From assembly GCA_044892525.1 (NCBI GenBank), contig CM097885.1, positions 82,770,001 through 82,834,000 on the forward strand: a stretch of 64,000 nucleotides of DNA, given 5' to 3'. Under the pieces are notes generated by a model. It was not told where the DNA came from and searched no databases. It saw only the letters and a list, made by a program, of their open reading frames with translations. Each line of letters begins with the position of its first letter. Position 1 is the first letter of the stretch. This DNA is from Schmidtea polychroa (lineage: Eukaryota). Positions 1-64,000 of this stretch are shown piece after piece. Made by a program: the position numbers and the translations under genes.

Positions 1-2024
1 CAGGAATACACAAAAACATAATCGTAATTTTAACATTAAATAAATCAATTAATTTAATTAAATATTTTTGTTTTAATTTACATACAATTCTTTCTATTTT
101 GCTAATTGTAACTTGCGGTGAATTAAATTTATAAGTGAATCTTTTTACTTTATCTTTAATTAAATGTATAATTAATTAAATAAAATTATCGGAGAAGCGA
201 ATCTAAATGACTATTGTACGTTTTGCTAAAAAGTATTTTTTGTTGTACAAAAGTATGAGTAATATTTCGGTATTTTGGTATATAAACTTGATAACATGGT
301 CGGCAACAGAGATCCTGGGGTCCGTGAAAAAAGATTATGACGGGCCACCATTAAAAAATACGAAATTTAAAATAGAACATAAAACAAATATATTTCATTT
401 CATTTAAGACCAACAAAATATAAAATAAAACAATGTAAAAAGTATTTATTAACTATTTATACCTTATTATAATACTTTTTAATATAATATTATAAAATTA
501 CTGTCTCTTGTCAATTATTGGACGTAAGATTAGTAGTTTAAACACACCCGTACATGTTCAGGTGGTCCCCCTCCCCCCGCACCAGTCTGNNNNNNNNNNN
601 NNNNNNNNNNNNNNNNNNNNNNNNNNNNNNNNNNNNNNNNNNNNNNNNNNNNNNNNNNNNNNNNNNNNNNNNNNNNNNNNNNNNNNNNNNNNNNNNNNNN
701 NNNNNNNNNNNNNNNNNNNNNNNNNNNNNNNNNNNNNNNNNNNNNNNNNNNNNNNNNNNNNNNNNNNNNNNNNNNNNNNNNNNNNNNNNNNNNNNNNNNN
801 NNNNNNNNNNNNNNNNNNNNNNNNNNNNNNNNNNNNNNNNNNNNNNNNNNNNNTTTCAATCTCAAGACGAGTTTGTCTTAAACTTTGTGTAGTGCCTGTG
901 CAATACGGAATATTTAATTTATTTATCAATATTTCAGAAATAAAGTTTGTTTAAATAACTGAAAATATAGAAATATTCAACTTTTAGAAATGCAAAACAA
1001 GAAGCAGAAGCAGAAGAAGAAAAGAAGAAAAAGAAGCATCTTGAATCTTGTTATGAATAAAATATTAATTCTGCATTGTATTCTTAAATAATATTTTTCG
1101 AACTTTTTGAGTATGTAAATAATTTTTCATAAAAAAAATATAATCTAATAATTAAGTTAAAATCAAAAAAAAAATATTTTATCTAATCCACAATTGATCT
1201 ATTTTCATTTTCATTTTTCATTATCCTAATTACTGTTCAGAATATTGATAAATAAAAAAAGAAATGTACGGAATTCGAATCTGGAAAACCGACCTGGAGA
1301 GGAGCCCGTATCAGTAAACAACGTCATATATGAATTTGTAGAAAAATGGATATGACACAGATTAAATCAGTATAAGAATTAATAATGGAGGCTAGAATTT
1401 GGTAAATGGGGTTCAGAAATGGGAACAGTATAGTTAGGACAAATGAAAAACACAATATGTTCACAAACAGAAAATGAGTTAATTAATTATTTAATTAATT
1501 AATTCAACGACATTATAACGAACTGGAATTGGATCCAAGAAATTATAATGTTTAAAAAAAATTTATTGTTTAAATACGCCATGTGAAAGTTTTTATAAAT
1601 ATTTATTTCAATTATTTATAGCACAGCAATGTTTGGAATTATGCGAAAATTAATTGAAATAATTTTTGTATAAAATAAAATATTTAAACAAGAATTAATA
1701 TTTTTAAACAATGAAAAGTTGTAAATGACATAATGTCAAAAATATTGGATGTTCAATAAATGTTCAAGATTGTTCAATTAATAAAATTTATAATCTTTAG
1801 GTTTAAAATTTACAAAAAAATCAAATAAAATTTATTTGATTTTTTTGTATATGTAATATATGTAAAAATTTTACTTTAGTATTTTTTAATAATATTAATT
1901 TTTTAAAAAATTCTGAAATGTACATTTATTAAAGGAAAGAAAATTTATTTATCTGACTGACAAAAATGATTTGTAAATTCACAGTTTGAATGGAGATTTC
2001 CAGAATAGATAATAATAATAATTA

Positions 2025-2065
<41 letters not shown>

Positions 2066-2196
2066 ATCATTTTTTTGAAACTCGATCTTACTTTTTAAGC
2101 GGATAATATATATATATTTTTTATAATTATAAGAGAAACATTATTTCCCTAGCATCAAAAATGAAAAATACTACACACGAAATATAATCAGCATAC

Positions 2197-2354
2197 CTTG
2201 TCACGTATCCCTTGACGCATATTTTCTCTTTCTTCTTCCATTTTGCGATGTTTATCTAATCTTCTTTCCTCATTTTCTCTAATTGCTGCCTCGATTTCCG
2301 GGTCAATTTCATTCTTGTTATCATTACTGTTGTCACCTTTATCTCCCAACGCGC
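2197..2354 (-). CDS. CPLX: Complexin, coding exon 2
   Basis: Translates (G)ALGDKGDNSNDNKNEIDPEIEAAIRENEERRLDKHRKMEEERENMRQGIRDK, the complexin accessory/central helix. Acceptor ttctatttag| at 2355 (phase 1) and donor |gtatgc at 2196 (phase 0, after RDK). Confidence 0.93.
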
Positions 2355-2599
2355 CTAAATAGAATAACATGAAATATTTGATTTTATAATTAGCCCACAT
2401 CGCCCACAAAGAATTTTCCCTAATCACTTTAATTATTTCCAATCTTTCCAATGGCAGTGGAAAAATTCTTTTTCAGAATTTCTTTTATGTAATAATTTTT
2501 TTTTTATTTCTTCAGGTCAATCAAATCTGTTACGGATCGTGAGTTACCAAATTGGCAGATTTAATTATCATATTATAAACTCCATTTTTTTAAAATATA

Positions 2600-3143
2600 C
2601 GTTGCAATATATTTCGATGGTTCAATTTTCAGTATGTTTCATATCTGTAGGATAACTGTAGATAATGCCTCTTTGGCATAATATAACCTACCAGAAGTTG
2701 GAAGACGTATATTTTGGCAAATATAGACCAATTTAGTAAATATATTTCTTTATGTGCAGTTTCTGAGCAAGATGAAAAGACAGTTGCAACAATAATTAAC
2801 GTAAAATGGATTTATTTTTTGAAATTTGGTGCTCCAAAGAGTATTCATTGTGATAGAGGAAAATCATTTGAGCCAGCTTGATTAAAAGCATTTGCAGAAA
2901 TACATGGTAATAATTTAGTATTCTAGTCCGTATCATCATTCAGCTAATAGACAAATTGAACGTCAATTTAGAACTATCAGAGATGCCATACAGATTTCCT
3001 TAAAAGAAGAACAGGGAAAGAATTGGTCAAGATGTTTTTTGAAGTTGAATTTAAATTGATAGCAACAATTCAGAAAACTACTCTGCAGAAAAAAACTTTA
3101 CAAATTATTTTTCGGAATAAGATTACCAGAGAACGGTATGAAA
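2600..3143 (+). mobile_element. Ty3/Gypsy integrase relic
   Basis: IDQFSKYISLCAVSEQDEKTVAT...KFGAPKSIHCDRGKSFE...PYHHSANRQIERQFRTIRDAI is an rve core with frameshifts; truncated by a gap. Same family as the relic near 13.7 kb. Confidence 0.8.
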
Positions 3144-4289
3144 NNNNNNNNNNNNNNNNNNNNNNNNNNNNNNNNNNNNNNNNNNNNNNNNNNNNNNNNN
3201 NNNNNNNNNNNNNNNNNNNNNNNNNNNNNNNNNNNNNNNNNNNNNNNNNNNNNNNNNNNNNNNNNNNNNNNNNNNNNNNNNNNNNNNNNNNNNNNNNNNN
3301 NNNNNNNNNNNNNNNNNNNNNNNNNNNNNNNNNNNNNNNNNNNNNNNNNNNNNNNNNNNNNNNNNNNNNNNNNNNNNNNNNNNNNNTAATCTATCATTAG
3401 ATAGATCTTACACTAGACTTTAAGATGAGCTATCGATGGGAATACTAACTTGTAGCATGTGTGGACACTAATAATATTTTTTATACATTGTGTGTAATAA
3501 TATGTTAAAGTTTTAGCAGTACCTTTGTGACCATTACTCTTAGGGGGTCAGAATATCTTGTCGGATAAATTCGGAGTAAAAAATAATAATAATAATAATA
3601 ACATCTTTCGCGCGTGCGTTAATATCTTTCCCAATAATAATGATAAGTTAAATTATTACGTAATCGATAATTAAAACAAAAAATATTATAATATAATCAA
3701 TGATTTAAACAAAATCAAATTATTACATAATCGATAATTAAAACATTGGCTCGAAAATGTTACTAAAAATAGATTTAAAATGTTGCTAAAAATAGGTGTC
3801 TTTATTACTAAAAATAAAGTGACATTGATGAGTCATCGTATGAGTCATTGTTCTAACAATATGATTAGTCATCGTTCTATAAATATGATGAGACATTGGG
3901 TGAGTCATTGTTCTAAAAATATGATGAGTCATCGTATGATAGGAATCGATAACTCATCTTAAAGGTCTTGCACTGAGCTTTAAGATGAGCTATCCATCAA
4001 TATAACCTGTTGGCGGGAACATTAATTTTTGGGATGAAAAAAAGTGGGAGCCCTCTGGACCAATTAATTTAAAAAAAAAGAAATGACCTTGACCTTGACC
4101 TTGAACTTTATTAAAAATTTGACCTTGACCTTTTATTTAAAAAAATTTTTCCCGGGGGTAGGGGGTGGGGGGGTATGTGATCTAGCGGAGTCCTGGTCAG
4201 GATGGCCCCAATCCACCTACTCCGGGATTTACATACTTTATAAATTTTATCAATTAGTATAAACATTTTAATTTTCTTTTAAAATATTG

Positions 4290-4751
4290 TATGTTACAGT
4301 GAATTTGTATTACCAGTGAGAATATATTTTCACTAACTTTTCAGTGAATTCATATCCGAATACGTTTTTCCTTGAGAGTATAAAAATGTTTAGTATTAGA
4401 TGAAGACAGATCGTCGATAATCCGTGGACGAAAGGAGCAAGGTCGTTGTTATTCAAAATAGAGAGGTTAGTGTCGATGATTGAGAAGTTAAGTCGTGATG
4501 AGAAGCGAATTCAAGTCTGGCCGCGAGAGGGACGTGACGAAGCGAATAAAATTGACAGTTGGTAGGGCGACACATCGACACTTAAGGCCAAATATTTCCA
4601 CGCGGCTTGTCAATGAATACAAACTCACTAAATGTAACCAGTGAATTTGTATCTTCATTGTTAGATATACATTCACTGACCGGCTTCGCGAAAATATATT
4701 TTCACCAGTGAAAATATATTCTCACTGGTAATACAAATTCACTGTAACATA
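4290..4751. mobile_element. MITE-like element with a 45-bp perfect terminal inverted repeat
   Basis: tatgttacagtgaatttgtattaccagtgagaatatattttcact at 4290-4334 is the exact reverse complement of 4707-4751; no recognisable coding interior. Confidence 0.75.
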
Positions 4752-5014
4752 TATACATATAAACTCTTAAATTTCTATCGACAAATTAGCTATGACTATT
4801 TCTGTTTGACTGCTAAAGCAATTAAAATGGCAGAAATTTTATATTCCAGCAATAATTTTGAAAATATTAATATTTTTAGTATGCCTGCGAATTTAAGATT
4901 AACAAGTAACATATTGAATTGCAATTCTTTCACGTTAACTGCACTAAATGAGCTTTCATTTAATATTTTATGACATTCCTTGGATCTTTGTCTCACCAAC
5001 CATCAGAACATTAA

Positions 5015-5239
5015 CCTCTTAAGTGGCTATGACGGATATATACGTCATCAACATATGCATTACAAAACGCATAAGACGAATAAAAATATAGCATAAATAT
5101 TACTTTTGTTAACATATTATCTTAATAAATATCATCCAATAAGATATTATTTTATTTCAGGCGTATATATACGCTAGCGTATAACAAAACTCGCCGCTGA
5201 GGAGCGCATTTCGTATGACGAAATAAACCACATAAGAGG
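5015..5239. mobile_element. piggyBac-type MITE with TTAA TSD
   Basis: TTAA|CCTCTTAAGTGG ... CCACATAAGAGG|TTAA. An uninterrupted paralogue of the flanking sequence at about 6713-6780 has a single TTAA. Confidence 0.85.
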
Positions 5240-5609
5240 TTAATAGTGGTTATGATAGATTATCCGATCCTATCCAATGTCATCAAAGTCGAGATTGGAT
5301 CTGTAGCCTTATCTAAATGAAAAACTACCTGTTTTCTCCAGCATGGTAAAATCGTTTTAGATCTTGCAACAAGTCTATTGAAATGTGAGTAATAATATGC
5401 AGGGATGTGATGTTCTATTCCACTCGTCAACTTTTTTTAAATTTTGGTAAAGAAAACCTGTGATTCTAAAAGCAATTTGAGGTCTCATTGTGGATATGGA
5501 ACAAAATATTTGCACTTCAATCCGAGTATTCTTTAATTACCTTTTTTGTTATTCTATTTCAATTATATCAAACAAATATTGCTCATGAAGTAAATATGAT
5601 TTTAAAATA

Positions 5610-5993
5610 CTAGCGTAATGCCCGCTGAACAATCAGTGAACCATCTGCGGCTGTGTAAATATACTAATTTTTGAGATTGGTAAATTCTTTCTCATTTGTT
5701 GAAACTATAAAAATAGAAATTTGGACTATAAATAATGATTTGATGAATCTTGTGTAATAAAAACAAAGTCTTAAAATAAAATTATGCAATGAATTCTGTA
5801 AAGTTCGTCTTGATTTAAAAAAATGTAGGGTAAACTCGGCTTTCTGCGTGACACGGCTAAATTCGTGATAACAAAGTAAAAATGCACCAATGAGTTTCAC
5901 ATGCGGTTTTATGTAAATGTGTGTCCGTGAAACTATTAGATTAAACTATTCCGCAGCCAATGGGACGAGCTGGTGTCATTTATATATAATAGA
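5610..5993 (-). mobile_element. Non-autonomous Helitron-like element
   Basis: Minus strand reads A|TCTATTATATATAAATG ... GCGGGCATTACGCTAG|T: 5' TC, 3' CTAG, A/T insertion site, and a weak subterminal hairpin. Confidence 0.6.
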
Positions 5994-7844
5994 TATTAAT
6001 TTGTGTAGCATTTTGGTTGTTTATACAACTTTTTTTGTTACTATAATCCTTTTTTTAAAGTATCCTATATGTTCCGGTATAATAATGCATTAACCTCTGT
6101 ACGTATAACGATTCCCATTTAGAGGTCTTTATAGAACTTTAAGCTCCTCTTTGTGAAAAACAATTTGCAGGTTTTATTTTCAGCTTTCTATATATTTTTG
6201 GTTTCGAAATATATTTAGCTTGTCATCGAAAAAGACGAAATATTTATTGAATGACTGTGAATAATATTCCTCATTCAATTGTTAACTCATGCTAGCTAAA
6301 ATATTCTCAAAAATATTAAAAATAATTAATAAAAACAAATGGAAATTGTACAAAATATAATTTGTTTAAATGATATTGAGTGTGTGTTAGAAATAAAATT
6401 TTGTATTTTTAAAGACTGCTACAAAATAAACCTCATCAAAATTTCAAACAACATCACAAAAGAAAGCATTTACATTTAATCTTTCAACATACTTAAAGGA
6501 AGAACGTAATTTTTCTGTAGAAATATCAAACAGATTTTAACGAATTGCCGGAAACAAATGTACAAATGCTCGAGATAGGAAAGAACCAGTCAAACATAAA
6601 TCGTATTGAGAGAGTTCTAAAATTGGTCGTACATTTCATAAATGATGTACCATAAGGACGTTTTAAACCGTTCCGATCAAAATGTCATTGAGATTGGACC
6701 CAGTCTGACGAACCATCAGAACATTAATAGTGGATATGATAGATTACCCGATCCTATCCAATGTCATCAAAGTCCAGATTATTCAACATGATTGCAGTAT
6801 AAAGTAGGTCATATTAAACAAAATAAAAAAAGCTTCAAAAAAATATTTATTAATGGGAAATATCAATGCTTACACTTACTTTTCAAAAGACTAAGAGGTT
6901 TTATCTCTTTCAATCCACTTCCTATTTTCTCAACAACATGAATTTACATTAGTTTATTTTTGTTGTTCAATGAATTTCTAAGCATTTTCTAAAATTGACC
7001 CCTTCCACTATTCATTATTTATTCATGCTCACTACTTACATTTTCATTAGGATTATTGAGTGACTTATTCTAGTTCTCCCTAGTTCTCTCCCATAACCCC
7101 CGAATTGTCTTCCCACTAAAACAAAACTCACTTTTTGCTTTGTTTTATTCATGGGATTTTAAAATTTCTCGATAAAATTATGCATCATTGAATCAAATTA
7201 ATCCGAAAGTCGAATAATCGAGAGTATACTGTGTATAATTTGTAGGATGTGTACCTTTTGTACTTACTTACCAATCAACAATAAGATCTTTGAAAGATTT
7301 TGGCAAATGATATAATATTCATATGAATAATACTGTTCTATTCGTTTTCAAGTCTGGCGAAAGCTTTTATGATTTATAAAGATTAGCGTTGATCACATAG
7401 CCGAGACGTTCATCAATCAAATCCCAGACTCGTTGGGAATTTTATTTCTTTTATTGCGGAATAAAATGAAAACTTTTGTTTTTTTCTAAAAATTTTATCC
7501 GATAAAATAAAGCCCAACCAACTTTGGAATATTTATTGTTTATAGGATGTAAATATTTATTTTTCCTTTTTAATAGGAGCATAAATAATAAATAGGGTTG
7601 AAATTTTATTCTTTTTTCACGTATTAAAAAATAATTTTTAAAATAATTTGTTAGAAATAAAAAAAAATACCGACTAAATAGAAAATGTTTTAGTTTTTTA
7701 TATTGAAATTTTCAACATATAAGAAACAAAATATTTTTCTCAATTTGATCACCAAATTCTTCATTGACCCTAGGATTTCCCAGCTCATTCTTTCAGTGTC
7801 AAATGACATATTTAAAGGCTGCTATCTAATGGGCCAGTATTTAA

Positions 7845-8078
7845 CCCAAATGTTGCCACCGTCCTTTTAAAAGAACGCTCCTTATATATTTTTTTATTTT
7901 GCATACGCTAGTTATTTAGAGATATCTATAATAAGAATGTGTTTAGCACATCACAATTACAAGTCTTGACCAGTTAACTTCTTTGTTTATTCTTGATTTT
8001 GTATACACTGCGGTATTTAGTTCTATGATAGTGCAAGAATAAAATTTTTTGAATAAAATAGTTTTGGCAACATCTGGG
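7845..8078. mobile_element. piggyBac-type MITE with TTAA TSD
   Basis: TTAA|CCCAAATGTTGCCA ... TGGCAACATCTGGG|TTAA (13/14 TIR match). Confidence 0.75.
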
Positions 8079-8792
8079 TTAAATGTCAGCATTTATAACG
8101 CAGACTTTTATAAAAGCAAACAGCATTTAAATTAAAATATTCATAGACAAAATAATTGGTCAGTATTTCAAATGAATGGTCAGTAATTAAAATTAAGTAT
8201 CAGTATGTAATAACCGATATATCAGTATTTTTATTTAATAAACCAAAATAAGAGTTATAAAGAAACCCAAAAAGTGGAAAATACGCTTGTAATTTTTTTC
8301 TACTCTTTTCATCATTCGACCTTCTACATTAATGGGCGTAAAATATCCTATAACCTTCTACCTTACGGTCATTTATCTCATTCAGTTTTCCTCTAAATGA
8401 AAAATAATGCTACAGTTTGTCTGATTCAAATAAGTTATTTGTAAAATTAATTATAACAAATTATAGAAATGCATTGTAAAATTAAAACTATAATGAACAA
8501 ATATGTAAATTTTACTGGTTTTAAATAATTAATACTGACCAAAATATTATTTTATATTGATAATTTATTAAATAAAATACGAGTCGTTATTATAAAAAAA
8601 CTGACAAAATAAATAGAAGTAAAATTTAAATCTCGATGATAAAAGATATAATTAATTAATTATTTAAAAATAATTTAAAAATTTTAAACATTGTCATTTA
8701 TCAACAAACATAGATATAGTTATAAATTATAATTATAAACCAATATTATATAATTTTTTTAATTCAAGATGAATTTTTAATGAAAAATTCCA

Positions 8793-8857
<65 letters not shown>

Positions 8858-8867
8858 TATTATTATT
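8793..8867. repeat. (ATT)n microsatellite
   Basis: Read directly. A second tract at 9202-9273 brackets the hammerhead-containing segment; other tracts near 2010-2065, 39610-39657 and 47060-47120. Confidence 0.95.
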
Positions 8868-8913
8868 AATATTATAAACAGCACAAGTTTTGTGATATCC
8901 AGTGCAAATCCCA

Positions 8914-8955
8914 ATAGTAGACTAGTTTCGAGCTTTTGGCTCTCATCAGTACTAT
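8914..8955 (-). ncRNA. Minimal type I hammerhead ribozyme (Penelope-like-element type)
   Basis: Minus strand: AUAGUA-CUGAUGA-GAGC-CAAAA-GCUC-GAAA-CUAG-UC-UACUAU. Intact catalytic core, 4-bp helix II, 6-bp helix I, palindromic minimal helix III (ACUAGU), GUC cleavage triplet. Confidence 0.88.
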
Positions 8956-9201
8956 GCAGGAGACGCGAAGATTTCTCTTTGCACCAGGTAAGTATACAAT
9001 ATTGCTTATCCAAATCTTTATTGCATACTTTCCCTGGTACACTGACAATCACATCACTTGTTTATTAGCTTAGTCACAGAAAATCTGCAAACTTGTAAAC
9101 ATGGTGTATGAAAAATCATATCACTTCTGTGGACTAAATATTTAGTTGATACACAGAAACTGTTTACAAGTGCATCCGATTACCTTTAGCATTTTTTTAA
9201 A

Positions 9202-9273
<72 letters not shown>

Positions 9274-9291
9274 GTATTTTTAAAAAAATTG

Positions 9292-9419
9292 ACTATGAAT
9301 CAGTAAATAAATCAAAGTGCTTTTGATATTCACGAATTTTCGGCACTGGCTTTTTCAAGTGATTGTGCCGAAAATTCGTGAATATGATAAAAACATTGAT
9401 ATCTTTACTGATTCATAGT
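9292..9419. repeat. Foldback (palindromic) dispersed repeat
   Basis: actatgaatcagtaaa/tttactgattcatagt and atattcacgaattttcggcac/gtgccgaaaattcgtgaatat form nested inverted arms. Partial relatives at about 12630-12770, 24010-24055 and 28150-28230. Confidence 0.7.
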
Positions 9420-9757
9420 AAAGATTTTAATAAATATAGTGTCAATTGAAAAGAAATCAGAATTGACAATCGAAAGAAATTCTTATAATATTAATATTAT
9501 TATTTTTAATAATTTGAAGCAAATTTTTTGCATTTAATGCACCACCACGAACTGTTCAATCACCATTCAACTTCCTTGTTTGATAAAGCTACTGGTTCTG
9601 ATAACCCTTAGAAGAATTTCAAGGATCAGAAATCACTACGAAATGTTAACCATTTTAAGTCTTTAATTTGCTTTTATCAAAATTTTTGTTTATATTTATC
9701 CCAAGTAAAAAAATTATTATATATAATAATTAATTTAATTAATTAATATTCACAAAC

Positions 9758-9812
9758 CTTTGACTGAATCCAATTGTTTGCCGACCAAATGCTTTGCAAT
9801 AAATGTAGCCAT
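9758..9812 (-). CDS. CPLX: Complexin, coding exon 1
   Basis: MATFIAKHLVGKQLDSVK(G) matches the complexin N-terminus. Donor g|gtttgt is phase 1, compatible with the exon at 2354; intron about 7.4 kb. Confidence 0.92.
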
Positions 9813-10894
9813 CGAAAGGAGTCTGAACCAATTTGTGAGGAACAGATGAAAATGGAAATAAACCACAAAATTATCTGAGATAAAAGATCGAGAATGCAAG
9901 AAATCAACAACAACAACAACAACAACTGGCAATTAAATAAAAAACAAATTATAATGAGTCCAAACACGAGAAATCCGAATTAAATATATTTCTAGATGTA
10001 GCAAGCTGAAATTGTATTCGTTAAATATACACGCATTTTCTCTTTTCTTATCGTCAGAGGAAGACGTCAATTCACTGGCTCAGTTGTCTATAAATGTATT
10101 AATTTACTTGCGACTCGCAAAGGCAGAGGGAAACAAACTCTTAGAGAAACCACGACTCCATGCAAGCCAGGGAGACCAATGAAAACCATATACTACATAT
10201 ACAAGTTTCTATAGGAGTCGGTAAAACGGAATTTCTGTCAGGTAGATTCATACATTCGTTTGAACTGTTGCCAGGTCGTTTTGTTACTTTCATTTGCGTT
10301 TCATTACCATCATGTCGTTTGCTCCCCAGGAATTGGTTTGGTTATATTTCTCTATGGGTTTGTTTTAATGGTCTATTAAATCGAAAACGATAAATAACTC
10401 TAGCCGGATTCTCGTTTGGAGTTTCAAATCATCAGTTTATGTTGCACGGTTATTTGGTTAATAATTTAGTGAAAAAAACCCAATAAACACTTTTTTCCTT
10501 TAGGGAAATATCCGAAAAAAATGTTTAATTTAATTTTTATTTTATTTCCCCTTCAAAAAAAAAGATTAATTTTAATCGCTTTCAGAATATAAATCAAAAA
10601 TATAAATAAATATATTACTTATAGATTTCACACTTTTTTGAAATATATTACTAGATCAAACTCCAACAGCGGCCGACATTTTCCATTGATCCTTTACCCA
10701 TTTCTTTTTTTTACTTTAACGACATTCACCGGCAATTACATGACATCCTTAAGTGAAAATCCCATCCAGGCTGATTCACAGAAAATGTACATTTAGATTT
10801 ATAAAATGTTTTTGTTAAAAATATTTGTTTTCTACGTCTCGATTTGACTAATGGCTATGACAAAATTATTTAAACTCCTTAAAAAATGTTTTAA

Positions 10895-11045
10895 CCCTTT
10901 CATATCCTCATTATTTTCTGAGCACCGTCCATTCCAATCCCAATATAATTGCCCAAAAATAAAAAAAATAAAAAATAAGATTAACGTACTGTAAATAATG
11001 TAAATAAATTTGGTCATCATTTTACATAGAAAGGATAGGAAAGGG
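10895..11045. mobile_element. piggyBac-type MITE with TTAA TSD
   Basis: TTAA|CCCTTTCATATCC ... GGATAGGAAAGGG|TTAA (12/13 TIR match). Confidence 0.75.
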
Positions 11046-11219
11046 TTAAATTAAATCTTTCAATTTATAAAATAATTAAAATTAAAATATAATTATAATT
11101 TATTTGTAAAAATCTATAAAAATATTTACGACCAATAACACTGGTCTACAAAATATTTTTTTGGTTTAGTGTCTATTGGAAAAAACAAAAATTATTAAAA
11201 CACGAAATAATTACATCTG

Positions 11220-12107
11220 GACCTGTAATTTTCATTAACGCTTGATTCAAATTTTGTTGGGGACATTTAATGCACCAATGATGTATATTGCGATTCAAGC
11301 AGTTCGTTCTTTTTATGCTTCAGATCTGCCTCGGGTATCGTTCTGAACTCTAGTGATCCTGTATCTCGCATTATGGTAATTTATGAAAGTTATGTGTTAC
11401 ATCTTGCTATTTGTAGAATTAATTCAGCCGGAAGAGACTTAACTAATTATCTAATGAAAAATATGACAGACAAGGGATACGGTTTTACAACTACCACAAA
11501 AAGAGAAATTGTTCGAAATATTAAAGAAAAATTGTATTACATTGTTCTTGATTTTGAACAAGAAATTTAAATTGCTGGATTTTCAATGTTACTTGAAAAG
11601 AGTTATTAAATACCAGATGATCAAGTAATTACCAATGAATATGAAAGATTCAGATGTCCAGAAGCTTTATACCAGCAATCATTCTTGGAAATGGAAACTA
11701 TGGTATTCATAAGATGACATATAACACCATGATGAAATGCGATATGTATATTCGTTAGGATTTATAAACAGTAAAACCTCTTCAAATCGGAAATTTTGGT
11801 TCGGAAAAAATTTCCGATTTAAGGAGGTTATAAATTATAGTAAAAATTATAATTAAATTGTTTTTTTAATAAAATTATTCATAGTTGTTTGTTTTTTTCT
11901 TGATTCTCGAACTTTAAGATACTCCTTTTCAATATCAGTTTCAATATCCATAACTATAATATACGAAAAGTTTCGAAAAGTTTTTGCGATTCAGAGAGGT
12001 TTTACTATACCAATAAAGCTTATCACGTGATTCGACAATGTATCCTGGTATTGCTGATCGTGTGCAAAAATAAATATCACCTTTGGTTCCTTCAACATCT
12101 ATGAGAA
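11220..12107 (+). pseudogene. Actin pseudogene (5'- and 3'-truncated, interrupted by a MITE)
   Basis: [74 protein letters not shown]; multiple stops and frameshifts. Confidence 0.9.
11769..12007. mobile_element. Tc1/mariner/pogo-type MITE inside the actin pseudogene
   Basis: CAGTAAAACCTCT ... AGAGGTTTTACTA followed by TA; actin homology resumes directly after it. Confidence 0.7.
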
Positions 12108-12129
12108 ATAAATACAGAAGTAATTATAT

Positions 12130-13970
12130 ATATTCTTTTTAAATCAAAATTCTTTACGATATTTGATTTAGCTATTAATACTATCAAGTTGATAACTGAT
12201 GAAATCAAACAAATATACCATTTGCCAGTCTATTTCGTGTTTTTGCCAATGAATTTCGTTTTTTCATAAATATAGATAAAAGTATTTCTTTTAAATAAAT
12301 AATAAAAATTAAACAATTATATTTTGTTTTTAATATAATATTAAATTAATTATGTTGTTGCATTTTTTATTTTGAATTTCAGTATATCTTAATCGTCGTT
12401 AAATAACCCATATGTCTGAAAAAAGAAGAAATATTGATAAAAACAAATCTGTAACTTATGATAAAATTGCTAATGCATTTTCAAAAAAAATAAACAATAT
12501 TGCTTCAATCCGATGTCATTTGGAATTCCTGTAGCTCCCGCTACTTGTCACAAACTAATGAATAAAGTGCTAAAATCATTAAATTATACTAAAACTGTAG
12601 TTTATCTCGATGACATTTTAATATTATAAGGACTTTTTTTCCAATTTCACCACTGATTATTTTTTCCATTGAATATATTAAAAAGAGAGTTTGAAGACAA
12701 TAAATCAGTAATATATCGATGTTTGTTGATACTCACAAATTTTCGGCACTGCCTTTTTTAAGTGAATTGAAATTTTGAAAAATTGAAAATTGAATTGACA
12801 TTTTAATATTCTCAAATATTAAAGAAGAGCAGATGCAAATAGATAAGAATGTATTGGAAAGAATTAAAGATTCGAAATACAAGTTAAGTAAAGAAAAATA
12901 CCATTTCTTAAAAGAAAAACAAAACCTTTAGGTCATATTATAAATGCAAAAGGTACCTGAACAAATAACAGTAAAGTTAATGCAATTAAACTATTCGAAA
13001 GACCAAAGTGCTTCAAGAGATTAAGGAACTTTTGAGGACTCATCAATTATTATCAACAATTTATTGAAAAATATGCAAAGATATCGTATCAATCAAACAA
13101 AATTAATGTGGACAAATGAATGTGAAACCTGATAAAATCACTAATGCTAGCTTTTCAGATTTAAAAAAGAATTTATATTAAATAAAAATGCAAGTTTTGA
13201 TAGAATTGGAGCTGTCCTGCCACAATTAGACTCTAATTAAAATGAAAGAGTAATCGCTTATGGATCACAATGATGAATGTACACGAGTTAGGATATTGCA
13301 TCAATTTACTATTAGAGGTTACACTTTAAGCTTTATTTATACGGAAAAAGTCAGACCATATACCATGAACTAAAAACAGTAAATTTAAGAAAAAGTCTAG
13401 CTTTAATTCTAGAAGTTCATGGTTCAATGTGACAATAAGAACTCGCTAGAAATTAGTGGCATAAGAGAAAAATTACAAACAAGAGAAAAAACTACTTTTG
13501 AAATTTATTGTAATATTGTAAAGGCAAACAAACATAAATTGAGAACAAATTGAAAATGTAGTTAAAGTTTGTAAGCAGTGTCAAAAACGAAAGATCTTGA
13601 CAATACGCACGAAAGAAACTATTGACAATCACAAATACTCAAATTTATTTGAGACTATTTTCATAGAATTTTGGACCTTTGAAAGCCACAATTCATGGGA
13701 AAAGATATATAATGACAGTTATAGATCAATTTAGTAGATACATATCATTAAGTGAAGTATTAAGACAAAATGAAAAAACAATGGCAACTGTAAAAAAAAT
13801 CGATTTTGAAATATTGATTACCGAAATTTAAACACAGTTTTATAGGGAAATCTTTCGAAGGAAGATTAATAAAGAATTTAGTGAATATTCACCCCATTCA
13901 AATAGTGCATTGAAGTACGCATCATCATTCAGCATCGATATTCAACTTTGATAGAGGCGAGGAGGGGGGT
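12130..13970 (+). mobile_element. Decayed Ty3/Gypsy pol (RT, RNase H, integrase) with putative PPT
   Basis: MSFGIPVAPAT..LMNKVL...VVYLDDIL (RT); IGAVL..ERVIAYGS (RNase H); CKQCQKRK and GPLKATIHGKRYIMTVIDQFSRY (integrase); purine tract gaggcgaggaggggg near 13955. Confidence 0.8.
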
Positions 13971-14589
13971 ATCAACAAAAATTTACATATAGAATAAAAA
14001 TAATAGAATAATAAAAGCGGGACGTCTCGTAACCTTAGGTAAGTAGCAGATTTGTAATATTTATTTGTTTAATTAGCCTCCTAGCACGCACTACGAACAC
14101 GAAGTGTATCATCTGAGAAACAAATACAATGTAACTAGGTAAGAAAAGCAATATGTTAGTCTTAGTAGTCCGAGGGATTCTTAGAATGCAAAACAATGAT
14201 TTTCATAAATATAAATTTTGACTTAATTCTAAAAGTCGGGACTTTTGAAAAACGTAAAAATAAGTTTTAAAATAATTTTTAAATTGAAAAGAGATAAATT
14301 TTAAATAAATAAGTTTTTAAAAGAAGTAAATAATTTTTAAATAAATATATTTTAAATATCGAACTTTTAATAAATGGTTTTGAAGATTAGGTAACTAGAA
14401 AATTAGATAAATTAGAAAACTAGATAAAATGAAGCTATCGGTTTTAATTATAACAACAGAAATTGTTGCCCAAAATATTATTTCTTGTTGGTTTGCGTGT
14501 TTCATTGTTTTTAATCATTGTTTTTAATTACTGATTAAGACATTTAATTCAAAAAAAAACATTTTCCATTTCTGTCTAAATAATTTGGA

Positions 14590-14800
14590 TTCAAAAAAAT
14601 TCATAAAAATGCACGCCACTCTCAAACTAACGGATTGATAGGATGACTTCACCGACCCCTGAAAACACCTTTTAGGTATTTTTCAATTGCATTAAATTGG
14701 TCAGATATATTTTTTTGTACTATTAGCCTTGCATAATACTATAAACTCTCCCATGGGTAATTCACCTACTGAGTTGCTTCTTGGAACCGGAACCAGCGTT
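14590..14800 (+). mobile_element. Gypsy integrase fragment (second family)
   Basis: HSQTNGLI..LHRPLKTPF...NWSDI..VLLALHNT...GNSPTELLLG, frameshifted. Confidence 0.55.
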
Positions 14801-16513
14801 GTCTGATAAAATATCATATTTATCATATCAAAAAAGTCTGTCAGAGATAACAATGTTCCAATAATCTAACGAAAAAATAGACATGTCATCATAATCATCA
14901 AGAAATAAAACATGTTAATAATAAGTAGAAAATAGATAACAATAATTCACTTTCCTCAAGATGAGGATAACTATCCCTCAAATCTCATTATGTTCTTCAA
15001 TGAAAGTCAATGATCTTAATACCAAAGAAATTTAAATGGCCAAATTCTCAACGTTTTACACTTATTTTTAAGAAAATAGTCAAATACAATAAATGGTTTT
15101 ATTATTCTCCTCGTTTAACCAGTTATACTTTCATTACAATCATTTTGTATTATAATACATCTTAACTATAATTATAAATCAATTATATACGAAATTAAAT
15201 GAATAAAACACAATTAATTGAATGGTAATATTATTAAATGAATTATTAACTCCATTAAACGTAAAGGTCATACTAATAGATGAGTAACACTATACTAAAT
15301 TATTTATGATAATAAAGAAAAACTTATTTAATCAAATGTCCATTTAATTATATTTAATTAAATAATTATACTATGTAAAATTGAAAAAAAAAATAAACAT
15401 GAAAAAAATTAATTTATTTCAATCAACTTTAACGAAGCCTCAAAGGTTTCCATGGGATTAAATTTCATTCATGCACAGTGAAATCTCAGTGGTTACGAAA
15501 GAATTAAAATCTGTTGAAGAACTAGCAATTGGAAACTGAATTTGTCGAACATTCCATTTTGTGAGAATGAATATTAAATAAATAAGTAATTAATTATATG
15601 AATAAAACTTATAAAGAAAATTATTATCCGTCACAATCTGGTCGAGTGAAATAATAATAAAACATTTACAATTATTAGGTAAGAGTGCTGACCCCTCCCC
15701 CTTTTTTACACAGTCCACATAACTACTAACTTAATATGACCTGTTTTTATATTAAAAAAATATATTTTTATGTCAAAATATTGGGCTAAAATTGCCGAAT
15801 GATTATAAATATTTTCACATTTTTACAAGGAAATAATTAATATTTTTCTGTTAATAAAATATTTGATAAAATGTAGAATATCCCCACACGGAATTGGCAA
15901 GGGATTAATGGATTCAATTAGGGAAATTAAATAATCTTTCAAAGTCCACTCATTTCCCTATGTTAACGGATAAGTTTATTTAACAAGTGAAAATGCAGTT
16001 TTTATTGAAATTTTTGACAGAAAAAAATATTGGTGAAACACATTTCTTAATTCTACAAAAATTTATTTTACTTGCTTATTTTTTGGTGACGAAGATATTA
16101 TTCCGGTTAGACAAAAATTCTTTTAAATGCACAAAAGCTTTACTGTATTTAATGACTTCTTTCTGTTTCCATTATGTCATGATTTTTTTTAAAATCTTAT
16201 TTTTCTGAAACTGCCTAAATTAAAATTAATATTACATTAATCTCCGCCCGCTATATTTACTACCTCTGGTTCGATTGGGTAATAACTTCTATAATATACA
16301 CGTTGGTGTGCAAATCAATTTCATGATTAATAAATTATGCCTAAATTTATGTTTATACACACATTTTAGAAATGAATGTCAAGTAAGATTTTTTACAAGT
16401 AAATTTTTAGGTTTGAATTTTGATACAATGACTGCCTTTGGAAAAATAGATCCAAACTTTGTAAAAAATCAAAAATTAATTCTGTCATAAAAAATGCCAT
16501 TGCATGTCATAAG

Positions 16514-19500
16514 TAGGGTTGTTAAACGAAAATCGGAAATCCGATTTTCGATTTTGAAAACGATTATCGGTTTCTTTATTTCACAAAACGATAATCGGTT
16601 TTGTTTGTCTTTTACATATTATACAGATAAATTGAATGCCGGGAATTTAATTTTGTTCATTGTTTACTACTGTATCCATTCAATTTTACCGACAGAAAGG
16701 GGCAGTTTTTTTCAACTCGTCAAAACTCCTTACAACGTGTTTGTACATGAGTCAATCTTTTCAATTATCCCATTCCTGTAACAACGGCAAGAGGTTGCTC
16801 TAGTATTCCAACATATCTCACCGACTGACCAGTTATTTGTCAGTTGATGTCCGTAATCGGCAACCGCTGATTTGTTTTATACAGCCACTGACAGGTACTG
16901 TGCCCATTAAATCTTTTAATCGGGACCAGCTGAGGCCAAGGTTGTGGTTGTGTGTTTTAGTATTTGCATTTTGCCGGTTTTGTTTGGCAACCTGATATTT
17001 GTTGCCGAAATCGGCCACCAAAGATTTGATTACTGCAGTCCATAACAGAAGCTTAGCTATTAACCCCCTTCACAGGGACTAGATGTGGCCGAGGTCGGCG
17101 ATTTTGTGTTTAGTCCGTGAAGTTCTATTTTGCAATCTGATATCTTGCATCTGCGAACCGGTTAAAAGTTTATTCTGGTTTTAACTTAAAACGAGAATAA
17201 ACTGAATTGCATACCGCATCATCTTCATGAAAGCCAGATGTAAAGAGATCGAAAGACATGTGCCATTCCTCGAATCATAATGTTTGGTTGTTTACCCATT
17301 GAAATATGGAAGAGAGTTGGACACTAGGACAAACTTCAAGTTTGGGTGACGACCATTCTCAAATTTATTCAGTTTGTTGATCTTTTGACAATGTCTAAGA
17401 GGCTGCTCAGGTCGAAGTAAATTGATTTTCGGGATTTTAATTTATGACAAGATTTTGGAAAGTCCAATCCATGGTTCAAATCTACTATAAACATATAAAC
17501 TGTTATATAATTTCCATTCATTCAGTTAGTTGCTCTTGTAGTAGCTGTTATTAATCCATATAATTGAAAATTGCGGTTTAGTTTGAATATTACGTAATAT
17601 TCAATAAACATTTTTTATATTATCTAAATCAATACAAAATCAGTTTAAATTTATGGGTTTCCGTATAAATAAGTCTGACGTCTGGGACAATTTTGATAAA
17701 ATTTCGGCGACGATGGCACAATGTAAGCTCTGTGCACAGCAAATAAGTAGGAGTGGAGGTACTACGACTGGTTTGCATGCACATTTGCGTAGCAAACATG
17801 GTGGATTAACAACATCTTCAAATACTCAAACACGATTGACTGCATTGATTACAACACAAAGAAATTGTCCGAGTAGTAAACAGGAAAAAATTACGGCTGC
17901 TGTTGCGAGATTGATTTCCGAAAATATGTTGGCAATTTCGCTCGTGGAATCGAAATCCTTCCGTGAATTGATGGCGATAGTGGAGCCAGGATATCGTCCT
18001 CCGTGTCGTCAGACGATGACAGCACGACTAACAGCAATGAAAAATAATTTAGTGGTCAAAATGTCGAAATATATCCATGAAAATGTCAAGGACATTGCGA
18101 TCACTACCGACATCTGGACTAGTGTCACCAATGAAGCTTATCTCAGTTTTACTGCAAGCTACATTGATACAGACTGGAATATGATGACGCCTGTTTTTGG
18201 AACAATTCTGATGACTCAACGCCACACACAAGCCGTCATTGCTGACCATCTATGTAGTATAGCTGATGAATGGTCAATAAAAGAAAAAATTGTTGCATGT
18301 GTCCATGATGGTGCATCCAACATCAATCATGCAGGCAATCTCAATGGATGGTTTGACGTTCACTGTGCGGCGCATAAATTGCAACTTTGCATCAATAATG
18401 CAATGGGCTCCCATGTTGTCACGGATCATCAAATTTCCAAATGTATATCAGCTGCAGCACGACTAGTCGGACATTTCTCACATAGCCCAATGGCAACGGG
18501 GGAGCTCCTGAAAAGACAGTTGTCCATGGACAAGGATAAAACGCAACTAAAACTTATTCAGCACTGTAAGACTCGTTGGAACAGCGTCTATGACATGTTT
18601 GAACGACTAGTAGAACTGAGATGGCCAGTAGTTGCAGTATTGAGCGACAAAAACGTGGTGAAATTGAACGATGCCAAAACGTTGGGCATGAAGGACGATT
18701 ATTGGCAATTGATGACTGAATTGCTCCCTGTTTTAAAAGCGTCGCAGATCGTGACGTCCGTCATGTCAGCCGAAAGCCAGCCATCAGCCTCTTGTGTTTT
18801 TCCCATGTTATGGGGACTCGTGAAAAATCATTTAACCATTAAAGAAGAAGATTCTGACATTATGGGTGAATTTAAGAGAGATCTTGCTAAGAATATTTCA
18901 CGTCGTTTTGGATTAGAAAATAATGAAACGAATGCGTTGTTGCATCAATTCTCGATCCGATGTATAAGCATCTTCCTGGATTTCCGGACGATTTCAAAAA
19001 GCTGGCGTATGAAAATGTCCGTCATCTCATCAGACAGCTGCCAGATTGCCCCGAACAGCCGAAGACGAGTCGGGATGAAGATAACATGATCCCACCAACT
19101 AAAAGATCACGACCAAATCATGATGCAGTTATGTTTCTCCTTGGTGATAGTGCAGCACAACAGGCGCCAGAGGAATCCGACTTTGAATATTACGTCAAAT
19201 CATCATGGTCGACAAACTCAAGTGAAACAGCCCTGGAGTGGTGGAAACATAATATGAAACTTTTCCCCAAAACAGCTATTCTTGCCCGGAAGTTCTTATG
19301 CATTCCTGCAACCTCAGTGCAATCGGAACGATTATTTTCGGCCACTGGACGTCTGATAACCAAGCTTCGTAACCGGCTCCTTCCAGATCATGCAGAATCT
19401 TTGGTCTTTTTGAATATGAACCAGGACTTGTCTGATATTTAAAAATAAAATCGAATTTAGTACTTACTTTTAAATGTTTACACTTTGGAATCTTTGTTTT

Positions 19501-19843
19501 TGATATCTATGGTTTCGATATGTTTATGTTTAATTTTAAAATAAGGCCGCCGCAGCACCGGAAAGTTTTATTTTGATTTATACTTTAGTATATACAGGGA
19601 AAATTACCGAAGAAATTGAAAACAAATTTACTTATATGCTTTAACTTTTTACATAAACAGTCAGTTCATATTCTCCTTGTGTGTGGTATAAACTTTGAAT
19701 AAAACTAATTATACTATACACGTGCGTGAATAGTAATAATGTAAGTAGCTTTGGTTATGCAAAGTGCAAACGATAATCGGTTTAAAATCGGATTTATACA
19801 AACGATAATCGGATTGCTCGAAAAACCGATATTAACAACCCTA
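16514..19843 (+). mobile_element. Full-length hAT (Ac-type) DNA transposon, 3330 bp
   Basis: 12-bp TIR TAGGGTTGTTAA / TTAACAACCCTA; perfect 8-bp TSD GTCATAAG on both sides; subterminal CGATAATCGG repeats. Confidence 0.95.
17653..19442 (+). pseudogene. hAT transposase (BED finger, DDE, dimerization domain) with one frameshift
   Basis: VWDNF..AQCKLC..HLRSKH (BED); ITTDIWTS; CAAHKLQL; TRWNS; WW..LARKFLCIPATSVQSERLFS. One frameshift near 18930 restores VVASILDPMYK. Confidence 0.92.
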
Positions 19844-22010
19844 GTCATAAGCAATTTCTCGAGAAGAAACGGCACTATGAGATAAACTACTTTGTTATCA
19901 ATCATTAATACAGTACTATTGCAATCTTCCACTGAAATGCCTGGTCTGCCATAAGCTCCAAATTCAACACCAACTACATTACCGTCTGCAAACCGAAGTT
20001 GGTTGTTTGTAGATTCAGATCATGTAGATTCAGATCATGAAAATTCGGCAACGTCCATTGTACGGTCAGAACGAAGAAGTGTCATCTTTAAAATAAAAAT
20101 ATTTGTATTCAAAATTTTATATTTCTTTTCAATTGTAAACCATGTACTGTAAGTAATAAATATATATTTAAATGTAAACATTGTGTTGATTTCTCTTTCC
20201 AACATTGTTTTATAGGTAGAGATATTGAATACTTGAAATATATATTAGTTTTTCTTGCAAGCACTCATAAGGACAAAAGAGCCTTAATTCACTTTTTAAC
20301 TTACTTCAAAAAAATAGAATTGCAAAATTTTGACTAATGTAATACTTTCAAAAATTAATAATAAATGTAACATTTAACCCAATGCTGCTAGAAAATCGTT
20401 GAAGTATAATATTTATTATCACTTGATGAAGCAGTGTCGAAATTTTGTGTTGCAGGAAAAAAATTAACTTTTCATCTATAGTCGTAATAAAAACAAATGA
20501 AATGTTTGGCAAAAGATTCGCAAAGGTTGGAGAGTTTTAATCAATCATAAAAACTTTATATTCTTCAATTAATAATCAGATTTCGACTATTTATGATTTG
20601 ATTTTTCACAAATTTCTACTACTTGAAAACAATGAAACAGTAAAAAAATGTGAATTAAAATTTCCCAATAGTTTTATACAGTCTGTACTCTCCAATTTCC
20701 CATTGTTGTGAAAGTCATACACGAATCCATTAACTAACTCGCATACGTTTCCGTAAATCAACAATGGAACATCGCAACTTCCGGTGCATAGGGAAACGAT
20801 AAATTTGTTCGTCTCGCTAAATTAAGAAAATAGTTTGTTTCGTAATTATGGGTCATGAAAATATGTTAATGATAATCGGATCAACGGAAGAGAATAAGAA
20901 AAATTGTCTTCAATTTAATATAGAAATGAANNNNNNNNNNNNNNNNNNNNNNNNNNNNNNNNNNNNNNNNNNNNNNNNNNNNNNNNNNNNNNNNNNNNNN
21001 NNNNNNNNNNNNNNNNNNNNNNNNNNNNNNNNNNNNNNNNNNNNNNNNNNNNNNNNNNNNNNNNNNNNNNNNNTATGCAAACCATAAGCAGCAATATATA
21101 TAAAATGAAATATTTCGACCTAAAATAGGCCCTGGTCATTCCAATACAAAATTAACAAGTCTCTCACTTTCTGCTTCCATTTTTATTGAATTTTTCTTTT
21201 CTGCAATCTTATTTTTGGAAACATCTTAAGATATGAGAAAAGAAAATTGTAATCATAAAGAAAGTTTAGAGCGAAATACTTGTTAATTTATATATTATAA
21301 TCATGTAGCAAACTTCATTGCGAAAAAGACCATACGCACAAGGCTCGATAAATAATACGAGCTGTACGTGGAAATACAATAAAAACTAAAGTTTTTTGAT
21401 AATAAAGAAATTGTTAATTCCGGGACATTTTCCGGGACGTGTATCTAGAATCTAGAACGAATGGTTATCCCATTTATAAGGTCATTCGTACATCTTTTTC
21501 ACTATATATTTCGATAGCTATATAGTTCACTATATATTTCGATATATTTCATTATCATCATCATTAATTAAGTTTTTGTTTAATTAAGCTTTTGTATGTT
21601 GATGTATATTAATAATAGTTATGTTAAATAATTAAAAAAAATAATTAAAATAATATTTTTAAATAATTTTAAAAGTTTAAATATAATTGATTATTGAAAA
21701 TTATTTTTAAAATATATATGTTTAAAATTTTTATTTATAATTTATAATTTATATATTTTATAATTTGTTTATATATTATTAATATAGTATAGTTATTCAT
21801 CCGTCGTGAATGTAGGTACCTGATGATGACAGTGATGCTATCGAAATATATAGTGAAAAAGATGTATTAATGGCGATTTTTATTAATAAAATCTTTACCA
21901 TGTTTATTTAAGTATTTATTTATAAGGTGTTTCTTTCTTCTGGTACTCATATAAACCTCTTTCTCGCACATTTTTTATATGGGCATTTGGAGTTTTTGTT
22001 CACTTAATTC

Positions 22011-23100
22011 AGTGCTGCCCAACCCAAATTGTACCAAGTGCCGCACATAAATAAAAATCATTGGAAAAATTTGTTCTAATCATTTTTTCTGATTTTACAA
22101 ATAATATATATATAAAGAAAACATGTAATGAACGAATTGCAAAATATATTTATTTAGTTGTAAACAAAAAATACATCAATACATGCAATTTTTCAGTGTG
22201 ATATTTGTGTGTCTTCGATTACTTAATTTTTCTATATCTATTTCAATATTCGACGTTGCGCATATTAACTGATTTACCAGATTTATGTCGGTTATTGACG
22301 CTCTATTTAAATTTTTATTGTATTTCATTTTGGGAAAAAAGCTTCACAAACATATGTAGATCCAAAGACACTAACAACCTTTTGGGCAAAATGTCTGATA
22401 TTATGGAATTTTTTGCTGTTAAGTATTTACTATATAATTCAATTTTTGGAATCGTGGGGTATGTATTTTTCAATTCAGTATTGCATTGCATGTCAATTAA
22501 TTCCATTTGTAAGGTTTCTGAAACGGTGGAAACATAAACACCAAATGGAGAGCTGAACATATGAAATATTTTCTCATAATCTACCAGTTCTGAAAAACGA
22601 GCATTAAATGCTAACATAAGTTTCTTTTATTTCGTCAGCAAATGTGTTGTGATTTATCTGACAACTTCATATTATGTATCAATCTTCTCTTCATTTCACT
22701 ATATATTTGTGAATCAAATAAAGCTAATTCAACCAGATCTTCTGGCAGGTATCAAATATGGCACTGGAATTCTGGTAATACTATTGTATTACCACTATAC
22801 TAACACTAATAGGTTTAGATCTCTTGTACTTAGTCAATATCTCAATAAAATCTAAGTCAGTGCCCTGGTAGCCAGCGGCGCCTCATGCAGATTTTACCAT
22901 ACACCAGGCCTAAAAAGACACAAATCTGTCAGGTTTGCAGTTTCCTTTTTGTTGAGAGGAAACTGTTGTCTAAACAGATACAGTTTTATCGTATAAATAG
23001 CCTTTGACAATAATGACCATGATACACGGCAGCAAAATATTTCATTACAAATCAAACACCTTGGATTTCCTCAAGAAAAATGAAACACGGCTGTATTAGC
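22011..23100 (-). mobile_element. Internally deleted hAT relic (SPIN/GTF2IRD2-like)
   Basis: GNPRCLICNE (N-terminal finger), EARWL-like motif, FSSPF...LQMELIDMQCNTELK, FGSTYVCE; TIR-like CAGTGCTGCCCAAC at about 22011. Confidence 0.75.
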
Positions 23101-23638
23101 TTTAAATAACCATCTCGAGAAAAGTGTGTTTAGTAAGTGAATCGGTATATAAGGCAATCATATTGTTTGGAAGCTGAAACATGCCACTGCTTAGAGCATG
23201 CGAGATCTATAGTCTAGTCGACATCCTTCACTGAATGTTACATAACAGTTGTTGTATGTCATTATCCCTTTTGACTTTTCTCTTCTTGTAAACTGTACAA
23301 TGTACAATGTACAGTCTTTGAGCTATAACGTTTTTTTATTTTTTTTGATGATTTGGATGCCACTCAATCATGTGAAACAGTGTTTAAGAATATTCTGTTT
23401 GACTAGCAAGAAATCCTTTTTTTATTTATCACCTATTGGAAAACGAAATATTTTAGACATATACACATATATGCAAACAGAGAGTACGCTACAAACTATG
23501 CAGTCTTTCACTTACAATGTACGTCGTACATGCTATAAATATGCAATTTGAAGCAACCATTAAATAGTCTACAAATTCTTTCAAATTTTGTGTGTAAAGA
23601 AGTAATAGCATATTTAGAAGACAAAATTTCTGAAATTT

Positions 23639-23641
<3 letters not shown>

Positions 23642-23725
<84 letters not shown>
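23642..23725. repeat. (TA)n microsatellite
   Basis: Read directly. Confidence 0.97.
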
Positions 23726-23729
<4 letters not shown>

Positions 23730-23740
23730 CGATATTGTCA

Positions 23741-24432
23741 CCAGGGCTACGGAGTAGGTCTTAAAAATAACGACTCCGACTCCATTTTTTTAAAATTTTT
23801 AATACGATTCCGACTCTTACTATACATAATTTTATACAAAATTTTACAAAACTTTGAAAACAAGAAAGAATTTATAAAAATCGTAACAATTTATTACAAG
23901 AAAAAATAATAAGTAAGAATGTTATAATATTGTTAAATATTGTAAATTTATGCATGGATGTTTTATGAGTATAATATATTGTATGCAAAATTATAAAACA
24001 TGGTATTATAAGAACTTTTTTCAATTTTCACCACTGATTAATTTTCAATTAACATTGTATTTTCTAAAATGCTTGACTACAAATACAATAAAATATAGCT
24101 TCAGTAATTTTTTATAAAGTCTATATTTCCTCAGTTTTATTTAATTTTATATACATTTTATATACATTTTATATGCATCGGAAATCTGATAGCAAAAATT
24201 TATTAGTAATTTAAAACAAATAATTAATCAATTGTTTAATTTCAATTTCTTCTCAAAAAAATTAAAAAGTATAAAACTTATAATTTTGGCCACTTTCTAG
24301 CTTAGTACATTGTTCTTAAAAAAAGATTGTTTTTTTTCACAAAAAAATTATATTATATAGTTTGTAAAATAAAAAGAGTAGGAGTCCCCAATAATTTCTG
24401 ATAATTTTCCGACTCCGACTCCGCAGCCCTGG
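23741..24432. mobile_element. hAT-like MITE with (GGAGTC)n subterminal repeats
   Basis: CCAGGGCTACGGAGT ... ACTCCGCAGCCCTGG inverted ends; no TSD preserved. A related end lies at about 61255-61352. Confidence 0.6.
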
Positions 24433-25051
24433 TTATGATATTAATACTTTGTGATTTGTTTTAAAGAAATATTCTTTGTAATTTGTGGGGTTGTTATAAT
24501 TGAACGAACACTCTGAGTCGGAGTCAAAGTCAAGCCGTTTTTATTTTAATCAACAATTTGACCAAATAAATAAAGAAATCTCTCTTTTGTTCAGGATTAC
24601 AAAGTAGATAAAATCTTGTGTTATGATAAAAATTGATTTTTAAACCCATCAATATCTTTAAATATTTATTCATTATTCATTTAATTTTCAATAAATCACA
24701 AATCGTTCACTGGTTTTTTAACTTGTAAAAATTTCTATGAATTTCTAGCTGGACCGAATTAGCCCGCCTTAAATCACATTCCTCCATATCACAGAATCAA
24801 TTTACCATGAAATGAAATTATTCATTCGCGACTGTTTTAGGCTGAAAATAATTTGACGATATTTTTCAACTTTGTTTCCTTAAAAATTAATTTACAAATT
24901 AAAAATAAATTGAAAAAATTATATTTAAAAAATCTATAAATGAAAAATAAAATTTTCAAACAATTTATAATAAAAATGACCTTGATAATTATTTAAATGA
25001 AATAATTTAATCAAAGTTTTAACTTTCATAAAATTAATATATTCGATTAAA

Positions 25052-25369
25052 ATGAGTGATGTTGTTGAATCTCAGATGAGTTCACCAAATTTTTTAAAAT
25101 TAAAATCAGAATTACTGAAACATCCAGATGGAGTGGCACTTTATGAAGATCCGAATTTCCCAGCCAGTTATGATATTCTCTTTTGCAAACCGAATAAAGA
25201 ATTTATTAGCAATGATATAATCTGGCGAAGACCTGGACAACTCAGCAAGCTTCCTTGTTTGATGAAATTCAACAATGATCAACCAACGAGATTTCAGCCT
25301 GGAAAATTATCTCCATTTTGGTTCCCAATTCTCATTTCTCTGCTGAAAGAAAGGAATATTCTTGAATTA
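25052..25369 (+). CDS. Calpain-5/TRA-3-like protein, exon 1
   Basis: LYEDPNFPAS...IIWRRPGQL calpain N-terminal motifs; QPGKLSPFW aligns to QGxLGDCW (Cys to Phe); donor |gtaatc, phase 0. Confidence 0.85.
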
Positions 25370-26032
25370 GTAATCAATATTATTTGTAAATCCTAATTCC
25401 ATTTAAATGTGGTGAATTATTTTATGTTTATTGACTTTGTAACAGAGAGTGCGAGGCAGATAATTTAAATATGTTATTAAATTTCAACCGAAATTAATTA
25501 TAAAATAAAAAATTATCATTCAATGACATAATATAATAATGATATAATGTAGGACTTTGGAAATTCTTTTGAATACTCTCATCTGAAAATTTAACTGTTT
25601 TGATACTGTGGATAGGAATAAACAATATTTCACCTAGCTGAGGTACACTCTTTGCAGGTATCCATGATTTGCACTCTTAAACTACACAAAATTATACAAA
25701 ATAACTTGGGAAATAATGAAATTTTATGTAAAATAATTTCACGCCTCTGTTGTTTTTTCTTGTGTTATGTAATTATAAAATTAGAAGGTGATCGAAAATA
25801 TTAGAAAGGATTTGCAGAGTATTAGTAGTATTANNNNNNNNNNNNNNNNNNNNNNNNNNNNNNNNNNNNNNNNNNNNNNNNNNNNNNNNNNNNNNNNNNN
25901 NNNNNNNNNNNNNNNNNNNNNNNNNNNNNNNNNNNNNNNNNNNNNNNNNNNNNNNNNNNNNNNNNNNNNNNNNNNNNNNNNNNNNNNNNNNNNNNNNNNN
26001 NAAATCTATTATAACGCAATATTATGCTTTAG

Positions 26033-26265
26033 GTTGTTCCAAATATATCCAGTCAAAATACTTTCAACCAAGAACCATTCATTATAACCCCTGTGAGCAT
26101 GAGCTATTGCGGAACATTTCAATTCACTTTTCGGCGTGGCGGAAAATTAGAGCATGTGATCATTGATGACCGTCTACCAACCACAGTCAGTTGTCATTTG
26201 CTATCTGCGTCTTCAAATAACAATGAGGAATTCTTACCGGCGCTCATCGAAAAGGCCTATGCGAA
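26033..26265 (+). CDS. Calpain-like protein, exon 2
   Basis: VVP...YCGTFQFTF...HVIIDDRLPT...EEFLPALIEKAYA(K); tttag| acceptor, |gtaaat donor, phase 2. Confidence 0.92.
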
Positions 26266-29084
26266 GTAAATTTTAGTATATGAGGTCTAATTGGGTTCTA
26301 ATTGCAAACAAAGATCCTCACAAGAACTTCTTTAAACATTATAATCGAGGTTTCTATCTAATATTACAACCTCGAAATTTAATAGTTTTTAATTTTAATT
26401 TTAATTCAATTCTAATTAATTGTTTTTGGTATATTGGGAATCAAATTTGTTGGGGTTATGTTGCGTGTGACATGTAAAATTTTCAATTCTTGATCTTAGC
26501 CCAAAGCATGACTTAGTTAACAACAATAACGAATTTCAGACAATATAAACTTTTATTGATCAGCATAATTGATTATAAATTTAGAAAGACACAATATTAT
26601 AGCAGTGACTTTGAAATGCTTCAAAAGAAATAGCAGGTCTTCAATAAAACGTAGAATTCATAACCAATTGATTACTGTTTCTGATTGCAATTATTTCTTG
26701 ATCCAACTTGAAAATACTCGAAGCTCGCGATAAATAACTATAATAATTTGTTTTAATTGCTTCTCTTATAAGTCAATGTTTTCTCCAATAATTTTGTAAT
26801 TTAATTTGTCTTCGAGTTTCGTTTAAATTCTTTTTTCTTGTCTGCCTCTTTTGTTGTGTTTTACTTATATACTCTGTCATCTTATAGCCTTTGTTGTGTT
26901 TTAAATTTTGAAAACAATGAAAAGTTTTATTGATTCACACCCCAACTCCAATCTTGTCAAATCGATGAAATCCCAACACTATATGAATTTATTGATACCA
27001 CAATTTACAACACAAAATAATTCAAAGCTTTTATTTTTATTTTTCGTAAAATTAACAATTGGATTTTAGACAAAAGCTTTAAGTATAGTTTTAATATCAG
27101 TTATTGTTTAGTTGATTTTATAACAGTTTATAACGCGAAATCATTTAAACATAAAAACTACTAGATGGCCTGAATCCACCACTGAATCCACCACTGAATC
27201 CACCACTCTGTTACCCCGGAGGTAGATAGATGGGTCATACTTTGTCATTAAAATTTTTTAAACCAATATAAAATAAATGTAAATATGAATTGAAATTTTA
27301 AAAGCCTTTGGAAGTATTCTCATGAGAACGGATTATTTTAGCTGGAATTTTATTGATATTTTTATTTTAAAATAATAAAAATAATTGAAAAATAATCTCA
27401 TTTAAAAATTTAATAAAGAAAATAAATTAAATTTAACGATTAAAAACCTAGAGACATTGACAAGACACGTTGCCATATGGTTTAATGAACAAAAAGTAAA
27501 TAATTGTTTAAACTGACTAAAATAAGTGGTAGTGATAAAGGGAAACTTTTACAGAAAAATATAATAATTGTCAAATAAAATAATATTCATACATTGAAAA
27601 AATCAAGACGAAATTTGAAATGATAATGTTAAAATAAATACCATTTTAATACTATAAATAATTCAAATTTGCAAGGGAGAGTACACCAGAAGGAGGCAAA
27701 AGAGGACGTAGTCTCAGATAATATAAATTTGGGACCAAAATTTATTTGTCGTTATGTTAAATAATACTAAAAATTAATAATAAATACGAAGCCGGAAGAA
27801 TTATGTAAAAAAGATTATTGTCACAGGATTCCTAATCATATTACCGAATGCAGGGAGTTTGTTTCGTTTAATCTTTGGATACGGGTGACATAGAGAATGC
27901 TAATATGCAAGGAGTTAAATGACATTATTTACCAGGTAGCGTGTCTTTTATATTATTCTGAAATAATAACTGAATTTCCTAATGGTAAATCGTGCAAATC
28001 TTCAATGAAATATAAATTTTGCATTTTTATTAAATATTAAATATCCATGCTCTTACTTTTTATTCAAAACTTTGTTTTAATTTTTGAAAAGCCTCAAAGA
28101 TATTTTTTTATCTTGACCTCCCCCTCTCTCTCTATATATATATAGATATTGATTCATAGTCAATAATTTTTAATAAATAGATTGTCGATTGAAAAGAAAT
28201 CAGAGGTGAAAATTGAAAAAAGTTCTTATAATATATATAAATATATATAAATAGATATCAGATAATATTGAAAAGTTAGCTTTCCGTAAAAAAACATAGC
28301 AGCATTGAAAGAACGCCTCCACGATATTTAATCACAAAAGCTGTATTTTGATGGTCATTGTGTACCTGCCTTGATCAATTGTTCAGAAACATTTTCAATA
28401 AATGAACTATGAAAATTAGTTTATAAAAATAAAGTTATCATAATGGTATGATTGAGTATCCAGAGCAGTTATGCGTATTTTTCCATGAAAATAATTTTTA
28501 TTTCTATTTCGCTTTTGACTTAACAAATTATGAATGCATGTCACCATTTTTGCAATGCGTTTTTTATGAAATTTGAAAGAAAACAAGAATGTATTTGTAT
28601 TTCCATTGGAAACTCAGGACTTGGAGGCAATGATTTATAAGCTAAATTATAAATAGATTATTACTTGATCTACCGTAAGCCTTGCATCGATCGCTCGTTT
28701 ATTCATCTTTACTTTCATTTCATATTCCAGCTTTTATTTGTCCCTTATCGGTATTATTGAAATTATATTTGAAATTTTGGCATTTCATTTTACACTTATT
28801 GATTTTTTGTTTTAATTGGTATTTTCTATCTTTTCGTTTTCTTGAGTTTTAAGCATTAATCTTAATTACATTTTTAGTTTGTTAATCTAATTTTTTATTA
28901 TATTTTCTTTTCATCTCTTTTATTTATTATACTATATTATATTATTTATTCTTTGAAAATTTTGCGTTTTTCTTCCACTAAGCAGTGTTTCTTTTTTTTC
29001 AGTTTTGGCTCAACAATAATGTCAACAAGATTTTAATTAATTAATTAGTTTATATTTTGTAATATAGTTTGCTAGGGACCTCCA

Positions 29085-29899
29085 TAGGGTTGCCAACTTT
29101 TGATTCGACCAAAAGCGTATTCAAATTTCGTTTAACCATATAGTAACAAAAATGACAAATAATTGCAATAAATAAAAATTGAGATAAAATAACAAAACTC
29201 TTATTATAGAAAAAACAAACAAATATTTTTTATAATCCAGTGTTTAAAATCTTTGTCCTTAAGCCAGGAATTATTGAACTTGTACAATCCTTTTTTATTT
29301 GCATGTTTTAATATTTTTACGGGTGTCCTGTTTTTCTCATACTCAAGCTCGCTGTTACTGTCACTACTACCTGAACCTGTTCCGGTTGATCTCAAAATCA
29401 AATTGCAATTGGAAGTATCTTCTGTCATATTTATTTCAAAGGCCTCTCTAAAAGACAAAACTTATAATTTCAAAACAAAATTACTTTTCGAAATTCGAAT
29501 TATAAATTTACTTAAAGGTTATAGAGAGCAATAATAATCAACAATTAATAAAACTTAAACAAAATTAATAATTTATAAAATTATAAATTTTACTTTTTAA
29601 TTTCTACATCTCAAAAATTAATTTTCAAAATACAGGAAATATCACATTGTAATTATGACAGTTTTTCTGGAAATTTTAAGTAAATTTAAATATGAATTTG
29701 GAAAACATTCTGCCGTTTCAATTTGGAAAGCAATTTTTTTTTACACCATCGAACCAAAAATTGACGATATTTTTATCCCAGCAAGCTAAAAGCGCATTTT
29801 TTCGTATATCTATGAAAAGCGTGCGTATAACGTATACATGTTTGTTTTTTGCACGAAAAGCGTAGGTTACGCTTCAAAAGCGTACAGTTGGCAACCTTA
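29085..29899 (-). mobile_element. Internally deleted hAT element in calpain intron 2
   Basis: TIR TAGGGTTGCCAACT / AGTTGGCAACCTTA (13/14); perfect 8-bp TSD GACCTCCA; interior ORF fragment ...YKFNNSWLKDKDFKHWI resembles a transposase N-terminus. Confidence 0.88.
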
Positions 29900-30274
29900 G
29901 ACCTCCATCTATTTAAAATTGGTATTCATATTTTCATTTGCTACCAATGAAGATTGCTTCACTGAGAAATATCGATTTTTCGATTGTATTAATTTTTTCT
30001 CTTGAATTTTCTTTTGGAATTTTAATATTTCATTTATTTTCATTATGACTATAGATTGAAGATTTATTTTACATAATAAATTAATTTTATTTATTATCTT
30101 AATGAAAATAAAGAAAAATTTAAAGAAAATAGATCAAAATTTACCAGTAAAGTAAAGAATTTTATTTTCGAATTTTAATTGCTTTGCACTCAAATATTTG
30201 TGTATTTAAAATTTATATTATTTATATTTATTATAAGTAATATTGACCAATAACAAATATATGTTTGTCAAAAG

Positions 30275-30464
30275 ATTTCTTGGAGGATATTATTGTTTGG
30301 AAAACGAAAGCTTTTTCACCGCAATTATGGATTTCACCGGAGTTTTAGGAGAATCCATCTGTAAAAGTGTTGATGAAAAGATTCTTTCTGAACATATTGT
30401 CAGATTTTATCAGAAAGTTGTAAATCTGACTAACGAGTCTTTTGGAATCTGTCAAATTGAATCA
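30275..30464 (+). CDS. Calpain-like protein, exon 3
   Basis: (K)FLGGYYCL...AIMDFTGVLGE aligns to LxGSYExL...DFTGG; splice phases 2 and 0 are consistent. Confidence 0.88.
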
Positions 30465-30504
30465 GTATGTTTACTATTAATATATCAATGTTATCAAATT
30501 CTAG

Positions 30505-30723
30505 CCACCCCCATCAAATAAAAGATCATCTGCGAAAGGTCCACCTTATCATGTATATATAATCACAGGCTTCACTGAAATTCCTCTAGATCCTCCAGAT
30601 GGACTTGTTAATGATTTATTAAACCAATTTTATAATTCCCGAGGCTCCCTTATTCCGGTAATACGTTTAATGCCTTTGTCTGATTCTGAGGAAAATGGGA
30701 TTATTGACCAATATGTTGTGAAA
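30505..30723 (+). CDS. Calpain-like protein, exon 4
   Basis: Follows a 40-nt GT-AG intron; GPPYHVYIITG retains the catalytic His; VIRLMPL replaces IRxRNPWG (Asn lost). Confidence 0.8.
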
Positions 30724-30766
30724 GTAATATATTAATCAAAAATACTTGTACCATTAAGTTAATCAG

Positions 30767-31030
30767 ACATGGAAAAAGTGTACAACTTTGGTCAAGAAAA
30801 AGTACGGCTTAGAATGCAATAATGGAAACGAAAATTGGATAACCGTGGAAAATTTACTTGAAATAAGTAAATGTTCTGTCCTGTTTCACATGTTTAATCG
30901 CAATTCGATTATCGCGCTCGCCAAAAAACAATTATATTGGAAATATGTCTACTTTGATCATTTTTGGCATAGAGACGGCCCAAGGAGAGGCCCTAAAATT
31001 ATTGGCCAAGAGTTCCTGAAAAATAACCAA
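30767..31030 (+). CDS. Calpain-like protein, exon 5
   Basis: Follows a 43-nt intron; GNENWITVENLL aligns to DGEFWMSFEDF; ends EFLKNNQ (TFWxNPQ); donor |gttagc. Confidence 0.82.
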
Positions 31031-31399
31031 GTTAGCCACTTTAAAAATAAATATTTCTTAAACTATTTAATTAATTGTCATTCAATATGACTGAGATTAA
31101 ATTAAATCAAATATTAATAGTAAAATTATTTATCTTTCTACTATAAATAACACAAATTTTGATACGGCTTTTTCAAATGTCGAAAATTTCCATTAAATAT
31201 AAAAAATAAATCTTTAGTCAAAAACTAAATGAAGATAAATGATTGTCAATAATTATTATTTATTGAGTAAAGGAAATTAGTATTTTAATCGCAACCAAAT
31301 TATTAGGTCAATGCGTAGGTTCCCGACTCCTCATTTAAAAACTTCCTCAAAATTAATGAATTATTAAAAACGGACATATATACGACACTGACATCTGAC

Positions 31400-31710
31400 A
31401 TGAATAAAGAAGCAACAGAAGGATAAGAAGAAATTTGCCAAATTTATGGAGAAGATATTGTCGTGCTCAAAACTTCAAAGGGTTTGGTATTCGAAATTCA
31501 AGAGGAGTGGTTTTGGTTTAGAAGACAAGGTCAGATCAGGATTCCAAATTTTTGGCTATAGAAAAGGCCTTTAGGGCATGTAGATGGGTTCCACATCAAT
31601 TTTCGCAAAGAAACAAGGATGATAAATCATTCGTACAACCATAAAAAGAAATCGTTTGTACACATTTAGTGACTGTAGATGAAAAGTGAATGTATTGTGC
31701 TAGCACAGTG
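31400..31710 (+). mobile_element. Mariner transposase fragment
   Basis: EICQIYGEDIV, CRWVPHQFS and HLVTVDEK motifs, heavily decayed. Confidence 0.6.
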
Positions 31711-34700
31711 ATATCATACTCAAACAAATAAAAATAAAATAAGACAAAATAAAATTTTTATAAATATTTTTCTCATTTCAATGGTTCGAATTTACCANNN
31801 NNNNNNNNNNNNNNNNNNNNNNNNNNNNNNNNNNNNNNNNNNNNNNNNNNNNNNNNNNNNNNNNNNNNNNNNNNNNNNNNNNNNNNNNNNNNNNNNNNNN
31901 NNNNNNNNNNNNNNNNNNNNNNNNNNNNNNNNNNTTCATTTCCTTGGATATTTGGTTAGTTCTTATTGAAGAATGGTATTGCGTCATAATGTATATTGTG
32001 ACACAAGAACCTGTATATGAAATTATTACTTATAGTAACAAGGGTTTTGTAATGATGTAATGTCTTTAAAATAAAATATTGCGTCGACATAAAATATTAC
32101 ACAACCATTGCATAACAAGCATGTATGAGCTCAGTGTGATGCATAGATGTTAAGTAATAATTAAAATATATTATCACATAACAATTATACAGTCCGATAT
32201 ATTATGTATTTAATATTACGATATTTCTATATTATTATGTAACCTCGATGGGATGTTTCCATATCAGTAAACTACCATTCCAATACCGATATTGCCATTA
32301 CTTATTTATATAATTTGTTAAGTAATTCTTTTGAATAATTGAAAACTAATAATTAAGGAAAAATTTCAATAAATATTAAGTTTTATTTATTTCGTATCTA
32401 ACTCTGTTTATACAAACCATGCTTCTGAGTTCCTTTGACATAAAAGGGAGAAGAGTTTTCGTTTTATCAGCCTAGTGTCATTCTAGAACGGAATCCGAAT
32501 ATATTTTTTAATCTTGGACTATTCATTTCAATATATTTCAATATATATTAGCTATTTTAAAAATAATTATCAATTTACACCATTTCCAAATTGAATTTGC
32601 TATAAGTAAGGAAATGTGTGTAGTGGCAGATGCCTGCTGTTGACATATTTATTAGTGGCATGCATTCAGAATCTAAGGACAAATATGAAATATAATCGGT
32701 TCTATCTGTATCCATAAGAATGATAAATGAGCACACAATTTTGAGTTCGTAGTTAGTGTATTTTCTAAGGAACCAAAAATAATGTTACCACCCAATTTGA
32801 AAAAGGTGTACATATCGTTCTAAATATGGTTTTTTCTACGTGACTGTCATTTACTCTGTGAAATAAAATTTTATATTCCTCTTATTAAATGTAATTTTAA
32901 ATTTTGAGTTATGAGGTGCTTGATAAGAATGATATCTTTCACCTTGATTGTCAGTGTTCTTCTTTTGATATAGTCTACAAACTTACTTGTCTAAGTGTAC
33001 AATTCAACGCAATTTTTTAACAACAATGATTTTTAGAGTATAATTTGCAAAGGCTTCTGAGACAGTTTCATGAAATGCATGATTGAAATTTTATGTTTAA
33101 CCCTATTGACGTCATGCCTCTTACCACAACTTTTCAGTTGTCATGGGTGTCATGACGGCAATACACGTCAAAATGTGCATCATCATTTTATGATTAAATT
33201 ATTATAATTACTGCATTTCTTTCATTTTGCTGTTTTCAGAATTTCATTATCTTTAAAAATGTAAAAGATATGGCAAGTGACGTTCTGAGAACAGCAACTA
33301 AAAAAGTACGTCGCGAAAGGGTTAAAGAGAAAAAAAATAATTTTATAATTAAAATGGTTTTTCTAAAAAATATTATACATTTTGAGTGACAAATCAAAAT
33401 TATAATATAAAGTGAAACAAAATTAAACAATTCATATCTTTTGCAGTTATTACCAGTTAAAATATTTTGCAAGCATAAGTAATTAGTACCTGATGTCATC
33501 TATTTGACATAAACCCGTCAAAACAACAAATCCGATTAATTGACATTTGGAAATTGAGGTAACCTTTTTTCTGTTATAGTTTCATTAAATTTGAATTTTG
33601 ATATTGTTTTAATCTTTACCAAGACAGATGGAGCTTTTTGATATTGAAGGGTTTATGTAAAGGAATGCAGAAATATAATTTAAATGTTAAATTAATGAAA
33701 AATCTGGTATGATATCAATCCGGGACCCGCATAAGATTCAATTGCAATTATACAAACTAATGTATAATTTAAACTTTTGCTGGTGACATATCATTTTTTT
33801 TGGAAACCGAAATCGTCCAGTTTGACAAGGAAGCTAGTGGCCTGTCTAGCTGAGGCAGAATAGCAAAATTTTGATTATTAATATAGAGGTGTTGCCGAAA
33901 ATGTGAAAAATTGTTGATATAGTTCCTAGAATTGAGATTACCATTACTGAAACCACATATTAAAGATAAACTAAATTTAGTAAACTTTGTTAGTTTCAGC
34001 CAAGTGTTAAAATATCGAGATTTGAATACTTTTGTAAAGGGACGTTGATAACGTTATAGATTTAGTTCATTGGAATTATACTGGAATTAGTTGAAAATTT
34101 GATCAGCATCTGAATATTTTGTCTTTAAAAATATAATGGTCTTATTTGGTGGGTTGTGTTAATAAATAAAGGAACGCCCGGAGTTAGATTAATTTGGATC
34201 CAGGGGAAATAAATAAAAATCCAACAATATATATTTTCAATTAAAAAGAAATGGCAATATCGAGAGAAACTAGTTGGAAATCAAGATATAAATTCTATTA
34301 TCACTTTAAAAATTAAATTCCCAGCAGATGTGTTGAAGAATTGAAGAAATTAATTTGAGTTTCACTTTTATTGCCAAAAGACTTCTACTAAAACATTATA
34401 ACATTCAACTTATTTTTATTGTTTACATTTTTAAAATATTAAACATAACTTATATTTACCTACTTATATCTATCTATCTATCTACCTATCTACTTATCTA
34501 TCTATCTATCATTATGAAATGAGCAAAAGTTATCTAAATTTTATGTATTAAAACTGAGCCTCTTAGTATTTCAATAATAGTTCATGTTTTCAAAAATCGA
34601 AATTATAATTGAAAACAAGCAATAGTTGAAGAAAATCCGAAAATATATTTTAAAAATATTCAAAAATGCCACACGGCCATCCTTTAAAGTATAAAGTTTA

Positions 34701-35648
34701 TACTACATATATCGAGGTATTATTATTTTTATAATTTTTATAAATTTATTTGCAAAAACAATTTAAAATCTATAGTATTTTCTTTTCTACTTGATAATGA
34801 AAGTGAACCTTACGAAATATACTTTTGTTTGCATGGAATAATAACATCTATATTACAATTTGGTGTGCAGACAAATATGTGTCATAATTTCTGAAAAATT
34901 CTTTTTCAAATTTTGAATTTCCGAAATTTGGATTTTTTACAGTTTAAAGTAAGTTTTAATAATTTGTAACTTCAAATTACCTTTTATATATTATTCGCCA
35001 CATATTTTATCTTTATTTATGTTTTGAGAAAAAATAGCGTATATTCATAAAATGGTGATTTCATATTTTTACAGTGGATTTTTTTAAGTTTATCTCTCCA
35101 AATTTATAAACTTGGCGGTATTCACAATAACCGTCTAAAATGAAATACGTCTTGAATTCAGTAGAGGTTTTGGCATTAAATTCTAAATTTTTATTTGTCA
35201 ATGTTTCTTGAAAAAATAAAATTTTATAATATTATTATTCCATTTAAAATTTACACATCGAAAGTTTACATGCATTTTTTAATATATAGGTTGTCCCAAA
35301 GATCATTAATTATTATAATTCTTCGTTTTAACGTTTCGACTCCAAATTGAGTCGAAAAAAATATGTATAAAATTTTAAAAATGTGTATTAAATGTAAAGA
35401 TTATAAAATAATAATAAATATATGTCACAGAAACTATCAAGCCCTTTCTTTATTAAAAGTTCTATTTGCGTGTTCTACGGAAAGAATCGTAGGCTGTCAT
35501 TTCTGAAAGCTCCAAACACCTGAAACGAATTCTCTATTTTTCAATACTTTGTTTTTTACCAATTTTATATGGACAACAAATGCCCTTTTTAACTTTTATG
35601 AATAATTATAAATCCGAAAATGGTACCTCCTAACTGCATTTATTCTAG

Positions 35649-35783
35649 TACCTGATAATTGTGCCTCAGTCAGAGATCTGCGTTGTGAAAATCGTACTCA
35701 CAAATATACAGAAATATATTGAAATAGGCGGAAAAGCGATTCAGCCAGGCGGTAATACAAAAATAGGAATTGAATTGTTTGAA
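35649..35783 (+). CDS. Calpain-like protein, exon 6 (domain III / C2L)
   Basis: YLIIVPQSEICVVKIVLTNIQK...KIGIELFE; ttctag| acceptor, |gtaata donor. Confidence 0.82.
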
Positions 35784-35833
35784 GTAATATTACAAAAATG
35801 AAAAAACCATTTTTATTAACATAAAATATTGAG

Positions 35834-36039
35834 GTTGAGAAAAATAGATTGTATAGAGTTCACGATTTGGACCATACAAAAGCAATCACATATCAAACTG
35901 ATTTCCAACAAGGGCGATATATAGTAATAACTGCATATTTAGAAAGAGGTCACTATGTTGCTATTCCTTGGATAGCTGCGGGGAATGGGACAAAATATAC
36001 CCTACAAGTGTTTTCATCTGATAATCGAGTAGAAACTAC
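35834..36039 (+). CDS. Calpain-like protein, exon 7
   Basis: LYRVHD...YQTDFQQGRYIVITAYLERGHYVAIPW...YTLQVFS (domain III); donor |gtaagt, phase 2. The acceptor is a GAG (35834 or 35840), so the exact start is uncertain. Confidence 0.8.
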
Positions 36040-37165
36040 GTAAGTAATGCAATTTAATGTTTCATGAAATTATTATTTTGTTTTATTTTATAAAGATTTC
36101 TCGAGCTTGATATTCCCGAACAGCAACTGTGCACGCCTTGCCAAATTAAACAAACCGCATATCGCACTCAAAATAAATTTAAATCGCTTTATGATCGTTC
36201 AGCATCGGAATGTGCGCCTTCATCTNNNNNNNNNNNNNNNNNNNNNNNNNNNNNNNNNNNNNNNNNNNNNNNNNNNNNNNNNNNNNNNNNNNNNNNNNNN
36301 NNNNNNNNNNNNNNNNNNNNNNNNNNNNNNNNNNNNNNNNNNNNNNNNNNNNNNNNNNNNNNNNNNNNNNNNNNNNNNNNNNNTCATTATTATATATAAG
36401 CTTAAATAATTAAAATTTAATTCATAAATTGACTATAATGCCGTGCGACAGATTGCCCAATCCAAATAATCCTGCGTGCTTTCACATTGATTAGTGATCT
36501 TAACATCAATATAAAATCCCAAAATCAATAAATAGTTGCCGTTTTAATTTCGAGTCGTCAATATAGTATTAATATCAACTGCTCAATATTTGATCCAAAT
36601 AGTTTCCATTCGGATTTTATTATTATCCTAACCGATCAGTAGAAAATCATAACTTTTATTTCTATCAATAAAATCTTGAATTCCTTTAATAATTTCATGA
36701 TTAATAATTTATTTTTTAATTAAATGACAAATTATTAATTATTTCATGTTAATCGTGCATATCGAATTTTTGTGTTTGATGAGACAGAAGCGGAAATATC
36801 CACTTGGAAATTATCTCAAACGGGATATATTAATGAAACGAACAAGCATAAATAACCATATTGTTTTCCACCACAAAAATTATTCATGTCGAATTTTTCG
36901 CCAATAAGGGCTGGGAAAAGCAGCTTCTTCGTCCATGAAATCGATCTGCTGTTAAGAAAATAAAAGTCAGTATTTGAAGTAGATGGTGAATATGCTGCGG
37001 AATAATCATTTAAAGATGTTAGATTATTTTGGTTGAATAAAACTGCTGAAAAAAGCCACAATAATTATACATCCTTGTTCATAATTCATAGAAATTCTAC
37101 TTTTAAAATCATAAAGTTTTCCAATAAATTATTTTGTTATTAAAACTTTATACATGTCTCTATAT

Positions 37166-37398
37166 CAGTGATTCCTAACCTATTTGAAGCTACGGAGCAC
37201 TGTTGATTATAAGAAATATTTGCGGATCACTAAAATCATAAAAAATCTGATTCAACAATATAATACATGAAAACATTGATTTTATTTATACTGATTACAA
37301 AAATAACAAGAAAAAATCATTAAAAACTAGCCAATGTTTCATATATGACTTGTGGAGCACTTGTGGAGCACTTGTGGAGCACGGGTTGGGAATCTCTG
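37166..37398. mobile_element. Buster/Charlie-type hAT MITE
   Basis: CAGTGATTCCTAACCT ... GGGTTGGGAATCTCTG; TSD CTCTATAT / CTCGATAT (7/8); internal (CTTGTGGAGCA)x3. Confidence 0.75.
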
Positions 37399-38229
37399 CT
37401 CGATATTACGCTCAATTACCAATTATTATTTTGTTTTAATATTAATACAATATCTGAATTTACCAGATCAAGTCCCTTGTCTGTGATTAATTATATTAAA
37501 TTAAAATTCTACGTAAAATTTAATTTCCCACTCATCTGGCAATTGGCATTTTGCTATCGAATAAAACACAATTTATCCAACTTAGACAATTATTTCTTTT
37601 AAAACTGTTATATATTTTTGTGAATGCAATATTACGACACAAACAATTTGTTTAAAAATTCTTTATTGCATAAATTCTATTAGTTAAGGTTTAATTTTAT
37701 AAATTAATTTAAATTTCAATTATTTAGCAACTAGAAAATAAGCCATGATCAAAAATAACAAAATTTCATTTAATATTCATATCTATTGAACTGCATATTC
37801 TGTGCTTGGTGCTTCTTGCAAAGTGCGTTCTTCTTCACAATTTGAATAGTTCTGGTATTCTCGTTGCATCTTTTTATTCTTCTTCTTCTCCTTATATGTA
37901 TTATAATTTACAGATCGGAGTCACTACAAATTACTTGCATTTTCTTATATTATTTTTTTAAAATTAAAGTGGACAATATTTATCTTTTCATAATATCTTT
38001 TCATTAAAGCACAAAATCAAGTTTGGAAGAACATTCCTGATACTTCGAATTAAATGTATAGCTGAAGAAATTTAAAAATTTCCATGTACCCTTACAAATA
38101 CGGCAATTCAATCACAAATATTTCATAATTTGCAATAACACTGCACTTATATCCCTTATTTTGCTCATTAATATTAATCAAGCCCAGTAGTCAACAGTAA
38201 TCAAATATTAGACCCATAACATTTCTATT

Positions 38230-39030
38230 GATATCAAGATCATTTTTTACATTGAATCAATTTGCCAGAAAACATCACTGGAAGTCAAACCAGGGCTATG
38301 TGGAACCAAAACGAAGCCCTTTTTGACGATTGCATCCATAGTTTGATGAACTGTGTGAACTGGTGCGTTGTCATGCAAGAAATAGAAGTCTTGATTCCTG
38401 GACTTCAGTCACAACTTTTCACATCACTAACTAGTGTATATTCGTAGTGGGAGTAGATTATTTTCGAAGTCAAGCCGGTCTTGATCACATCTTTTGCATC
38501 CCACAAAGCTCTGAGCATGAGACATTTTGGTGAGATGTACCTGAACGAACTATTATTTGTGATTTTTTTTTCTAGAACCACTCATTCACGAAATTCACGC
38601 TCATTGTATGGAACATAAGGACTCCGTGGTGTCTCGTCTTCAGTTATAATACTCTTCAAAAGGTTCTGCCAAAGAGCATGAAAGAATGCCAGATTTTCTT
38701 GACATGCTTGCATAAGTTTTTCTCACATCTCAAGTTTTCTGATTTCAATGTCTTCCAACCTGTGTTGCACAGTCTTCCTTACATTAAATCAAGTTGACAG
38801 TTCTGCGTTGGTAATTCACCTCTTTCAATTTTTCGAATTTATTCTCGTCAATTTATTGACGTTGTCAACTTCCTTATTCAACAAACACATTGCTCATACC
38901 AGGGGAAAACTCTTTTATTCAATTATAAATTGTGATTTAGCATGGTGCTTCATTTCCATACGCTTCATATAGCTGATAAATAATATCTTTCTTTTCTGTC
39001 TTCTTCCAAAGTAAAAATCGAATAACACAG
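38230..39030 (-). mobile_element. Mariner transposase pseudogene
   Basis: EFRCVIRFLLW..QLYEAYGNEAP (HTH), ITEDET, LWDAKDVI, FLHDNAPVHT, PH...SSD; stops and frameshifts. Confidence 0.8.
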
Positions 39031-39148
39031 CGAAATTCAACTTGCTGGTACATTTTTTAAAAACACACACTAAACAATTTCAATAGACGTTCAATAGGTA
39101 AAAACAAATTCAATAATTTCATTACTGTACGAATCTGACAATTTTTTA

Positions 39149-39278
39149 TGGTGCCCCGTCAAAATGGCCCCGGTATTACGGCGCCCGACATAAAGGCCCC
39201 CGACAAAAGGGCCTCTGATATAGGGGTCCTTGGCAAAAACGACCCCTATCAAAAGGGCCCCCGTCAATAGGACCGCGT
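39149..39278. repeat. Degenerate 15-bp GC-rich tandem array (about 8-9 units, consensus near GGCCCCCGACAAAAG)
   Basis: Read directly; probably a subterminal array of a DNA transposon. Confidence 0.7.
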
Positions 39279-39609
39279 AGATAGAAAATTGAATTGGATC
39301 TTAGTGAATGGTAATAATACTTAACTTTATAACTACGTACTATTAGTCATTTCGTACTATTATTAAATGCCTGTAAGCATCCCTGACTCTATTTCTCCTT
39401 CCGTAAACAAGAATTCACGTACATTAGAGGCCGTTACATTTTGCTTGTAAACAAATTTTTTTGGGTCAACCACGTAAATGCCATACAATGATTTATGCGT
39501 GCAACAAAGATTTTCTGGATTTCAGTTTGAGTTTGCAGGATTATTATCACTAATGCAAGGTTAAAATAATGTAGTGGGAGAAATAATAATAAAATAATGA
39601 CGTTTCGTA

Positions 39610-39614
39610 ATAAT

Positions 39615-39658
<44 letters not shown>

Positions 39659-39720
39659 GTAGCCTATAGCTTAATGTCCTTTTCGTCGTCGAGAAGACGA
39701 CATGAGGGGCGTACCCAAGG
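39610..39720 (-). mobile_element. Probable non-LTR retroposon 3' end
   Basis: Minus strand GTCGTC-TTCTC-GACGAC stem-loop followed about 25 nt later by a (TTA)n tail. Confidence 0.35.
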
Positions 39721-41074
39721 CTAAAAACATCACAACATAGCTCCGCTTAAGGAATGTGGTGATGATCGAAACCGAGGAGAATTCAGCAGGGCCGTCTTTG
39801 GAATTTTGGTGGCCAACGCAACATTATTTATGGGGGAAAAAATGTCAGAAAAAAATTCGATTTTTTAAATTATTATTAAATACACACATTTATACATTTC
39901 CGTACAGAAATTGAATTTACTTACCATTACTTATGCATTAATTCATATTTATTCAAGTACCATCGAATGANNNNNNNNNNNNNNNNNNNNNNNNNNNNNN
40001 NNNNNNNNNNNNNNNNNNNNNNNNNNNNNNNNNNNNNNNNNNNNNNNNNNNNNNNNNNNNNNNNNNNNNNNNNNNNNNNNNNNNNNNNNNNNNNNNNNNN
40101 NAATACAAATTTCTTGCATGTATGATTTATAGACATGTAAATAATGTCTTAATTTCTGAGGGGTTCAGAAATTTGTGACATAGAGTGACTTTTGTTGTAT
40201 ATATGTTGACTTCAAAACGACACTAATATTGTATTGTGACGTTGCTATCATGACGTCATCCGTGACTTTTTAACCGTCAACTGATAAGTACCAAAAATAT
40301 GCCTACCTATCTCTGGCTACAAACGATTTGGACTGTTTAAAACAGGTTCTATACGTTTGCTATTACACATGCGTATATTACCATGGAACGGTTTTGGCGG
40401 GGAAGTAGCTGGAATTTTATATGGACCAGGAGAGGCCGGAATAGTAAATTTGGGACGAATTTGATCAATCATGTCAGTGAAGAATTAACGGAATGCGTTA
40501 GCAAGAAAAGATGTATCAGGCTGGTCAGGAAGAGAATATGTGGCGGTTCTTTTTCAGGAATTCTTTTCAGTATTTTTTTGACGTATCATTATCACTGCTT
40601 ATCAATATTCATTATTTTGTTAAATATCTGAATCTATTAATTGTAGAATTTAGTTTTAAAATTTATTTCTGCATGCATATTTAAAATCCAGCAGTGACGG
40701 CTATTCGCGTAAAACACAGAATAAATGCAACTATTATAAATGTTAATGAAAATCAAAGTAAAATGAAGAAAGACTACATAATAATTTTAAAAATTAATAA
40801 CAAAAGTGTTTTCATGCGACACGAAAATTCATCAAACGCAGTTAACATGTTAATTTGATCCCCATTGTAAATTCACCATGTGCTCCTTGATTTATGTTTA
40901 ATTTTTTCTGTTTAATTTTTACAGTTTCCTTTTATTCAATATAATTTAAACCGTACTCTTTACTAATCCTTATTGCTGCAACCGTAAAATCATGAGTAAA
41001 GAATCCCTTATCATTGGAATTAATAATAATAATAATAATAATATAAACAATTAATAAATAATTTAATTAATTAG

Positions 41075-41333
41075 AAAAATTTCGACCATCCAACCAGACA
41101 TATGTCCGGAATGTCGAGAATATTATCCGAAACGCGCTACGAGAATATCAGTGATTGGTGCAAAAGATATTCTTTTGACTGCAAGTTATCAACTACCAAA
41201 TTTCTTTTTCAAAATATCATGTGAAAATGAGCTCTACATTTCAAATTTGGTGAGTTCTACATTGAGCCCTCAATGGAATGAACATTTCCTTTTCTATCGC
41301 ATCAATAACGATTTGTCTGAAGTGAATATTCAG
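41075..41333 (+). CDS. Calpain-like protein, exon 8 (C2 domain T)
   Basis: CPECREYYPKRATRISVIGAKDI...KISCENE...STLSPQWNEHFLFYR matches the calpain-5 C2 tail; ttaattag| acceptor is phase 2 and matches exon 7; donor cag|gtggga. Confidence 0.85.
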
Positions 41334-41432
41334 GTGGGAAAATTTTTCAAATTTCCAATTAATTTTGTGAAACATTGTTTGTAAAATATAACATAATTTC
41401 TATGTAACTAAACTTATCACCCTGAATAACTA

Positions 41433-44082
41433 CAGTCTTCCACCGAATATAGTACGCGCGCGTTATATTCGAGTTTTCTGAAATTATTTTATATTTGAAA
41501 TATTTTAGTTTTTTTCAAATTAAATGCGCACTCAAATATAACACGCGCGTACTATATTCGAAATTCAATTTTAGAGTTAAATAATAAAAGTTTCATACTT
41601 TTATTTTGTAATTTTATTATTAATTCATAGTTCAAATAATATCACATAGTTCAAATCAGTTCATTTAATTAAATAAAATCAAAATCAATTCAAAATAAAA
41701 TTAAATTAAATTAATATTCATAAATTAAAAAAAAGGTAATTAAAATTTATAATTGTAAGCCGAAAAAGTCCTTGTGCTTAATAATATGAATATTTTTTAC
41801 TGTTGAGTTAGACCCATAAATAAAGCTCGACACTTCACATGCTTCCTCATCTAAAGTTGTGACTTGAATTTTCCAATTATTTATAATAGAAACTGAAAAA
41901 ATTTCAATATTGGTTCCAGTATATTCACCATTTTGAAGACAGTTTCTTTCAGAATCATCCAGCAATTCTTTGCAGACGGCATATTTGTCAATAAATTTCA
42001 AAACTTTACGAGTAAATTTAGGAAGCCAACTTTCGAAATCACTTTGAGTTTCATTACTTGCTTTCCAAATACAATGAAAAAAACTCGTGCGGATGTCAAG
42101 AGGCCAGTGCCATTCAGAATCATTATCCAAGAAAAAATTATTGTTTTGTTTCAAAATCTGTCCATAACTTGATTTCCACTCTTCAAATTTAAATGTTGAA
42201 TCATCGAAAAATTTTCTTAATGGCTCATGCAAGTTATGAATGTCGAATTTATCCTTTGGTACCAGTCCGCAAACTTTAAAAGCTTTTTGCACAGTTTCGT
42301 TGGACAAAGAGTCGATCCATTCTAGAATCCACTTGGAAACGATAGAATAATTAGGTGATTTAATATTTCCAGCCTTTGTTCGTAATGTGGAATTATCATC
42401 TTCTAAGGCATCTGCAAGATATTTATCATAATTTGTAGAATAATGTTGCTGGAAACTTCTATTAAGTGAGACATCCTCTGGTTGCAGCAATCCGGTCATA
42501 TTTGGTGGTATTAGCATGAAATGAATGTTATGTTTCGCATATTTCTGTTTCTCGTTTTCTGATTCAAAAAACTTAACATGTGTACCATAGGAGTCCATCA
42601 AAATAAGAACAGGTTCTCTACTGAAAGCTGTTTGTCTTCTCGTTAGAATTACATCAGAAATGAAGTTTTTTAAAATGTTTTCGTTCCACATGCCTGTACG
42701 ATTTACCTCAACTAAACATCGCTGTTCTACAGTAGGTTTATTAACAAGTCCTGAAAAGAGTAGATGAGGTTTTAAAACCTTACCTACACCAGTAATTGCG
42801 TAGGTCAAAGTAAAACGTTTGTGCGACGTTGACGATTTACGCAAAAAGACTTCTCGCGTAGCTTTTGAAGTTATCGTACTTTTTGGCTCACATTCAAAGT
42901 ACCGTGGGACTTGATCGAAGTTGATTATATTTTCAGTTTTTACATTCATTTTCGCAACGAAACCTTGAAAATTCTGAATGAAACTTCTACAAATTTCATC
43001 TACATTGTCCGGAATCTTCTTTGCAGTGGTAAATCGTCGTGAAGTTAAATTGTTTCGCTTTTTGAAGCGGTCAACCCATCCGGCTGATGCTTGAAATTTG
43101 TTTAACTCTTCATTACCGCCATGTGCTATAATATCATTTCGAACTGACAAAGCTTTTAATTGAATATATTTTTCTTTTACACGGATTCCTTTCTCATTTC
43201 GTAACAAAATCCACTGTAGAACTTTGTTTTCGATTTCTTCATATTCCATTTGCCTTCCACCACCAGCTAATCTTCTGCATATACGGGTACAAATATTTAC
43301 ATCACTTACCGCCTTAAGAAGATTCTCTTTTTTGTTTTTCCAACCACGTAATACCGATTCATTAATTCCATGTAGTTTAGCAATTGCACGACAACTCTTT
43401 CCTGGTTCACCTGGTTTAATTTCATTTAATATATCAACCTTTTGCTTGATTGTATAATTTTTTCTGTTTGAAAATGTTTTATTGCTGCTCATCGTATGGT
43501 GTTTTAATAAATTATAAGTTATGTACTTATTTAAAGAAATTTTATTTTAAACAAAACCTGATCTAATTAGAACAAATATTTAGATATATGTGTCACCAAA
43601 TTTCTAATGAAACTAAACGTAAACAAAAGAATTACATATTTTATATTTTCGCGAAAATTAAGCAAGGCCTACTTAGATTTGTATTTTTGAATTTACAAGT
43701 GAAGTTTTTAAATTGAATCAAAAATTCTATTTTGAATAGTTTACAATACATATATACATACATACTTTTATTGAGTATGATTATTCTACATAATCATTTT
43801 GATTGAGAAATTAAAATTGCGTGTACACTATAAACACAAGTCATTTGATTTCTATTTTCTAATAATATTATACGTATGTATATATATAATATAGAAACAT
43901 AAAAATGTTTTAACGTTAAAAAAACAAAAAAGCAAGGGTTACTTGAGAATAAGAAAAAATTTTTAGAAGAATTTGTTTGTTAAAATTTATAGAAAAATTA
44001 CCTGCAAATTTTACTTTAGTTAGAAGTTACATTATAAAATTCGAATATAGTACGCGCGCGTACTATATTCGGTGGAAGACTG
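41433..44082 (-). mobile_element. Full-length pogo-type DNA transposon, 2650 bp, in calpain intron 8
   Basis: 31-bp identical TIRs CAGTCTTCCACCGAATATAGTACGCGCGCGT; TA TSD at 41431-41432 and 44083-44084. Confidence 0.95.
41747..43492 (-). CDS. Intact pogo-like transposase (HTH, CENP-B HTH, DDD) with OTU-like C-terminal extension, 581 aa
   Basis: RKNYTIKQKV (HTH); FQASAGWVDRFKKR (CENP-B); NFDQVP / LMDSYGTH / LQPEDV triad with 39 residues between D2 and D3; no stops. Confidence 0.92.
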   Translation of the reverse strand: MSSNKTFSNRKNYTIKQKVDILNEIKPGEPGKSCRAIAKLHGINESVLRGWKNKKENLLKAVSDVNICTRICRRLAGGGRQMEYEEIENKVLQWILLRNEKGIRVKEKYIQLKALSVRNDIIAHGGNEELNKFQASAGWVDRFKKRNNLTSRRFTTAKKIPDNVDEICRSFIQNFQGFVAKMNVKTENIINFDQVPRYFECEPKSTITSKATREVFLRKSSTSHKRFTLTYAITGVGKVLKPHLLFSGLVNKPTVEQRCLVEVNRTGMWNENILKNFISDVILTRRQTAFSREPVLILMDSYGTHVKFFESENEKQKYAKHNIHFMLIPPNMTGLLQPEDVSLNRSFQQHYSTNYDKYLADALEDDNSTLRTKAGNIKSPNYSIVSKWILEWIDSLSNETVQKAFKVCGLVPKDKFDIHNLHEPLRKFFDDSTFKFEEWKSSYGQILKQNNNFFLDNDSEWHWPLDIRTSFFHCIWKASNETQSDFESWLPKFTRKVLKFIDKYAVCKELLDDSERNCLQNGEYTGTNIEIFSVSIINNWKIQVTTLDEEACEVSSFIYGSNSTVKNIHIIKHKDFFGLQL

Positions 44083-44559
44083 TAGATATATAGATTTAAG
44101 GCTCACTCAACTTAAACAATTCAACTAAAAGCAAATCTACTAAAACTCAATTCAACTAATTATAATTTGACTAAAGAAATACAACTTATCTATATGAACC
44201 TACCTGGGGTGTGGGTGTCAGGAGAAAAATAATTAAAAAATTTTAAATCGGAAAATTAAAAAATAAAATTTTAAAATCGAAATTGTTTTAAAATAATATT
44301 ATTATTTATATAGAAATTATTCAATTATTTATTTAAGTTTTAATTTATACAGTTTTTATGAATGATTGATAATTGAAATTTTATTGCCGATATTAAATAA
44401 TTAGTAATTGTCTCAAAAATATATTGTTTTAATAATAATAATTAAAAGATTATAATTATTTTATTTACAACTTGTACTGAAATAAATTTTGGAATTATAA
44501 GTGAAGAATTAAATGCTGTAATAGCCTGTAATAATCCAATTTATGCAAAATAATAATTA

Positions 44560-45793
44560 TTGAATATTGAAAGATGAGAAAACCGAACAATTATCTGAAT
44601 GCTGTATATGCTTCACAAAGCAGCTTTTGTTTCGAAAATTAATAAAGAACAATTTAATGATGTTTTTACAAAAATTACATAAATAGGTTATTTGCAAAAT
44701 TGTGTGACATTTTGGGAGCTAATTATACTTCACATCTATACTATTGTGAATTGTGTTGGCTGTCTCTTGCTAAAGTGATTCAAAGATTGTTCGAAGTTGA
44801 AGAAATTACAAGAAAAAATTAATGAAAATGTAAATTTTTTAGGAATAATTTCTTTATAGTCAAACTTGTATATTTAGTTGAAATTTTTGGTAAATTGAGT
44901 ATCTTAAATAAATCCATCCAAGGCCCTCAAATACATTCACTAATTCAAAGATATACAATAAAAGCTTTTATAAAAATAATAGATATCAAATGTGCAAAAA
45001 AAATTAATTGAACCTCACTGATATTTACACAGTTACCATTTAACATTCTTTTTTTTAAATTATTAAGTATAATAATTGTGCATTAAACTTAATGCGAGTG
45101 TAATTTGTATAAATAATATACATAAAAAAGAACGTCTAACTTACTCAGACTAGCAGCAACAAACGAAATTCTACCTTATTCCAATTTAGCAGCAACAACG
45201 AAAAGCTAATTCAATCAACAACGTCGAGCCGAATACCAATAAATACGTCAATACAATTTCAAATTAACAATGCAAATTTTATGATCAAAGATGTTAAATG
45301 CAATAAAATTTTGAACAATGTTGAATTTACAATTTACTTACTTTCCCGATTATTAACTTACTGTCCGTATAGCTCCCCGTGATATTGAGCACTTTTACTG
45401 TTTGTTACAACACTTTTCCCAGTTTCGAAGATTTAGATTTTTCAAAATTACCTTGCGTACAGAATACATTTAATGAAGAAATACATGATGAATATGAATT
45501 AATAACAATAGAAAAAGAATAAATGATAGATTTGTCATGTGATACTTCTCTGAAACAAATCAGCTCAATTTTGGTTGAATCAACGTGGGGAGTTCAATAT
45601 TTTATCAGTCAAAGCAATGCAACTATGACTGCCATTGACAGCCTCGCATTTATGCGAAACGGGATTTTGTGCATTAGCTGCAATAAAATCCAAATTCCGA
45701 GCGCAAATGGTAGTTAAAAAAGAATTACGGGCTACAATCTCTACTAAAGTACGAAAATTTTGATTAACTAAACAAGCGCAGCCATCTCATTAA
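44560..45793 (+). mobile_element. Buster/ZBED5-like hAT transposase relic
   Basis: YYCELCWLSLAKVIQRLFE, MIDLSCDTSLK, LCETGF..LAAIKSKFR, KQAQPSH*; fragmented. Confidence 0.8.
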
Positions 45794-46439
45794 GATTAAT
45801 ATAAATTTGGTGTAAATAAAAGTTGTTATTTTGTGAATTACCTTTTTTGGAAACAGCTGCATTAAATAATGCATTTTTTTATAAATTTAAATAATATATG
45901 CATATTTAATTTCATATATTAATATAAAAATATAATGAAGATAAAAATATTCAAAAAACTGTGGCACTTTGGCTCTTTTGATTTTTGATTTTTTTAATTT
46001 TCGACACTGCATCCTAAAAGGTTTTGCCATTCCTATGCTATACTCACTCTATCGACATTTGGTACAGACAGCAGTCGACGTTCATGGCATGTCATCGGAG
46101 GCCAAATGGTTAAAATGGTACATTAAATATAAATTAATGTATATTTCAGTAATTGCATTACAAAACTACAGATTGAACAAGGATTAGGGATTTTATAAGT
46201 ATAACAGGATTAAATTTAGCAGACCCCCCGTCATTCCGATTCAACATTTCCCTCTTGACAAAAATTAATGACAAATTAGATTGAATGTTTGAGTTTATTT
46301 CAATTTAATCTTTTGTGTAAATTTATAACAAATTTCTTTTTTTTCTTTAATTTTGACACGAGTTACCTACCAATTCTAGTCTAAATTTATGATTTAAAAT
46401 CATTTATTTTCTCATTGGTTTAAATCGGTTTAATTTCAG

Positions 46440-46631
46440 TTATTCTGTGAGAACAAACTGGGATTGAAATCAAGAATTTTCAATTATACATTCTCAGAAA
46501 AAGAACTGCGAGATAAATGCCGAGTTAATCTTCCAATTCAGGACGAAATAAGTGCCGAAAATGAATCCGACGAGAATAGAATTATAATTGAAATAGAAAA
46601 CTATTTTCTCTCTGAATTTAATAGTGCATAA
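46440..46631 (+). CDS. Calpain-like protein, exon 9 (terminal)
   Basis: aatttcag| acceptor, phase 0; 63 aa plus stop (LFCENKLGLKSRI...EFNSA*). The nine exons sum to 2016 nt, an open 671-aa frame. Confidence 0.7.
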   Translation, partial: LFCENKLGLKSRIFNYTFSEKELRDKCRVNLPIQDEISAENESDENRIIIEIENYFLSEFNSA

Positions 46632-47057
46632 CATTTGGATTTGAGTTTTATTGGTTATTAACGGTTAGTGCTTCACCATTTCATGAATCCCTTGGTGACA
46701 TTGGTTTGTTGGAGTTTGTCATTTTTCATGTGGTTACAAAGATTGTTGACTTCATGAGTAGCAATTCACTTATATCAGATGGTTATATCCAATACAAATA
46801 AACATTTATCATTTGCGCTTATTCTAAAATTGTTGGATTTATAATTTACATCGAGTGTTGCTTTTAAATATAACCAAGACTTATTGCACTTTTTAGATAC
46901 TGTTAGAGTTATTCCTTGCAGAATAACCTATATTTGTCCCATGTGATTATAGCTTTTCTAGGACAACAGATCAAATTTGCAATGTAAACAGAATTTCCAA
47001 AACTCCCTTTGTTTATCAATAATGAAAATAAAATTAAAGCTTTTACTGGCAATATCA

Positions 47058-47123
<66 letters not shown>

Positions 47124-47657
47124 TTAATAATAATGCAAGGTTTTCCTAAATGTTTCATCATCTTTATCAAAATGTTTAATCGTTAAATTATAAAATTTTG
47201 TCATGGGATCAAAATTTTATAAGACCAATATTTGGGTCACAAAAGATTATAGCTATCGTAATAAAAAACATAATTTTTTTAAATGAAAAATATAAAATAA
47301 TATCTTTTTTAAATGTAAAATTAAACTAAAAGTAGAAATTATAAATAATTATAAATATGTATTATAAATGTATTATAAATAAACTTTTCAGTTGTATTTC
47401 ATGCCATTTAGAGTAACAGCACAACTCATCACACGCTCAAAACGAGCAGTATTTAGTTTTAATTTAATTTTAGTTTAATTTTTTTTTGAAAGTTATATTT
47501 GAAATTTCTATTGAATAAAGAAATATTTGGAAACGTTTATACTTGTGACATTTAATCCTTAATTGCATTATGTAGCAAATTTGCAACATACCAGAATTTC
47601 ACGTTTAGATCGCCTAAAATAAATAAGAACTAACCATTTAATAGTGTTGCTTGTGAG

Positions 47658-48960
47658 TAGAGTTTGCAAAATAACCGGATATTTGAAAACCACGGTTTCC
47701 GGTTTCGGTTTTCAATATAATTAGTTCGCATAAAGAAGAGAATCTATACTATAATAAGGTAGATTTAATAATAATAAATTATATACCATTTAACTTTTTA
47801 ATTTCATTTATTTATATTATAAAAAATAATTCGAAATTTAACAATACAGAAAAAGATAAAAACATTATTAAATTGTCAAACAAAAATGATTATAGGTTAT
47901 TATTAAGCGTTTAATTATTACTAATATTAATTCTATAAAATTTTAATTTTTAATTAATGGAATTATCACTAAGGCGAGATCTCAGTTTCCGTGTGAAATT
48001 CACTGAAACGGAAAATACTCGTTCAGATTCGGTCGATGTTGGACGTACTGTTAAAACTGCATCATATAATTGTTGTAAAGTTTTAGTTCTTTTGCCACTT
48101 TTCTTATATATATCAAATTCTTCTTTGAGAGATTTATATGGGGTCTCTTGTACTCCACCCTCTTTGGATACATTATTTATACAAGCGTTCATTTCGTATT
48201 CTAAAGACATAATATCACAATGAACAGAAACATCATTTGAATCGATGAAGCTCTCTTCATCGTCAGATACCGCGAATGTTGATAAACTAGGGTACAGCCG
48301 ATTCAACAAACACATACCGAAATTTAAATTTTCTTTTCTTGGTACTTTTTGCTGCAGAAGACAGGATAACAATGAGTTAAGATCTGAATTCTCTCGAGAA
48401 CATAATCGCGTCTTGATATTTTCTTTCAGTTCGTTAATTTCAAGTATCGCTTCGACAAGAGTTTTTTCTTGAGTTCCGATTCCATCAAGCTTTTTCAATA
48501 AAAAATTAATTGCACCTTAGGCAGTAATTAAATTGGCGTCTTTCCTACTTAATGCAAGCACAGTGAGTTCTAATGGTTTCAAAATAGAGCACAACCCTTT
48601 GATTACGTCCAAATTGAGATCAATGATTAAATTAGTGGCGTTTAATTCTGTCAATGCTTCCACAATCGGTTTCTGAGTTATTTTTTTCATAATATCAAGT
48701 ATTCTTTTATGCTGTGAGCTAGTACTTGTTGAAGCGTAATTCGATAATTCAAAGGAAATTGCGAAGTTGTCGATATTCATTGTTTATTGCACATTAAAAT
48801 CTATGTGGAAACACTCTTGATATAAAAGCTGTAATTGATTTCATCATCAAAACTGTTAATTACATTTGTAAAAGTGCTCTTCGGTATCGAAGATTCAAAT
48901 AAGAAATTTGGGTATTAAATGTATGTGTTTTGCATCTATAATAGTTCTCTTTGTATAATT
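47658..48960 (-). mobile_element. hAT transposase relic with one TIR
   Basis: ILKPLELTVLALS...[in-frame stop]...VRPTSTESERVFS..RSRLSDNSIN; TIR-like TAGAGTTTGC with CCGG/AACC subterminal motifs at 47658; partner TIR not found. Confidence 0.8.
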
Positions 48961-51900
48961 TATTGATATCATTTTGTTTTTATTCATTTCGAAATTTATT
49001 GTGTTTAGAAGCTGCTAGAAAATCTTCTAAATTATTATTTAAATAAGATTCAAAACATAACGTCATAATTAATTATTTAATGAAACATTGTATAATTTTC
49101 AAACAAATTTTCAGCCTTGAATAAATAATTTTCAAAACAATTTTTTAAAAGTTCGATATTTAAAATATATTTATTTAGATATTATTTACTAATAAAACAT
49201 CTTTTTAAAAAATTTATTTATTTAAAATTTATCTTTAACAAAATCTCTTTTCAATTTAAAAATTATTTTAAAACTTATTTTAATAGTCCATTTATCATTT
49301 TAAATTATCATAATAAATCATTGAAATATTCAATTCTCAGTTGAAAACACCTCACAATTGTGTTTTGAGAATATTTCATACTAATTGGTTTAATTATGAA
49401 TTTAGTTATTTCTTGAAAAGAAATTGAGGTACAAGTAATATAACAGAATGTAAATTAATGGGGAGATAAGTTGGGGTAATGTATAAAAGCACAAAATAAA
49501 ACGAAAGTAGAATAAAAATCAATAAAAACACCAAAAACACATAAATACGAAAAATTTATTAAAAATTTATAAAACATAAAAATTACTTGATGGAAATGAT
49601 GGCACAAAAGCGATTAGAAAGTCTCGAAATAAGTGTTTCACGGATTCTATTAATTTTTAATTAATTATTTATTTATTTATTTTTTATTTTTTAATAAATA
49701 ATAATACTAAAATAATTTACCGTTCTTTCCTGCCAACATGGCGCGTAAAATTTGATTTTGTTCTCTCTCCATTTTGAAAATTAGCGATTTGAAAATTTGA
49801 TTTTGTAAAAATATTTTTTAAAAGTGACAAATTTGAAAATTGTAAACGCTTATATAGAAAATGAATATTTTCCTGTCCTATCAAAATCAAGGAAGGAGTA
49901 GGAAAATAATAAATATATTACGTTGCAGTATTTTAAAACTTTAATATATTTTAAAAACACATTTTGACGCTAAAGTTTACTTATTTAAGAAAGACATAAT
50001 AAAACTGAAATTATTAGATTAAAGATTCAATAGTTAAAACAAGATATATGAGATACGGAATACATTAGATATTTGATAGTGAAATCTTCTAGAAATTATA
50101 ACTATTCATTGATGTATTTATCAACAAAACATCAAAATAGAATAAAAACATCAATATTTAAAACAAAACGAGTGGGCAAATAAAATTATAATCAGACTAA
50201 TTGTTAGAAAATTAAATTCTATATATTAATGATTATATTAAAAATTCTTTAAAACTATGAAAAATTGATGAAAAATTCAAATTTACGATAAAAAATATTT
50301 GTGCATCATATAATATATGACATATACCAATTCTAATCAAATAATTTATTTTTAAATAAAGTTGTAACATGTGAATAAAATATTCTAAAAAGATATGTTA
50401 ACTGTATAAAATAACAATTTATCATACAAAACATACATGTAACACATAAAAACACGAATCAACGCATTAAAATTAAATGTTAACTATACATTATGTAAAT
50501 ATAAACTTAAAAAGTTACTTTAACCATGTAAAAAATACAAATTTTTCGTAAAATCATGTGTGTATTACACACAAAACAAGATACATAATTTTTAATCAAT
50601 TCATTTTATCTATATAATATATGAATAAAATCCCAAGAAAATTACGCCAACCCTATGAAAAATACAAATTTATCCTAAAAGCATGTGTATTACAAAAAAA
50701 GCAACAAACTGAAATTATAATTCCAGCAGTTTGTAGAGAATTAAATTCTGCCCATACATGGTTACACTTAAATCCCGATCAAACCTGTGAAAAGGGTCAA
50801 AAAAGAGAAAAACAGTTTAGGAGAGACAAGTGTGCTCCATGACTCATCGTTTTTTGTCATTTTGTCGTATTTACATACGAAGGAGTGCATAATTTAAATA
50901 AAGAATTAGAACAAATTGTTATGAAAATTACTAAAGAACAATAGAAAATGGGAAATAAAATTATTAAATAATTTGATTGTTTAAAACATTCAATTCAAAG
51001 GAAAAAAATTCATTCAAGCAAAATTAAATAAATCATGCAACACTCAAGTAGGTGTACGCTGTAGTGCCTAAATTTTCAGAATTTTGAAGACACTGATGTC
51101 ACAGAGTGACAGAGAATAATGGAGTGGGTATTACAAATTGGTATAAATACCGACCAAAATTTCATTATTTAAACTTTTACTTAACTTGAAATACACTCTC
51201 AGTATGCTCACCTGCTTATTGATTTTCAACTACTGTATACATTATCAAAATGGTCGATGCCATGGGTACGCGGGTTGTAAAAAGTAAAATAATCATAAAG
51301 GCGTTTAGGTAAGAGTTGATGACAAATTTAACAACAACAATAGAATATTTAAACAACACAACCCATAAGCACCAACTCTACCATTAACTGCAGATATCTG
51401 AATTTTGTTTTTGTCACTGCAATTAATTTCTTAACACATTAATCACAGCTGTACTCGTTTTAATACAGGCCATTTAATTAATTAATCGTTTATAACCAGT
51501 GTAAATTCTGTAAAATTGAATATCTGTCCTCATCTACTACTATTATAATTTTTTATTAAATTTTATTTTCATACTATAAGATATCTTAATCAAATGTAAG
51601 AAACACTAATTCATTAAATTTTTAAAATAAATTACTTAAATAACATTGATATTATATTTATTAACATATAATCAATTCACGTATTTTTTTATCTGAACTC
51701 ATTATAAAATTTCAAGAAAAATAAATTAACAAAATCAAATTAATTTCATAAATTATTAATTCTAAATAACATGTTCAACAATTTTGTTTTCAAATTTAAA
51801 TTTAAATTTGTAATTTCAATTCGTGAAATATTTGAATCATCAATATCATTAGATATTACTTGCGTTGTCTGCAAGTATTTGCTGAAGGATGCATGTCAAG

Positions 51901-52699
51901 GTAAAAGTACACAAAAGTCAGAAACTAACCGACTTGTTAAATAATAACCCAACAATATTATTTAATAATATGACTCATACTATATAACGATATCCGTTAT
52001 TTATAAAAAATTTATAAATTTAGTAATTTAATATTGTTATTTATATTGTTAATATTGTTAATATTGTTATTTATATTTATAGTAATTCTTAAATATTGGT
52101 AGTATAAATACCAGCAATTAATAATGAATAGAGGACAAAAATAGACAGTAAAAATTTCTATAATAGACGAAGAGAACACACTTTTCAGAATAAAAAACAA
52201 GAACTATTTCTACAGTAGCTGGAATAATCGATTTCGATCTGCTATCCATTTGGAATTTAATTTGGCATATAATTATCAGAATTTCGTTTATTTGGAACTT
52301 AACTTAGCGTTACACAAGATTACTTATTTATTATTTATTTCATAGAAATAACACCAGAGTACCAGTTATTTTTACTGTTGTTACCATTCTAAAATTTAAG
52401 ATGGAAATTGATAGGATAAAAGTAATAACCATATTCTGGGTAAAAAATCTGGTTCTAAAATCTTTGTGATCAACCCTCATATTGTTCTTGACATCTAGAT
52501 CGGGCTGTTGGCGAAATTTACCAGCCTTGATACCAACACAATTATTGTACACTACCTTTTTATTTGTAAATTTGTAATAACAATAATAAAAGTTAAATTA
52601 TATCTTGATATTTATTTATTTCAAAAAACTAAATTTATGTGCATATAATTAGAATCAGATAAATCAGTCACGAATTTGTTAGTTGCAAACCAATTATAC

Positions 52700-53046
52700 G
52701 AGCCTAACAAAAGGCTTTTTGGCCTAATTGAATATTACAGGAGCTTCATAAATAACTTGTCGGCAATAGTGTTGGGCCCCGAGTCTTGCTCAAGAAGTGA
52801 CTTATAGAACCACAAATTTTACGAATCTCAGACTTTGAGAAACTATTCTCGGTCATGACAGATGCCAGTACTCAGGGTGTCGATGCTGTTGCCACAAGAA
52901 AGAAACTACACTGTGATAGAGATTTATCAATTTTTTATGCTATAAATCAGTTTAGAACTTACCCATGGATCGAAAGATCATTGTTTATACTGATATCATT
53001 GCAATTTTTTGAGATTGCATTGCCGGATGCGATAGGTTTAAAATGA
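52700..53046 (+). mobile_element. Gypsy RT-thumb/RNase H remnant
   Basis: KRLFGLIEYYRSFI; LRISDFEKLFSVMTDASTQGVDAV; YAINQFRTY; internal deletions. Confidence 0.82.
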
Positions 53047-53062
53047 ACAAAATATCATTAGA

Positions 53063-53585
53063 GATATTATCATTGTCAACACTTATGAATTCATATCTGA
53101 ATTTACGATACAAGGTAAACAGTTCACAGATGTGGAATCCAAGAACATCAAAGACCAAAAATGGCGAGCAACGATAATTCAAGAGAGAGATACACCAACG
53201 ATATACATGTCAGATTCGGAAACAGAAGCGATGAGATTTGTGAGAAAAGGTGAAAGTATTAAATGTGGGAAGGCCGTCATACAAACAAATTATGAAGGAA
53301 TTTACATCAGCGGAAGTGAAATAAGAGGCAAAATCAAAAATAGATAAATTTGATGTCAAACTAGCTTTATATTTTAATAATAAAATCGACTATTTCTATC
53401 ATCATCAGTTAGTACAATTGGACAAGATATACCAAGCAACTATCGCAAATGATTGTAAACTTAATAGAGAAATATTAAGAACAAAGATGGCGGTTGCAGT
53501 TACAAACCCAGATTTGATGGCAACAATTTTATTTGCAGAGAAATGGACATTTGCAAGAGTCGTCGGAGAAGTGATACAAACATAC
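53063..53585 (+). pseudogene. Class III viral fusion glycoprotein fragment (chuvirus G / gB-like env)
   Basis: AMRFVRKGESIKCGKAVIQTNYEGIYI, then after one frameshift near 53340 DVKLALYFNNKIDY...NDCKLNREILRTKMAVAVTNPDLMATILF..FARVVGEVIQTY. Same motif order as the chuvirus-G-type central helix (recognised by eye). Confidence 0.7.
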
Positions 53586-54522
53586 TAAAGCACCTCTACA
53601 TCTAATCCCAGCTACAACATCACCAATGGAACTGTGCGCAATGGATTTTTTGTGTAAACTACCCACAACAATTAACGGGAATAAACACATACTAATTTTT
53701 AGCGATTATTTTACTAAATAAGCAGAGGCATTTCCTACTAAAGATGAAACAGCGGAAACAGTGGCTAAATTATTTGTAGAAAAAATAATCTTTAAAATCG
53801 GTACACCGAGGAAACTATTAACAGATAAAGGAGAAAATTTCATGAGTGAAACTATAAAAAGAGTAGCTAATATATTTAACATGCATAAAATTAACACAAC
53901 AGAATATCACCCTCAAACTGATGGGTTAGTAGAAAGATTCAACGGGACATTGCCGTGTTTGTGGGATAAAACCAAAATGATTGGGATGAATACGTTAATC
54001 AATGCACATACATTCATAATATCACACCCAATGAGACAACGTGATATTCACCAAATTTTTTTTATGTTGTTAAGAGAGCCTGCGACACCAATCGATACAA
54101 TTTTTGAGCCTCGATTATCACAATATCTAGATGCGCCAGATTATGTAACATTAATGCAAGAGAGATTGCAAGAGGTATATAAAGTTGCAAATTTAAAAGT
54201 TAAATTTAGACAAGAACAGTGTAAGGCAGACTATGGTAAAAATAGCAAACCTCATACTTTTAAAGTGGGAGATAAGGTTAGACTTATGTCTCCACAAGTA
54301 GGTAAATGCAAAACAACTAAATTAGCAAGAGCATTTCAAGAACCATACGAAGTGGTAAAAGTAGTACATGAAAACCTGCATCTACAAAAACATAAAAATG
54401 AGTATCCTATAATAGTACATGTTAATAGATGTAAATTAGCAGAAACAGAGTTAGTAGTAAAACCACGTCACAAATATGGACTACGATCACGAAAAGCATT
54501 AATGATGGCGGTAACGTTTTAA
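53584..54522 (+). mobile_element. Gypsy integrase core and C-terminal domain (decayed)
   Basis: KAPLHLIP..CAMDFL...LLTDKGENF...YHPQTDGLVERFNGTL (D,D,E); stop at 53719; compensating frameshifts near 53.96-54.06 kb; the HHCC finger is missing. Confidence 0.92.
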
Positions 54523-55204
54523 CTATTATAGGGTTATGTAGATCAACTGAAATAGAAAATAAAAACATACACTCAGTAGAGCACATGGCTGGAGACATTT
54601 TAATTAACATTTTACCTTATAATATTAAAGTATATAACAGAAATAAATCAACAATAAGAGACTTATATCTAGAAACTAGGAAATATATACCTAAACTTAT
54701 GAAAAAAATTGAGAATAGATCAACTGATGAATTTGAAAGAGGAGATAGTGTTGAATTCATAAATTTACAACCTAACACTAATTACACTCTCTGTGCACAA
54801 TGGAATACCTTAGTTGACACATCACAAATAAGGTGCAAAAGAATAAGAACCACTATAACAAACATATATAAACCCATAAAAAATAACATACAAACAACCA
54901 TCATAACAACAACTACCACAAATTCAATATCCACCCAACAGTCATTACAAACGATAACAAGCATAGACAAAGAAACGACATATGAAGCTGTTAGACAGGT
55001 ATATAAAAAAATTTGATAAAATTACCTACGGGGAAACCAATAATTATAAATAACTGGAATGAATTACAAGTTTTTCAAAATAAAGCAAGTAAGCCACAAT
55101 GGCCTTTTTACATGATAGCTACAAGTGTGTTATCATTCGCAATTTTAGCAATAGTCACCAGTGTACAAGTTTATAAAAAGTACAAGTGGAAAAGGCAGCG
55201 GTAA
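54502..55204 (+). pseudogene. Type I membrane-protein-like ORF (signal-like segment, FN3-like region, Thr-rich stalk, TM), frameshifted twice
   Basis: With a 1-nt correction at 54519: MMAVTFLTIIGLCRS..., VEFINLQPNTNYTLC, TTIITTTTTNS, then after an A-run slip near 55010 WPFYMIATSVLSFAILAIVTSVQVY-KKYKWKRQR. Confidence 0.6.
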
Positions 55205-55438
55205 CTTCAAAAATTTCAAAAATTATGTAAATTGGTCAATGATATATAATAAAAGTATATATATTAGTATTTATATAACTGCGTATAAGGGTAAGCCTCA
55301 AATGCGCAACAAGATTAATATTTATTATTTGTTTTTAGACTAAAAGTAAGATATACCCAAATTCAATCCAATCAAAGCAATCATCAGAAAATTCAAACAA
55401 GTCAATTTTATCAAATTAATCCTCAAGAAGACAAGCCA

Positions 55439-57400
55439 ATGAACCCAAAAAAAATCACAGTACATCAGTTCATATGCATTCGCAAAGAACCCAAGTACAG
55501 CGCAATCCTGAAACCCACAAAATAAGAAATACGTGCCAATAATCCATAAGCATTACAAGAGCTTCTACAAAAATTTACAAAACAAGATCAGCACGGATGG
55601 CACTCCTACCAACCAAGTCTGTATCCCAAACGATATGAAGGTTGAGATTGAAAAGCGAGAACTTCATCTCATCAAATTTAATGAAGCCCGAAGAATAAAA
55701 CTTAAAGACCTCATTGGAACATTCGATCAGTTCTCAAATGCGGAAGAGACAGTAGCAGAAGGAAAAAGGGTACCCCACAGAATACTGTTTCACATCATGA
55801 AAACAGAAGTGTCGATCTGTCAAGATAGAACACCCTTAATAACTACGAACAACTGTACGATAATGATCAAAACAATAAAAAATGATCGTAGTGTCCCAAA
55901 AGAATTTAATCATTTAATCGTAAAAATGAATAATTTACCGTGCGTAATAGCAATTGAGATATTGTTCATATCTAAAATCCTGAATCCTTTCAGAGAGTTA
56001 GAAGTCATTAAATCCACAATCCAATTACAAGGAGATGCAATCAACAGAAAAATATCCTTTACCCATCAAGATCTATCAACAACAGAAAAACATCAACGCC
56101 TCATGTTCGTGGAGGAAAGGGACATCAATAATAATCTAAAACCCGTAATGATATGTATCCGAAATTCAAATGGCTCTGTTAGTATATGATAAAAGAATCA
56201 CGCCCGGACAAAAGTCTTACACTACTATCCTGAAAAAACGGAGTCAAATAAAGAAAACATTGTTGGCAACGAGGATGAATATCAGGCACTCATTGATATC
56301 CAAAAATTACTATGTGTAAAGATAGTAGTAGGATACAAAATCATGGATAAACTAAAAGCCTTAACTCTACATTTGGACAATGTGATGGGAGTAAGAGAAA
56401 TGGCAAATGATGCATTCTTGAAATCATTCGTAAAGAAAGTAGCTCCCCATAAAATCAAATTATCAAATCTAGCCTACCAAGTCATCAAACATCACAAAAG
56501 GTGGTATAAAGACAAAGCAATAAATGAAATACTAATGAAACCTGAACCTTTTTCGGCAAGACATACCACAGCAATCCTGAAAGTCATTTATGACATCGTT
56601 GAAACACAGTGGGAGGAAGTGGTGAAATGGAATGCAGCATCAGAATATCCACAATCAACAGCAACAAGAGACGATGATCTATATATGGAAGATGAAGATA
56701 TATATATATATATATATTGAGCCCTCACAATTTGAACTGAAATTCCGCAGAGATCGAACTCAAAGGACGTTCGAAAACGAGCTAGAGGATAGCGACGATG
56801 ATTTAATATTCATATCGGAAGAAAGGCAGGAAACTGTGCAAACAGTTAAACTCGAACCACAGGAAAAACGAACCTACAGAAAGATGATAACAGAGTGCGA
56901 TCTAGACTCGGATGAAGAATACTTCTCGGCAGAAGAACAAGACAGTGGAGAAGAAGAAGACACAATGAGCGTCGATGAACCAAAAGATGAACTGGGGCCA
57001 GAACCTGATATCAACATAGAAGAGCCACATTTTATAATTGAAAAAGTGAAACAACAAATCACAGAAAAGAGTTGACTCGTCATTTCGGGAGACGAATAAA
57101 CGAGGGTGATATCTTGAATATCGCATTGGGCAAAGGATTCAATCGAACGATAATGTCCATTTAAGACTGCGAAATAGAGTTAGTTCGTAGTATAAAAGAT
57201 AATACGGACATTATCTTGACGGCCCAGGGAGGAATGTTGGATGATGAGGGTAGGACCATCACCACATTCATATTAAATAAGTATTACAAAACAGGGCCTA
57301 AAATTTATAGAATTAACGTATGTGCCGAAGAAAAACGATAGATCAGTATGAGAGGCCAACAATATCAGTCCAATCCAACACAATGCAGAAGCAATCAAAT
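55439..57400 (+). pseudogene. Orphan long ORF, copy A (fragmented)
   Basis: ORF-track pieces 55533-56189, 56343-56720 and 56632-57075, plus flanking frames, join across frameshifts (one at a (TA)n tract near 56700); colinear with copy B. Confidence 0.6.
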
Positions 57401-58575
57401 GTATATATCGAACTGACAATCATTTGTGAATCTAACTGACAATCATTTGTGATTATCCCTTGTGTTATTTTATTTACAATCAACTATTTATATTTTTTAT
57501 TATTGGTGTACGTTTTAATTATTTTATATTATATATACATTATTGAATAATCTGAATATACGGTTTGTGTATCTTTTTGTGTGAGTTTATGCTACATATT
57601 TAATATTTTACAAAAGGGCAGATTAAATTATAACTACAGGAAAATAATTACCAATATTATTATAATTATAAATTAAAATCATTTAGATCATTAACAGAAC
57701 GTCATATGAATATATTTTATAAAAACATCTGTTTTAATAGCTTGAAAAAAATTAATATAAAAATTATATAATATTATAGACATACGAATAAATATGGAAT
57801 ATATTTTGTAAAAACATCTGTCTTAATAGCTTGGAAAAAATTAATATAAAATATTATTGACATGAATAAATTTATATAATAATATTCCGTGCGAATAAGC
57901 CGGAAATTAAAATATTTTATTTTATTAAAATTTGGAGTGGTATAAATACCCCAAAAAAATTTAATAAATTCGCAAAAAATTAGCGTCTTAACTATTCAAA
58001 GGATAATCACTTTCACAATTTAAAAATTCACTTAATTATTGGCTCAAATTTAATTTAAATTTTAATGATTTTTTCTTTCATCATTAAACCTGTTAAATAA
58101 AGATCAAAATCTTTAGAAAATTGAAATCAAATCTTCCAGAAAAATTCCAACAAAAGTAGAAAGCTTAAATTCAAAGTTTTCTGTGGAAATAATGCAACTT
58201 GAAATGAAGGATCTATGAGATTATTTCCAAGCATTTTACAATTAATCCCACGACCGTTGAATGGGAAAAGAATTAGCAGCTGCAAGGTATTCACCAAAAT
58301 TTTTAATAACGAAACACTGAATACCCCAAATGTTTCTTAAGATCATGCTATTAATAAATTATTCTTGATGTTTCCAGGAATCAACCTTTCCATTCTTCAA
58401 TTACATTCTCGTTTCCATAAGGAAATTACTGTAGCGGTTATAATTATCGAGTTTTTACCTTATAACAAGATATCAAAGCAATCTTCAAAACAACCAATCA
58501 ATTCAATCCAATCAAAGCAATCCTCAAAAGAATCAATCAATTCAATTCAATCAAATTAATCCTCAAAAAAAGCCA

Positions 58576-60235
58576 ATGTACCCAAATAAAAATAACAATA
58601 CATCAACCCATATGCATTCGCAAAAAATAAGTACAGCGCAATCCTGAAAGTCACAAAACAAAAAAATACGTGCCAATGATGCAAAAACATTACAAAAGCT
58701 TCTATAAGAATTTGCAGAACAAGATCAGCACGAATGGCACTCCTATCGCAATTAGAAGCTTTCCCAATCAAGTGTGTATCCCAAATGACATGAAGGTCGA
58801 AATTGAGGAGCGAGACTTCATCTCATCAAATTTAATGAAGCCCGAAGAATAAAACTTAAAGATCTAATTGGAACATTTGATCAGTTCCCGGACGCGGAAG
58901 AGGCAGTAACAGAAGGGAAAAGGGTACCCCACAGAATACTGTTCCACGTCACAAAAACAGAATTGTCTATCTGTCAAGACAGAATACCCTTAATAACCAC
59001 CAGTAACTGTACGGTAATGATCAAGACAATAAAAAATGATCGCAGTGTCCCAAACGAATTCAATCATTTAATATTTTAAATGAACAATTTACCGTGTGTA
59101 ATAGCGATTGAGATATTATTCATACCTACGATCTCGAACCCTTTCCAAGAGTTAATAACAATCAAAACCAACATTCAAGCCACAGATGACCTTATCAATA
59201 ACAAAACGTCATTCACCCATCAAGATTTATCCCAGACAGAGAAACGAAAACTCATCATGTTTGTAGATGCACGAATGATTTGCGATATCAACAACAATCA
59301 AAGGCCAGGGGGGTGTGTATCGGAAATTTCAAAAGAATAGTCATGCATGACAAGAAGATCACACCAAGAACAAATGTTTTGCATTATTACCCAGAGAAGA
59401 CGGAAGCCAGCAAAGAAAATATAATTGGCAATGAAGACGAGTACCGTGCACTCGTCGATATACCGGAACTCTTATGCGGGAAAATTAGAGTAAGCTAAGA
59501 CATCATAAACAAATTAAAGGCATTGACATTGGATCTAACCAATATAATGGGAGTTAGAGAGATGGCGAATGATGCATTCATAACATCATTTGTGAAGAAA
59601 GTAGCGCCCCACAAAAGCAAAATATCAATATCAATATCAATATCAAAATATAAATATCAGAAATTCGACAAAGAAAGATTAATGGAATGCGATCTCGATT
59701 CTGAGGACGAATATTTTTCAATGGAGGAAAACAGGGAGGAAGACGAAAAAATGAATACGGAAGAATCCACAGAAGAGTTGGGACCAGAACTAGATATCGA
59801 TATAGAAGAGCCTCACTTCGTGATTGAAAAAGAAAAAGTAATACTCACAGAAAAGGAGCTATCTCGTCATTTCGGTAGACGAATAAACGGGGGGCGGATG
59901 TCTTGAGTATGGCATTAGGAAAAGGATTCAACAGAGCAAAGATGTTAATCCAGGATTGCGAAATCGAATTGGTGAAAAGCATCAGAATAATGCGGACATT
60001 ATCTTGACGGTCCAGGGAGGAATGTTGGATGATGAGGGTATGCCCATCAACACATTCAACCTTAACAAGTATTATAAGACAGGGCCCAGAAGATAGAGGC
60101 CCAACGTATGTGCTGAAGAAAGGCAATAGATGGGATTTCAAGAAGCTCAGTCAGTATCAAGCCAAGTCAAATGCAACCCAATTCAATCAATTCGAAATCA
60201 AACCAACCTATCCCATACGAACTATATTTATGTGA
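58576..60235 (+). pseudogene. Orphan long ORF, copy B (fragmented, internally deleted)
   Basis: Pieces 58670-58852, 59080-59340, 59280-59498, 59523-59906 and later frames share peptides with copy A (HYKSFYKNLQNKIS, GKRVPHRILFH, MNNLPCVIAIEILF, MGVREMANDAF, ECDLDS, GGMLDDEG). Confidence 0.6.
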
Positions 60236-60630
60236 TATATCTGTTGACTATTTTATTGACGATTTCACATTTCTATTTTATTTTTATGATAACTGACTGT
60301 TTTATTGTTATAAATTTCTCTATTCGGTGTATATTGTATTTATCAACTCTTATTGTATATATTGATCATTCTTTATGATATATCTTATTTAGCAAATTTT
60401 ATTCTTTAATATAATGTACATATATGGTTTTGTGGTATTATTAAAAAATTATTACAAATTTAACATTTTAATATAAAGGGGCTAAACAAATAAAACATAG
60501 ATATTAATTAAATATAATATTATTATAAAAAATTAAATAACTTATTAGTATAAAAAAATCATTAAAAGTAAGAAACATATTAATATTAAGATATTAATAT
60601 TATATTAAAATATAGCACCCAATAAGATAA

Positions 60631-60852
60631 TACCAGATTTCAAAACAACCACCAGAAGCTGATATATCAAGTTCAAGTACCACCCTTCATATATGTAAAT
60701 GGTGTCAAATAGGATACTGTAATAATAATAGGACCACGACTATTTGTAATACTTGCAAAAAACTTGTATGTGGACAATGTACACAAAGCAAAATCTACGT
60801 ATGTAAAAATTGTGGCAAACTACTACTTTATAGGTTTCTAATTCAGAATTGA
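60631..60852 (+). mobile_element. piggyBac-type C-terminal cysteine-rich domain, isolated fragment
   Basis: HICKWCQIGYCNNNRTTTICNTCKKLVCGQCTQSKIYVCKNC; open frame not in the ORF track (no ATG); no adjacent DDD core. Confidence 0.65.
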
Positions 60853-61081
60853 AATGAAATTTTAAAATCCTGATTATGTTATCCTTACTGTGCTCTTTAT
60901 TATACAATATAGTAATAAAAAATATGTATCTTATGTGTGGATATGACTCGAATATTTTTATGTTTCAATTAACTAACCAATAAATTTATAATTAATAAAA
61001 TATATTACAAATTCACCTAATTGAAGTAGTTTGTATTTTAAAAAATTATATAAAGACTGGAAAACCCTACCAACCATTTTT

Positions 61082-61110
61082 CCAATACCAGTCATTTTGA
61101 CTGGTATTGG
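61082..61110. repeat. Perfect 13-bp hairpin
   Basis: CCAATACCAGTCA-TTT-TGACTGGTATTGG. Confidence 0.85.
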
Positions 61111-64000
61111 TATAACTGACATTGTTAAATTGTCGGTAAATCTAGTGTTAAATAAATTTAAAATACATAATTTTTATAAATTTAAGTTTTAGGTTTGATT
61201 ATTTTGGTTAAGATTTTTTCTAGAAATAAATAAAAAGCCCAAAATTGAATTCGTATTAGAGCCGGAGGTGGAGCCACAGCTTTCATTTGAAAAATTAGCT
61301 CCGGAGTCGAACCTGGAGCTAAGTCAATATTACTCAAGATCCCCAGCCCTGACAACAATACCAGGCTGACATTGTTCAATTACAATTTAACCGATCCTGT
61401 GTGATGAAGCATCTCTGGATACACGCTATTAAAAAACCATTCACGGTTTTTGTTTCTGGAGCCACTGAATCAATTCTGTTACTTAAGCATTCAAATCTCG
61501 GCGATAAAAAATTTTGACGAGCAAGTGACGAATTTCTCGGTACAATGCGAAGGTGTAGAAATCATTGGAAATACCAGAAACGATCAAAATTCAAATGGTT
61601 AAACGAGTCCATGTGGATATACAATGTTAACGAAAATGACCCCAAAACATTCAAATCATTTGTACGAAGAGACCTCTCCCGGAACAAGATAATCTCACTA
61701 TCTTCGGGGCAGCCCGTTTTCTGCGACAATTTCTGAAGTTAACGTTAGTAGTCGATTCAATCATGCTATTTAACGGAAACTTTATCCTAAATACACGAGT
61801 CACGCCCAGGCTGCCGGTCAAGATATGACCTAGAAAGAGTTTGGAGGCGAAAATCACTCCGAACTATGGCGGTAAAATCATCGTGGGTTTGTTATTTAAA
61901 GAGTTGTTGGATGAAGTACTAGAATTAATAAGACCAAAATGTCTCGAAACTAGATAATTAAACAATGTAAATTTTATCCATAGCAATGAGTTTTTAGCAT
62001 CTCTATTAATCGATGTTGAATAATAAACATTTTTAAAATTCGCCAGAGTTAATATATCCATTTCCATTTTGATTCAACAATTGAAAAGCAGTTCTTAGAT
62101 TTTATGTATCTGCATCATAAGGCTTCTATAAATTTCAATAAGGCCGTCAAGCGGATCACTACAGAGTTGATAACATGACACCAGAAAACAGGAAAACATA
62201 GTTCCTTCAGAAATAAATCGCCAAAATAAAAACCACTATATGTAAATCTGATCAAAGTACGATGGATCCGGACAAAAGTAAAGTTATATCCTAGAACCCT
62301 AGTCGCAGCAAAAATTGTTCAGGATACCCAAACAAGACTCACTATTACCGCCAACTATTTCCGTAGAAGATGTAGAAGAATACGCTACTCTGAAAGCAAT
62401 AACGAAGACGATTGTCTCAAAATCATCTTCACCAATCAGGGGTAAGTAGTCAAATCAAATACGAGGACGCTAAAAGCCCCAAAACCCACTAAGAAATTAG
62501 TAGAGCGAGTTACAAAAATACTCGAGGCTCTTACTCCTTTGGTAGACCAGAAATACGGCGCTGCATGTAACTTACCACTTGTGCTTAAGTTACAAGACTT
62601 AAAATGCAAAAAAACAGGCCACGATGGCCACTGAGGAAAACAAGACAACTAGTGGCGCAACTACAATTTCTGTGCCCGTAGACACCAAAAAAAGTGTTAG
62701 TCGGCATTTCACAAATAAGAAATAAACTCAAAGTGAGCATGCAAATTCAATAAGCTAGAAATGAAATGAAATAAATTTGACGTTTGAAATTTGATTTGAA
62801 ATGTAATCAAAATGTAGTAGATGGTAGTCTTTTTATAAAGTAAAATGTAGCAAGAATTGTATTAGAAGCAAATTTTTCTTAAACTTCTAGTAAAGATTTT
62901 CCTAAATATTTAATAAATTTTTCTAAATTTCTAGTAAACTCCAATTTTTTGTGCATCCTTTAACGCCTTGCGTCCTAGCATTTGCTCACTTCACTTATAT
63001 ATAGTTAAGCTTGTGGAAGAAATTGAAGAAAGAGTAATATCAAAGAGTAGTTATTCCTATGAAAACAAAAATGAAAGGTAGAGTGAGTTTTCATTTTCAG
63101 ATCCAAAAAGCCTTGATCTTGAGAGCCATGAGAAAGCCGTTCGGACTACATTCGAACTTGAACTCGAGCGGGTGTGTAATTGCTGCATAAGAATGAATGT
63201 TGTTTAAATAGTTGGACTTGAGAAAAGCGCGGTTTTCAAATAAAAAAATATATTGTATATTTAATAAACATTATTGTTCGGTTTTGATGGAAAATCAAAT
63301 TTACATTATGAATTAATTATTAATATATGCATTTAATTTCCTTTATGATTGGAATGTTGTTCTTCACATTAGAGTAAATTTGGATTCTATTTTTTAAACT
63401 ATTTCATTCAATTATTTATAACCCTTTTTTAGACTGATAAAGTTTATTCACAAAATAAGAACAGGGCAACAGTGAACAAATAAAATCAACCGATTTTAAA
63501 TGATAACTCTCCAATGTACAACATATTAAGTTCCATGGTGAGAAAGTTAAGAGAATTGCTTGTTAAAAGAATATACGGTATGTCTAATATTATACAATTT
63601 TACTTTAAAGTAAATTATCATTGTATTATATCTAATAAATAATTATTGCTTATATTTATTTATGAGTGGCTCTTTGACAAAATATTTAATTGTTCAATTT
63701 TGTTAACGTTTAATGAGTTCCTAATATCAGGAAATTCGTTTGATGTGCTTCTAAATACGAATTACTTTTATAACAGGCGGATTAAAGATAAAACTTTGAC
63801 CATGAACGAACATACCATTTCAGTTAATGTACTTTTTTAATTTTAGAGTGAAAATAACACAGCCAAGGCGTTTGACGTCTTGAGAGGTCTGTGTTTCTAT
63901 AAATCATGGCTGGAAAAAGTGCGGTCTTTTAAATATTAGTTGGATGATGAGGATAAGATCATCCCAACGTTTGTCCTAAATAAATACTATAGAACATGAA

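What the first reader, a model, noticed from the sequence alone, without database searches (positions are those of the whole stretch)
41747..42110. Pogo transposase fused to a catalytically degenerate OTU-like domain
Seen: about 120 aa beyond the usual DDD end: WPLDIRTSFFHCIWKA...FTRKVLKFI...LQNGEYTGTNIEIFSVS...WKIQV...FIYG...NIHIIKHKDFFGL, in frame within an intact element. Known: the OTU deubiquitinase pattern is D..NCLFRA..LR..V.Y....G.WGG..EI.A...I.V....I.L.Y..HY. Inference: an OTU fold with Cys to Ser and His to Phe, i.e. a pseudo-DUB (possible ubiquitin binder) carried by a pogo element. OTU or Ulp1 cargo is known in some other transposon superfamilies; I do not know it for pogo.
Basis: partly seen in the sequence, partly recalled or inferred. 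Interest (0 to 1): 0.72.

Follow-up and report, generated by a model that had tools for sequence, protein, structure and literature searches.

The report
Pogo transposase with dead OTU domain
A young, multi-copy pogo "cut-and-paste" transposon encodes a transposase whose last ~130 amino acids fold like an OTU deubiquitinase but lack all three catalytic residues, and this inactive domain is conserved across a whole clade of pogo transposases, which has not been described for this superfamily.

Summary

- **Element and ORF.** Window 41747-43492 (-) is an intact 581-aa pogo transposase with CENP-B_N and Tc5 HTH domains and a DDE_1 domain (D193/D300/D340). It sits in a 2,650-bp element (41433-44082) with terminal inverted repeats and a TA duplication. 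The genome holds at least 10 full-length copies at 97-99% identity.
- **Fold of the tail.** Residues ~452-581 have no Pfam or PDB sequence match. An AlphaFold2 model (pLDDT 90) matches only OTU domains: all of the Foldseek top 50, and Z 12.5 to OTUD3 in an exhaustive VIA-align search. A profile-profile comparison with OTUD3 gives 93% probability, E 3.5e-7.
- **Catalytic positions.** That alignment puts Ser470 at the catalytic Cys, Phe576 at the His and Ile467 at the Asp.
- **Family.** In 66 relatives (down to ~33% identity over the transposase) the nucleophile column is Ser or Ala and never Cys, and no conserved His exists.
- **Selection.** The domain is under purifying selection (dN/dS 0.29).
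- **Function.** The domain is a retained pseudo-protease. A role as a ubiquitin or partner-binding module is inferred, not shown; the ubiquitin docking test gave no verdict.
- **Prior knowledge.** OTU domains are known in Ginger1 and Helitron-like elements. No report for pogo was found.
- **Earlier scan note.** The scan had already noted a sibling copy (s1-250011).

The parts
41433..44082 (-). Complete autonomous pogo element (2,650 bp), flanked by TA target-site duplications at 41431-41432 and 44083-44084
   Evidence: Homology with 9 other full-length copies (98.6-99.4% identity) begins and ends here. The ends read TA|CAGTC...GACTG|TA.
41433..41468 (.). Left terminal inverted repeat with a GC-rich subterminal palindrome; the palindrome recurs at 41530-41560
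   Evidence: the repeat finder I1 (43 nt, 93% complementary) and I5
44047..44082 (.). Right terminal inverted repeat
   Evidence: the repeat finder I1 and I25
41747..43492 (-). Transposase ORF, 581 aa plus stop codon, with no internal stops
43313..43465 (-). CENP-B_N type helix-turn-helix (residues 10-60)
   Evidence: Pfam PF04218, E 2.2e-7
43037..43243 (-). Tc5/CENP-B second helix-turn-helix (residues 84-152)
   Evidence: Pfam PF03221, E 1.2e-14
42263..42928 (-). DDE_1 catalytic core (residues ~189-410) with D193, D300 and D340 (DD39D spacing)
   Evidence: Pfam PF03184, E 8e-11. All three Asp are invariant in 32 full-length relatives.
42140..42238 (-). Helical linker (residues ~419-451) with a low-confidence hinge at 445-450
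   Evidence: Full-length AF2 model: helices 423-430 and 436-443, pLDDT below 50 at 445-450
41750..42139 (-). OTU-fold pseudo-protease domain (residues ~452-581)
   Evidence: AF2 model pLDDT 90. OTU-only structural matches. hhalign 93% to an OTUD3 profile.
42083..42085 (-). Ser470 codon, at the position of the OTU catalytic cysteine
   Evidence: hhalign column match of D-G-N-C with I-R-T-S. Family column: S 42, A 13, C 0 of 66.
41765..41767 (-). Phe576 codon, at the position of the OTU catalytic histidine
   Evidence: Extended hhalign aligns F-F with H-Y. The family column is Y/F/I with no conserved His.

Best explanation
The last ~130 residues of this pogo transposase are a real but very divergent OTU-fold (papain-like deubiquitinase) domain. 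It was fused to the transposase in the ancestor of a whole pogo clade and has lost the Cys/His/Asp triad in every member seen. It is therefore a pseudo-protease kept for a non-catalytic job. Shown here: the fold, the substitutions (Ser470, Phe576, Ile467), the conservation across 66 relatives, and purifying selection. Inferred: the domain acts as a binding module tethered by a flexible hinge to the DNA-cutting core. My preferred guess (about 30%) is recognition of ubiquitin, a ubiquitin-like modifier, or a ubiquitylated chromatin or repair protein, linking transposition to host ubiquitin signalling. A role in transposase self-association or in binding another host partner is about as likely.
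For: - **Pogo identity.** Pfam gives CENP-B_N, HTH_Tnp_Tc5 and DDE_1. The element has TIRs and a TA duplication. The genome holds at least 10 full-length copies at 97-99% identity.
- **Fold.** The AF2 model of the tail has pLDDT 90 and pTM 0.78, and the domain is again confident in the full-length model. The Foldseek PDB top 50 are all OTU. Exhaustive VIA-align gives Z 12.5 to OTUD3, 12.0 to Otu2 and 11.5 to OTUD2/OTUD1, with unrelated folds only from Z below 3.6. The Atlas shape search returns OTU/otubain clusters. The nearest language-model cluster carries PF02338.
- **Sequence.** hhalign of the 25-sequence tail alignment against a 50-sequence OTUD3 profile gives 93% probability and E 3.5e-7. 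The best PDB profile hit is the Erve virus vOTU, 5jze, at E 0.17.
- **Dead triad.** Ser/Ala sit at the Cys column, Tyr/Phe at the His column, and no residue is conserved at the acid position.
- **Constraint.** dN/dS is 0.29 for the OTU core, against 0.17-0.20 for the DDE and HTH parts, versus a 76%-identical relative. G522 is nearly invariant.
- **Linkage.** Among the hits checked, the domain is always C-terminal to pogo HTH/DDE_1.
Against: - Pfam's OTU model does not hit the tail even at E up to 10, and phmmer finds nothing in PDB. Membership therefore rests on profile-profile and predicted-structure evidence.
- Residue equivalences come from hhalign, not from a 3D superposition that I could inspect.
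- No functional evidence exists. The ubiquitin co-folding test gave no verdict.
- No run on record as RNA holds the element.
- Known pseudo-OTUs such as FAM105A are not obligate ubiquitin binders (my own knowledge), so the binding-partner guess is weak.
Confidence: 0.85

Rival explanations
1. The OTU-like domain has nothing to do with ubiquitin any more. It serves as a dimerisation or synapsis domain, or as a scaffold for another host factor, much as the C-terminal dimerisation domain does in the pogo-derived CENP-B.
For: The catalytic cleft residues are replaced by bulky aromatics. The ubiquitin co-fold scored below the mark at 0.24 and 0.00 (not evidence either way). CENP-B gained a C-terminal dimerisation domain (PMC7386202). 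pogo-type transposases act as multimers (general knowledge).
Against: Nothing tested here shows self-association. TEs have repeatedly recruited ubiquitin-system domains, namely OTU/Ulp1 in Ginger1 and OTU/UCH/Ulp1 in Helitron-like elements, which suggests the ubiquitin link is what gets selected.
Confidence: 0.35
2. The domain is still an active hydrolase that uses the conserved Ser470 as a non-canonical nucleophile.
For: Ser occupies the nucleophile column in 42 of 66 relatives and sits in the first turn of the helix, as the OTU Cys does.
Against: 13 of 66 relatives have Ala there. No His or acidic residue is conserved at the general-base positions, and the only nearly invariant residues (G522, E530) match positions that are not catalytic in OTUs.
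Confidence: 0.05
3. The similarity is a modelling artefact or a chance alpha/beta resemblance, and the tail is an unrelated pogo-specific domain.
For: Sequence identity to OTUs is only 10-18%. Pfam OTU is silent.
Against: Four independent lines converge on OTU: hhalign E 3.5e-7, Foldseek, exhaustive VIA-align with a gap from Z 12.5 down to below 3.6 for non-OTU folds, and language-model neighbours. The motif registers also coincide (Cys box, G..E..A.S helix, final beta hairpin).
Confidence: 0.03

Closest known systems
OTUD-type minimal OTU deubiquitinases (OTUD3, OTUD1, OTUD2/Otu1, Otu2/OTUD6; nairovirus vOTU)
   Same: Same compact alpha/beta OTU core. Z is 10-12.5 with rmsd 2.6-3.3 A over ~120-125 residues. 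The order of Cys-box helix, variable-loop helix and C-terminal beta sheet is the same.
   Different: No Cys, His or Asp at the catalytic positions (Ser470, Phe576, Ile467). Not detected by Pfam PF02338. Fused to a DDE transposase.
OTU domains carried by other DNA transposons: Ginger1 transposases (C-terminal OTU or Ulp1) and Helitron-like elements
   Same: A transposon-encoded protein with an OTU domain. In Ginger1 the domain is also at the C-terminus of a DDE-type transposase (PMC2836005; PMC11417382).
   Different: A different superfamily (pogo, of the IS630-Tc1-mariner group). Those OTUs were recognised by ordinary sequence similarity to OTU proteases, whereas this one is undetectable by Pfam and lacks the triad family-wide. 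I did not examine their catalytic residues.
Catalytically inactive OTU proteins (e.g. FAM105A/OTULINL, PDB 6drm)
   Same: An OTU fold without a working triad. 6drm is among the structural matches at Z 8.5.
   Different: FAM105A is a host OTULIN paralogue with a larger OTU. There is no transposase context and no close similarity.
pogo transposases and their domesticated derivatives with added domains (CENP-B dimerisation domain, POGK KRAB, POGZ zinc fingers)
   Same: The pogo HTH plus DDE_1 core with an extra functional domain fused on (PMC7386202).
   Different: Here the extra domain is in an active-looking, multi-copy transposon rather than a host gene, and it has an OTU fold.

Membership tests
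pogo superfamily transposon | N-terminal CENP-B/Tc5-type paired HTH DNA-binding domains | tested here: met
   PF04218 E 2.2e-7 and PF03221 E 1.2e-14
pogo superfamily transposon | DDE_1 catalytic domain with a DDD triad | tested here: met
   PF03184 E 8e-11. D193, D300 and D340 are invariant in 32 relatives.
pogo superfamily transposon | Terminal inverted repeats and a TA target-site duplication | tested here: met
   the ends read CAGTC...GACTG and TA is present on both sides in the copies compared
OTU (ovarian tumour) cysteine protease / deubiquitinase | OTU alpha/beta papain-like fold | tested here: met
   On a predicted model with pLDDT 90: Foldseek top 50 all OTU; VIA-align Z 12.5; Atlas TM 0.60-0.67
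OTU (ovarian tumour) cysteine protease / deubiquitinase | Sequence-profile membership (Pfam PF02338 / PF10275) | tested here: inconclusive
   No Pfam hit even at E up to 10. Profile-profile hhalign to an OTUD3 alignment gives 93% probability and E 3.5e-7.
OTU (ovarian tumour) cysteine protease / deubiquitinase | Catalytic cysteine at the start of the Cys-box helix | tested here: not met
   Ser470 in the window. The column is S 42, A 13, C 0 among 66 relatives.
OTU (ovarian tumour) cysteine protease / deubiquitinase | Catalytic histidine in the C-terminal His box (H-aromatic) | tested here: not met
   Phe576-Phe577 align to H-Y. The family column is Y/F/I.
OTU (ovarian tumour) cysteine protease / deubiquitinase | Acidic third triad residue (Asp at Cys-3, or Asp/Asn after His) | tested here: not met
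   Ile467 aligns to the Asp of D-G-N-C, and that column is variable (G/E/V/S). Gly578 lies two residues after the His position.
OTU (ovarian tumour) cysteine protease / deubiquitinase | Binding or cleavage of ubiquitin or a ubiquitin-like modifier | not testable with these tools
   Co-folding with the genome's own ubiquitin gave no verdict. Biochemistry is needed.

The most novel reading that the evidence does not exclude
The dead OTU domain is a ubiquitin or UBL 'reader' that a whole clade of pogo transposons uses to dock the transposase onto ubiquitylated host proteins (for example modified histones or PCNA at replication or repair sites), or to shield itself from ubiquitin-dependent turnover. 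That would be a transposon-borne pseudo-deubiquitinase that steers where, when or how long the transposase acts.
Probability: 0.25. Interest if true: 0.75.

Novelty: new variant of a known kind. Interest (0 to 1): 0.55.

Why it matters
DNA transposons of unrelated superfamilies have repeatedly picked up ubiquitin- or SUMO-protease domains: Ginger1, Mutator-like elements with Ulp1, and Helitron-like elements. Nobody knows what these domains do for the element. This case adds the pogo superfamily to the list, which the pogo reviews searched here do not mention. Unusually, the domain has been kept under selection after losing its catalytic triad. That separates "binding" from "cleaving" as the selected property. 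It also offers a small, intact, apparently recently active element in which a deletion or point-mutant transposition assay could test the role of ubiquitin-system cargo directly. The case also shows that Pfam-based TE annotation misses such domains.

Tried and rejected
- **Pfam on the tail.** Only a sub-threshold Staphostatin_A hit (E 0.074), taken as noise.
- **phmmer of the tail against PDB sequences.** Nothing.
- **Word-index homology search on residues 440-581.** One relative only, so the exhaustive representative search was used instead.
- **hhalign against a single OTUD3 sequence.** The register was right but the probability was only 5%. It was replaced by a 50-sequence OTUD3 profile.
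- **Complex prediction of the tail with the genome's own ubiquitin (L036:1495-1722:-).** No verdict: scores 0.24 and 0.00 against a mark of 0.34, and the controls were not run. This is neither for nor against binding.
- **Expression.** No holder run is on record as RNA. The runs laid are contigs, so transcription is not shown. Poly-T loose ends at 41793 in one run are unexplained and may be internal priming at an A-run.
- **Differences between near-identical copies in other runs.** Mostly non-synonymous, as expected for neutral decay of inserted copies, so uninformative about selection.
- **Serine-nucleophile idea.** Rejected because 13 of 66 relatives have Ala and no base residue is conserved.
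- **Cys474 as an alternative nucleophile.** Rejected. It aligns with the Ala of the C-L-F-R-A motif and is Ala in about half of the relatives.

Full report
**Observation.** The minus-strand ORF 41747-43492 is open for 581 codons. Pfam finds CENP-B_N (residues 10-60), HTH_Tnp_Tc5 (84-152) and DDE_1 (to residue 405), and nothing credible in the last 175 residues. The tail also has no phmmer match among PDB sequences.

**Element anatomy.** Inverted arms of 43 nt at 93% complementarity lie at 41426-41468 and 44047-44089. Comparison with nine other full-length copies places the ends at TA|CAGTC...GACTG|TA. The element is therefore 41433-44082 (2,650 bp) with a TA duplication. The 781-Mb eukaryotic genome holds at least 10 full-length copies at 97-99% protein identity, several with no stop codon, plus older diverged subfamilies. 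This is a young, probably recently active pogo family. A different pogo family in the same genome has an open frame of 435 aa that matches only residues 1-417. The tail is thus an addition relative to ordinary pogo transposases.

**Is the tail a conserved domain?**
- Diverged, decayed subfamilies in the same genome still align over the tail at 23-57% identity.
- An exhaustive HMMER search of 1.84 billion representative proteins with residues 425-581 found 30 hits at E up to 1e-3, the best at 5e-21.
- Nine of the ten hits scanned with Pfam carry DDE_1 (five also HTH_Tnp_Tc5) upstream of the match.
- A word-index search with the whole protein gave 65 relatives at 33-83% identity.
- An HMM of the tail detects the domain in 74 of 94 collected pogo proteins. 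The 20 without it are all 442 aa or shorter and look truncated.
- Named sources include a liverwort (Riccia sorocarpa) and Phytophthora fragariae. Most of the rest are metagenomic.
- Against a 76%-identical relative whose gene was fetched (L030), dN/dS is 0.29 for the OTU core, 0.17 for the DDE region and 0.20 for the HTH region. The tail is under purifying selection, somewhat more relaxed than the core.

**Fold.**
- AlphaFold2 on a 25-sequence alignment of the tail (A1) gave pLDDT 90 and pTM 0.78. The model has an N-terminal helical lead, a short strand, four to five helices and a four-stranded C-terminal sheet.
- Foldseek against the PDB returned OTU domains only in its top 50: CCHFV and other nairovirus vOTUs, OTUD5/DUBA, OTUD1, OTUD2, OTUD3, Otu1 and Otu2. 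TM scores were 0.5-0.6 and probabilities ~1.0.
- An exhaustive VIA-align search that does not depend on Foldseek gave Z 12.5 (rmsd 2.6 A, 125 residues) to OTUD3 4bou, Z 12.0 to yeast Otu2 and Z 11.5 to OTUD2 and OTUD1. OTU-type proteases fill ranks 1-33, followed by two arterivirus PLP2 proteases. Unrelated folds appear only below Z 3.6.
- The ESM Atlas shape search also returned otubain/OTU clusters. The nearest language-model cluster carries PF02338.
- In a full-length model (pLDDT 82.6) the domain (residues ~452-581) is again confident. A hinge with pLDDT below 50 at 445-450 separates it from the DDE core.

**Sequence-level confirmation and catalytic residues.**
- The A1 profile's best PDB hit is the Erve virus vOTU (5jze, E 0.17). 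It aligns over the G..E..A.S helix and the following strand.
- I took the genome's own OTUD3-like gene (L033, Pfam OTU 58 bits), collected 49 homologues and ran hhalign against A1. The result was 93% probability, E 3.5e-7, over 102 columns.
- That alignment puts the tail's I467-R-T-S470 on the D-G-N-C of the Cys box. The extended alignment puts F576-F577 on the H-Y of the His box.
The Asp at Cys-3 is lost as well.
- Across 66 relatives the nucleophile column is Ser 42, Ala 13 and Cys 0. The His column is Tyr/Phe/Ile, and no alternative His or acid is conserved.
- The conserved Cys474 aligns with the Ala of C-L-F-R-A and is Ala in about half of the relatives.
- The whole clade thus carries a catalytically dead OTU domain. 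The Ala variants argue against a serine-nucleophile enzyme.

**Mechanism.**
- Shown: the fold, the loss of the triad, the linkage to the pogo transposase and the selective constraint.
- Inferred: the domain works as a non-catalytic binding module on a flexible tether.
- I favour recognition of ubiquitin, a UBL or a ubiquitylated partner at about 30%. The reason is that transposons of other superfamilies have repeatedly acquired ubiquitin-system protease domains (PMC2836005; PMC11417382).
- A role in transposase self-association or in binding another partner is about as likely. CENP-B, a pogo derivative, gained a C-terminal dimerisation domain (PMC7386202).
- Co-folding the tail with the genome's own ubiquitin gave no verdict.
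- Expression could not be shown, because no holder run is on record as RNA and only contigs were available.

**Comparison with what is known.** OTU domains are documented at the C-terminus of Ginger1 transposases and in Helitron-like elements. The pogo superfamily review contains no mention of protease or ubiquitin and lists only dimerisation, KRAB and zinc-finger additions in domesticated genes. Full-text searches combining pogo/Tigger/mariner with OTU found no report of such a fusion. I file this as a new variant of a known kind: OTU cargo in a new superfamily, and in a conserved inactive form that Pfam does not detect. The scan's first stage had independently noted a sibling copy (s1-250011). 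That note lies in copy L008.

**Limits.** Residue equivalences rest on profile alignment and a predicted structure, not on an inspected superposition or an experiment. Function is not demonstrated.

Noticed in passing
G000 genome-wide; example L042:3213-7358 (+) = G000:C1:15639712-15643857: More than 100 ubiquitin matches lie as tandem pairs inside long open frames of 400-1400 aa scattered over all chromosomes. One example ORF of 1382 aa contains a dual-specificity phosphatase domain (DSPc), two ubiquitin units and DUF1759. As far as I recall, DUF1759 is typical of BEL/Pao-type retroelement gag proteins. It looks like a repeated element that has captured a phosphatase and di-ubiquitin.
   Followed up: partly
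window 41427-41434 and 44081-44088, and the same junctions in L004, L006, L010: Several copies are flanked by AC-TA on the left and TA-GT on the right. This suggests an extended palindromic target preference (ACTAGT) around the TA duplication.
   Followed up: no
window 41431-44084: Half or more of the element's sampled 31-mers occur in public runs labelled with nine different (coded) organisms. Contigs in three of the four runs laid (each of a different organism) are 98.2-99.7% identical over most of the ORF. This could reflect closely related host species, contamination or recent horizontal transfer; it was not resolved.
   Followed up: partly
window 41444-41474, 41530-41560, 44042-44071: A GC-rich palindrome (core GTACGCGCGCGTAC with AT-rich arms) is repeated subterminally at both ends of the element. 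These are plausibly transposase binding sites.
   Followed up: no
window 41793: In one run (X14, guessed RNA) three contigs carry a loose run of T before 41793. On the minus strand that would be a poly(A) tract starting 15 codons before the stop codon. It may be internal priming at an A-run or a variant subfamily.
   Followed up: no
window 39971-40101: A run of N (assembly gap or masked stretch) lies about 1.3 kb from the element.
   Followed up: no
L033:2242-2544 (+): A 100-aa ORF with a DDE_1-like motif (a pogo/Tc1-type fragment) lies about 200 bp from the genome's OTUD3-like gene. This is probably coincidental.
   Followed up: no
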